Position numbers and translations under genes: made by a program
The notes under the pieces: generated by a model
What the model was told of the DNA's origin: nothing
What the model saw: the letters and a program-made list of their open reading frames with translations, nothing else
Databases searched by the model: none
Part shown: one piece after another, positions 1-64,000 of the stretch
Layout of the letters: each line of letters begins with the position of its first letter
How positions within the stretch are numbered: position 1 is the stretch's first letter
Assembly: GCF_009914755.1 (NCBI RefSeq)
Contig: NC_060925.1
DNA: 64,000 bases
Direction: 5' to 3' (one strand)
Origin: the human T2T-CHM13v2.0 reference genome, Homo sapiens

Positions 1-3000
1 GGCAGAGATGTGATAAAAAAGGATGTTCTCATATATTTCTGATAATAATGCAAATTGCAAGCCAATTTGGAAAACAGACTGGATTAATTTTTATGAATTT
101 TTATCTGGTCACAGAAGCAACTGCTGTTAAAGTGGTTTGGGAAAAGAACAGCTGAAAGAGGTTTCTTTGGCAGCTTAAAATACTAGTGGAACAGCAAAAT
201 AAGAGTGAAAAATAAGCTTCAATCAGTATGCACACTTTAACTGCCCAGTGGACAATTCTACCATATCATTCAAGTCAGATATGCAGTAGTTATATCTCTT
301 TCCTGAATTTCTGGATGGTAGTAGAGTGAAGTCTTGGGGAAATCATGGTGGGGAGAGCGTGTCTGATATGTGGATTCCTAAGCTGTGATTCAAGCTGGAT
401 TCCAGATACACCAGAATTAAATGCTGGCATGAAAGGGACAAAGCTATCAAGTGCTTGAGGATTCTAACTGTGGCTAAATCTGAAATCAGCTGGTGATAGA
501 AGACACAAAGGCACAGGTAGCAGGGAGAGGATGAGTCTGGAGCAATTCTCATGTCCAGGATACCATCCTTAAAGCCTGGCAACCTGGCCAAGCCTGGGCG
601 GGCCATGTCCAATGAGGGAGGGTGTCCTGGGTGAGAAAAAAGCAAATTCATAGTCTGCACAGGGGATCCGTCTCTTTTTGTTCCTCACTTCTCTTGGTCC
701 CTAGACTCACCACCCTAAATCATGTCTTTGAAAGTCAAAAGAGAAGGAAGAGAGCTCAGGTCCCAGAGGACTAGAATGTGTATCAATTGAAACTCTGCAT
801 TGTAACTAATTTCAACTCAAATGAGTACAAATACCGGTAGAAATTATCTATTAAGCCTGTAGCAGAGTGAAGATATTATGGAAACAGTCTCCAAATTTAG
901 GTTTGTCCTAAATTTAGGTTCTCTTATAAATATAAATATAAATGTTCTCTTAAGAACAATAGAATGGGCTATTTTCCACTGGGATCATTTCAGAACATCT
1001 GAGGAATATAATCACTATGAATATGTGGGGAAATGTAATGGCAAATTAAGTTTCAGGTCAACTGGGATGAGGGGATAGGATAATCTGTAAGTCCTTTCTC
1101 ACTCTCTACTTCCAGGCCCAGATGCCAACCTCACCCCTCCCAATCTGGTTTGTAGCACAGGGGACAGGGCAGGCCACAGAACTGTAGAAGGAAGTGAGAG
1201 CCTAGTCTCTGTTTCCCTCATTCTTTTTCCCAATAACTGCTGAACAGCCAACACACCTGCCAAAATAATTTGAAAGAAGCCCGGCATTAGAGCAAGGTCT
1301 GAGCAAAGTGCAAACTAACAATGGGGCCCTAATATGCAAGACTGTCTAAGCAATCACTGAGATTTATGATATTAATACCCATGATTTTTCATAAAGGCAG
1401 CAGAAAAAGGCAGCAGAAGGTGTGCTTCCTACATGCGAGAGTGGAACTTGGCCCAGATCCCCAGTGTTGGCTCCTATAATCAAAGCCAGTAGGCAGCCTC
1501 CCCCAGGCAGAGACGAGTACAACTGCAGCCACCCATCCTGGGGTAACAAGGCACTCCTTCTCTGTCCATACTGTAACTATCCAGGCTCTATCACTTAGGT
1601 GAGAGTTGTGTTTAGAATGAAGATGTTAATAGTGAGACTTTATGAGTCAGAGCCCTAGGAAAAAATTGGCTTGGAGTCTGGGTTTTGCCGACATTAACTC
1701 AAGAATGGGTGTGTTGATTGATTGTATTCAGCCAAGAATAAACCTTTCTTGTGCAGCTGAGTCACAAGACCATTTGGTGCAATTGTTAATAGCTGAAAAC
1801 TCAGTAATAAGTTCCATATTTCACAAGTGGTGTCTCATACCAGAGATGTTTCTTCATCAACCTGGACATGTTCCTTGCTTAAATATAGTCTTGGTAGTTG
1901 TGGCAGGTACATTTTAAGTTCTCCATGCTTTTTCAGGTACCAGATGTGCCTGCTACAGATAATGCTCAGATATTCCATGTCTTTCTACAAGGTGGGGGTA
2001 TGCTTTGATGTTTTTCCTCCACAAAACAAATTTTAAGTGAAATTGGTGTATAACAAGGAAGATTGTTCCAGTGCATTGTTATAATCCAAAGGTTGTTAAA
2101 AATCCACTTTTTTGAGTAAAGAAGATAGTAAAAAGAAATATTATTTTTATGATGAACAAGAGAAAAACAATTATGTTCTTAAACCAGACAAAGATAATCA
2201 GGCGTCAGGAAACTTCACTGCAAAGCCAACATTTTAAACTTTCTTCGTGGTGGCCTACTCCTGTCAAGAGACTCTCATTAAAGGAGGAGAGAATTAATAC
2301 ATACATGTCATAATCATGTGACAGATAGGTACTGTGAAAGCCAACCCGGTAGATATTTTAAGGAGTTCTCTGGAAAATCGGAAATGTAGGGTGGAACTTC
2401 TATTTCTAGCAAGATGAGGAGTAAGATACTGTTAAAAAATACAAACTAAAAAAAAAAATGGAGAATAAATTGAATTTTTAAAAACTTTAAAATATATATT
2501 TGAGCCTACTCATGTGATTGAAACACAGGAAATGTATTAATCAATAGTAATATATAAAATAAGAAAAAGATAATCTAAATTTTTTGAGTTTCTTATACTG
2601 TTAAAGGGAGAAGATATCAATGAATTATAGATGTTGGTAAGTTGTACACACATACTAAATTTCTAAGGTAATCACTAAAAATACCAGAATGTACACTTTC
2701 CAAGAAAACCAAGCACTACAAAATAAGTAAGAAAAGCACAAAGAAGAAACTTAGAAAAGCAGAATAAATACAAAGGTAAAGTAGAAATACATGTGCTTAT
2801 ATTGTTACATAATAAATATGAATTGTTTTCCTATCCAAAGACAAAGATTGTGAAACTAATATATCTTTTTAATCCAACATGTGCTATTTACAATGGATAC
2901 TTCTAAAACATAAGGACACAGGAAATATTAAACTATTGAAAAAAAATACCAGGCAAACACTAATCAAAGGAAACGTTATGTAATTTTAGACTGTCAGAAA

Positions 3001-3039
3001 GGTAAGACTTTAATAAAAGCATTATTAAAGATAAAAAAA

Positions 3040-3317
3040 GGCCTCATGCCTGTAATCCCAACACTTTGGGAGGCTGAGGCAGGTGGATCGTGAGGTCAGG
3101 AGTTCAAGACCAGACTGGCCAAGATGGTGAAACCCCATCTCTACTAAAAATATAAAAATTAGCCAAGCATGGTGGTGCGTGCCTGTAGTCCCAGCTACTC
3201 AGGAGGCTGAGGCAGGAGAATCACTTGAACCCGGGAGGCAAGGTTGCAGTGAGCTGAGATTGTACCACTGCACTCCAGCCTGGGTGACAGAGCGAGACTC
3301 TGTCTCAAAAAAGAAAA
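3040..3317 (+). mobile_element. AluS, slightly 5'-truncated
   Basis: cctgtaatccca...gaggtcaggagttcaagacc...ctccagcctgggtgacagagcgagactc followed by an A tail. Confidence 0.95.
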
Positions 3318-3534
3318 GCTACTACATAAGATTTCAGCTTTAATTTATCAAGGAAAATAAACACATCTAATCTTGAATATTTCTAATAATGCAGTTGCAA
3401 AATATATAAATAAAATGGCAGATGTATAAAGAGAAATGTGAGACTTTTTACCATCGCAGTGGTGGGAGAGTTCTATATCTATTTCTGATTTCATATATGT
3501 ATATATATTTTCATTATATTAAACAGAAAAAAAT

Positions 3535-3655
3535 CCAGATGGATACCCCAATTAACCTGATTTGATCATTACACATTGTTTGCCTGTACCAAAACATCAC
3601 GTGTACCCCATAAAAATATACAACTATTTACCCATAATAATTAATTTTTTAAAAA
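3535..3655 (+). mobile_element. L1MA-type 3' end fragment
   Basis: gatggataccccaattaacctgatttgatcattacacattg...catcacgtgtaccccataaaaatatacaacta. Confidence 0.75.
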
Positions 3656-3903
3656 GAGGAAAAAAATCTAGTAAAGTTACTATCTAACAGCATACGTAGG
3701 AAATTTCTTTCAATGATTTGAAAATGAAAGTTATTTTAGGTATTTGGATTATTTACAAAACTTACCATCTGATAGGATATTAAAAACACTAATACATCAT
3801 AAATAATGTGTACTATACAGATTATTTTACCTAGTCACAATGCAATGAAATAGAAGTAGATAGTCAAAAGATGGCTTTTAAACTTTAAAATATTTAACCT
3901 TAT

Positions 3904-5055
<1,152 letters not shown>

Positions 5056-6781
5056 AAGTCCGTAAGTTTAGAAATAAAATAAAAATTGTCTTTAAAAACA
5101 CACAAAATTATTAGTGAAAATTAGTACTTGGAACAGAATGATTATAAAAATACTACTTTCAAAATTTGTGGGATTTAACTAAATGGTAGTTTTAAAAAAG
5201 TATACAGCCTTAAATGTTTATCCTAGAAAGAAGGAAAGTTAAAACTTAATTACCTAGGTATTCAATTTATGGAATTAGAAGGATCATCATAATGAACATA
5301 AGTAAAATAAAAGAATAAAATAATAAAGAACAATAATTATAAAAATACAAAATAATTATATGAGAAAGGATAAACGTAGACAAAAGCTGGTTGTTTGAAA
5401 AGACATAAAAATTGATAAGATTAACCTGGAAAAAAAGGAACGGTCCCCCTCCCCAAAAAATATTAGAAATTTTTAAAAGACGTAATTATAGATGCAGCAG
5501 ATTTTCTTACAGGTATATGTTATTAAAAGTGTATGCCAACATATTTTAAAACCTAGATGAAATAGACAGAAAATATTAAAACTGATTTAAGAACACCATG
5601 TGACAAAAAATGAGCTTAGAGATGAGTTATTCAAATGTTTAAGGAACAGAGAATTCTGTCCTTATACCAAATCTTCCAAAGAATTGCAAAAATAAGGCCA
5701 CTCCCAACTAGTTTTATGAGGCTCATATAACCTGCATATTAAACAAAGAAAAGAACATTTTGAGAACAAAATCAGACAAGTTCTGATTTATAAACATAGA
5801 TGAAAAAAGCTAAGGAAAAGTGTTAGCAAACTGAATTCCATATTGTAGAAAACAAAAATACATGCTGGCTAAGCTAATTATATTCCAGGAATACAAGGCT
5901 GGGTCAATCATAAAAAATCTATTAATGTGATTAATGACATGGACAAATCAAACCAAAAAAATCATATGATTGCTTCAATGTATGCAGAAGAAGCATGCAA
6001 TATACTCAACATTCGTTCTTTATATTTAAAAATTCCTTAATAAACTCAGGTAAGAGGAGGATACTTCAACCTGAAAGAAAAGGCACTACAACAACATTTT
6101 AAAATCACTATTCTAAATAGTAAAACTCAAAATGTTTCTGTTAAAATTAGAAGCATTACACATCTTCCTGCTATCAAAATTTCATTTAACATTATATTAG
6201 AGGTTCTGTTGAATCTATTTTTTGGTTCATTAATCAAAAATCTATTTTTAGAAGAAAAAAATCTTATTATTTTCAGATGATATAATCCACATAGAAATTC
6301 AAGAGGAATTTGCAGACACTTACTTTTAGACTTAGAGAAATTTATGCAGATTGTCTATAAGTATAAGCTACAACTAGAAGATATAATGATGAGACATCAC
6401 TTACCGTATCAATTAAAATATAAAACATCCACAAAGATAAAAAGGTAAAACCTTTATGAAACTTTGATTGACTTTGCATACCCAATTGAACCAAGATATA
6501 AACCATGTACATGGTTAATAAGACTTAAGTTACAACTATGTCAATTCTCCACAAATTTAATAGATTGATTTTATGTTATTCCTATCAATACCCCAACAGG
6601 GCTTTCCATAGAACTTGACAAACTGATCTTAAAACTTTTATATGAAAAAGCAAAAGGACAAGAATAGTCAAAAGGCCCCTGGGATTTTGTTTGTTGGGAG
6701 GTTTTTAATTACTGAGTCAATCTCTTCATTTCTTATTTGTCTTTTCACCTTTTCTATTTCTCCATGAATAAGTTTTTGTAG

Positions 6782-9064
6782 TGTACTAGTCCATTTTCAC
6801 ACTGCTGACGAAGACATGCATGAGACTAATTTTTAGAGAAAAAGAGGTTTAATGGACTCACAATTCCACCTGGCTGGGGAGGCCTCACAATCATGGTGGA
6901 AGGTGGAAGGTACGTCTTACATAGTGACAGACAAGAGATAATGAGAGCTTGTGCAGGGAAGCTTCTCTTTATAAAACCATCAGATCTCATGAGACTTATT
7001 CACTATCATGAGAATAGCACAGGAAAGACCCGCCCACATTATTCAATTACCTCCCACTGGGTCCCTCCCACAACATGTGGGAATTATGGGAGCTACAATC
7101 CAAGATGAGATTTGGGTGGGGACACAGCCAAATCATATCATTCCACCCCTGGCCCCTCTCAAACCTCACGTCCTCACATTTCAAAATGAATCTTGCCTTC
7201 CCAACACTCCCCCAAAGTCTTAACTCATTTCAGCATTAACTTAAAAGTCATCAGTCCAAAGTCTCATCTAAAACACGGCACGTCCCTTCCACCTATGAGC
7301 CAGTAAAATCAAAAGCAAGTCAGTTACTTTCTAGATAAAATGGGGTTACAGGCATTGGGTAAATGCAGCCATTCCAAATGGGAGAAACTGGCCAAAATTA
7401 AGGCTAAAGGCCCCATGCAAGTCCAAAATTCAGCAGGGGAGTCAAATCTTAAAGCTCCAAAATGATCTCCTTTGATTCCATGTCTCACATCCAGGTCACG
7501 TTGATGCAAGAGGTGAGTTCCCATGGTCTTGAGCAGCTCTTTCCCTGTTGCAGGGTACAGTCTCTTTCCAGGCTGCTTTCATAGACTGGCATTGAGTGTC
7601 TGCAGCTTTTCCAGGTGCATGGTCCAAGCAGTCAGTGCATCTACCATTCTGGGGTCTGGAGGATGGTCGCCCTCTCCTCCTAGCTCCACTAGGCAGCACC
7701 CCAGTGGGGGAGTCTGTTTGGGGGCTCCCACCTCACATTTCCCTTCCACACTGCCCTAGAAGAGGTTATCCATGAGTGCCCTGCCCCTGCAGCAAACTCC
7801 TGCCTGGACATCCAGGCATTTCCATACATCCTCTGAAATCTAAGCGGAGGTTTCCAAACCTTAATTCTTGACTTCTGTGCACCTGCAAGATCAATACCAC
7901 GTGGAAGCTGCTAAGGCTTGGGGCTTGCACCCTCTGAATCCATGGCCTGAGCTATACCTTGGCCCCTTTTAGTCATGGCTAAAGCAGCTGGGATGTAGGG
8001 CACCAAGTCCCTAGACTGCACACAGCAGAGGGACCCTGGGCCCAGCCCACAAAACCATTTTTCTTCCTCCTGGGCCTCCAGGCCTGTGATGGGAGGAGCT
8101 GCTGCAAAGGTCTTGGACATGCCCTGTAGACATTTTCTCCATTGTTTGTGGATTAACATTTGGCTCCTCGCTATTTATGCAAATTTCTGCAGCCAGCTTG
8201 AATTTCTCCTCAGAAAATGGGGTTTTCTTTTCTATCACATTATCAGGCTTCAAATTTTCTGAACTTTTGTGCTCTGCTTCCCTTATAAAACCAAATGCCT
8301 TTAACAGCACCCAAGTCACCTCTTTAATGCTTTGCTGCTTAGAAATTTCTTCCACCAGATACCCTAAATCATCTCTCTGAAGTTCAAAGTTGGACAGGGG
8401 CAAAATGCTGCCAGTCTCTTTGGTAAAACATAACAAGAGTCACCTTTGCTCCAGTTCCCAATAAGTTTCTCATCTCCATCTGAGACTACCTCAGCATGAA
8501 TTTCCTTGTCCATTATCATTATCAGCATTTTGGTCAAAGCCATTCAACAAGTCTCTAGGGACTTCCAAACTTTCCTACATTTTTCTGTCTTCTTCTGAGC
8601 CCTCCAAACTCTTCCAGCCTCTGCCTGTTACCCAGTCCCAAAGTCGCTTCCACATTTTGTGGTATCTTTTCAGCAATGCCGCACTCTATAGGTACCAGTT
8701 TACTCTATTAGTCCGTTTTCATGCTGCTGATAAAGACATACCCAAGATCAGGCAATTTACAAAAGAAAGAGGTTTAATGGACTTACAGTTCCATGTGGCT
8801 AGGGAGGCCTCACAATCATGGTGGAAGGTGAAAGGCACATCTCACATGGTGGCAGACAAGAGAAGAGATGGCTTGTGCAGGGAAACTTCCCTTTATAAAA
8901 CCATCAGATCTCATCAGACTTATTCACTATTACAAGAATAGCATGGGAAAGACCTGCCCCCATGATTCAATTACCTCCCACCAGGTCCCTTTCATGACAT
9001 GTGGGAATTGTGGGAGCTACAAGCCAGGATGAGATTTGGGTGGGGACACAGCCAAACCATACCA
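6782..9064 (-). mobile_element. Full-length THE1 (MaLR) element: LTR 6782-7140, internal 7141-8703, LTR 8704-9064
   Basis: Two ~360 bp LTRs running tgtactagtccattttcac/tctattagtccgttttcat to gggacacagccaaa(t/c)cata(t/c)ca, the reverse complement of the THE1 LTR; ~1.56 kb THE1-int between them. Confidence 0.95.
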
Positions 9065-9404
9065 GAAAGGTTGGATATTTCTGGGAATTGATCCATTTCT
9101 TTTAGGTTATCCAATTTGTTGGCATGTAATTGTTCAGCCTCTTATAAATCTTTTTATCTCTGTGGTATTTGTTGTAATGTCTCCTCTTTCATTTCTGATT
9201 TTGTTTGAATCTTCTCTCTTATATTCTTATTTAGTCTATGTAAAAGTTTGTCAAATTAGTTTTTTTTTCAAAAAACTTTAGTTTCATTGATTTTTCTATT
9301 CTCAATTTTGTTTATCTCTGCTCTAATCTTTATTCTTTCCTCCCCTCTGCTAACTTTGGGCTTAGTTTGTTCTTTGTTTTCTAGTTTCTTGAGGTCTAGG
9401 GTAA

Positions 9405-9717
<313 letters not shown>

Positions 9718-11586
9718 TGTTTTCTCTTTTTTAATGTAGGCATTTATTGCTATAAAATTTCCTGTTAGAACTACTTTTGCCACATCCTATATGGTTTGAT
9801 ATGTTGTGTTTTATTTTCATTTGTCTCTAGACATTTTCTAATTTCCCTTTTGATTTTTTTCTTTGATCCACTGCATATTTATGCATGTTATTTTTTACAT
9901 ATTTTTGAATTTTTCAGATCTCTTTCTGCTATTGATTTCTAGTTTCATTCTATCACAGTCAAAAAAATACTTATTTTAATCTTTTTAAATTTGTTAAGGC
10001 TTTTGCGACTTTATATGTGATTTATCCTGGAGGCTATTTCATTTGCAATTCAGAAGAATGTTTCTTCTGTTGCTGTTGAGTGAAATGTTCAGTATATGTC
10101 TATTAGGTCCAGTTGGGTTATAGTGCTGTTCAAGTTCTCTGTTTCCCTATTAATCTTCTGTCTGGATGTTCTCTCCATTATTGAAAGTAGAATATTAAAT
10201 TTCTCTACTATTATTGTGTTGCTGTCTATTTCTCTCTCAGTTCTGTCAATGTGCGCTTTATTCATTTAGGTGTTCTGATGTTTGGTACATATATACTTAT
10301 AATTGTTATGTTTCCTGGTGAACTGACTCTTTTGTCATTGTATTATATCCATGTTTTCTCTTGTGACACTTTTTGACTCAAAATCCATTTTGCCTAAAAA
10401 ATTATGGCCACCATTGCTCGATTTTGCTTACCATTTTTATGAGATATATTTTCTTTTTATTTTTTCACTATTTTTAATCTAAACTGAGTCTCTTGCAGAG
10501 AGTATGTGACTATGTTTTTAAAAATTTTATCTATTTAGCCATTCTATGTTTTTTGTTTAGAGAGTTCAATTCATTTACATTTAATGTCATTATTGACAGG
10601 AACAGATTTACTATTGCCATTTAAAAATTATTTTCTATCTGTCCTATAGTTCTTTTGTTCCTACTTTTTTTCATTATCTTTATTTGTGTTTCATTGATTT
10701 TTGTAGTGATACACTTTGGTTCGTTTCTCATTTTCCTTTGTATACCTTCCATAGGTTTGTTTTTGTGGTTATCATGGGACTTACATAAAATAGCTTATAA
10801 TTATAACAATGTGCCTTAAGCTGATGACAACATGAGTTCAGTTGCACACACAATTGCGTATTACTCCTCCTCTCCATACTTTGTTATTGATATACCAAAT
10901 TGCATTTTTATTGTATCAATTAGCATATTTTTATAATTATAGTTATTTTTTATACTTTTGTCTTTTGACTTCTATACCAAAACTAAAAGTGATTTACACA
11001 CAACTGTTATAGTATTATAGCATTTTGTATTTGTCTATATATTTACTTTTATCAGCAAGCTTCATACTTTCATATGCTTTGTCTTAATGTTTAGCATATT
11101 TTTTGTTCCAACTTGAAGGACTTCCTTTAGCATTTCTTGTAAGTGAGGCCAAGTGGTGACAAATTTTCTTGCCTTTTATTTCTTTGAAAAAGTCATTATC
11201 TCTCTTTCATTTTTGACAAGTAATTTTGCTGAATATGACATTCTTAATTGGCGTTTAGTTGTCATTTTAGTACTTTGAATATATCATCCCACTTTGTTCT
11301 GGCCTGCAAAGTTCCTGCTAAGAAATCTGCTGATAGTCATATATTGCTCAATTGTATGTGATGAGTCACTCTTCTCTTGCTGCTTTCAAAATTATTTGTT
11401 TATTTTTGGCTTTTGACAATTTGGTTATAATATGTCTCAGTGCTGACTTCTTTGGATTCATCCTATTTGGGTTCCATTGGACTTCTTGAACCTGTTTGTC
11501 TATCTCCTGCACATATTTGGGACATGTTTGGCCATTATTTACTTAAGTAAGCTTTCTGTCCCTTTCTTCTTTTTTATGAAACTCTG

Positions 11587-11850
11587 ATTACGAATATATA
11601 TATTATACATTCGTAATATATAAATATATATGAGATATATATATATATATATATATCTCAGGGAAACCATTCATAAGAATAATTTTCAAAGGAGACAGAG
11701 AAAAGGTTCCTCTCCATTTCATTCTAGCCAAAGTTAACCTAAGCATTTAGAAGTTTTGCTTCCAGGTTTGTACTGCTTTTATTTATTTCCCTATGTTTAA
11801 TATATATATAGAGAGAGTATATACATTTATAGTGTGTGTGTATGTGTGTT
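11587..11850. repeat. TA-rich microsatellite complex containing a non-L1 insertion
   Basis: (TA)n and (TG)n tracts interrupt the L1 and flank a copy of 15122-15245. Confidence 0.9.
11664..11797 (+). repeat. Local direct duplication (copy of ~15122-15245)
   Basis: ~124 bp alignable at ~91% identity by eye, including ggttcctctccatttcattctagcca.agttaacctaagcatttagaagtttt. Confidence 0.95.
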
Positions 11851-11995
11851 TTGATAGTGTTCCCATAAGGCCCTTAGACTTTCTTCAGTCTTTTCCATTA
11901 TTCTCTTTTCTTTTTGCTCTTCTTACTGGGTAATTTCAAATGTCTTCTAGTTCACTGATTTTTTATTCTGCTTAATCAAGCTTGCTGTTAAACAC

Positions 11996-12857
11996 TGTTA
12001 ACTGAAAAATCACAAAATTTATAAATTTAGAAAGGAGAGGAGACTTCATTTCTTGTGAAAGTTACAGCCTTCAAGGTCACTATCCACAGCTGGGAAGCAT
12101 AGCACCTGGCAAATAACGGAGAAAGGCACTTTGAAGGAGCGGGGATTAGGGTAGGAGCCTTATGCTGAGTGCGTTGACTAACATACGTATTCAACAGGTT
12201 ACAGGAGGAGCTACAAATATTCAAGCAGGTGATTCTGACTCAACATCTCATTGCATTACAATTAGGGCTTATATTTCAAAAAGCGAAGAGGGACATGAAG
12301 GCACTTAAGTGCATAACCTCTAAACTGGCTAGAACAGGTCCACAGTTGGTAATCTTATCAGACAAATTAGTTTCTTGTCTAATTAAAGCTGTAGTTATGT
12401 ATGACTTGTAGAACAGAGTGGTCAGTTAGTCAGTGGCTGGTGGTAGAAGAGCTGAAAGTTTTTTTTGAGATACTGCTTATCTCAAGACCAGTGTTTGTTT
12501 AGCTGCTAAAGAAAAAGAAAAATCTTGTGGCAGTTAGAACATAGTTTATTTTTTAAGTGTAGGGGATGCATGACTTAACTCTTGCCTGGCATGGCCTTGG
12601 GTCCTGTTTATAATTTGACATTTCATTGCCACAAAGAGTTTGTTTTGTCAGTCTTAGATCTCTATTTTAACATTAATGCTGGTCAGTCATTGTGTCTAAA
12701 CTGCAAAAGAGAGGGTGTATAATAAGGCATGTCTGACCTCCTGTCCCATCATGGCTGGGAACTCAGTTTTTAAGATTTCTCTATAGTTTTTTTGGCCAAA
12801 ATGGGGTCCATTCAGTTAGTGTGGGGTGGGGGCTTAGGATTCTAATTTTAGTTTACA
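11996..12857 (-). mobile_element. ERV1 solo LTR, MER4 group (MER49-like)
   Basis: TG...CA termini; reverse complement starts tgtaaactaaaattagaatcctaagccccc...ggaggtcagacatgcc...gaccagcattaatgttaaaatagagatc. Confidence 0.8.
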
Positions 12858-14074
12858 ATATTAGTTATTTTTTTCAGTTCATTTACAACATTCTTCAGCT
12901 CCAACACTTATTCTATTGTTTTTGTTTGTATCTTTTTGTTGAAATTCTTATTTTGCTCAGTCATTGTTTGTATGAGCTCATTGAGTATCTTTTAAAGTTT
13001 ATTTTGAATTCTTTGTTGGGTAATTCATACACTTATTTATTTAGGGTTGATTTCTGGAGATTTGTTTATTTTTTTTTTTATTGGAGCATTTCTCCCTGTT
13101 TCTTCCTGCTTTTTTAAACTTTGCGCTGGTACTTACACATTTGAAAAAACAACCACCTCTCCCAATTTGTACACACTGGATTTGTACAGGGAATGATATC
13201 ATCATTAAGATTGGCTGGGGATTCTGGAGCCCTCTCAAATCTTTTCTGTGATGTGTCTTCTTTGGACTTTTGCATGTAGATTCTTAATTATAGAGATTTG
13301 CTTGTTTCTTTTTTTAGGAGCTCATAATCTCTGGCTCCCTCTGATGTCTGTCTGCTGTACCATGGGTCCTCTAAAACAGCAGCATGCTCCCAGCTCGTTC
13401 TTGTTCTCAGCTTCCCCCAAAGAGCTAGAGTATGCTTGTTCCATCAGCACCCCAAGTTGAGTTAGACAAAAACCAGTTGCTGATGAAAAGTCAGAAAGCT
13501 TGATATATATTCCACTCTTCTCTTTCTCCCCTGAGAGGCCACTTCAGCCCTATATGCTCTACTGTAAGCCCTCTGAAGCAGCAATAAGCTTCCCATCTCT
13601 ATTTTGTTCTCAGTGGCTCCCAGAAATCTAGAGTATGCTGGCTCCAATCAGTGCTCTGAGACAGGTGAAACAGAAGCCAGTCCCTCAGGTACCTCCCAAA
13701 AAGTCAGAACATTGGACATACAGCTGAAACTTCTTTTTTCCTCCTTAGGGAGAGGCTGGGAGCTAGGAGTTTCTTCCCAAATGTGTGGTGCTGTGACAAG
13801 GGGAGAGATTATGGTATTAAGGTGCCATAAATTTTTCTAATGGCTTTGATATGGCTGATTTCTGCATTCACTTGGGGTGCAGAAGCCTCTTAACTGGTTT
13901 CTACTTTATCATAAAGGGAATTGGTCTATATATTGTTGAATCAGTGTTTCCACTGGAGGAAAGAAGTGTCTGGGGCTTCATACTCTACCATCTGGATAAT
14001 GTCAGTCTCAAAGTGTGCTTTTAAGGTCATGGCAACAAAGTGAGGTAAGGCATTAATACCAAGATCCCTAGTAT

Positions 14075-14245
14075 GGAGCAAACCCAGGACAGAGAGATTG
14101 GTCCTGGTGATGTCATTTGGTCATTGAATTAAGCTATGCCTGAAGTCTACACATGCATTTATGCAAACCAATTAGTTCTCTTTTTGTTTAAGCTATTTGG
14201 CCTAGGTGCTCAGTTACTTAGAATTTGAAGAGTCCTCAGTGATAA
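14075..14245 (+). mobile_element. MLT1 (MaLR) LTR 3' fragment
   Basis: aagctatgcctgaagtc...ttttgtttaagctatttgg...gagtcctcagtgata. Confidence 0.55.
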
Positions 14246-14379
14246 AGTTGTGATGTAGGATTTTTTTCTTTTTAACTGTATTCTGTAAATGTAGTTATTA
14301 CATAATGAGTTCTTTGCTCCTTGTAATGCTATCAAGAATTATCGTAACCTAGTTTTAATTTACTATTTCTGTCCTCATC

Positions 14380-14782
14380 TCTTGCTACTTTTGTTCCATG
14401 CACATATGCTCCAGCTACATTATTCTACGCTTTGTCTGCAAGCATATAATTACATGCTGTATGATTTTTCATGGTATTCTTTATTTTTTCCTAAAATGCC
14501 TTCTACCACCTCATGGCTATCAAAAAACTAGTTAAACACTATGGACAAGCTTAAATATCCACTTATGGGTGATTGTCAGGATCAACCCTCTGAACTGCTG
14601 AAATTGTGTTCACATTATTATAATTCAATAATTCGATATTTTTAATGAGTTGAGGGACCCATTTGCTATCACATTAGATAAGGAGCCCCTTGATGGTAAG
14701 ACCCATATCTGTTAATTTACATGCCCATTATTGAATGCTGGCTGACATTCAATAAATATTTAGTGAATTAATAAACAAATGA
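14380..14782 (+). mobile_element. L2 3' fragment
   Basis: Ends cattcaataaatatttagtgaattaataaa, an L2-type tail. Confidence 0.5.
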
Positions 14783-15921
14783 CCACCTTAAGTGGAAAAT
14801 AGCAAGATGAATGTAAAGGTTTATAGTCAGCAAACTAGTCAGAGCTCAGCAAATAAATGAAAGAATACAAAGAACTTCCTTGACCTTGAAGTTATCTTTC
14901 AGACTTTAAAGGGGCCCTTTCCACTTAAGCAGGCTTGTTATTTTCACAGTTTTATGAAGCAATATGAACCTGTTGGATTTCTTTTCAAAGCATAGTAACT
15001 AGACCAGTATTGACATCCTTAAAAAAAAAAACAAATTTTTCTCCACCATTTTATCTTGCCTAATGAAAAACCCATTCATTTAGCCTTTTGGCAATTGTTA
15101 TAACATGCACTCTGGGATTTTTAAGAATAGTTTTCAAAGGAAACAGAGAGGTGGTTCCTCTCCATTTCATTCTAGCCACAGTTAACCTAAGCATTTAGAA
15201 GTTTTCCTTCCAGATTTCTACTGCTTTTATTTCTTTTCCTATGTTCATTCATCACCATAGATGCTATGGTAGGAGAGAAAGCGGTTTCAGTTGCAGAACT
15301 TGCTTCCTGTTAATACTTCCATTACAGAACATTTTGGAAACAGATGCAATGACTTAAATATAATAATAAAAGTAAAATAATTATATCCAGACAACTAAAG
15401 CCAAGTGAAAATAATTTTGCAAAGTGAATTTTTATTTTCCTCTTCATATAACAGATACATTGATATCAGTCCTTACCTCTCTGCTCACATCCATTAGTTT
15501 AATAAATAATATTGGAGATATAATTTGCATGGTAATTTTATGTAAACATGTAGATCACTATGTTTCACCTCCACTGCAAAAACATGACTTATTATTTCAT
15601 GTATTGTAGTGACGATGCTCTCTAAACATAACAATTTTATATTGAAAGCACATTACATGACATAAAACAGAAATTTGTTTTATTTCACAAATGCCTGCAG
15701 CGTAACATATTTCCACGTTATTCAATAGGATCCAGAAGTGTATTTAGGAGATGGCTCACAAAATTCTTTTCACTGGCTTAATAGCTTTTTGAGAGAGGAG
15801 ACTGGTTCCTAATCATTTTTATTCTATTCACAGCATGAAGTTCACAGTGAGTAATAAAAAGTTTGATCAAATTAATGAACAAATGAACGTATTGTAAAAA
15901 ATAGTGTTAAAAACACAAAAT

Positions 15922-16385
<464 letters not shown>

Positions 16386-18889
16386 TTATTTTAATGTTTC
16401 AAAGGTATCAAAACAATAAATGAAACCAAATAAAACTTAAAAATAACAACCAAAAGGAAAGTCTTCAGTCTCCACGCAGTGCTTTGATGTAATATATTTA
16501 TGTTTTCTTCCTCCTCAGGCCTCACTAAAATAGTTGCATAGGATGGTACAGTTCTTTCTCTTAAAGTACTTCTGTACTAGGTAATTTTTTTAAGTCTCTT
16601 CTATATATAATTTATTTAAAGATATAAAGGGCCTCTAGGGCTCTCAGGGACCTCCATGTTTTGGCAAGGAAGAGAATGAAAACAGAAGGTTCCTAAAATT
16701 ATGGAAACTATTTTTTGGGTAACTTAAAGCAAAACAAAACAAATGAACAACAAACAAAAGTAGAGAGATATAAAAGATATCCCTGAAACTGTTTAATCTG
16801 GTGACCTTTCTTTACAGACCAAAAGAGCACTTCTTTTCTAAGATTGACATAAATGCATAAATTGTGCATCCTAAACCTTACTGGAGTTATCTAATTCTAC
16901 TATAATGTCACTTCCAATTATGGGACAAAAAAAGTCAAATCTTATTCTTGCACTTCCTGGTAGAGATATTTTTCACCTGTATCAGGGCCTAGAATTGAAA
17001 CTGGAAAATAAGCTACAATAGAAACTGAACTATGAAATTGAACTACAGAGTACAGAAGCCAGCTCAGAATACAATTCGTCTGTTTTTACCAAAAACCATG
17101 TTCCTGGGAACATACACCTGTTTGCATGCTAAGAATCTTGAAATTTAAAAAAAAAGCATGATAAAATTTAGGAAGAGGACAATTTTTTTTTCACCATTCC
17201 CCAAATCTATTGGCCATTTACTCCCCCAGTTAGTTTTTCCAAACAACTTTAGAAGATCAACACAAGGTTCAATTGATTATCCTACTTAGATAAGGAATTG
17301 TAAATTATTAAGTTTGGCTTTGAGACTTCACTTTACATTTGCACATTTATACTTACATATATACCCATATCTAAAAAATTGCTTTCATTTTTAAAATAAT
17401 CCCACAGTCAAGTAGTACACCATCATCCAAGCAAGACTGCTTGTGTGAAGATAGACACCTGGTGGTCAATATGTAGAACTGCAGCTCAGGAAAGACCTAG
17501 ATTTCTTTGAGGTTGTCTCTTGTTTTTTCCCCATTTCCCACTGCTTTCTGGGTACAGATTGCTGTTGATGGTGGACATACTGCAGCTGTGTGTGAGTGAG
17601 TCTCAAGTTCAAGTCAAGAGATTTCCAGAACAGTTACATCAACTCCATGAAAGCTTCAGGTCACAAGTTTTCTGAATTATTTGGAGAGCCAACCAATGTA
17701 GCATGCTAAGAATTTTTAAAAGTTACTAAAATCTCTTAAGCAAGAAGTTGAACAGGAGCCTCAGTGTTTGGGAGTAAGGGTTAATCTCCACCTACAAATT
17801 TCTGCATTTCCTCTGTCAGGATAATAAGCTTCTGTTTCCTTTGGGGAAGAAAAAAGAAGTGTCGATTCCTTTGTCACCACAAAAGCAAGCATTTTGAGCT
17901 TTTAAATATGGCCCTGCCCCTGAACCGACCCTGCCTCGTGTCTAAGTGCTTTTCTCCAAATTGAACCTCACAAGACAAAAATACATAACTTAAAGAAATG
18001 GCAAGCTAAAATCTCTCTATTTTTTTGTTACTCCTGGCTATTAATTTTATTCTCTTCAATTTTTAAGTCTTGAGATAAGCTTCTGGAAGCAGATACAGAA
18101 TAGTTTCTAACTTTCTCAGAGTACACTTGGTTTTAGACAGGGAGTGGAATCATAGCATGGGTTCTCACTCTACTTGCATCGGTAAAGGAGGAGGAAAGAC
18201 ATGCATCAGAAGGACAAATGTGTGAGTTGGCTCTATGTCTGATGAAGTGACACACTACAGTGCCGGAGATGCCCTGATTTCCCATTAAGCTACTACAGAG
18301 AAAGGCATAGCTTAGTCGCATGGGCTGAATTCCTTATGGTACAATTATAGGCACAGTCACACCTGAAATGACCAGACATCGTGGTCAGAATGCCCTTTGC
18401 TTAACTTCTATTGGGCCTTTGCTCTGTGCCAGCCACTGTGCACAGGCTGCCCCAAATCATGCCACAAGCCCTGTCTTTCTTCTTGTTTCCAGTTGGCCCA
18501 GATGGACACACAGCATCCCAGTCCTGGCAAGCAGAGGGCTGGGGTGTCCTTGCTTGGGTCTAACCCTGGCCTCCCATCCTGTTTCTAACCGATGTGTGTA
18601 CTCATATACATACATCATCATGTGAAAGTCAAGGCCTTCTCCAATATTTAGAGGCTGACTGGTCAGTAGTTTTATCACCAGAAAGAAGAATGGGAAAAGA
18701 TATCAAGAAACCTCCTTTGTCATGAGAGAAACATATTAATTTGGATTGAATAATGTAGTAAATATAGTGACCCCTCTTTCCATCCTCAGTCAAATTAATG
18801 TGAACTTCTGGCCAGGTTTGGGGACACTGGAAGAAGACTTCCTCGTTGCGACTATGAGAACTATCATATCACAAGAACCATTTAAATGT

Positions 18890-19222
18890 CAGATGCACAA
18901 TCCTCTTTCTGAAACCCTTGTGAACAAATCCACTATTCAGAATTCAGAATTTTCAGACGGTAGATATGTAACACAGTCTATACATTGAATATTGTGGAAT
19001 ACTCTGATCAGGGACTGGAGTAGGACCCCTAATTCAACACATGAAGAGTTCTATTACTGAATGTGTGGTGGTCACATCAGTAGGGATAAAATAAACAAAA
19101 GTAGTCTCGCATTGGTTCAGATCAGGCATTATCATCATATGATTCTAGCACACATGAAAAAACACTTGCTTATCAGACTATTTTTGAATATTTGATGGTG
19201 GATAGCAGACTGCGGTTCTGCC
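18890..19222. mobile_element. Old Tigger-type DNA transposon MITE (tentative)
   Basis: Starts cagatgcacaatcctctttctgaaaccctt; degenerate inverted end near ggatagcagactgcggttctg. Confidence 0.4.
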
Positions 19223-19705
19223 TGTGTGTGATGCAAGAGACATTCCCAGGCATGCAGCCCTGTCCAGAAGGCTCCTACAACTCTCCAAAATCAATAGGGC
19301 AAACTACACCACCAAGAAGGAAATCTATTATCAAGTAGCCCATTTTCTTTGTTCATCAAAAGGCAATGTATTCATCATAAAACTGTAAAACTTTTAGAAG
19401 AAAACATAGAAAAATATCTTCATTATCTGGGATTAGGAAAGGAATTTTAAATGATGCAAAAGCATGATACAAAAAAGAAAAAATGAAATTTTATCAAAAT
19501 CAAAAACTTTTGCTCTGCTAAATCACTTCCAAGAGAATAAAAAGACAAGCCACAGACTAAAAGAAAATATTTTCAAATCTCCTATCTAACAGAGAACTTT
19601 ATATCCAGATTACATAACAAACTCTCAAAACTCAACAATAAGAAATCAAATAACCCAATTAAAAATGAACAAAGAGATTGAACAGATGCTTCACCAAAGA
19701 AGACA

Positions 19706-20204
19706 CAGGAGACTCCCCCACCATCGCCTCCTTAACCACAGGGGATACATTTCAAGACCCCCAGTGGATGCTTGAAACTGTGGATCGTACTGAACCCTAA
19801 ATAACTACTCATAATAAAACAATTATAATAATTTACTATAATAAAAGTTATGTGAATGTGGTCTCTCCCTCATCTCATACTGCACTCACTCTTCTTCTTG
19901 TGATGATGTGAGATGATAAAATGACTATGCGATGGATGTGGTGACAGTAATCTGATAAGTGAGATGCCTACTCAGTGACTAACAGGCAAGTAGCCTATAC
20001 AGCATGAATACACTGGACAGAGGGGATTCATGTCCCACGGAGCAGGGCTGCGCAAGATTTCATCACACTGCTCAGAACAGTGTGCAGTTTAAAACTTACG
20101 AATTGTTTGTTTCTGGAATTTTCTATTTAATATTTTCAGGACACAGTTGACTGCTGGTAACTGAAACTGCAAAAAGAAAAACCTTGGATAAGAGGGGACT
20201 GCTG
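19706..20204 (-). mobile_element. MER44/Tigger7 (TcMar-Tigger) DNA transposon
   Basis: caagacccccagtggatgcttgaaactgtggat at one end; ggataagaggggactgctg followed by TA at the other. Confidence 0.8.
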
Positions 20205-20229
20205 TATAAAGTACGAGAAAAGATGTTTA

Positions 20230-20751
<522 letters not shown>

Positions 20752-20844
20752 CTACGCTATAACTCCACAAGGCCGATCCTGAGTATTTACCCCAGGAAAA
20801 TGAAAATGTATGTTCACATGAAACTGATAAACAAAACTTCAGAG

Positions 20845-20881
<37 letters not shown>

Positions 20882-23291
20882 GTAGCTTCAAACTGAAAAT
20901 AACTTGAATGTCCCTCAATGAGTGAAAGGGTAAATAAACTGTGATACCACATATGATGGAACACTATTCAGTCATAAAAAAGAACAACTTAGATAACTCT
21001 GTGCTGAGTAAGAGATGCCAGTTTCAAAAGACAAAAGCACAATGGTGGAGAAGAGATTAGTGATTGCCAGGGATTATGGTGGAGGGAGGGGTGAATATAA
21101 AGGGACAGCATGGGGAAGCTTTGGGGGGTTATGGCACTGTTTCGTATCCTCTTTGTGGTGGTTACACAAATCTATACATATGTGGAAATCCATAGAGCTG
21201 TACATCAAAGAAAAAAGTCAACTTTACTATAGGATAATTTGGAAAATAATTTTTTTAAAGGCCAATGCATTCCTATTTGACTTTTCTATTCACAGTTTGT
21301 TGTCAATCTCTTCTTTACTGAACTGATGACATCCTGTTTTCACTAACACTGCTTGCCTGGCGGGGAGATATGAGGCATGTGTGAGGCATTGCAGATACAA
21401 AGATGAGTCAGGCAGAGGCTCATGCACAGGGCTCACCACCTGGGCAAGGAAATGAGACAGGGAAGTGAAGAGACGTCAACAATTTATGCTACAGAAATTC
21501 AAGGGGTGAGAAATCCCTGATCACTATGGGAAGTGTAAGCACAAAGCGTGTTTTCTTAACTCAACCAAGAAGGAATAATTGGTTCTGTTTACTGTTTCCT
21601 TACCAAATATATTTTTTGGTAATTTTGAAGACTCCCTTGCTTTGACCAAAAAATATTAAATTTAAAAATCTCATTAGTTGATAGGAACAGTGCCTGCTGG
21701 GTTGTAAATTTATTGAAACATGGCCTGTCCTAACCAGCACTCTGACACATAGAAGTCCCGTCACTCATTATATAAATCCATTTATTAAATAAATGGATGA
21801 AAGATAATATCATGAGCACAATATTTGAATCATTGCTAGTCATTGCGGTATTATTTTGTATTTAGTTGTCATATTCATCAGTATAGCTTCTGTCATAGTC
21901 ATTTGGAGATGAAACATATTTTAATTAATATGTGCCCACTTCATTCTGAGGCTCTGTAGGTGGCACTCCCCAGGGGAAAGTCCCTAAAAGTGAGTCACCG
22001 TGATTATTCATGTCCTGTGGCATCAGTCTTTGAAACCAATATCTACAGGAAATAAATACCAGGAATGTGAATGCAGATGCCTTGAGAAGACCACTAATCC
22101 TGCTATGATAAGTAACTGGGCAGTTATTCAAGTGGGGTGTTTTTAGTGCCATGGAAACAGACAGAGTCGGTGTTTTCCAAGGGAAAGTGTTTTAAATCCA
22201 GAGTCCTGCCTAATCTGGATATAAATATGCTGACTGTTATGAATCTAGCTTCCTAAACCAAGCCCTACCTTAATTTCCTCATATGTGAGGTAAAGGTCAC
22301 CCACCACAGTCTGGTGTGAATTCATGGCAATTAAGGTTCTTACTTAGAAGAAGTCATTATTTTTATTCCCATCTGGGCAGAAGTCAAGTTCAAAGTCAGA
22401 GTTGTATCAGGGTTCAGCTTCTGTGATCAGTCAGACCATTTATGTTTAGAAGTGAGTTTTCTAAAGTAAGTGCTAAGTATTTTAGGCAAAGAAACCCAGC
22501 TGTGAAAATACTGCTAACATTTGTACAGTTGTTTTATATGTGGATTTATTTTTACTTGCACTTACTTTAGTGCGATTCTTTGCAGAGAAGTTCCTCTTCC
22601 CCTCCTCTCCTTCCCCGTCACTGCCTCTGGCTGCCTCTCGTGGGTCATTTGAGAAATGACAGTCTCTCTCTAATCCTTATGGGTCACAAGTGTTCTGCAT
22701 CATGGCACACCCTTGACTAATTAGCATTAATAAGTGATGCTGGGAGAAAGAACCCTGGAGAAAAAGCAGAAGGCTTGTTTTTGCCAAATTGGAATTGACC
22801 CAGCTAGCAAAATTTTCCAGCGTACTTTCTTACTCTCTTGCCTCTTGTGTGTTCTTGCTGCCTAAACATACGTTTCTGACATGAGGTCTTGGACAGCCCA
22901 TGAAATACACTGCCCTGCATACCTTTTGTTCCAGGGGGCATGGGGACTTTATTTATTTAATAAACTTTTCCTAAACTGTTTACTGTGTGCAGGCCATAAG
23001 GGATAATAAGACATCATTTCTGCCTCCTACCTTTTTATGTTGTTTTAGCACAGATATGGCAAAGATATATCTAACTATATATTAGTTATTGAGCACCTAC
23101 TGTGTGAAAGGCATTGGGCTAGGTACAAATAGAAGAGCCTTGCAGAATAAACAGGACTTCAATAGGCAGGGAACCAAAATAGGACAGGCCAGGTAGGCTG
23201 CGCAGTAAAAGGAAAAGCTCAAAGGCAGGAAAGTAAAAGTCCAATTAGAGGGCTCTGGGTAGGGAATCCAAAGCAAAAGGGCTTAGTGGGA

Positions 23292-23798
23292 ACTTCTGGG
23301 TCTATAACCAAAAGCAGGGTTTCAAAGAGATATTTACTTCATCCATGTTCATAGCAGCCATATTCATAATAGCCAAAACAAGGAAGCAACCCAAATGTCC
23401 ATCAGTGGACGAAAGGATAAACAAAATAGCCTTAAAAAGGAAGAAAATCCTGCCATACACTACAACATGGATAAGCCTTGAGGACAGGATGCTAATGAAA
23501 TGAGCTACTCATCAAAAGAAAATACTGCATGATTCCACTTACATGATATAGTTGAGAAATCACAGTCATAGAAACAGAATATAGAATGGTGTTTTTCAGG
23601 GGCTGTAGGGGAGGAGAGAAAGAGGAGTCATTGTTTAATGGGTATAGAATTTTAGTTTTACAGGACAAAAATTTATGGACATGGATGGGGTGATGGATGT
23701 GCATTATGAATGTATTTAGTAACACTAAACTGTACACTTAAAATGGTAAAAACTGTAAATTTTATGTGTATTTTACCACAATAAAAAATGGAAAAAAA
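23292..23798 (+). mobile_element. L1MB 3' end
   Basis: catgttcatagcagc...gcaacccaaatgtccatcagtgg...tgtacacttaaaatggt...ttttaccacaataaaaaa. Confidence 0.85.
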
Positions 23799-24863
23799 TG
23801 GGCATAGTGGAAAAACTCAGGGTTCAAATCCTACCTCTTTCCCTTATGCACTGGTTCTTCATATACAGACTAAAAATAACAATTGCACTTTTCAGGGTTG
23901 TTGTAGGTATTTAAGAAAATCCACTTAATACATGCAGGCGGAGGTTAAAGATAGTTTTTCATATTAGTCAGTTTGACTATAGCAAACAATTTATGAAGGA
24001 GAACATGGAAAATGAGGTGGCAAAAGCAGTTTAGAGCCTCAAGTGAAATGCCTTGAATGCCTATCTATAAAATGGAGCTTTATTCTGTGAACAGTGAGGA
24101 ACAATTGATGGTCAGTGAACAAAAGAGTGACATGGTCATGGAACTGTTTTCAGAACAATGAGGAGCAGATTAGGAGCAGAGAGAGAAGGGACTCACCAAA
24201 TAGCTGGCAATTGCTGCAGTGGTTCTGCTGAGAAAGTGGAAAGGAAAAGGTTTATTTGAAGTGACGGTACTTTGCTATGGGAACATTTTTATTCTACTTT
24301 AAATAAAATTCAAAGTTATATCAAGAAAACTTCAGGTAAAATGTAAGTTAATGTTTTCCATGCTTGATCAATTCCCAATTTTTTAATCAAACACTACATG
24401 TTTGGTGACAAAACATAAATGTGATGTGGCATCCTTCCATCAGCACACACTTTGTGTGTTAACAAACAGCAAGACGCTGATTTCATAAATCCCAGACCAG
24501 ACAGCACCTCAGGTTCTGGGAACCTTCTGCCTCTAAGAGACCACCCAGCTTTCAAGGGTCCACACAGATCTAAGTGAAAAGCTATAGGAATAACCATTTT
24601 GGAACCAGGTTACCTCAAAGACTTTCAGATGTTTATTTGGACATTTAGGCACATTTGGAAGAGAGCAACATAATGTCCCCAAAGAGGAAATCATTGAATA
24701 AAGGCGTGTGTTAAAAAGAATTGTGCAGCCATTAAAATAGTGTGTTTATGAAACAATGCTCATGGTATATTAAATAAACTAACCTAGGAAAAAATGTTCA
24801 TTAGGTTATCATTTCTGTTACAAAGTTAAACATATATGAACATACTATTATGTGTATAGGTAA

Positions 24864-25178
<315 letters not shown>

Positions 25179-25540
25179 CACATTATATTTTTAACAGCGG
25201 TAGTCTATGACTGAAGAAATTATGATGGTTTTAAATGAGAGATTACAAACTGACAGCTTAAGGTTGCGTTTGACTTCTGGACATTTTTGTTCACTTAACC
25301 TTTTCTGTTCTGTTACCCCTCTTTACACTATTCTCCAAGGACCTACTCACTTTGTGTATATTTTGATTACCTGCCTGAGCACTGTAGGTGTTCCTGGGTG
25401 AAGTTTTCACCTTTGCGCTTTTCTACAACAAGCAGGCTTTAATTTTATATAAGAAAAAGCAAAAGTTTTAATAATTAGCTTCAATTTGCAGTGTGCACAT
25501 TAGAATTAAAAAAATTTCCTTTAAAAAAATTAGATAAATC

Positions 25541-25593
25541 ATTGCAGTCTGGCCTGGGTGAAAGAGCGAGACTCCGTCCCCCCCCAAAAAAAA
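25541..25593 (+). mobile_element. Extremely 5'-truncated Alu (3' ~45 bp plus tail)
   Basis: attgcagtctggcctgggtgaaagagcgagactccgtc plus A tail; TSD aaaaaaattagat.a.tca. Confidence 0.85.
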
Positions 25594-26219
25594 TTAGATC
25601 AGTCATTTCCCTTCTACTGCCCTTAGTCCTAGGGTACAAGAAATAACAGCACACTTCCCATCATCCCCATGGGAGACTCCTCAGCTGATAGGTCTCTGTA
25701 TGACCAGCTCCACCTCAGCCCTTGTTTTTGAAGGCTCTAAACATTCTGATCTTAACACTTGGGGTGGAAAACCAGAGTAAAATATTTATCTATGCATGAT
25801 GGTCAGTATTTAAAGTGGGAGAATAATAAAATTATTATTCAATACAAGCAATTTTGGAAGGTGTAGAATCTTTAAAAATATGAATCGCTTGAGTGAGGAA
25901 AATCAAAGCAATTTTCGGTGGTGGTACATTTAATATTCATTTAATCCAAGAACTTCATTTTACAAATTGGGAAATTAATAACCAAAGACATAAATCAGGT
26001 AAGACTTGATTAATGAAATACTGAATAGAATACTAGGTAGATCTTATGCAGTGGTTACTGGGGACCAGGCCCTTATCCATGTGAGCTGCAGACTCATTCA
26101 ATCCTCTCAGCAGCCGGCATGGTAGGTGTGACTTCTGCCATAGTGTTTGTTCTGTTTCCAAATATATTAACAGAGATGTACAGAAGCAGCAGTACAGACT
26201 TTAGAGCTGATGAAGAACT

Positions 26220-26365
26220 CATTGATCACCTTTCTCAATGTCCACTTTTATGAGTAAGGAAACAGAGGACGATGCATATTTGATGACTTGCCCAAAGTCA
26301 CTAGCTTCTAAGACTAAAATTCCAGCATCCTGGCTGTTTTCCAGGTGTTCTTTCATCACATTATG
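26220..26365 (-). mobile_element. MIR
   Basis: cacttttatgagtaaggaaacagagg...tgacttgcccaaagtcac, the MIR core. Confidence 0.7.
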
Positions 26366-26402
26366 TTCCCCTCATCTGTGAACTGAAAAATAAAATAGTT
26401 AA

Positions 26403-26725
26403 GACCGGGCACGGTGCCTCACGCCTGTCATCCTAGCACTTTGGGAGGCTGAAGCTGGCAGAGCACCAAAGGTCAGGAGATCGAGACCAACCTGGCCAAC
26501 ATGGTGAAACCCCATTTCTACTAAAAATACAAAAGTTATCCAGGTGTGATGGCGCATGCCTGTAGCCCCAGCTACTGTGGAGGCTGAGGCAGGAGAATTG
26601 CTTGAACCCAGGAGGCTGAGGTTTCAGTGAGCCCAAATAGCGCGACTGCACTCCAGACTAAGCGACAGAGCGAGACTCCATCTCAAATAAATAAATAAAT
26701 AATAAAATAAAATATAATACAATAA
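26403..26725 (+). mobile_element. AluS with (AAAT)n tail
   Basis: Full dimer with a TSD of approximately aaatagttaa. Confidence 0.95.
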
Positions 26726-27038
26726 ATAAGTTAAATTACTAACATTTTTACTTAATAAAGTAGGATGATATGAAGGAACTTTTTATTAAGGAAGTCAAGA
26801 AAAGCTATTATTGAAAAAATGAAGAATATATTTTATAATTTTATAACAAGGACTCTGGCTAATAAAAATAAACAACCAGGTGTATTTTCATTCTATTCCT
26901 TGGAAAATATGAAGTACTCATTCTTACTCAAAAAAATAGATAACGTTAATAACCATACATCTATTACATAATTGAATGTAAAATTAAAAATCTTCCTCTA
27001 AGAAAACCCCAGACCCAGAATGCTTTCATTGGTGAATA

Positions 27039-27362
27039 CAAGCGGTTGGCAAACTGACCTGTGGACCAAATGTGGCCCAACACGTTTTTCTACAACCAAC
27101 AAACAAAGGAGAGTTTTTACAGTTTTAAATGGTTGGGAAGTAATTGAAAAAAAATAGTATTTCTTGACATCTGAAAGTTATGTCATTCAAATTTCAGTAC
27201 CCATAAATGAAGTTTTGTAGAAACACAGCCATGCTTATTCATTTTTGTATTGTCATAGACAATACAATGGCAGCATTGAATAGTTGTGGCAGAGATGGTT
27301 TGGCCTGTAAAGCTTAAAATATATGCTATCTGATTTTTTTAAAAGAAGTTTTCTGATCCCTG
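27039..27362 (+). mobile_element. MER58B-like hAT-Charlie MITE
   Basis: caagcggttggcaaact...gaaacacagccatgcttattcattt...gttttctgatccctg. Confidence 0.8.
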
Positions 27363-27478
27363 AATTCTACCAATGAAGGAATAAGGAATACCAACTCCAC
27401 ACAATTCTTCTAGAAAACAGAAGAGAACACTTTTCAACTTCATTTTATGTAGCTACCAAAATATACACATGACATATA

Positions 27479-27789
27479 CAGTCTTGTCCCTTGATATCCA
27501 TGAGGGATTGGTTCCAGGACCCCCGTGGATAACAAAATCCAAGGACAGTCAAGTCTCTGACATAAAATGGCATAGCACTTGTATGTAACCTATGCACATC
27601 CTCCTGTATACTTTAAATCATGTCTATATTACTTATAATACCTAATACAATGTAACTGCTACTTAACTGTTATACTGTATTTCTATGTGTACTATTTTTT
27701 ACTGTTTTATTGCTATTTTTCCAGATATATTTGATCCATGGTTTGTTGATTCTGCAGATGCGGAATCCTGAGATACAAAAAGCCAATCA
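27479..27789 (+). mobile_element. MER2 (TcMar-Tigger)
   Basis: TA followed by cagtcttgtcccttgatatccatgagggattggttccaggacccccgtggataacaaaatcc. Confidence 0.85.
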
Positions 27790-28041
27790 TACACTGGAAA
27801 CTATAGATCATGGCAAAGAGAAATTAGAAGACCCAAACAAATGAGTCCTCATGAATTGAAGGACTCAATATTATCAAAATGTCTATTCTGCTCAAACTGA
27901 TCTATAGATTCAATGCAATCACAATCAGAATCCCAGAAAGAGGTGTTTTTGCTTATTTGTTTGTTTTCTGTTTTGGTAGAATTGCTAAGCTGATTTAAGA
28001 ATTTATAAGGAAGTACAAAGGACCCAAAATGACCAAAATAG

Positions 28042-28184
28042 TTTTTGTTTGTTTGTTTGTTTTAATGAGATAGGGTCTCACTATCTTGGCCAGGTTGGTC
28101 TTGAAGTCTTGGCCACAAGCAATCCTCCCACCTCAGTCTCCCCAAAGTGCTAGGATTACAGGCATGAGCTAGTGTGTCCAGTCA
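28042..28184 (-). mobile_element. FLAM / Alu left monomer
   Basis: Antisense monomer with (TTTG)n tail; TSD caaaatgaccaaaatagtttt. Confidence 0.85.
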
Positions 28185-28462
28185 CAAAATGACCAAAATA
28201 GTTTTAAAAAAGAAACAAAGTTGGAGTTCTTATGTCATAGGATTTCAAGTTTTATTATAAAGCTATAATAATCATGACAATATGGTTAAGACATAAGGAT
28301 AGAGCTGTAGATCAGTAAAACAGAATAGAGAGTCATAAAATAGTAACTCACATATTTGAACAATTGTTTTTCAACAAAGAAACCAAAGTAACTTAATGGA
28401 GAATAAAGAAAGGATAATGTTTTGAAAACTGGCGCTGGAACAACTAGATATCCATATTTTAA

Positions 28463-28554
28463 ATAGGAGGAAGGAAGGAAGGAAGGAAGGGAGAGAGGGA
28501 AGGAAATAGCAAATAATTTGTATTCTTTCCCTCCCTTTCTCTCCCTCCCTCTAT
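28463..28554. repeat. (GGAA)n tract within an imperfect inverted repeat
   Basis: Purine tract ending ggaaatagcaaat, then atttgtattctttccc and a pyrimidine tract. Confidence 0.75.
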
Positions 28555-29195
28555 GGGTACAAGAGAAAACATCTCTTCAGAATGCTATTTTGGGTGATGA
28601 ATAGGTTATATGTTAGGAGAGAAGGGTTCTAACCACAGAGTAGGTGGGCATTGACTGAAGGACTAAAGAGTTTTATTCTTAGTATAAAGGCAATAGGACA
28701 CATTGTAAAATATTGAGTGGAAATGTGATATAACTGGAAGGGCATTTTAGAGAGCATTTTAAAATTGAAATGTGTAGGAAGGATTTAAATACTAAGAGAT
28801 TAAAGTCATGGAGAGCAGTAAGGAAGCTTTTACTAATTTGAAGCATGAACACAGACGAGCTAGGACAGGGTGCTATTTTTGGGCATGTTCCCTTCCTTCC
28901 CTGTAAGGGGCAGACAAATCTTGGGAAGAACCAAATAACACATATGAAATGAAGAGGGCCATTTCCTGACAAAATAGATCAGGTATGAAAGGAGCTCCAG
29001 GGAGAAGAATATCAACAAAGAATCAAATAATTGAGGAAGACTTCGTGGAGGCAGTCAGATTTAATTTGTGCCTTGAAGCAGGGTGGAATTGAGATGCATG
29101 AACTTGTATAATTGCACGAAGAAGGGAGAGCACTAGACAAACAAAGAAAGTAAATGTAGTATTGTAACTTTGGTTTGATTATATTTTAAGGGAAG

Positions 29196-29375
29196 TAATT
29201 TAGGCAAAATAATGGTTTCCCCAAAGATTTCTCCATACTAATGTTAGGACCTGTGAATATCTCACCTTACATGCAAAAGGAACTTTGCAGTTGTGATTAA
29301 GGTTGAGGACTTTGAGATGGGGATATTACCCTTGATTATTTTAGTGAATCCAACCTAATCACATGAGTCCTTACA
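29196..29375 (+). mobile_element. MLT1D-like LTR 5' part
   Basis: ggacctgtgaatatctcaccttacatgcaaaaggaactttgcagttgtgattaag. Confidence 0.7.
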
Positions 29376-29424
29376 GTTCTAGAAGGTTAGAAGTCCAACA
29401 CATGTTTCACTCCTTAATAATACA

Positions 29425-29770
29425 CTTGTGGCTGTTAGCATCCAAAGACATCCCCTGACAATTCCTCTTTTTTAAATTTATTTATTTTTTGCATGTATTT
29501 GCCTTTGAATTCTGGGCCAAACTTGTAACTTCCTTTGGTCAACAGAATGCGGCAGAAATAATATTCTGAAACTTCTGAATTGAAATCTTAAAAGGATGAT
29601 CAATGTCTACTTCCTGCCTTGTAGAATCTGGGTGGCATGCTGTGAGGAGACACAGGTAGCCCTTGGAGAGGCCCACATGTAGAAGAACTGAGGCCCTAGG
29701 CCAATAGCCAAAGTTAAGCTTCCCATTCAACACCCAGCGTCAATTGTCAGCTATGTGAGTGACTTTCCAG
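29425..29770 (+). mobile_element. MLT1F/G-like LTR fragment
   Basis: tggtcaacagaatgcggcagaa...ggagaggcccacatgtagaagaactgaggcc. Confidence 0.65.
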
Positions 29771-31178
29771 CCACCGTCGCATAACGGCACATTATGCAGT
29801 TATAGGCAGTCAAACCAGAATTACTCTTAAAATGTTCCTTTCTCATTCTTTTAAAAACATTTCATATTTTCTTCCAGAAGCATATGTTTTCTAAATTGTA
29901 AGCATTTTAATGGCAAGGACTCTATCTTGTTTAAGTTAATATTTCAAGATTTAGCCCATGACTGGCACATAAAAGCTACTCAAAACTATTAAAAGAATGA
30001 AGAGTGAATGAATGAGTGTTTAACCTATAATCGGAAGGAAAAAAATACAGTGTATTAAAAATAAAAATATAATAATTAAAATAAAGTGCTCAGTTAAGCT
30101 TGGAATCAGAATTTTTCACTTGGGGATTTTATCCAAACCCAACCCACAATATTGCCATTAAAACTAAGAAATACACACCACTTCATCCTAATCCTAGCAT
30201 GCACTAGTAACGTGTCTTATTTCCCATTCCCAAGGCAACTCAGTTCTTGGGTCATTCTGTATATTCATGTGTGTCCTGTTCAGCAGTTCTAAGTATACTC
30301 AACAAAGCATGATACAAAGAGTAGCTCAAATGATTATGCTTGTTGGTTGGTTTTTTTATCCGAACAAAAGTGGCTTGTCTTCAGACATTTTTTGGAAATA
30401 AAATGCTCTGCTCCAATTGTTGGAAATAATATTTGTCCATAGGTTTCAAACAGGAATCTCAGAAGTTTTTAATTATTGTGTATTATTTCTTCTTTATAAT
30501 GCCCTGAGCTCACAAGAAAAAAAAAAAAAGGGGGTCTGCCACTGTGGTTGGCATGCCAATGAAGCCTGTTGTGAACTCTCGAGTATAATATAAACCTCTG
30601 CCGAACACATAAAATTCTTGGCTTCCGAGAGGAGTCTTGTAGAAAGAGTGCTGTGTTTGCTTCCAGCATAGTTATTCTATTCAGAGCTCTAATCCCAAGT
30701 CACTTTTAAAAGACCAAGTCCAAAGAAAGTTGACACAGTTCACATTTTTTAAATTAAAGAACAATTTCTACTCTTTTTATAGTTGACAAGAGTATTGTAG
30801 TGTTGTCTTATTAGTAGTGAATAATTCTAGAATACATAAATAGTTCACTTTATAAAAATCTTTTAGGTGACGCGGCCAGATCGGGATGAAAATCCAAAGA
30901 CTGGAAACAACTGAACTTGAAATTAGCTGCCAAATGACCCAGATGGGGAGAATCGAATATCAAATTTTTTTTTGAAGTTTGAGAAAAGTATCAGGATGGT
31001 CACTCAGGCTTAAAGAAATAAAAGCAGCAGGGTCTAGGCTGGCGAATCTTAGTCATTCTGACAATGAAAGGCTAATGGCATGATCTCTGGGGTCAGAACC
31101 CTTGACAAGTATTCCAGCTGCATCCCTTGCAAACTGTATGGAGGATAAACATGACATCGAATGGGTGATCAATAAATA

Positions 31179-31258
31179 TTAGGTTGATACAAAAGTTATT
31201 GCAGTTTTTGCCACTGAAAGCAATGGCAAAAACCGCAATAACTTTTGCACCAATCTAA
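31179..31258. mobile_element. MADE1 (Hsmar1-derived 80 bp palindromic MITE)
   Basis: ta|ttaggttgatacaaaagttattgcagtttttgcca...tggcaaaaaccgcaataacttttgcaccaatctaa|tg; paired mariner terminal inverted repeats (TIRs). Confidence 0.95.
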
Positions 31259-31994
31259 TGTTAGCTATCAGGAGTCTGCACATGAAACAATACAAAACAA
31301 AAAAGTCCAGAGAAACAAAAGAAGTCAAGGTTGGTTATGCTTTTCTCTGTTATTATCTCAATCACAAAGACCCTTAGATTGATCTTTAAAAATCTTAAGC
31401 AGAGTATAGTCCAAAGGGAAAATAGAAGAACAAAGAAAGTAAAAGAATCCGATGGATAAATTACCTAAGATTAGAACATGGTACCACATGCATCTTGCAT
31501 GACAAGAAGAATATGAGATTTTATGGAGAAGCCGTATTGTACACATCTCTTTATCCTCCTGTACCTCACAGGTATGGGAGAGCCCCCAGGATTTAGAATT
31601 TATGAAATTACTGATGATAAAACAAGAGTTGCAAGCAGAAAGAAGTCTCATGCTCTAGATCCCCAAGGATATTGCAAAAAAAGACACTTCAAATATGGAG
31701 ACAAATATGAAAGGGAATACACGTGGCATGAGTATGCTTATTCTCCCATGTTGTATGGTGGTGATGGGAAAGGCAATGATGAGTAGATGTGGTGGGCCTT
31801 GGAACCGTATTGATTTAAGAAGGCTGTGGCTGATGAAAATGATGTGAGTCAGTTGAGTCAGATAAACGATGTGTATGCTCCTGGTTATGTCATTTTACCT
31901 ATCTCACTTTCTGTTTCCCTTCTGTGAAATAAAAGAATGAAACTCAATTGCTGTTAAACTATGTCTTGAAAAAGCAAGGGTTCTAAGGAAGGGC

Positions 31995-32170
31995 TTCTTT
32001 TCATTTGGTTTCTCCAAAAGTAGATCCCAAGATAAGGATTTTCATATAAGTTATTTATTTGGAAGTTAATCCCAGAAATTGTGGTCTTGGAATGGAGAAG
32101 TGAGACAGGGAAGTGAAGTAAGTCCATAAATGTGAGTTATCAAGAAAGTTACCCCTGTGAGCAGCTTGAA
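31995..32170 (-). mobile_element. ERVL LTR16/LTR33-like fragment
   Basis: cccaagataaggattttcatataagttatttatttggaagttaatcccag resembles the recalled antisense LTR16 end. Confidence 0.45.
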
Positions 32171-32206
32171 AGGAATGTTCCTGTGGAACACAGAAACAAT
32201 GAGAAA

Positions 32207-33290
32207 CAGCAGTTTTTAAACTTTTCCTTTACCATCTTAAAATTTATTCAGGACCTGAAAAAGCTGTTGTTTGTGTTGGTTATATCTAAAAATATTGATG
32301 ACATTAGAAATTAAAACTAAGAAAATTCTAAATTATGTACTTATTAATTTTAAAACAATTCTAAACACATTACATGTTAAGTAATGCCATTGTATTAAAA
32401 AGTTACATCTTCTAATACCAAAAATGTGAGAATGGCATGTTTCATAATTTTTGCAAATCTCTTTAATACCTGGTCTAATAAAAAACAAATAAATTCTCCT
32501 ATGCTCTTTTGCATTCAATCTGTTGCTATATATTTTGGCTAACATAAAGCTTGCTTCAGACAGATACGTGGTTGAAAAAGAGGAGTCTTTTAATATCCCC
32601 TCAGATGGTTGTGTATAATCTTCTTTGATACTACACCAAAACTTGACAAGTAACAATGTCTCAAAGGTTAGTTTCAGTGTGGCAATGTGCATGAAATTTT
32701 TGTACTCTATTTCATTAAAATCCATTTTTTAAAATCTTGCACTTTAAACAAATCTTGTACCCATGTTGGATTGTGTAACATCATGCATTGGTCATATGGA
32801 AATTATTAGTTACCTTAGGCAAATATTGTAAATGTTATCATATTTCATTATACAACTTTAAAAAATTCTATTCATGAATATCTTCACTCATCTCATCAGA
32901 AAAAGCCTTTAAGCATTGGGAAGTCATCAAGCACACATTGGTAGATGTAAGTTTTCCAAAATTCTAATTTTCTCTTGAAAGCTCAGATTTTATTATTGGC
33001 AACAAATACTGTCAATGATTTCTTTGAAGTGATGGCCTCATTTCATCAATTTTCTAAAAACTTGTCTACCAAGTACTCAACTCTGAATAACTGCAGTTTG
33101 TCCGTTCTTTCAACTCCATCACACAGTTGCCTTTCTTTGAAATAACCATCATACTTCATTATGCTGCAGAAGTGCTTTATACATAGCTCTTAGTTTATTA
33201 TCTATTTTAACAATTTGTATTTGAGGGTCAATATTTAATAAAATGTAATAATTTTTTACAACTTCATCAAGGATATTCCTTGTGAAACCT
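32207..33290 (-). mobile_element. Charlie1 (hAT) DNA transposon with a decayed transposase C-terminus
   Basis: Terminal cagcagtttttaaacttt...; ORF 32333-32725 contains FWCSIKEDY...FSTTYLSEASF...YSNRLNA, a hAT dimerisation-domain pattern. Confidence 0.85.
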
Positions 33291-34045
33291 TCTCCACAGT
33301 ACATTTTGGAAAATTTTCATCACACCGAAAAGAAATCCTGTAGCCTTTAATATTTACTGCCATTTTCTTGCAACCCCAAGCCCTAGACAACCAGTAATCT
33401 ACTTTCTACCTCTATATGTTTGCCTATTCTGGACGTGTTATATAAATGGAATCATGTAGACTTTTGTGACTGGCTTTTTTCACTTAGCATAATGTTTTCA
33501 ACTTTCATCTATGTTGTAGCCTGTATCAGTATTTCATTGCTTCTAATTGTTTAATAATATTCTATTATACGGATATGCCACATTTTATTTTTCCCTTCAC
33601 CAGTTGATGGACATTTGGGTTGTTTCCACTTTTGGGATCTTATGAATAATGCTGCTATGAACCTTTGTGTAAAAGTTTTTGTGTGAACATATGTTTCCAT
33701 TTCTCTCAGGTATATACCTAGGAGTAGAATTCCTGGGTCATATGGTAACTCTATGTTTAGCCTTGGGTGAACTGCCAAACTGATTGCCAAAGAGGCTATA
33801 CCAATTTACACTGTGACCAGTAATATATGAGTGTTTGAATTTTTTACATTCTTAGCACCACTTGTCATTATGTCTTTTTGATGATAGACATCCTTGAGGG
33901 TGTGAAGTCACATCTAATTGGGATTTTGATTTGTATTTCTTTGATGGCTAATGATGTTGAGCATCTTTACACGTGTTTATTGACCATTTTCTTTGGAGAA
34001 ATATCTATTCAGATTTTTAGCCCATTTGTTGCTGTTGTTGCTAAA
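33290..34045 (-). mobile_element. L1MB-type 3' region
   Basis: Antisense L1 3' motifs; ORF 33551-33790 resembles the ORF2 C-terminus (ELPYDPGILLLGIY...FIAALF...WKQPKCPS). Confidence 0.85.
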
Positions 34046-35175
34046 CTCTTATTTTTACTGGTAAATAATAGTTTTATATTTTATGTATAATAATCAAATT
34101 GGGGTAATTGGAATATCCATCAACTCAAACATTTATCATTTCTTTGTGTTGGAAACATTTCAAACCTCTTCTATTATAAAATATATAATACATTATTATT
34201 AACTATGACCACACTACTGTAGTATTAAACAGTGGAACTTATCTATCTAACTGTATGTTTGTACCTATTAGCCAGCCTCTCTTCATCTCCCATTGCCCCC
34301 AGTCCTTCTCAATCTGTAGTAACCATCATTATACTGTCTACTTCCATGAGATCAATTATTTTTGCTCCCAAATATGAGTGAGAACATGTAATATTTGTCT
34401 TTCCATGACTAGTTTAGTTCACTTAACATGATGACCACAGTTCCATCCATGTTGCTGCAAATGACAGGATTTCATTCTTTCTTATGGCTGAATAGTATTC
34501 CATTGTGTACAAATACCACGTTTTGTTTATCCATTCATTCACTGATGAACACATAGGTTAATTCCATATCTTGGCTATTGTGAATGATGCTGCAATAAAC
34601 ATGGGAGTGTGGATATCCCTTTGATATACTGACTTCCTTTCCTTTGAATAGATACCCAGTAGTGAGATTGCTGGATCATATGATAGTTTTTAGTTTTTTG
34701 ACAAACCTGAATACCATTTTTCACAATGGCTGTACTAATTTACATTCTCATTAGCAGGGTTTAAGAGTTCCCTCATCTCCACATCTTTGCCAATATTTGT
34801 TACTTTTTGTCTTTGGTAATGGCCATTCTGAGGTGAGATGACATGCGTTTCTCTGATGTCAGTGATATTGAGCATTTTTTAATATGCCTGTTGGTCATTT
34901 TTTATGTGTTCTTTTGAAAAATGCCTATTCAGATTATTTGCCCACTTTTTAATGAGATTATTGTGATTATTATTTTCTGGTGAGTTGGGTTCCTTGTATA
35001 CTCTGGATATTAGTTTCTGATTGAATGAGTAGTTTACAAATATTATCTCCCATTCTACAGGTTATCTCTTCACTCTTGATTATTTCCTTTGATGTGCAGA
35101 AGCTTCTTAGTTTAATATAGTCCTATTTGTGTATTTTTGTTTTCGTCGCCTATGTTATGTAAGACTTAGCTATAA

Positions 35176-35508
<333 letters not shown>

Positions 35509-35518
35509 TTCTAGCAGC

Positions 35519-35821
35519 TTTTGTTTGTTTGTTTGTTTTGACGGAGTATCGCTCTGTCACCCAGGGTGAAATGCAGTGGCGCGATCTCGGCTCGCTGCAA
35601 CCTCCGCCTCCCGGGTTCAAGCAATTCTCCTCCTGCCTCAGCCTCCTGAGTAGCTGGGACTACAAGTGCATGCCACCACGCACGGCTAATTTTTGTATTT
35701 TTAGTAGAGACAAGGTTTTACCATGTTGGCCAGGCTGGTCTCTAACACCTGACCTCAAATGATCCACCCACCTCGGCCTCCCAAAGTGCTGGATTACGAG
35801 CATGAGCCACCGTGCCCGGCC
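35519..35821 (-). mobile_element. AluS with (TTTG)n tail
   Basis: Full antisense dimer ending cgtgcccggcc. Confidence 0.95.
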
Positions 35822-36325
35822 TCTAGTAGCTTTATAACTTCAGGTGTTATGTTTAAGTCATTGATTCATTTTGATTTGATTTTTGTATATGGTAAGAAAT
35901 AGGGGTCTAGTTTTATTCTTCTGCATATGAATATCCAGTTTCCCCAGCACTACATATTGATGAACATGTCTTTTCTCAGTTGTATGTTCCTGACACCTTT
36001 GTCAAAATCAATTGGCTGAAATTCGACGAATTTATTTCTGGGTTCCCTCTTCTGTTCCATTGGTCTGTGTGTCTGCTTTTATACCAATGACTCAACCTTT
36101 GGTTTATTCTTTTTTTATTCTTCTTCATTGTGGGAACTTCATGTTAGGAATGCAATGCTGGCCATGTTGGGGATTTATAAAACTTATTTTCTTTGAAATT
36201 TTTGTATTAAAACAAACAAATAAAATGAATAAAAGTGTTGCAGTTTGCCACAGGCACTCATGGCTAGCATTGCTGCTCAGTGTGTTACAGCAACTTCTAG
36301 TCCTCTCCTGTAAGATTACACCAGA

Positions 36326-36339
36326 AGCTTGCTTGCTTG

Positions 36340-36394
<55 letters not shown>

Positions 36395-36423
36395 TTCTTT
36401 CTTTCTTTTTTCTTTCTTTTTTT
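36326..36423. repeat. (CTTG)n(CTTT)n microsatellite
   Basis: Directly visible tandem repeat. Confidence 0.95.
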
Positions 36424-37541
36424 ATAACTATATTTGGACCTGACTCTTGGAAGGGAACCATTAGCTGTCTAACTCAATCATTTGGTTGTGCTGGCCTCAG
36501 TGTCACTGAGTCTGGTATAAGATTGCCTCTTAATGAGGGAAGCAGGCCAGGAAACCCTGTGTCATCTGGAGCAACAGTTGAAGGGGGCTCTGGGAAGGTA
36601 GGGAAATGTTTGAGAACCTGTCACCTGCCTAGAAAGAGCCATCAGAGCTCCCTGCATCTGCTTTTAGAGTTCCCTGGGGTTGTGGCAAAAGTAGCGGGGG
36701 ATGGGAGTCTCTGGCTAGAAACCATTATGGAAAAAGTCATGAAGGGCACACACCCCAGGCACAATCTTGAGTCTTTCTAGAAGAGTCAGCCTTGGGCTCA
36801 GAGTATTTTTCAACATTTTACCCGTACAACCAAAGTGCTGGTCTAGAATGATTTAGAGTGATACAAACGGCATCAATCCTTCATATGTTTCCTTAATTAA
36901 AATCACACATATATACATATGGGCAACAGGCAAATAAAAACTGGTCTTATTTCTTTTTTTCATACAAAAATAACGTATCATCCTTACAAAAATTTAGAAA
37001 ATATGCTGAAGCACATAATAATAACAATAATACCAAAAAATTAAGTCGATGTAGTCTCATCACTCAAAGATAAGCACTTGCAATATTTTGATATGTTATC
37101 TGTCTAGCCTTCCTTTTTAAATATATTTTGTATATATTGTGGAGTCATAGAATTGTTTTATAATCAGCTTTATTTTTTCATATAATACTATCGAGTAAAC
37201 ATTTGTCCAAGTCATTGAATACTACTCTACTATCATCATATTGTCCATACATTATCTCATTATTCAATAAAATGAGTTTTATTTCCTTCTCAAATGTTTT
37301 AAACTTTCTAAGAGTCAGCTTTCTTATCTGGCATACCTATTACAGGTATTTTGAAGATTCATTAAAACCAGAAGCAGAACACCTGATATAATAACCATTC
37401 AGAGAGCATAACTTGTTGGTGTTACTTCTATTTGTACCACTTCCCTATTGCCATGTTTTGAAATTATTCCTTTTTGTAAATACAAATCAATAATTGTTTT
37501 TTAGACTAAATAACAAAATAGATTTATAGAATCAAGGATTT

Positions 37542-37866
37542 CTTTTTTTTTTCTTTTTTTTTTTTTTTGAGACGGAGTCTCGCTCTGTCGCCCAGGCTGG
37601 AGTACAGTGGCGCAATCTTGGCTCACTGAAAGCTCTGCCTCCTGGGTTCATGCCATTCTCCTGCCTCATTCTCCTGAGTAGCTGGGACCACAGGCGCCCG
37701 TCACCTCTCCCGGCTAAGTTTTTAGTAGAGACGGGGTTTAGTATTTTTAGTAGAGACGGGGTTTCACCATGTTGGCCAGGATGGTCTCAATCTCCTGACC
37801 TCGTGATCCACCCGCCTCGGCCTCCCAAAGTGCTGGGATTACAAGCGTGAGCCACCGCGCCTGGCC
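37542..37866 (-). mobile_element. AluY/Sc-like with an internal tandem duplication
   Basis: Antisense Alu; TSD agaatcaaggattt; tttttagtagagacggggttt occurs twice. Confidence 0.95.
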
Positions 37867-38379
37867 AGAATCAAGGATTTTCAATGGAAAACTCTAGAGT
37901 GTTTTTCATTGCTCAGCGAGCACAGTCTGAATATCTTCATGAGTATGTCTGTTCTAGAGACCACAGTTATATGATGTGCACACAGAGGATATGGCTGGTA
38001 CATGCCCATGCCAAAGGGAGTTAAAAGGGGACATAAATGGACATGAAAACAAATTGGCTTTTATAGTTACCTCTTGATCTAAAAAAATACAAGGCAATAA
38101 CCAAAATATACTTTCTATAACATCTTAAGGAAGACTTGGCTGTTTATGTTGAACTGCTAATATAAGTTGATAGAATGGGAAGAAAATATATACTTGACTT
38201 GTGCACATTAGCGTGAGCATCTGAGCATAAAGTGCCACTTTATCAACACAAAGTTTATTTCATTTCAAGTTCCACTGCACTCCATTTCTGCACAGACATA
38301 AGATCATAAGATGAAGTTAGAGGAGAGAGGCAAGAATAGATTCCTTGAATTGTACAGGGCTCCATAATGTAGTTATGAG

Positions 38380-39390
38380 ATCTTTGAGAGTCATTATGAG
38401 AAAATAGATACAAATTCTGTCCTTAACTTTCAGCATGTAGCAAACTGATAAGAAAATGACAAGAATAACTAAAGAATGCTAACTGAAGTGCCATAAATAT
38501 TGAAAACAGAGATGATAATAAGTTTCACAGAGAGCTGAGTCCCAGAGGATGAAAAGAATTGAAATGTGAGTAGTTGATGGCACTGTATTCCAATTGAGGA
38601 GAATTGAATAAGAACAGGTAAAGAAGAATGAATTATGGGTGGCATGTACAGAAAGCCATAAAGAGTTTAGTTTGGTCAAAAGAAAGAGTGTGGAAAACAC
38701 TTAATATTTTACTGAGCACTGACTATGTATGTGATGACTTCTGAGTAGAGGGCTTGATGTGGTATCTTGCTTGAACTCTACAACTCTGTAATAGATTATA
38801 TCATGCTTGTTTTATAGATTGTGAAAATAGAAACCCCTGAAGATTTCAGGCAAGAAAACCAATCATTTGGAACTGTGCTCCTGGAAGATTAATTTGATGT
38901 CAGCGTGCATAACGCAGTGTAATGGGGAATAATAGAGATGGAAGGCCTTTCCATTGTAAAGGCCATGGCAATAGTCCAAATGACAACTGAAGAAGATATG
39001 ACTTATAAGAGAAGATGAATGTGAGTGTGTTGCAGAGGTTGAATCCAAGGGATTAGTAAGACAATTGCGTGTGAGAAGTAAGAAAAATAAGGATGTGAAG
39101 GTTTCACACGTAAATGATTGCAAGGATGGTAGTGGCATTAAAAGAGGGAGAAGAGGAGGTCCCTGGGAGGGTCGATGATGGAGTTAGTTTGGAATCTACT
39201 AGGTTTGTAGAAAAGCCAGAGGTAGATCTCCATCAGATGATGGGTATGAGAAAGTAGAATCCAAGAGACAAAAATTTGTGAGTAGAAATGTAATAAGAGT
39301 TAATATTAGGCTAGTAGCTGGACACATTTCACAGAATTGGCCACTGCATGCAGTTATGTCACAGAGATACGACAGGACAATCAAACTCCC
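38380..39390 (-). mobile_element. Degenerate L2 fragments with a MIR at ~38700-38840
   Basis: Purine-rich antisense L2-like motifs (ggaagattaatttgatgtcagcgtg; gatgatggagttagtttgga). Confidence 0.5.
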
Positions 39391-39540
39391 AAAATTTGAA
39401 TTTCCAGGATTATTTAAAATTTATCATATAACCCTTCATCTCAAAATTGTTTAGTGAATTTTAATCAAATGAGGATAGCTGTTCAAAATATCATTCATTT
39501 TACTTTTGGGAAAAACTTTCATGTCAAAGCAATGAGGGGT

Positions 39541-39541
39541 A

Positions 39542-39578
<37 letters not shown>

Positions 39579-39590
39579 ATATGTGTGTGT
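39541..39590. repeat. (TG)n microsatellite
   Basis: Directly visible. Confidence 0.95.
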
Positions 39591-42500
39591 AAGCATCTCA
39601 CTTAACTCCCTTTGGGCCCATCCCTTCTCCCTGTGTATTCCGAGTATTGATAAGAGCAGAATATGTAAGTTGCTGCTGAGGAGGCCTTGAAGAGGCAGTA
39701 TGCAAAGTCACTTAGAAGCAGAACCTAAGCCATGGTTGAGTCAGACTACTCACATTGGCTAAATTGTGAAGATTTTCTTCTTATGTGGTGAGTCTTCCTA
39801 ATGAGAAGCTTAAGAAATAAAGTTTATTTTGTTTATAAATGTTTCCACTTGATGTGTTTTTCTCCTAAAAACAAAATACGATAAAAGCAATTTTCATGAT
39901 ATGTCTTTCAAAATTGAATTGCTGGTAGCATTTTTTCCCCATTCCTAAAGTAAACAACTTCCTTTCAGATCTAAAATGTAAATCATAATTGTGCTTTCTT
40001 TCTGGGGCTTCTGCCTTTTGTCAAATTAACAGCTCTCGAAAGAAGCGCATATGTTCAGCTGACCTGCAGTTGGACCTAACATTTCTTTCCCAAACTGTCA
40101 GATATTTTAGTCATGGAGGAGAGAGGACACACTTCCAGAATCTGCTGTGTGTGGCCCGGATCCTGTTCTCTGGCCCCAAGCAGTCTAATCGCTCTGCCTC
40201 ACAGGGGCCGCTTTTGGCTAATGAATCCTTAGCTCCAAGTTTTTCCTCTTCCTAATGAGTGCTAATAAAATGCATTTAACTCCACTAATGCAACAAAAAC
40301 TCAGCATTATTTCATTGTATCTACTTAATAAGAACCTTGTTTAATATCAAATTACAGCCTGTTCAGCCAAAGCATTATACAGGGGGAAGTGGGACTGTGA
40401 GAAGGGAGTATCAAGTGCTCTAATTTAGACATTCCTCCTTAGTATGCCCTGCAGTATTACGTGATTGCTTAATTCATTTAGCCGAGCTAGTCTGATCCAT
40501 CTGCCAACTGTTGTGTAAAATTTACTGCAATGCTAGGCAACCAGTCCCACCACACAAGCTAGAAATATAGTATCGCTTTTCCTGGGACCAAGTTATTAAC
40601 AGTTGTTTGGGGAGAGGCAAGAGGCAATGGTGCAGATACTGTTACAAAAAGGAAGACCTTCTGGATGTGCCTCATTTTATAAAATGGTTACAGCAAATCC
40701 CATTTTTTATTCATCAAAATGTGTTTCTAATTGTTCATGGTCTAATTTCAGAGGCATTTCATCTTTACTTCAAATTTATCTTCGATGAGCAATGATGTCT
40801 AATTTCCTATTTATCTTAGCTTTGAACTTCTCTGTCTTCTTTTGACCAGCCTCTCTCTCAAGAAATGATCAGTAACGAACATCTACTGGAAACTTTCCAT
40901 GTGAAGGAAAGAATCATTTTGTAATTTGAGTAATCATTGCTTGAATTAGATAAAGTTCCATGTATATTGGATTTTCTTAAAGTGAAGTACATCTGTAGTC
41001 TCATTTCTGTAAACTAAAGGCAAAAGCCTTATTTTGAGTTTCCCACCAAATTTAGTGACCTGGAAATTTCTGTTCTTCTTGTTACCTGAGAGAGATTGCA
41101 TTTGGAGACTTTTTCATCTACATTGTTCCTTAAGTTACAAGATTCTATTATCCTTGATACCTGCATATTAAACTGGTAGATACACTTCTCTTGGATGTTT
41201 GAAGGCGTTAAAAAAATTTGTAACTTACTCATGGATTTATGAAGAGAAGAGAAGTTGGGGAAACTTAGAAGAGCTTCCTTCTATCATTTTATACTTATTC
41301 AGAAAAGCCAAATGTTACATATAGATAGGAAAATAGTTTTCAAACTGTTTAGGAAAATTCCAGTGTAAAGGAATAATAGTTATCTTTCAAGACCTTATAA
41401 CTGGTCACCTGATAAGAAAATGGGTGAAGATGGTAGGACTTCATTCAAGACTTATCTTGTAGAGTTCATGTAGGAATTATTAAGACCAGAAATTTGTTGT
41501 TGCTCAATTTCTAGTAAGTGGCTTGAATCAAAATTTGGTTCTGCTCACTAACAACAGTTAAGTACCCTTGTAACTCCTTAGTGGGTGAAGTGGAGATTCT
41601 AGATCCCTCCAGCCAAGGACAAGGCAGGTAATTATTGCCAGGTATAACCATGTTCCATAGCATTCCAACATCTCAGAAGAATAAATGGATATTTCTACCT
41701 AAACAGAAGGTGTGCCTTTGTTCAAAAATGAATCTGGATAGGACAGAAGTTTTTATACCTTCTAGTAATACATTTCGTTTTTTTTCCTTCTTCCAACCTT
41801 GATTTTTGGTCAGAATATAAAATAAATTTCAAAACAAAATGATGTACGATTTCAAATAATTGCATGAAATATACTAGTAATAAAAGAGCCAATATGTAGT
41901 GTTTTTATGTGATAGGGAATATTAATATGAAACTATGTCCTATATAATGTTTTTCTCCTGATGTTTAAAAACTCTATAGTTATAGATCATCTATTTATTT
42001 GTAAACTGTACTAAATAATTTTGTATCAAATCTTCCAAGCTAAGTTTATTTTCAATGTATTGGTAGAGAAATGCATCTAGGTAGCTTTGTAGTCAGACTA
42101 CACTCATCCATAGGCTAATGAAAAATTAACTTGGGGAAGCTTTGGGGAAAGCAGTCAGGTACTGAGTTTTTCTTGAACAAAAAACCAAAAATTTAGAAGA
42201 ATATCCTTTTTGAAATCTAGTCTTCATAGGGAAAGCTAGCTTTCTTCCAAACTAAATCATCAGAAATGGTAGGATTAACTGATGTATAAGTAGAAATTTC
42301 TCTCTCTGAGATATTGTACTGTTTAACTCATGTAACAGTGAGAAGAAGCTTTGATTACTTCAGGGAAGAGGCTAAAAAAAGAAGAGGTTTATTATGTCCC
42401 CAGTGGGCCAAGGTTTCTAAAGGTATCTTAGCCTCTGTGCTCCTAAAATAAAACATAACCCTTACTAGCAGAGCCTTTCCTGAGAATTAACATGCTCTTA

Positions 42501-42861
42501 GTTTTCTTTGTATCAGACATTCTGGAAGTGTTTCTTTTAAAGAATCAAGACTCTGGTGAGAGCTAAGAAAATGAAGCCATGAAATTTCTTCCAATCCTAA
42601 ACTTTTAAGGGACTAGAAAAAGAGAGTTGCTTTGCTTATAAAATGAAGAGGATCATATAGACTTAGTTTTACTGTTGTTTCTTTGAGCACTTACTTGGTA
42701 TCATTCTTGTATTTGTTAAGCATCACCACAAAGTCACCTTAAATTCTTCTCACTTGTCCTTCACAGAAAACCAGCCACTGAGTCTGGAATCTTCTATATT
42801 CTTCTTTTCCTGCTTCTTTCAAATACATCTTATTCACTTCTCCCCTGACATCATTTTAAAA

Positions 42862-43690
42862 TCGCTTTATTGAAATATTGAAATTGCCATTAAAAGTAAT
42901 GGCAAAAATTGCAATAACTTTTGCACCAACCTACGAATTTAAAAACCAGAAATCTACCCATTGTAAGTGTAAAGTTTGATTAGTTTGAGTAAAATTATAC
43001 ATTTGTGCAACAGTCCCCACAATCCCGATTTAGAACACTTTCCCTTCCCCAAAAGTTCCCTGGGGCACAGTTGCAATTAATCCCCACTTGCTGAGTCTCT
43101 GACAACCATGGAACTACCTTCTGTCTCTATGGGTTGCCTTTTCTGGACATTTCATATAAATAGAATCAGGTGGTCTTTTGCATCTGGCTTCTTTCACTTA
43201 GCGTGATGTTGTTGAGATTCAGCTATGTTGCAACGTGTGTCATTACCTTGTTTTTTTATTGCTGAATAGTATTCCATTTTATGGCTATACCACAATTTGT
43301 CTGTCTATGTATCCATTGATGGGCATTTTGGTTGTTTCTAGTTTGGGGCTGCTATAAATAATGCTGTTATAAATATCTGTGTACCTATCTTTTTGTGGGT
43401 GTATGTTTTCATTTCTCTTGCTAGATATATAGGAGTAGAATTGCTGGGTCATGTGATGAATATATGTTTAATTTTTTAAGAAACTGACAAACTCTTTTCT
43501 AAAATGGCTGTACCATTTCTTCCTGCCAGCAATGCATGAGCCTCCAGTTTCTCTACGTCCTAGCTAATGCTTGTTATTTGCAGCTTTTTTATTTTAACCA
43601 TTCTAGTGAGTGTGTGGCATGGATCTCATTGTACTTTACCGATTGGCTTTAACCTAGTGACTAAGATGTTGAGCACCTCTTCTCCTGTTT
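42862..43690 (-). mobile_element. L1M(B/E) 3' end
   Basis: gctttattgaaata...ttctggacatttcatataaatagaatc...gtagaattgctgggtcat. Confidence 0.8.
42884..42933. mobile_element. Truncated MADE1 (one TIR plus spacer) inside the L1 3' end
   Basis: ttgccattaaaagtaatggcaaaaattgcaataacttttgcaccaaccta. Confidence 0.9.
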
Positions 43691-44399
43691 ATATTATCCC
43701 TTATTTCAAACCTTCATCCTTTCTCACCAGGAATACATGTAAAGGACTATATGCTATTTACAGGTTTTCTTTATCCAGCATACCTTCTCTTTAACATTCT
43801 TCTGGTAATAAACTCCTTTTGTCCTGTGGAGACCCCATTACACACTATTCAAGTGTGAAAGATCCTGCCCTCCTATTGAGTGCCATGGGAATGAGGCCTG
43901 ACTAATTCGATAATAATATTTTCTAAAGAAAGTGATTGCTTTAAGATTGAGGTCATCACATTTCCCTTGAAAGAAGTTTTTCTGCAGAGACGTGGGAAAT
44001 ACAATTAAACACACATTCTAATCTTGTTAGTTGCAAGTACCCAGGACTAGCTAACCTACCAACCTCTAAAATTGTGGGAAATCATGCACAACACATTCTA
44101 AGGCTTCCTTGACTCTGTCATCACCCACCCCTGTAAAAGCCTCCCCTTATGGACAGGAGAGAAATTAGGCACCCTACTTACACAGCCTCAATAAATGAAT
44201 TTATTTTATTCTACTTTACTCAATTTTTTAAATTTTATGTTATTGCTTATTCTCCTCAGATCTCCTTCTCTTGCCCTAATATTAACTAGGGGTTTGATTT
44301 GGAGAAAGGAGAATGACTGGTTATGACCAAATGCTCAGGCTTGTTCTAACTTGCTTGGAATAGTAAGTCTGCCAGAAACTTTGAGGCCCTGTACGGCCA

Positions 44400-44615
44400 G
44401 TGGTCAGACTCTTAGGGGCTGGTTGCCTTTTACAAGCCTTGTAATTTTAGACAGGTTATGCAACATCTCTCTGCCTTAGTTCTGGGATCAGTAACATGGG
44501 ATAGTAACAGTTCCTACTTCATACATTTGTGGCAGTGATTAAATATGTCATACATCTTAAAAAGTGCTCATAACAATGTCTGGAACATACTAAATGCTCA
44601 GTAAGTGCTTATTGC
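44400..44615 (+). mobile_element. MIR
   Basis: ctctctgccttagttc...aacaatgtctggaacatactaaatgctcagtaa. Confidence 0.7.
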
Positions 44616-46079
44616 ATGTGCAGACCTAGGAGGTACTACTAATGAACACCACAGGTAACTGACAGAAAGAACTGGCTCTGAAAGCTCAGAGAATTCCCGT
44701 GTTCTACTTCGCCAATTGACTGTTAGTTTATGATTCTGAAAGAAGAGCACTATTGCTGAAAAGTGTTATTGTTTTAGATCATCTAACCAGTTTCTGATGT
44801 CAATCATTACTTTAAAGAATTTCCTCTCTACCACATTTCCTTCCCCACCACCTTCCTCCCCCCAGTTCAGTAATTGCTGAAAATAATCAGCTTGAAATAT
44901 AACTTGATAAAAAGCTCTTAGCTATCCTCACTGTGCTTTAATAATGAATCCTCCCTTAAATGAAATGCAAAAAAGATGATAAGACATTCTAGGCACTTTC
45001 TCTTTAGCCAAAGCCAGAGATTTTATACAGATAAAATTCACATTTTATTTGTACAAGCCCCTTTAGCAGATTTTGTTTATATTATTGGCAAAATTATGAT
45101 CACCATTACCTTTATAGAAGTGTATTTCTTCCTTTCTTCATTCATTTATTTTATATATATATATATATCTGTGAATATTTACTAGATAAGGGGTTTTAGA
45201 GTATATTAATTAATGTTATATTCTTATATTTCAAGGGCTTTGAATCTAGTAGGAGAAAACTTTTAATAATTATACACACAACTAAAGCAAAGTATCACAT
45301 TACAAATGCTGAATGAGTGCTATACAAAAAAAGCTCTAGAAGTCTTGAGAAGAGTTCACATTGGTGTGATGATCATGGAAGGCTCCGCAGATGGTAAATT
45401 TAACTAGGACATTGAAATAGGGTGGGAGGAGTTGCAACTGGAAGAAATTGCAGGAGTTAGGAAAATGCAATGTGATCAGAAATATCAAGATCTTGCTGTG
45501 GGAATGGAAGTGTGATCTGGGCAAGCTGGAAAATATTTGAAAAGAGTTTCCATAGTCATACTAGATTTGCTCATAATAATAACAATTGTTAATATATGTG
45601 AAGATAAATATACTGTCAAACTATTAGCAAAATAAGTGCTTTGCAATCATTTTTCCAGTTGCATGTAGAATTTGGCACTGATCTACACACACTGTCTCCA
45701 TCTGGTCTATTTTGTGACCCAGAACACACAACTATGTAGTAGCTGGTGTCTGAATATGGTGCTTTGAAAAATAGAATTAATTGGTCCGTCATTATATCTT
45801 CTCCTGCCACTCACAAGAAATAACCACTAAGCTCCTTAATTAATGTCACAAACAAAGATAAATCATCAACCATTTTGTGATACTGATAGTTATTCAAAGA
45901 GAGCCCACCTCTCCATTTTTAGTAAAGGAGATGTATCATTGTTGAAGCTAGTGGAATGATCCCAAAAGGAATTCAAGAGGGGAAAAAGACAACTTTTATT
46001 CCTATCTAGAGGCAATTCCTTTGGCCCACTCAAGGGTTTTCCTCCAGCAATTCTGCTGTCTCTTGTATCCCTCTTTCCT

Positions 46080-47590
46080 GGATTATTTCCATCTTAAAAT
46101 AGCACCTTCTTAATTCACTCAGCTTCCCAGTGCAACAAAACCCCTCTAAGAGCTGTTTTCTACACTGGCTGTTCCATTTCCTTCCACTCCATAGTTGAGT
46201 TTTTACCTCTACCTTTTCACAGAAAATGCCTTATTAAGGTAACCATTGGACTCCTTATTGCCAAATTCAATGGTCAATTATCATTGATCTCATCTAACTT
46301 GGCCAACTGACAGGATTTGAGATGATTGATTGATTATTTCCACCTTTTGAAATATCTTCTCTACTTCTGAAATAATATATCCTTGGCTTTCTTCCTACCT
46401 TCTGAATACTTCTTCCAAATCTCCTTTGCTAGTTTCTCTTTGTTTTCTTTACCCCTTTATGTTGAAGTACTTTGGAGTCAATTCTTGTAACTCATCTCTT
46501 TGTTTTAGCTTCATTCACTCCTTTGTTGATCTCATCCAATCTGATGGTTTAAAATGTATATCACAAGTCCAGACTTTACTCCTTCATTCCAGATTGGAAT
46601 ATCCAATGATCAAGGCAACAGTTTCACTGGGGTTGTCTAACTGACATTTTAAGTTCAGGATGTCCAAAACTGAATTCCAGATCTTCCTTCTACATTTGCT
46701 CCTCCTACACCCTTCCCCTGCATCCAGTGTCTCAAAATAAAAATCTTAGTATTATCCTTCACTCATCTCTTTCTCTCATGTCCTATTTCTCATTGTCAAA
46801 AATTCCTGATGGTTGTACATTCAAAATATAACAAAACTGCATTATATCTTACTACCTCCACCACTTACAACATGATTCTAACTCATCAGCATCTCTCTCC
46901 AGACTTCTACGGTCACCACCTTGCTGATCACCTTGTCCCTCTGTTATCCAGTCTCTCTACATGAAGAATCTTTAAGTCAGATCATGTCATTCCTATGTTC
47001 AAAATTTTCCAGTGACTTTCCATTTCACTTAGAGTAAAAGTTAAGTCTTCATATTGGTCTAAAATGCCCTGTGGGATCTGGCCATCATTAGCTCCTTGAC
47101 ATTATATGTACTCTGTCTCCCTCTAACCCACTCATGCTGGCCACACTAGCTTCTCACCTTTCTGACCCATCGGGCTTATGCACTGCTAGTCTCCTCAGCC
47201 TGCAAAGTTCTGCCTCCGGATATCCACACTACTAACTCCCTCATGTCCTTCAAGTGTTAGATCAAATACTATCCTACGAATGAGGCTGACCCTAAGTAAT
47301 GCTCTTTAAAATGGCAATGTGTCCCCAAACTCTTCTCCTGCTTACTTTATTTTATTTTTTCTCGACAAATTGCTTTTTACCTTCTAATATATCATGTATC
47401 CCATTTATATGTTCTATTTATTATTTACTTTCCATTTTTTTCTGCCAGGTTGTGGACTCCATTAAACCAGTATTTTTTGTGTAAGGAAGGTGTGTGTTTG
47501 TGTGTGTGCGCATAGGTATCTGTGTTGTTTCTTGATATACTTTAAGAACATGTTACAGAGTGTGCTCTCAATATATATTGTTGCATGAGT
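46080..47590 (+). mobile_element. L2 (L2a-like) RT region to 3' end
   Basis: ttgccaaattcaatggtcaatt...atgtccaaaactgaattcc...aagtcagatcatgtcattcc...ctcaatatatattgttgcatga. Confidence 0.8.
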
Positions 47591-47598
47591 GCCTTTTA

Positions 47599-50502
<2,904 letters not shown>

Positions 50503-51202
50503 TTGCTGAATGCCTTTTAGATCAGAGCCCTGGATCAGCACATTTTCTTATACTTTGTCATTATGTCATAAATTGGCCACTATAAGAATGGCTGTGACAT
50601 GGATTCCTTTGTATGTGTCAGCTGGAGTGTGCAACTTGTGGAGGAATTTAAGCACTTTTCCACAAATCGATTACAGCCTGTTGCTCTTGTGTTTTCCTCC
50701 GTTATAGAACAGCCAAGTCAAATGGCAACGAGAAGTGACTGGGAGTCGCCCAGTCTGTCACCAACAGCGCAGATGGAATTTCTTTATTAATTAATAAAAC
50801 AAGTGGAGAAGATTCCTAAGACTATACAGAAGTGGTAGAGAAAAAAACATACCTTCTTCCCAACTTTTTCTTCAAATCCAATATATATGGTTGAAACTTC
50901 ATCTATGCTGCTTAATCAAAGAATATGTTAATTTTTTTCAGTAAAATGAAATTGAAATCACTCTCCCACTCTTCACATACTTTAGGCAGGATGTGGATTG
51001 GCATAAATACCCACCTGGTTCCCAAGGGCTCTTTTCAGCTAGGATTAGAATAATCTCAGGACACACATGGGATCATATATTACTACACCATGATGAAAAT
51101 TAGAGAACTGGCTTTTCTCTGTTGCTTGTCCTGAATGAGAGTTGAGGGCAGGGGTCCAGATTTTGCCCTGATAGATCCAGCCAGTGACATTCTAAGTGAA
51201 GA

Positions 51203-51203
<1 letters not shown>

Positions 51204-51241
<38 letters not shown>
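51204..51241. repeat. (CA)n microsatellite
   Basis: Directly visible. Confidence 0.97.
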
Positions 51242-51245
<4 letters not shown>

Positions 51246-53359
51246 ATTTTATTTTGAAAAAGAAAACTAATATTTTAAGATAATGACGAGAAGGACTCAG
51301 TAGGAAATAGACTGGAGTCTATTCCAGTTCCAATTTCACACTGAAGAGCAAATGTTATTTGTCTTTATATCTAGTATAAGAAACCAACATCATTTTTGTA
51401 ATAAAACAAACATGGGATTCACTGAGGCTTGCAGAAGAGAGAGGAGGACTGTAGAGGTACAGATTTCTGCTGCACTATGCACAGCTGGTTTTAAGGGATG
51501 CCTACCAGATGGTAACGTTTGTCAAAGATGAAACATTGTATCCACAAGCGTGGAGGCTGTGCCCTGTGGCAGAGCAATTCTTTTCGGAAAGAATGTTGGG
51601 GAAATAATTCTTCTGATGGGCTAAATGTATACATTTTTAGTGGTTGTGGATTTATTTCCACCTTGGGCCAAGATAATTTTAAGTTTGTTATACTGTCTCA
51701 TGAACCATAGGTTCTAAATAGTGAGAAAGAGATGAGGTGGAATAGGGGAGGAAGGGAGAATGTGCATTTTGGGGAGCTGAGTTTCCCTGATGCTGAAAGA
51801 TTGCTTCCAATATAATCATTGGCTTGTGGTTTCATTTTCCTCTTTAAGGGCAGGGTACTTTATTCAATTCTGTATATCTCTGAGGTAGGAAATTTCTTAT
51901 GCTACTTTGGCTTAACTCATGAGTGAGACGGAGGCTCGGAAGATCATTTAGCACCTAACAGAAGCAACCTTTCATTTTTTGGCAGGTGGGTAGGGAGCAA
52001 GGAGGGAAGAGAACATAATTCATTCCTGCGGATCACAGTCTCCAGTTACTCCTGATCTGAGTCATTCTTTTTCCCAGTGAGAATCAGGTACATAGAAGGT
52101 ACCACCAGAAAGGTTATTTTAATTTACCCTTTTGCTGATATTCCTCTCACTCTGGGTTAAAAGAGCTGAGCATGGCAATGCTTGATTTGTCAAGTCTTTT
52201 TCTAAAGTGTTTTTCTCTGTGCTCTGTCTTCCACCTCTGACTCAGCCATATACAAATGTACATTCCGGACGCTTCTAACCCTTCTAACCAATAGACATGA
52301 TTAACTGTTATCAGCATAATCTAAGGCTGAAGATTTTAAACTGATCCACTCCAATACCAACCAGTTGATAATCACCAAAGCAACGTATATGTTTGTTTTT
52401 CCCTGTTAATTGGCTTTCAGTGAAATGTCATGATGTGTCAACATTTGCAAATTCCTGCCCTGCTCATACAAGGTAAAAATTACTTGATCCATCCTAACTA
52501 AGCCACAGGCCTTCTCAGACATGTTTTTGTTGTTCTAAGGAGGAAGAATTTGTTACACTTATGTAAGTAAATTATTTCCAGCAAACAAAAATGCAGTGTC
52601 TACAGTGTGGCATCAGAATCTCAATTCGTCTGGAAACTCTGTGAAGAGCACTTTTCAAATTATTTATCAGCCTTTCCCAGGTCACATCTCTATTTTATTT
52701 TTGCTCCTTTCAAAGGTATTCACATCTTTCCTATGCTCCATTCCCATTTTCAAAAGGAGGTCGAAATAACAAGCTTTCTGTTATTCAATTAATAAGTCTT
52801 TCAATCATGGTGTCAGGCAAAAGTTCAGAGCCAACTCGGTAAAGGCTGACTATTCAAGACCATAGGCCAGTAAGTTCTCATGTGAAAGAGAACATGCCTT
52901 CATGTCAGGCGTTAAACACATGATCGAGAATGTGAACACCTGCTAAAGAACATGGAAGGGTCTTTCCTAAAGTGGATTTTGCAGTAAGCTCTCATTCCTC
53001 TACATAATAGCTCTAAACCATGCACCTGACTTTCATTGCCCTAGGGAAAATCAGTACTGGTATAGACCTAATGGGAGAAGTGTAATATATTTCACTGCAG
53101 GAACCACCTTCCACCATCACCCTCCCCATCCTCCAAACACACTCCTGGAACAATCCCTGTGGAACTCCATTGCTGCATCAGTCTTTGACCAGTCTTCTAA
53201 ACTACGCAGCTCAGAGTAGCTCAAATTCACTGCCTCTGAACTTGAAAAATTAGCACCATATCTTATATGCTTTGTTCAAAATGATCAACACCACACAGAT
53301 TAGCATTTTATTATGCCAGCATTAAATAAGAGCTAAAAAGAATGAGCTTTATTGACATT

Positions 53360-53565
53360 TGGGCTTAAGTTTCCGCCCAAACTAATTCATTTTCCATCTC
53401 TGCGACCTCTCAAATGACATCGCCTCCCTCAATTTTTTTCATCATCTATAAAAGAGGGATTGTAATAATTCCTACAGTGATGTGAAAATTAAATGAGATC
53501 CTGTGTATAAAGTACTTTCACAAAGCTAGAATTCCATAAATGTTAGTTATAACAATTATTATTAT
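53360..53565 (+). mobile_element. MIR
   Basis: ctcaatttttttcatcatctataaaagaggg...aaattaaatgagat...ataaatgttagttat. Confidence 0.7.
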
Positions 53566-54009
53566 ACTATCCTGTTAAGCAAATGCTTCTTCAATTATTC
53601 AATACATATTTAACTTTCATGTGGGTTTTAACTTGAGTAGGTTATAAATGCACAGAATACTGGTTTATAACGTGGATCTCTAACCTCAGCACCTAATATA
53701 ATGGTTGTTATCAATATGTAATTTAATTTTCTTTACTAAATACATTTCATAGTGTTCAGAATAGCACTAAGGTCTTGGGAGCACGTAAATATTTCTTACT
53801 CCTTAAGTAATTATTATAGTAGCTTGCATTTTGTGCCTACTATGTGCCTGGCCCTATGCTAGGTAGTTTACACATATTATCTGTAATTCTTAAGCAACTT
53901 CACGGGACTGAATTGTAGCATGTGTGATAGAAAAATCTCTGATGATTTTCGATAAGTAGATTTGAATAGCACTATGGAGAGTGATTAATTTGTAGATGGA
54001 GTGAGGATA

Positions 54010-54300
54010 TTTGTTTATTCATTCATTCAACAAGTATTCCCTAATTTCCTTCTACATTCTAGCTGCTTCTGGGTCCTAGGCTTATAACAATAAATAAGAC
54101 TTGTCCTTATAGAAGGGGAGGCAGGTAATTAACTAATAAACAAAACCATAAGATACTTTCAGAGAGTGGTAAATGCTATAAAGAAAATAAAACAGGCTGA
54201 ATGTAGAGAGAATTTAGCGTGCCATGTGAGAACTATTAGATTGGCTGGTCACAGGCAATCTGTGGAACGGACTCTCGTGCTGAGACCTGACTTTGCACAA
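54010..54300 (-). mobile_element. L2 3' end
   Basis: ttcattcattcaacaagtatt...gtggtaaatgctataaagaaaataaaacagg. Confidence 0.7.
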
Positions 54301-54327
54301 TGTAAATGCTTGTTACTAAAGAATACT

Positions 54328-54630
54328 TATTATTATTATTATTATTTTTTGAGGTGGAGTCTCGCTCTTGTTGCCCAGGCTGGAGTGCAATGTCGTGATC
54401 TCAACCTACCACAACCTCCGCCTCCTGGGTTCAAGCAGTTCTCCTACCTCAGCCCCGAGTAGCTGGGATAACAGGCATGTGCCACCACACCCGGCTAATT
54501 TTGTATTTTTAGTAGAGATGGGGTTTCTCCATGTTGGCCAGGTTGGTCTCAAACTCCCGAACTCAGGTGATCTGCCCACCTCAGACTCCCAAAGTACTGA
54601 GATTACAGGCATGAGCCACCACACCTGGCC
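54328..54630 (-). mobile_element. AluSp/Sq-like
   Basis: cgctcttgttgcccaggctggagtgcaat, gggtttctccatgttgg; TSD taaaga(a/g)tacttatt. Confidence 0.95.
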
Positions 54631-55104
54631 TAAAGAGTACTTATTACAAAAAACTAGGAGCCTGGAAGGATGTGCATCATACTCTGGGGATTTTGCCATG
54701 AGTTAAGAGAAATGAGATGGAAGCAGTAGAAGGAATGATTCAAGAGAGGGTCTAAATGAATAAATGAAAGAATGATGTTAAACAATACAAGCTTATACTT
54801 CAGCACACTAGGGCATCAGACGCCTCTGGTCCCTCGTGCCAGACACATCTGGCATGGAGTGTCACTGGGGACCTCAAAGTTATATCGGGGGTTTCCCCTG
54901 AGTATCCTGCTCCTTCTTTGAAGAGGGCTCCCTTTGGTCCATTTTTCTCACCTCTTATCCCTGAGAGCAGCATTTTGCATACAGTCAATGTTCACCAAAT
55001 GTTTGCTATGTAGCTACTGCTCAAGCACTTTAACTGCTAAAAAACAATGCTTTTAGAGAGCAAAGAATTATTGGTCCTTTCAAGTGATCGAGTTTAATTA
55101 ATAA

Positions 55105-55260
55105 TCTGTCTAGCAGCTATGTGACCTTAAGTTAATCACTTAACCTCTGGAGACCTCGGTTTTCTCATCTGTGAAATGCAGATGATAACAACCGCCTCCC
55201 TGTGTTGCCCTTGGGACTGGAAGAGAGGAGGTGTGAGAAAGCCCTTAGTCATGTCTAACC
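55105..55260 (+). mobile_element. MIR
   Basis: gctatgtgaccttaagttaatcacttaacctctggagacctcggttttctcatctgtgaaatg. Confidence 0.8.
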
Positions 55261-55841
55261 TGGGATGCCCTTGCAGGGGCTTCCATATTCTATCTCATGG
55301 GATGAGAGGGCAGAGAGAACTCACTGCACTATCACCGTCTTCCCCATTGCCTCCATCACAACGCAGGTGTGGGAGGTGGGGAAAGGGATGGGAGCAAGAA
55401 CCAAACACATTAGCAATGTCATGGTTGTTTATTGTTTTCACCCATGTGGTAATAAATCAATGTGAGGTTTGTCATTTTAATTAGTCTTCTTTCAGTCTGG
55501 GAAGTCAAGGCTGTTCAATGCTGATAGGGAGCTGAAAAATTATCTGAGAACGAGTGTCCGGAATGAGTCTCAGCGTCCCGGCTTCAGAGTGCTGCAGGTC
55601 ACTGGAGATGGGGAGTGAAGAGCCCTCCACTTCAGAAGGAAAATTAGCGTTTGGTGTAAGGCTGACAGCAGTGGGTGGAGAAGGAGCTGAATTCATCTTT
55701 TCCTTGCTTACTGCTAGTCCAGCCCCATGGTGAGCTGCAGGGAAGAGAGTGTGGAGGGAAGGGAGAGTAAGGGGATAAATTTCTGTAGATGTTTCTATAC
55801 AGCCTAACGTGAGAATGCATTATTTTTATATATATATATAT

Positions 55842-56717
55842 AAATTAAATATTTCCACTCAACTCCATCATTACAGCAGGAAACATCAGAGCTGCCCGAC
55901 GTGGCTCAGATTTCCTTCGATGGCAGTAAATCTGGCTGAAGTTTTATGGAAAGGGTGAACTATCACTTCATAGAGAAGTAGTCAAGCAGACTGAAATTGG
56001 AGGACAACTTGGACTAGTTGAACTTTAAGATCTTTTCCAAATTTAGAAATTCCATTAAATGGAAGGAAATAGTTTTTATTATTAATAACAAAATATAATA
56101 ATAATAACAGCAATTCCTTAATATTATATTATGCTTTGTAGTTTATATTTTGCCATCATATGCTTGAAACAATTGTGTGAGGCAGGTAGAATAGGTATCT
56201 TATTTCCATTGCATTCAAGGAATCAAGGCACAGAGAGTTAAGTGATTTCCCCATGGACACAAAGTAAGTGGAAGAATTAAGATGAGCACCCAAGCGGTGC
56301 CTGTATATCATCCTGTTGCTGCCAAATATGATCATGAGGAGAAAGTTGATGACCATTCTAGACACTGCTGAAGGAAGGAATAGCCGATTTCAGGAAGATC
56401 AGCAAAGACTGTGAAAAGGACCAGAGTCATTTTTCCTTTTATTATCTAGTAGGAATATAACCATGATCCCCAACAAGCCAGTGAACATCCTTGTACAACC
56501 ACACACTTTACAAGGGTTTTGCTTTGAATCTTCCCTGAGACATCACAGGAAATGGGCTTCCTTGTGATACAACTCAGTTCAAGGCAAGTAAATCCATTTG
56601 GCAACGTGTTGTTTGACAAATTTTAAAATAGAGGTTTGATTTGCTTTTTATACTTACCCCTGTTTTCACCATTGAGGACAGTAACTCCTCAAACTTTTGG
56701 GCATATAATATGTGTGT
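55842..56717 (+). repeat. Left arm of large inverted repeat (876 bp)
   Basis: Reverse complement of 57011-57909; manual alignment gives 24 substitutions, three 1-2 bp indels and one 22 bp duplication. Confidence 0.98.
56100..56305 (-). mobile_element. MIR within the left arm (mirror copy at ~57445-57650 on +)
   Basis: aaggcacagagagttaagtgatttccccatggacaca, the MIR core. Confidence 0.75.
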
Positions 56718-56975
56718 TTATATATATATATGTATAATTTGGATATATATATGTATAATTTGGATATATATGTATATATGTATATATATACACACGTATG
56801 TATACATACACATGTATACATACACATATATATACACACGTATGTATACATACACATATACATACACATATATACATACACATATATACATGTATACATA
56901 CACATATATACATATATACATACACATATATACATATATACATACACATACATATATACACATATATATCCAAAT

Positions 56976-57010
<35 letters not shown>
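56718..57010. repeat. TA/CA-rich microsatellite centre of the palindrome, itself partly symmetric
   Basis: (TA)n/(TACA)n; tgtataatttggatatatat on the left pairs with atatatatccaaattataca on the right. Confidence 0.95.
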
Positions 57011-57017
<7 letters not shown>

Positions 57018-57909
57018 TATTATTTGCCCAAAAGTTTGAGGAGTTACTGTCCTCAATGGTGAAAACAGGGGTAACTATAAAAAGCAAATCAAACCTCTAT
57101 TTTAAAATTTGTCAAACAACACGTTGCCAAATGGATTTACTTGCCTTGAACTGAGTTGTATCACAAGGAATCCCATTTCCTGTGATGTCTCAGGGAAGAT
57201 TCAAAGCAAAGCCCTTGTAAAGTGTGTGGTTGTACAAGGATGTTCCCTGGCTTGTTGGGGATCATGGTTATATTCCTACTAGATAATAAAAGGAAAAATG
57301 ACCCTGAGCCCTTTTAACACAGTCTTTGCTGATCTTCCTGTAATCAGCTATTCCTTCCTTCAGCAGTGTCTAGAATGGTCATCAACTTTCTCCTCATGAT
57401 CAAATTTGGCAGCAACAGGATGATATACAGGCACTGCCAGGATGATATACAGGCATCGCTTGAGTGCTCATCTTAATTCTTCCACATTCTGTGTGTCCAT
57501 AGGGAAATCACTTAACTCTCTGTGCCTTGATTCCTTGAATGCAATGGAAATAAGATACCTATTCTACCTGCCTCACAATTGTTTCAAGCATATGATGGCA
57601 TAATATAAACTACAAAGCATAATATAATATTAAGGAATTGCTCTTATTGTTATTATACTTTGTTATTAATAATAAAAACTATTTCCTTCCATTTAATGGA
57701 ATTTCTAAATTTGGAAAAGATCTTAAAGTTCAACTAGTCCAAGTTGTTCTCCAATTTCAGTGTGCTTGACTACTTCTCTATGAAGTGATAGTTCACGCTT
57801 TCCATAAAACTTCAGCCAGATTTACTGTCATCGAAGGAAATCTGAGCCACGTCGGGCAGCTCTGATGTTTCCTGCTGTAATGATGGAGTTGAGTGGAAAT
57901 ATTTAATTT
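57011..57909 (-). repeat. Right arm of large inverted repeat (899 bp)
   Basis: Reverse complement of 55842-56717. Confidence 0.98.
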
Positions 57910-58380
57910 CTATCCTGAAGTATTAGTTTAGCCTTTTAGAACCCCAGTCTATTTTCCAAGGTGGTAACTTTTAACATGTTTTAGCAGAGCTCTTGCTCCT
58001 AAATCTTCACTTTCCCCAGCTGAAGACCCTGAGCATGTTCAAATATTCTTCAAGTTGTATTGTTTTGGGTTTTCTCATCATTCTAATTGGTCAGCTCTAA
58101 ATATTTCTGTTTTCTATTTCTTTCTTAAAATGTGCCTCTTTCAGCTGAATATCCTGGCATGTTATGACCAGTGTGTCTAAAAACACAACTTGATATTCAC
58201 CAACCAGATCTGCTCATCTTTCCCCAAGTCTTCATCTTGTTTTTTAGCACAAGTCAAATGCCTTAATTACTTCTCGTGTGTGTGTGTGTGTGTATTTTGT
58301 CACTTGTCACCTGTCTTCATTCTAAAATTTGCTCCTTCAGTAAAGTTTTCCCTGAATATTTTAATCCAGGGCCAATGATC
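57698..58380 (-). mobile_element. L3/CR1 LINE 3' region crossing the outer boundary of the right arm
   Basis: ggaatttctaaatttggaaaagatcttaaagttcaactagtccaa (antisense CR1 3' end) continues past 57909 into cttcactttccccagctgaagaccc...ttcttaaaatgtgcc...tgaccagtg. Confidence 0.6.
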
Positions 58381-58639
58381 ACCCTCATCCTTACAATCTT
58401 CAGACACTCAGGACAGTAAGTGTTCTGGGGAAACAGAGCTGGAAAGAAGGGCAGGAAGGCGGGTATGCTTGATTTTTGTCAAGAAAACAGGGGAATTGAT
58501 TCCAAAACCATGAAAGACAGACTTCTAGAAAAGAGGCTAAATTTCTTCTATGTTGATCTAAAGAGCAAAATTGAGACCAGTCAGGGCAACTTGGTGGGGG
58601 AAGCTCCTGAGATACGGTGGAGAGGAGCATAGGATTGGG

Positions 58640-58790
58640 GACAGGATAGCTCTGGGTTCAAGTTTGAGTCTACAACTTCCTGATTCAATGGTCTTAAGTG
58701 ATTTTCTGTGTCTGTTCCCAGCCTAAGCCTCTGCCTCTACAAAATGAGGTGAATTTTACCAACCTCATATGGTCCTTTTTAGGACTAATA
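58640..58790 (+). mobile_element. MIR
   Basis: ctgggttcaagtttgagtctacaacttcc...ctctacaaaatgagg. Confidence 0.6.
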
Positions 58791-58899
58791 GGCATTGATT
58801 CAATTGGCCGGGCCCAGGACTCTGTGTCCTGGGGTCTTTTCACAGCACATGCTAACTTGTCCTGCCTCTACTCGGTTTACAAGAAAAGTCTGAGTGAAA

Positions 58900-59368
58900 G
58901 ATCAAGTTCATGTTCAGAAATATTCACTCCCTTCCCATAACTGCATTGGAAGAACAGAATTTCCTGTTCCATTCATGGTGAGCTTGGCTATGTGAATTGT
59001 TTCAGTCAGTGGGATATTAGCGTCCATGATGCAGCAGCCTTGAAAAGTATCTTCATGCTTCAACTTACACTCTTGAACTTCTGGCATTGCTATGGATAAA
59101 AATATGCCCAGAACGGACAGTTCATCCCAGGAGGAGGATAAAAGTCATGGGGAGTGGAGCTGTACCACCAGAGCTGAGGCCACCCCAAATCAGCAGCCCC
59201 CCAGTTGACCCCAGCCTGCTGCAGATGCATGAATGAGCCCAGCTGAGACCAACAGTACTGCAGAGCCAACCAGCACACTTGCAAGCTGCGTAAATGCATT
59301 TTTGTATGCTCCCGAGATTTTGTGGCTGTTTTATATGCAATGTTATTGTGGCCATAGTTACTTGAAAT
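58900..59368 (+). mobile_element. MLT1I/J-like LTR
   Basis: gagcttggctatgtgaattgtttcag...gagattttgtggctgttttatatgcaatgttattgtggccatag. Confidence 0.7.
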
Positions 59369-60719
59369 AACCAGTAAAATAAGATATGAATGGCTGACAA
59401 GGCTCAATATTTCCCTCCCCTGAAAGACATGGGAAGCCAATATTTTTATTTGTTTAATAAATATTTAGGTGAACTCCATGTGCCAGGTCCCCAATTGTAG
59501 TTAGTTTTCCGTTGTACAAGGGATTCTGCTTTAAAGAACTGTACTTAAAGCAGTATAGAATTATACTAGAGCCCCAATTCCCTTGACTTAAAGTTATTAC
59601 ACACAAAGCAAAACACAAACTGCTACATGTGCTGAGCTTATACAATGTCCCTCTTTTTAAATCTCTGTGCATCTCTCTGCCCGGTGGACTCTGGACATCA
59701 CGTTGTTTCCCTAGTTTCTAGAGCTGGTCTACCTGAGCATCCTGGAAAATCCCTGTAATGTTAGGTAATGAAGTAGAATTTTACTGGGTGGAAAGCTATT
59801 TCCTTTCCCTTTCAGTAAAGTGTCTCGAACTCTACTCCCTAGTCTTTTCCACCTTCCTAGATAATTCCAAAGGAATTTGGTGTTACGTGATCCTCTGAAG
59901 GGTGGAGGCAAAGAAGGAAACTAATAAGGACTTCTTTTTATTGCATAGCTGTGCTTCCCTTAGAATGGGGATCACAGTGGGACTGCACAAGGCCATCGCT
60001 CCTGCTCTCTGAAGGCTGGGGCTGCAACTGCACAGAAGAGGGTGCTCTTGTGCAAAGCTGCAGCCAGCTTCCTGGGAGGAGGTGAAGTTTACTCGTTCCT
60101 TGCTGAGCGGATGATTCATTGCTCATGATATTTGGTAGATGTAGTCTGCATTAGTGCACACATATTCTGCAACAACAGATAAAAACCCCAAACGGCAAAA
60201 ATGTCAGGAAACTCATTCGTATGGAGGGTGCACATCCATCATCCTCTGCTGTTCTGATACGACAGAGCCAACTTTTATCAGCATCCTTCCCTTTTACCCT
60301 ACTGCCAGGGCCCTTTAAATGAAAATTATCAAGGAATAGGGACAAAAATAGTGCCATCCTTTTTAGAGTTTTCAAATTGCTTTCACCATTTGGAAAATAA
60401 CTATATATCCATTAACTCGTTTGTCACACAAATATTTATTGAAGGACAGTTATTCTGCTTTTTCAATGCTTTTGGAGAAAGAATTGAAGCTCCTTCCTTA
60501 CCAATCAGACCCAGATGACCTGATTTCTGCTTCCCTCTCCAATCTAATCTCATGCTAACTGCCTTCTCTCTGGCTCTTTTCAGCCTCAGGCTTTTGCTCT
60601 CATATTTCATTTTACTAGAATTTTTTTTCTGGTTCATATTAGGGCTTATTTGCTTTGTTTTTCTCATTCTCCAGAGCTCAGCATGAATGTCATATTCTCA
60701 GAGTGACTTTCCTTAAGTC

Positions 60720-61133
60720 TGTATGTTAGTCAGGGTTCTCCAGAGAAACAATCAATAGAAGATATTGATAAAGATATAGCTATAGGTATGTTATCTTGTG
60801 ATTATGGAGACCAAGAAGTTCCAAGAGCTGCAACTGGCAAGCTGGAAACCCAGGAGAGCTGATGGTGTAATTCAACTCAGAGCCCCAGTCAGAAGACATT
60901 AAAGACTGACTTCCCAGCTGAAGACAGGCAGTCGAGAGAGAGAATTCTCCCTTACTCAGCCTTTTAGTTCTATTTATGCCTTCTATGTATCGGATGAGGC
61001 TTTACACAGTCTACTGATTCAAATGTTAATTTCATCCATATACACCCTTATAGACACACTCAGAGTCATGTTTAACCAAATATCCAGGCACCTTGTGATC
61101 CAGTCAAGTTGACACATAAAATTTACCCTCACA
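60720..61133 (-). mobile_element. MLT2 (ERVL) solo LTR inserted into an L2 (~60500-61380, +)
   Basis: gttagtcagggttctccagaga...ccagtcaagttgacacataaaatttaccctcaca. Confidence 0.85.
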
Positions 61134-62026
61134 GCCTGCATCTATCAATATAGATGCCCTTCCCTAATTACTAATACCTAATCTTGTTTATCTTCTCCTG
61201 AGTGTTTATCACAATTTTTACATGCCTTGTTTACTTGTTTGTCACATATTTACTGTCTGTCTCTCCGAGAATGTGAGCTCTCTGAGGGCATGGACAGTTT
61301 GTTGTGTTTTTCACTCTGTCCCTTTAGCTCAGAAGAGTGCCAGGCTCTCGGTAAACACTCAATACGTATTTTTGAATGAAATAGTGCAAAAATTAAAATA
61401 ATTGTATAATGAAATAAATATTGAAAGGCAAAATTAACAGAAAGTTATGAGAACATAGAAGAGCAAAAGCCTTATTCTTTCTGGAAGAGTCAGGAAAGGC
61501 TTTAAAATGAGGAGACATTTGAGCTAATGGGAAATCCACTAACCTGCAAGGAAGTCAAGTAGAAGAAAGATTTTCAGAAAAGATCAAACAGTGTGTGCTA
61601 AGGTGGGTGGCCTAAAGCGATGAGCATACTCCAGAAATGGCAAGAAAGTTAGTGTGTCGGGGGGTCAGAAGAGACTGAGACGGCTCTTGTATGCAGTGGC
61701 GGGATCAGCAGATAACTCACCAGAAAGTGAGAAGTCAGTGGATGCTGGAGGTTTTAAAACAGGACATTCACTTTGGAAGCAGAGTAGATAACGCTTGGAA
61801 TGGGGAGAAACTGAGGCCCTGGAAACTAGTGAGGAAACAGTTACAGTAATTTGGAAAGATAAAAGATGAAACAGCAACAGAGGCACGCAGGCGTGGGCCC
61901 ACAGCTTTGGCAGAAGCTGAATTCCTAATAGGAAACCTTGGATTTAGAAGTGGGTAAAACTGGCTTGTGGCTTTGGGGACAGGCCAAGAAGAACCAGTGT
62001 CTTCATCCAGCCTGTCATAACCTCAA

Positions 62027-62442
62027 GGTGTTAGTGTGTTTGCACTGCCATAAAGAAATATCTGAAACTGGGAAATTTATAAATAAAAGAGGTCTAATTT
62101 GCTCATGGCTCTGCAGGGTATGCAAGAAGCAAAGCACCAACATTTGCATAGGGTGAGGGCCTCAGGGAGCTTCCAATTATGGCAGAAGGTGAAGGGGAAT
62201 AGGAGTGTCACATGGTGAGAGTGGGAGCAAGAGAGAGACAGGAAAGGTGCTACACAATTTTAAACAACCAGACCTCATGTGAACTCAGAGCAAGAGCCCA
62301 CTCATCACCAACGGGTCGACCCTCAGCATTCATAAGGGATCTGCCCCCAAGATTCAAAGACCTCCCACCAGGGCCTGCCTCCAACACTGGAAATTACATT
62401 TGAATATGAAATTTAGAGGGGACAAACATCCAAACTGTATCA
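62027..62442 (-). mobile_element. MST (MaLR) solo LTR
   Basis: ctgccataaagaaatatctgaaactggg...ggggacaaacatccaaactgtatca. Confidence 0.88.
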
Positions 62443-63059
62443 CTGGGGAAGCAAAAAATAATTTGCTGTTGCAAGGACATGGGATGCGGAGGCGGGCACA
62501 GAACAGGGCCCAGCATGTGGGCATAGAACATGGCAGAGATTCTGCCATGGGGGCAAGATGACATGGAGGGGACATGCCAGATGACAGGGCAGGGTCTGTA
62601 CAATCAACTGAGAGGGACAGATCTTTGTAAAGAGCTGGTGTGGCTGAAAGGGAGCTGTTAGAGACCCTGAGCATATTCAAGCAAAATAAAAGAGGAGAGA
62701 GTAAATTTCGGGAAACTTCTGAGGTAGAATTATATAGCCTAGTGACAAATTGAATATGAAATGATAAGGGTGAAAGCCAAGAAAGTCAAGAATGACTTCA
62801 TTGCAACTTTGAAGCAGGGACTAGAGGAATAATAGATTTGGAGGAAGTATTTGAAGAGTGATGTTTTCTCTAAATTGAATTACTGAACTCACCACCTCAC
62901 CCGCGCTCCTGGTGGTCAGCCTCTCAATATTCACATTGTGGGACTTTTCAGCAAAGAGCTCCACAGGAAGAACATATACTGCTCAGTTTCAAACCTTTTT
63001 CACATTCCAGAACAGCTCTCTTTACAAGAGGCACCAGAGAATTCACCCATTCTCTTCTC

Positions 63060-63510
63060 CATCATCATCATCATCTTCCTTTTCAGTACTAGCTCTTATT
63101 TACTGAGCACTTACTGTAATAAATAACCACCATTTACTGAGCACTTCCTATGTCCCAGGACTCTTCTAGGTCTACTACACATGCTAAGTCAGTTAAACTC
63201 CTTACACACCTAAGTGAAGTAAGCACACCATTATCCACTTGTTAGAAGGGAGATAACTGAGGGACAGTGAGGTGAGTGACCTGCCAAGAGAAGTCAGACA
63301 CAGTGGAAGTACTTTATGCGTATTAGTGCCTTTGGTCTTCCCAAAACATTTGGAATAGCATTATTCCCTTTTTACAGGAACAAGGAGCACAAGGAGTGAG
63401 GAGGAGGTTACATCAATTTCCCCAAACCATCCAGCCCACAAGTTCCAGAGCTGATATTTGAAAGTACAGTTTCTAAGCTGGAGCCCAGAGAGGAACTAAT
63501 TCTTTGAACA
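63060..63510 (-). mobile_element. Two MIR fragments
   Basis: catttactgagcacttcctatgtcccagg...actgagggacagtgaggtgagtgacctgcc; ccctttttacagg. Confidence 0.7.
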
Positions 63511-63585
63511 CCTTTCTGTGTTCAAAGGCAAAGAACACAAAGAAACAGAAAACATTTTAAAAATTGCAAATAATAGTGAGGACTA

Positions 63586-64000
63586 CAGTTGATACTTAAA
63601 AAACACAAGTTTAAAGTGTGCGGGTCCACGTACATGTGGATTTTCTTCTGCTTCTGTCATTCCTGAGATAATAAGATCAACCCTTCCTCTTCCTCTTCCT
63701 CCTCAGCCTACTCAATGTGAAGGCAAAGAGGATGAAGCCCTTTATGATGATCCACTTCCACTTAATGAATAGTAAATATATTTTTTCTTGCTTGGATTTT
63801 CTTAATAACATTTTCTTTTCTCTAGCTTACTTTATTATAAGAACACAGTATATAACACATATAACATATAAAATATGTATTAATTGACTATGTTATGGGT
63901 AAGGCTTGTGGTCAACAGTAGGCTATTAATATTAAAGTCTGAGGGGAGTAAAAATTTAGAGGTGTATTTTCTATTGTGTAGGAATCGGCACCCCTAGTCC
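63586..64000 (+). mobile_element. Tigger2a/MER28-like DNA transposon, running off the window
   Basis: TA followed by cagttgatacttaaaaaacacaagtttaaagtgtgcgggtccac; cctactcaatgtgaagg..gaggatgaag. Confidence 0.85.

What the first reader, a model, noticed from the sequence alone, without database searches (positions are those of the whole stretch)
55842..57909. ~2.07 kb near-perfect DNA palindrome of non-Alu sequence centred on a TA/CA microsatellite
Seen: 55842-56717 is the reverse complement of 57011-57909 at ~97% identity (24 substitutions by manual alignment). The symmetry extends into the centre, so the unpaired spacer is only ~150 bp and is itself alternating purine-pyrimidine sequence. The arms contain unique DNA plus ancient MIR and L3 relics, so this is a local inverted duplication and not two independent insertions. 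Established: long inverted repeats with short AT-rich spacers can extrude cruciforms or hairpins, stall forks and promote breaks and spacer inversions. Inference: this is a candidate fragile or structurally polymorphic locus whose high arm identity means either a young origin or ongoing arm homogenisation.
Basis: partly seen in the sequence, partly recalled or inferred. Interest (0 to 1): 0.85.

Follow-up and report, generated by a model that had tools for sequence, protein, structure and literature searches.

The report
Old inverted duplication forming DNA palindrome
A 2-kb stretch of human chromosome 1 is a genuine mirror-image (inverted) duplication built around a TA-rich simple repeat; it looks millions of years old and its centre is now too lopsided to make it an obvious breakage hotspot.

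Summary
Window 55842-57909 is a quasi-palindrome. The unique arm parts (55842-56704 and 57909-57024) align over 861 columns with 23 substitutions (97.3%) and 4 indel events. Symmetry runs into the TA/TG/CA microsatellite and leaves a 152-bp spacer, 56790-56941, that alternates purine and pyrimidine throughout.

The arms are single-copy in T2T-CHM13 apart from each other. This is therefore a local inverted duplication, not a transposon pair, and its differences rule out a fold-back assembly artefact.

Best reading: fold-back or template-switch copying at a self-complementary TA-rich microsatellite, with TA runs at both junctions. At recalled clock rates K=0.027 gives about 11-27 Myr. Mismatch spacing shows no conversion tracts. 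Tandem 44-bp duplications have since enlarged the spacer.

It is not a PATRR: the arms are 63% AT. Computed cruciform cost is about +414 kcal/mol, against 8-20 published for PATRR11. Published spacer and asymmetry effects predict low cruciform activity, so "fragile" is only weakly supported.

Ape orthologs and human haplotypes could not be examined. Which arm is the copy is unresolved. Verdict: a real, ordinary member of the long-inverted-repeat class, of moderate to low interest.

The parts
55827..55842 (.). (TA)8 run abutting the outer edge of the left arm (outer junction)
   Evidence: TRF period 2, 8 copies, 100%. The junction printout shows arm homology ending here.
55842..56704 (+). Left arm, non-microsatellite part (863 bp, GC 37.1%)
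   Evidence: Aligns to the reverse complement of 57024-57909: 861 columns, 23 mismatches. Single-copy in the genome apart from its partner.
56705..56789 (+). Left inner arm: TG/TA-type microsatellite containing a 21-bp unit x3.4 (56722-56790); pairs with 56942-57023
   Evidence: The alignment continues to 56789/56942. TRF 21-bp period. TG versus CA counts per 20-bp bin.
56779..56792 (.). 14-bp perfect palindrome where the top strand switches from TG-type to CA-type repeat. It is the candidate original turn-around point, 78 bp left of the arms' geometric centre (about 56864).
   Evidence: Palindrome scan and bin counts.
56790..56941 (.). Spacer, 152 bp, CA/TA-type, 100% alternating purine/pyrimidine, GC 24%
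   Evidence: It lies inside the 44-bp-period array 56782-56969 (4.2 copies), whose first two units are identical over 32 nt.
56942..57023 (-). Right inner arm: CA/TA-type microsatellite including (TA)12 at 56982-57005
57024..57909 (-). Right arm, non-microsatellite part (886 bp, GC 37.2%)
57435..57456 (.). 22-bp tandem duplication present only in the right arm
   Evidence: Gap in the alignment blocks; sequence read.
57910..57913 (.). Outer junction of the right arm. A further 3 of 4 bases match 55838-55841, which is possible TAT microhomology; unrelated flank follows.

Best explanation
This is a real germline inverted duplication of a roughly 0.95-kb unit: about 865 bp of ordinary intergenic DNA plus about 85 bp of adjoining compound TA/TG microsatellite.

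Inferred mechanism. During replication, or during repair of a break inside the microsatellite, a 3' end lying in self-complementary TA-rich repeat folded back on its own strand and copied the neighbouring unit in reverse. It then returned to the original template at a TA run, with up to 3 bp of TAT microhomology. That gave copy - microsatellite - source. The event is old: about 11-27 Myr by a simple clock, which would put it before the human-chimpanzee split.

Since then the arms have drifted apart neutrally (23 substitutions, 4 indels). The centre has become lopsided through tandem duplications of 44-bp and 21-bp units, leaving a 152-bp spacer.

Today it is a non-coding, unannotated quasi-palindrome in the HLX-DUSP10 gene desert. 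It can fold into a long hairpin when more than about 0.5 kb is single-stranded, but it is a poor cruciform substrate in duplex DNA. The most likely present-day variation is length change of the central repeat rather than breakage.

Shown: the anatomy, the single-copy status, the divergence, the fold energies and the tandem units. Inferred: the mechanism, the age, the order of events and the low activity.
For: Collinear inverted arms with 97.3% substitution identity. The arms occur nowhere else in CHM13 or in the window. Both junctions of the duplicated unit lie in TA repeat: (TA)8 at 55827-55842 and the central array. A 14-bp perfect palindrome marks the TG-to-CA polarity switch. The shared microsatellite and an AT-rich motif inside both inner arms show that the repeat was part of the copied unit.

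The spacer sits in a 44-bp tandem array whose first two units are identical over 32 nt, more alike than the arms are, so at least 44 bp of spacer is probably younger than the duplication. Mismatch spacing is random and there is no inner/outer gradient. K=0.0272 gives 11.3-27.2 Myr.

No gene, exon or functional-element row overlaps it; the only masked row is the centre. ORFs are mechanical low-complexity reads. All Rfam hits are below gathering.

Fold-back with a single-copy spacer and inverted microhomology is the documented route to human inverted duplications (PMC3907307, passages). Replication template-switch models are set out in PMC10766186 (passages).
Against: No outgroup or second human haplotype could be examined, so the age, the ancestral state and which arm is the copy all rest on inference.

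The microhomology and 'short inverted repeat' signatures lie in low-complexity TA sequence, where they are expected by chance.

The substitution spectrum is odd: 10 transitions to 13 transversions, binomial P=0.013-0.018 against a recalled 2:1 expectation. If some differences were made by error-prone synthesis at birth, the clock age is too high.

Five of 7 CpGs survive in both arms, a little more than I would expect for about 15 Myr, but the numbers are tiny.

Classic fold-back events end in terminal deletions or dicentrics. An interstitial two-copy product needs a second switch or a secondary deletion.

The mutation rates used are recalled, not taken from a call.
Confidence: 0.65

Rival explanations
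1. The palindrome is much older than 2.7% divergence suggests and is kept similar by arm-to-arm gene conversion, as in sex-chromosome palindromes.
For: Inverted arms 0.9 kb long and about 150-320 bp apart are good substrates for intrachromatid recombination. Five of 7 CpGs are retained in both arms. Conversion cannot be excluded without orthologs.
Against: Mismatches are spread as random: longest identical run 100 bp (P=0.87), variance P=0.67, 12 outer against 11 inner. Four indels, including a 22-bp one, persist. Identity of 97.3% is far from the very high identity I recall for actively converting palindromes.
Confidence: 0.12
2. Same product by a different route: either a double-strand break whose hairpin-capped or folded-back end was processed and rejoined by end joining, or an ODIRA-type inverted triplication that later lost one direct copy.
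For: PMC10766186 argues that interstitial inverted duplications derive from inverted triplications by secondary rearrangement (passages). PMC3907307 and PMC4057610 report 0-8 bp microhomology and end joining at palindrome junctions (passages). The outer junction has at most 3 bp of homology.
Against: Only two copies exist now, and nothing in the sequence marks a lost third copy. The products are indistinguishable after millions of years.
Confidence: 0.15
3. Assembly or clone fold-back artefact: only one arm exists in the real chromosome.
For: Palindromes are a known source of chimeric fold-back reads (general knowledge). I could not inspect reads or another assembly.
Against: The arms differ by 23 substitutions and 4 indels, including a 22-bp tandem duplication. 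The inner microsatellites differ in unit number, and the spacer is asymmetric. An artefactual copy would be essentially identical.
Confidence: 0.01
4. A transposable element with long terminal inverted repeats, or two insertions of one element in opposite orientation.
For: The structure is superficially like an element with long inverted ends and an AT-rich middle.
Against: No other copy of any part of the arm exists in 3.1 Gb, apart from one 50-bp 86% match. No further copies turn up in the window by nhmmer. The outer ends are not flanked by a matching target duplication. There is no transposase-like ORF.
Confidence: 0.01
5. A functional hairpin-RNA or microRNA-type locus: transcription through it would give a roughly 0.9-kb double-stranded RNA or small hairpins from the centre.
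For: The centre gives Rfam hits to repeat-derived miRNA families (mir-297 at 61.7 and 54.1 bits; mir-466, mir-3149 and others). The fold is very stable. A lncRNA ends 3.8 kb upstream on the same strand.
Against: All hits are below gathering (90 for mir-297) and lie in low-complexity repeat. No transcript or functional element is annotated over 55842-57909. The arm differences include unpaired indels, so there is no sign of selection for pairing.
Confidence: 0.03

Closest known systems
Long inverted repeats (LIRs) / quasi-palindromes of the human genome (Lirex and related catalogues; PMC5414712, passages)
   Same: The stem is far longer than 30 bp, the mismatch rate of 2.7% is under 15%, GC is above 20%, and the spacer is short relative to the stem. 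The locus is intergenic. That paper says over 100 'recombinogenic' LIRs exist in the human genome.
   Different: The total span of 2068 bp slightly exceeds Lirex's default 2000-bp window. I could not see whether this locus is in any list, because supplements are closed. Its arms are unusually long for a non-Alu, non-segmental-duplication LIR.
PATRRs (palindromic AT-rich repeats, e.g. PATRR11/22; review PMC7999016 and PMC3197554, passages)
   Same: A non-repeat-family palindrome with an AT-rich centre. Centre size and symmetry are expected to govern its activity.
   Different: PATRRs are described as several hundred bp, near-perfect and more than 90% AT. Here the arms are 63% AT and the centre 81% AT, with a 152-bp spacer and 2.7% divergence. 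The computed duplex-to-cruciform cost is +414 kcal/mol against 8-20 tabulated for PATRR11 alleles; the two used different software, so the comparison is rough. No translocation link is known to me.
Fold-back inverted duplications (PMC3907307, passages) and replication template-switch / ODIRA products (PMC10766186, passages)
   Same: An inverted copy lies next to its source, separated by a single-copy spacer, with short inverted homology at the turn.
   Different: Those events are kb to Mb in size, usually come with terminal deletions or triplications, and are recent and pathogenic. This one is 0.95 kb, interstitial, two-copy, fixed in the reference and old.
Closely spaced inverted Alu pairs (yeast and mammalian assays; PMC10164571 and PMC3300023, passages)
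   Same: The same physical rules apply: arm length, identity and spacer decide hairpin or cruciform formation.
   Different: The arms here are three times longer and are not Alu. The 152-bp spacer falls where those assays show large losses of activity: 12 to 100 bp gives 300-fold less recombination, 12 to 200 bp about 20-fold lower GCR, and a 52-bp spacer abolished fork stalling.
Large X/Y ampliconic palindromes
   Same: Two inverted arms around a spacer, with arm-to-arm recombination possible.
   Different: As I recall them, those have arms of 8 kb to Mb, near-identity maintained by conversion, and testis genes. Here the arms are 0.9 kb and 97.3% identical, carry no genes and show no conversion signal.

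Membership tests
Long inverted repeat (Lirex definition) | Repeat copies >30 bp | tested here: met
   About 948-bp arms, of which 861 columns are non-microsatellite.
Long inverted repeat (Lirex definition) | Mismatch rate <15% and GC >20% | tested here: met
   2.7% mismatch; arm GC 37%.
Long inverted repeat (Lirex definition) | 'Recombinogenic' subclass by the mismatch/spacer criterion (delta) | not tested
   The formula was not in the passages I saw.
PATRR | >90% A+T (review wording) | tested here: not met
   Arms 62.9% and 62.8% AT; centre 80.6% AT.
PATRR | Near-perfect palindrome of several hundred bp with a symmetric centre | tested here: not met
   152-bp spacer; polarity switch 78 bp off the geometric centre; 23 substitutions and 4 indels.
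PATRR | Site of recurrent or non-recurrent translocation breakpoints | not testable with these tools
   No breakpoint data are available here. The literature searches did not surface this locus.
Fold-back inverted duplication | Inverted copy adjacent to its source with a single-copy spacer | tested here: met
Fold-back inverted duplication | Inverted (micro)homology at the spacer/duplication boundary | tested here: inconclusive
   A 14-bp perfect palindrome and TA runs are present, but such matches are expected by chance in a TA-rich repeat.
Fold-back inverted duplication | Associated terminal deletion / dicentric history | tested here: not met
   The event is interstitial, with unrelated unique flanks on both sides.
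Gene-converting ampliconic palindrome | Arm identity kept very high by conversion (tracts of identity) | tested here: not met
   97.3% identity; mismatch spacing indistinguishable from random.
Spacer-limited non-B 'inverted repeat/cruciform' motif (gfa-type annotation, spacer <=100 nt) and spacer-less near-palindrome catalogue | Spacer <=100 nt, or none with <=4 mismatches | tested here: not met
   Spacer of 152 bp and 23 or more mismatches. As a whole it falls outside these catalogues' definitions.
mir-297/mir-466-type microRNA | Rfam gathering score | tested here: not met
   Best 61.7 bits against 90.
   No repeat library is available. The only extra genomic match is 50 bp at 86% on C23 for 56231-56279. 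nhmmer found none in the window. No masked row of at least 100 bp lies in the arms. The resemblance I see is recalled only.

The most novel reading that the evidence does not exclude
The locus is structurally active in people: polymorphic for spacer orientation, central repeat length or loss of an arm, and a discrete break-prone point inside the 10.6-Mb common fragile site FRA1H interval in which it lies. Occasional arm-to-arm exchange would then make it older than its divergence suggests. It would be a rare autosomal, non-Alu, kb-scale palindrome in which birth at a TA microsatellite and stabilisation by spacer growth can be followed across ape T2T genomes.
Probability: 0.1. Interest if true: 0.55.

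Novelty: new member of a known kind. Interest (0 to 1): 0.3.

Why it matters
It is a clean natural example of how a kilobase-scale palindrome can arise at a self-complementary TA-rich microsatellite and then be made safer by asymmetric growth of its centre. Its arms are unique sequence, so it is easy to assay by PCR or long reads. Comparison across complete ape genomes and human haplotypes would show which arm is the copy, date it, and test whether such structures invert, shrink or break. It also shows that spacer-limited non-B catalogues (spacer of 100 nt or less, or no spacer) miss structures of this size. No gene or annotated element is involved, so direct medical or functional weight is low.

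Tried and rejected
Naming the arm contents. Whole-genome DNA searches with the arm and with two sub-segments, at E up to 10, found only the two arms and one 50-bp match. nhmmer of five segments (three arm parts, two flanks) against the window found nothing beyond self and partner. MIR/L3 identity, and the hope of using a repeat that crosses an arm boundary to tell source from copy, therefore led nowhere.

Rfam at E<=1 on 54000-60000 gave 29 rows, all below gathering. Those in the centre are repeat-derived miRNA families and those at 54349-54629 are Alu/SRP-like. I rejected them as gene calls.

ORF listing gave 12 ORFs of at least 50 aa, none convincing. The long ones are translations of the microsatellite, and the arm ones are mirrored pairs.

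The annotation tables show no transcript, exon or functional element over the palindrome.

Literature. Four topical searches, one on palindrome stabilisation, one on the neighbouring lncRNA name (0 papers) and one on FRA1H. None showed this locus described. Two papers I wanted, on the NF1 palindrome's evolution and on the 2004 inverted-repeat survey, are not held.

I considered sampling up to 2 Mb of the genome for a base rate of such palindromes. I dropped it because the bound would be weaker than published counts.

I considered using spacer polarity (it continues the right arm's CA-type repeat) to argue that the right arm is the source. I rejected it as decisive, because an arm-to-arm inversion of the spacer would reverse the signal.

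Papers and what I saw of them. Passages only, by the find mode: PMC4057610, PMC7999016, PMC5414712, PMC10164571, PMC3907307, PMC10766186, PMC3300023, PMC3197554, PMC7680136, 10.64898/2026.03.05.709836, 10.1101/2025.11.03.686349, PMC4232749, PMC3472787. Search listing and start of abstract only: PMC7954356, PMC8604942, 10.1101/2021.12.20.472354.
Full report
OBSERVATION. The repeat finder reports four collinear inverted segments covering 55838-56736 against 56992-57913 at 94-97%. A gapped alignment of the left side with the reverse complement of the right extends from 55838/57913 inward to 56789/56942: 945 columns, 30 mismatches.

Indels in the unique arms are 2 bp in the left only (56174-56175) and 22 bp, 2 bp and 1 bp in the right only (57435-57456, 57316-57317, 57307). 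The 22-bp one is a tandem duplication (sequence). The unpaired spacer is 56790-56941, 152 bp. Every step in it alternates purine and pyrimidine, and 93.5% of steps do so over 56705-57026.

Chance is excluded. The 2076-nt top strand folds as DNA to -1056.9 kcal/mol with 850 long-range pairs, against -176.6 to -193.2 for 5 shuffles. The other inverted pairs of at least 120 nt in the 64-kb window are 75-87% identical and 1.4-9 kb apart.

ANATOMY. From left to right:
- Unrelated flank.
- (TA)8 at 55827-55842.
- Left arm, 55842-56704 (GC 37.1%).
- Left inner arm, 56705-56789, a TG/TA-type repeat holding 3.4 copies of a 21-bp unit.
- A 14-bp perfect palindrome at 56779-56792, where the top strand switches from TG-type to CA-type repeat.
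- The spacer.
- Right inner arm, 56942-57023, CA/TA-type with (TA)12.
- Right arm, 57024-57909 (GC 37.2%).
- Unrelated flank.

The centre 56705-57023 is 19.4% GC. Both inner arms share the first repeat tracts and an AT-rich non-repeat motif, so part of the microsatellite belonged to the copied unit.

The polarity switch lies 78 bp left of the arms' geometric centre, about 56864. The CA-type side is therefore about 157 bp longer than the TG-type side. That excess coincides with a 44-bp-period array (56782-969, 4.2 copies) whose first two units are identical over their first 32 nt and whose third and fourth are close.

At the outer edge, homology ends within 4 bases of the (TA)8 run. Three of 4 further bases match, which is possible TAT microhomology.

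WHAT IT IS NOT. It is not a transposon or a pair of insertions. The whole arm and two sub-segments find only the two arms in 3.1 Gb, plus one 50-bp 86% match on C23 for 56231-56279. The search tool states that it skips very common words, so it is weak on old repeats. nhmmer of five segments finds nothing more in the window.

It is not an assembly fold-back: 23 substitutions, 4 indels, unequal inner repeats and an asymmetric spacer separate the arms.

It is not a gene. No transcript, exon or functional element overlaps it. The lncRNA LOC105372932 ends at 52061, and the only masked rows nearby are an Alu-like 54321-54637 and the centre 56705-57026. The 12 ORFs of at least 50 aa are low-complexity or mirrored noise. 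All 29 Rfam rows are below gathering.

The locus lies in a gene desert, 590 kb from HLX and 226 kb from DUSP10.

No tool here can test that, and no masked row of at least 100 bp lies in the arms.

HOW IT AROSE (inference). A single-copy unit copied in reverse right next to itself, with a short single-copy spacer and with both junctions in self-complementary TA-rich repeat, is what fold-back priming or replication template switching produces. Human inverted duplications show a disomic spacer and 2-8 bp of inverted microhomology at the turn (PMC3907307, passages). Interstitial inverted copies are explained by strand switching at short interrupted inverted repeats, sometimes through a triplication intermediate (PMC10766186, passages).

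I propose three steps. A 3' end inside the TA-rich repeat folded back. It copied about 0.95 kb. It then returned at a TA run.

Two mirror-image versions fit equally well:
(A) The right arm is the source, and the left arm plus 85 bp of repeat was inserted into one ancestral compound microsatellite, whose left remnant is the (TA)8.
(B) The left arm is the source, and copying stopped when it reached the (TA)8.

Version A needs only one ancestral microsatellite, so I lean slightly towards it. The spacer's polarity, which continues the right arm's repeat, cannot be trusted, because an arm-to-arm inversion would flip it. Only an outgroup can decide.

The near-identity of the first two 44-bp units suggests that at least 44 bp of today's spacer was added after the duplication. 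The palindrome may have been born with a much shorter spacer, centred on the 14-bp palindrome, and later made asymmetric (inference).

AGE AND HOMOGENISATION. K (Jukes-Cantor) is 0.0272. With recalled rates of 0.5-1.2e-9 per site per year, and two arms diverging, this gives 11.3-27.2 Myr. The Poisson 95% range on 23 events (1.7-4.0%) widens that to roughly 7-40 Myr by my arithmetic. So the structure probably predates the human-chimpanzee split and is 'young' only relative to the ancient repeats it may contain.

There is no sign of gene conversion. The longest identical run is 100 bp (P=0.87 under random placement), the variance of the gaps gives P=0.67, and mismatches split 12 outer to 11 inner.

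One oddity remains. There are 10 transitions to 13 transversions (P=0.013-0.018 against a recalled two-thirds expectation). If the 3-mismatch cluster at 56262-56267 counts as one event, it is 10 of 21 (P=0.042-0.055). Error-prone copying at birth would explain it and would make the clock age too high. Chance and AT-rich context are alternatives. Two of the 23 mismatches are in CpG context, and 5 of 7 CpGs are kept in both arms.

DOES IT BEHAVE AS A FRAGILE PALINDROME? As single-stranded DNA it can zip up almost completely; in the predicted fold the centre forms a branched tip rather than a large open loop. In duplex DNA the balance is unfavourable. With the same DNA parameters, two hairpins cost +414 kcal/mol relative to the duplex for 55842-57909, and the 319-bp centre alone costs +192. 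The corresponding published figures for PATRR11 alleles are 8-20 kcal/mol (PMC3197554 Table 1); different software was used, so the comparison is rough.

Published experiments point the same way:
- In yeast, widening an Alu inverted-repeat spacer from 12 to 20 bp cuts recombination about 40-fold and to 100 bp 300-fold. Widening from 12 to 200 bp lowers gross rearrangements about 20-fold. Even one mismatch near the centre matters (PMC10164571, passages).
- In mammalian cells, spaced inverted repeats lose the recombinogenic effect. As quoted there, a 52-bp spacer abolished the fork stalling seen with 0-12 bp (PMC3300023, passages).
- Asymmetric PATRR11 alleles rarely give translocations (at most 6.8e-7, against about 1e-5 for the long symmetric allele).

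On the other side, in long single-stranded regions inverted repeats down to 75% identity and up to 30 kb apart still interact. The locus also lies inside the 10.6-Mb molecularly delimited common fragile site FRA1H. That site is tabulated in PMC4232749 with mir-664a and mir-320b-2 inside it, and both bracket the palindrome in CHM13. The interval is so broad that this is context, not evidence.

One in vivo T2T study found cruciform motifs depleted of single-strand signal and could not say whether they fail to form or fail to be detected (10.1101/2025.11.03.686349, passages).

My reading is low cruciform activity and some risk under replication stress or resection. Ordinary length polymorphism of the 319-bp central repeat is the most likely variation. 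That last point follows from general knowledge of tandem repeats and is not tested.

COMPARISON WITH KNOWN KINDS. It meets the working definition of a human long inverted repeat: stem over 30 bp, under 15% mismatch, GC over 20% (PMC5414712). That paper says over 100 recombinogenic ones exist.

It is not a PATRR. Those are described as more than 90% AT, near-perfect and several hundred bp (PMC7999016), whereas here the arms are 63% AT and the centre 81%.

It falls outside spacer-less catalogues. Those report 718 palindromes over 200 bp, the longest 618 bp, allow at most 4 mismatches and no spacer. It also falls outside spacer-limited non-B annotation, where the spacer is at most 100 nt.

It resembles fold-back inverted duplications in layout, but it is small, interstitial and ancient. 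It lacks the size, identity and conversion of sex-chromosome palindromes.

NOVELTY AND SCORE. This is a new member of a known kind. I found no description of this locus, but closed supplementary lists may include it. A specialist would find it a tidy example rather than a surprise. Its value is as a test case for palindrome birth at a TA microsatellite and stabilisation by spacer growth, which becomes testable once ape and human haplotype sequences are compared. Interest 0.3.

LIMITS. No primate orthologs, no second human assembly, no reads, no repeat library and no supplements were available. The age uses recalled rates. The mechanism and the order of events are inferences.

Noticed in passing
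window 56764-56909 (both strands): The central repeat gives sub-threshold Rfam matches to TG/CA-repeat-derived microRNA families (mir-297 at 61.7 and 54.1 bits against gathering 90; mir-466, mir-3149, mir-3688 and others). This is probably low-complexity resemblance only.
   Followed up: partly
window 54321-54637, minus strand: Alu-like element 1.2 kb left of the palindrome: two sub-threshold Metazoa_SRP hits and a masked-repeat row.
   Followed up: no
chr1:220,713,842-220,715,909 (CHM13) within 1q41: The palindrome lies inside the 10.6-Mb interval tabulated as the molecularly delimited common fragile site FRA1H. It is bracketed by MIR664A and MIR320B2, which that table lists inside the site. 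The interval is broad and there is no locus-level evidence.
   Followed up: partly
window 55923-56704 vs partner: Arm-to-arm differences are transversion-rich (10 transitions to 13 transversions), with a cluster of three within 6 bp at 56262-56267. Unexplained; possibly error-prone synthesis when the copy was made.
   Followed up: partly
window 57413-57456; 56722-56790; 56782-56969: Arm-specific tandem duplications: a 22-bp unit doubled only in the right arm, a 21-bp unit x3.4 only in the left inner arm (one copy on the right), and a 44-bp unit x4.2 in the spacer.
   Followed up: yes
window 4022-35790: Several other inverted pairs of 130-194 nt, 75-87% identical and 1.4-9 kb apart. They are probably inverted Alu pairs, but I did not check.
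   Followed up: no
L003 = G000:C23:24237952-24241001 (match at 24239452-24239501): The only extra genomic match to the arm: 50 bp at 86% to window 56231-56279. It is consistent with a shared old interspersed-repeat core. The locus was not read.
   Followed up: no
window 58276-58315: (GT)9 followed by a 7-bp unit x2.7, about 370 bp right of the palindrome.
   Followed up: no
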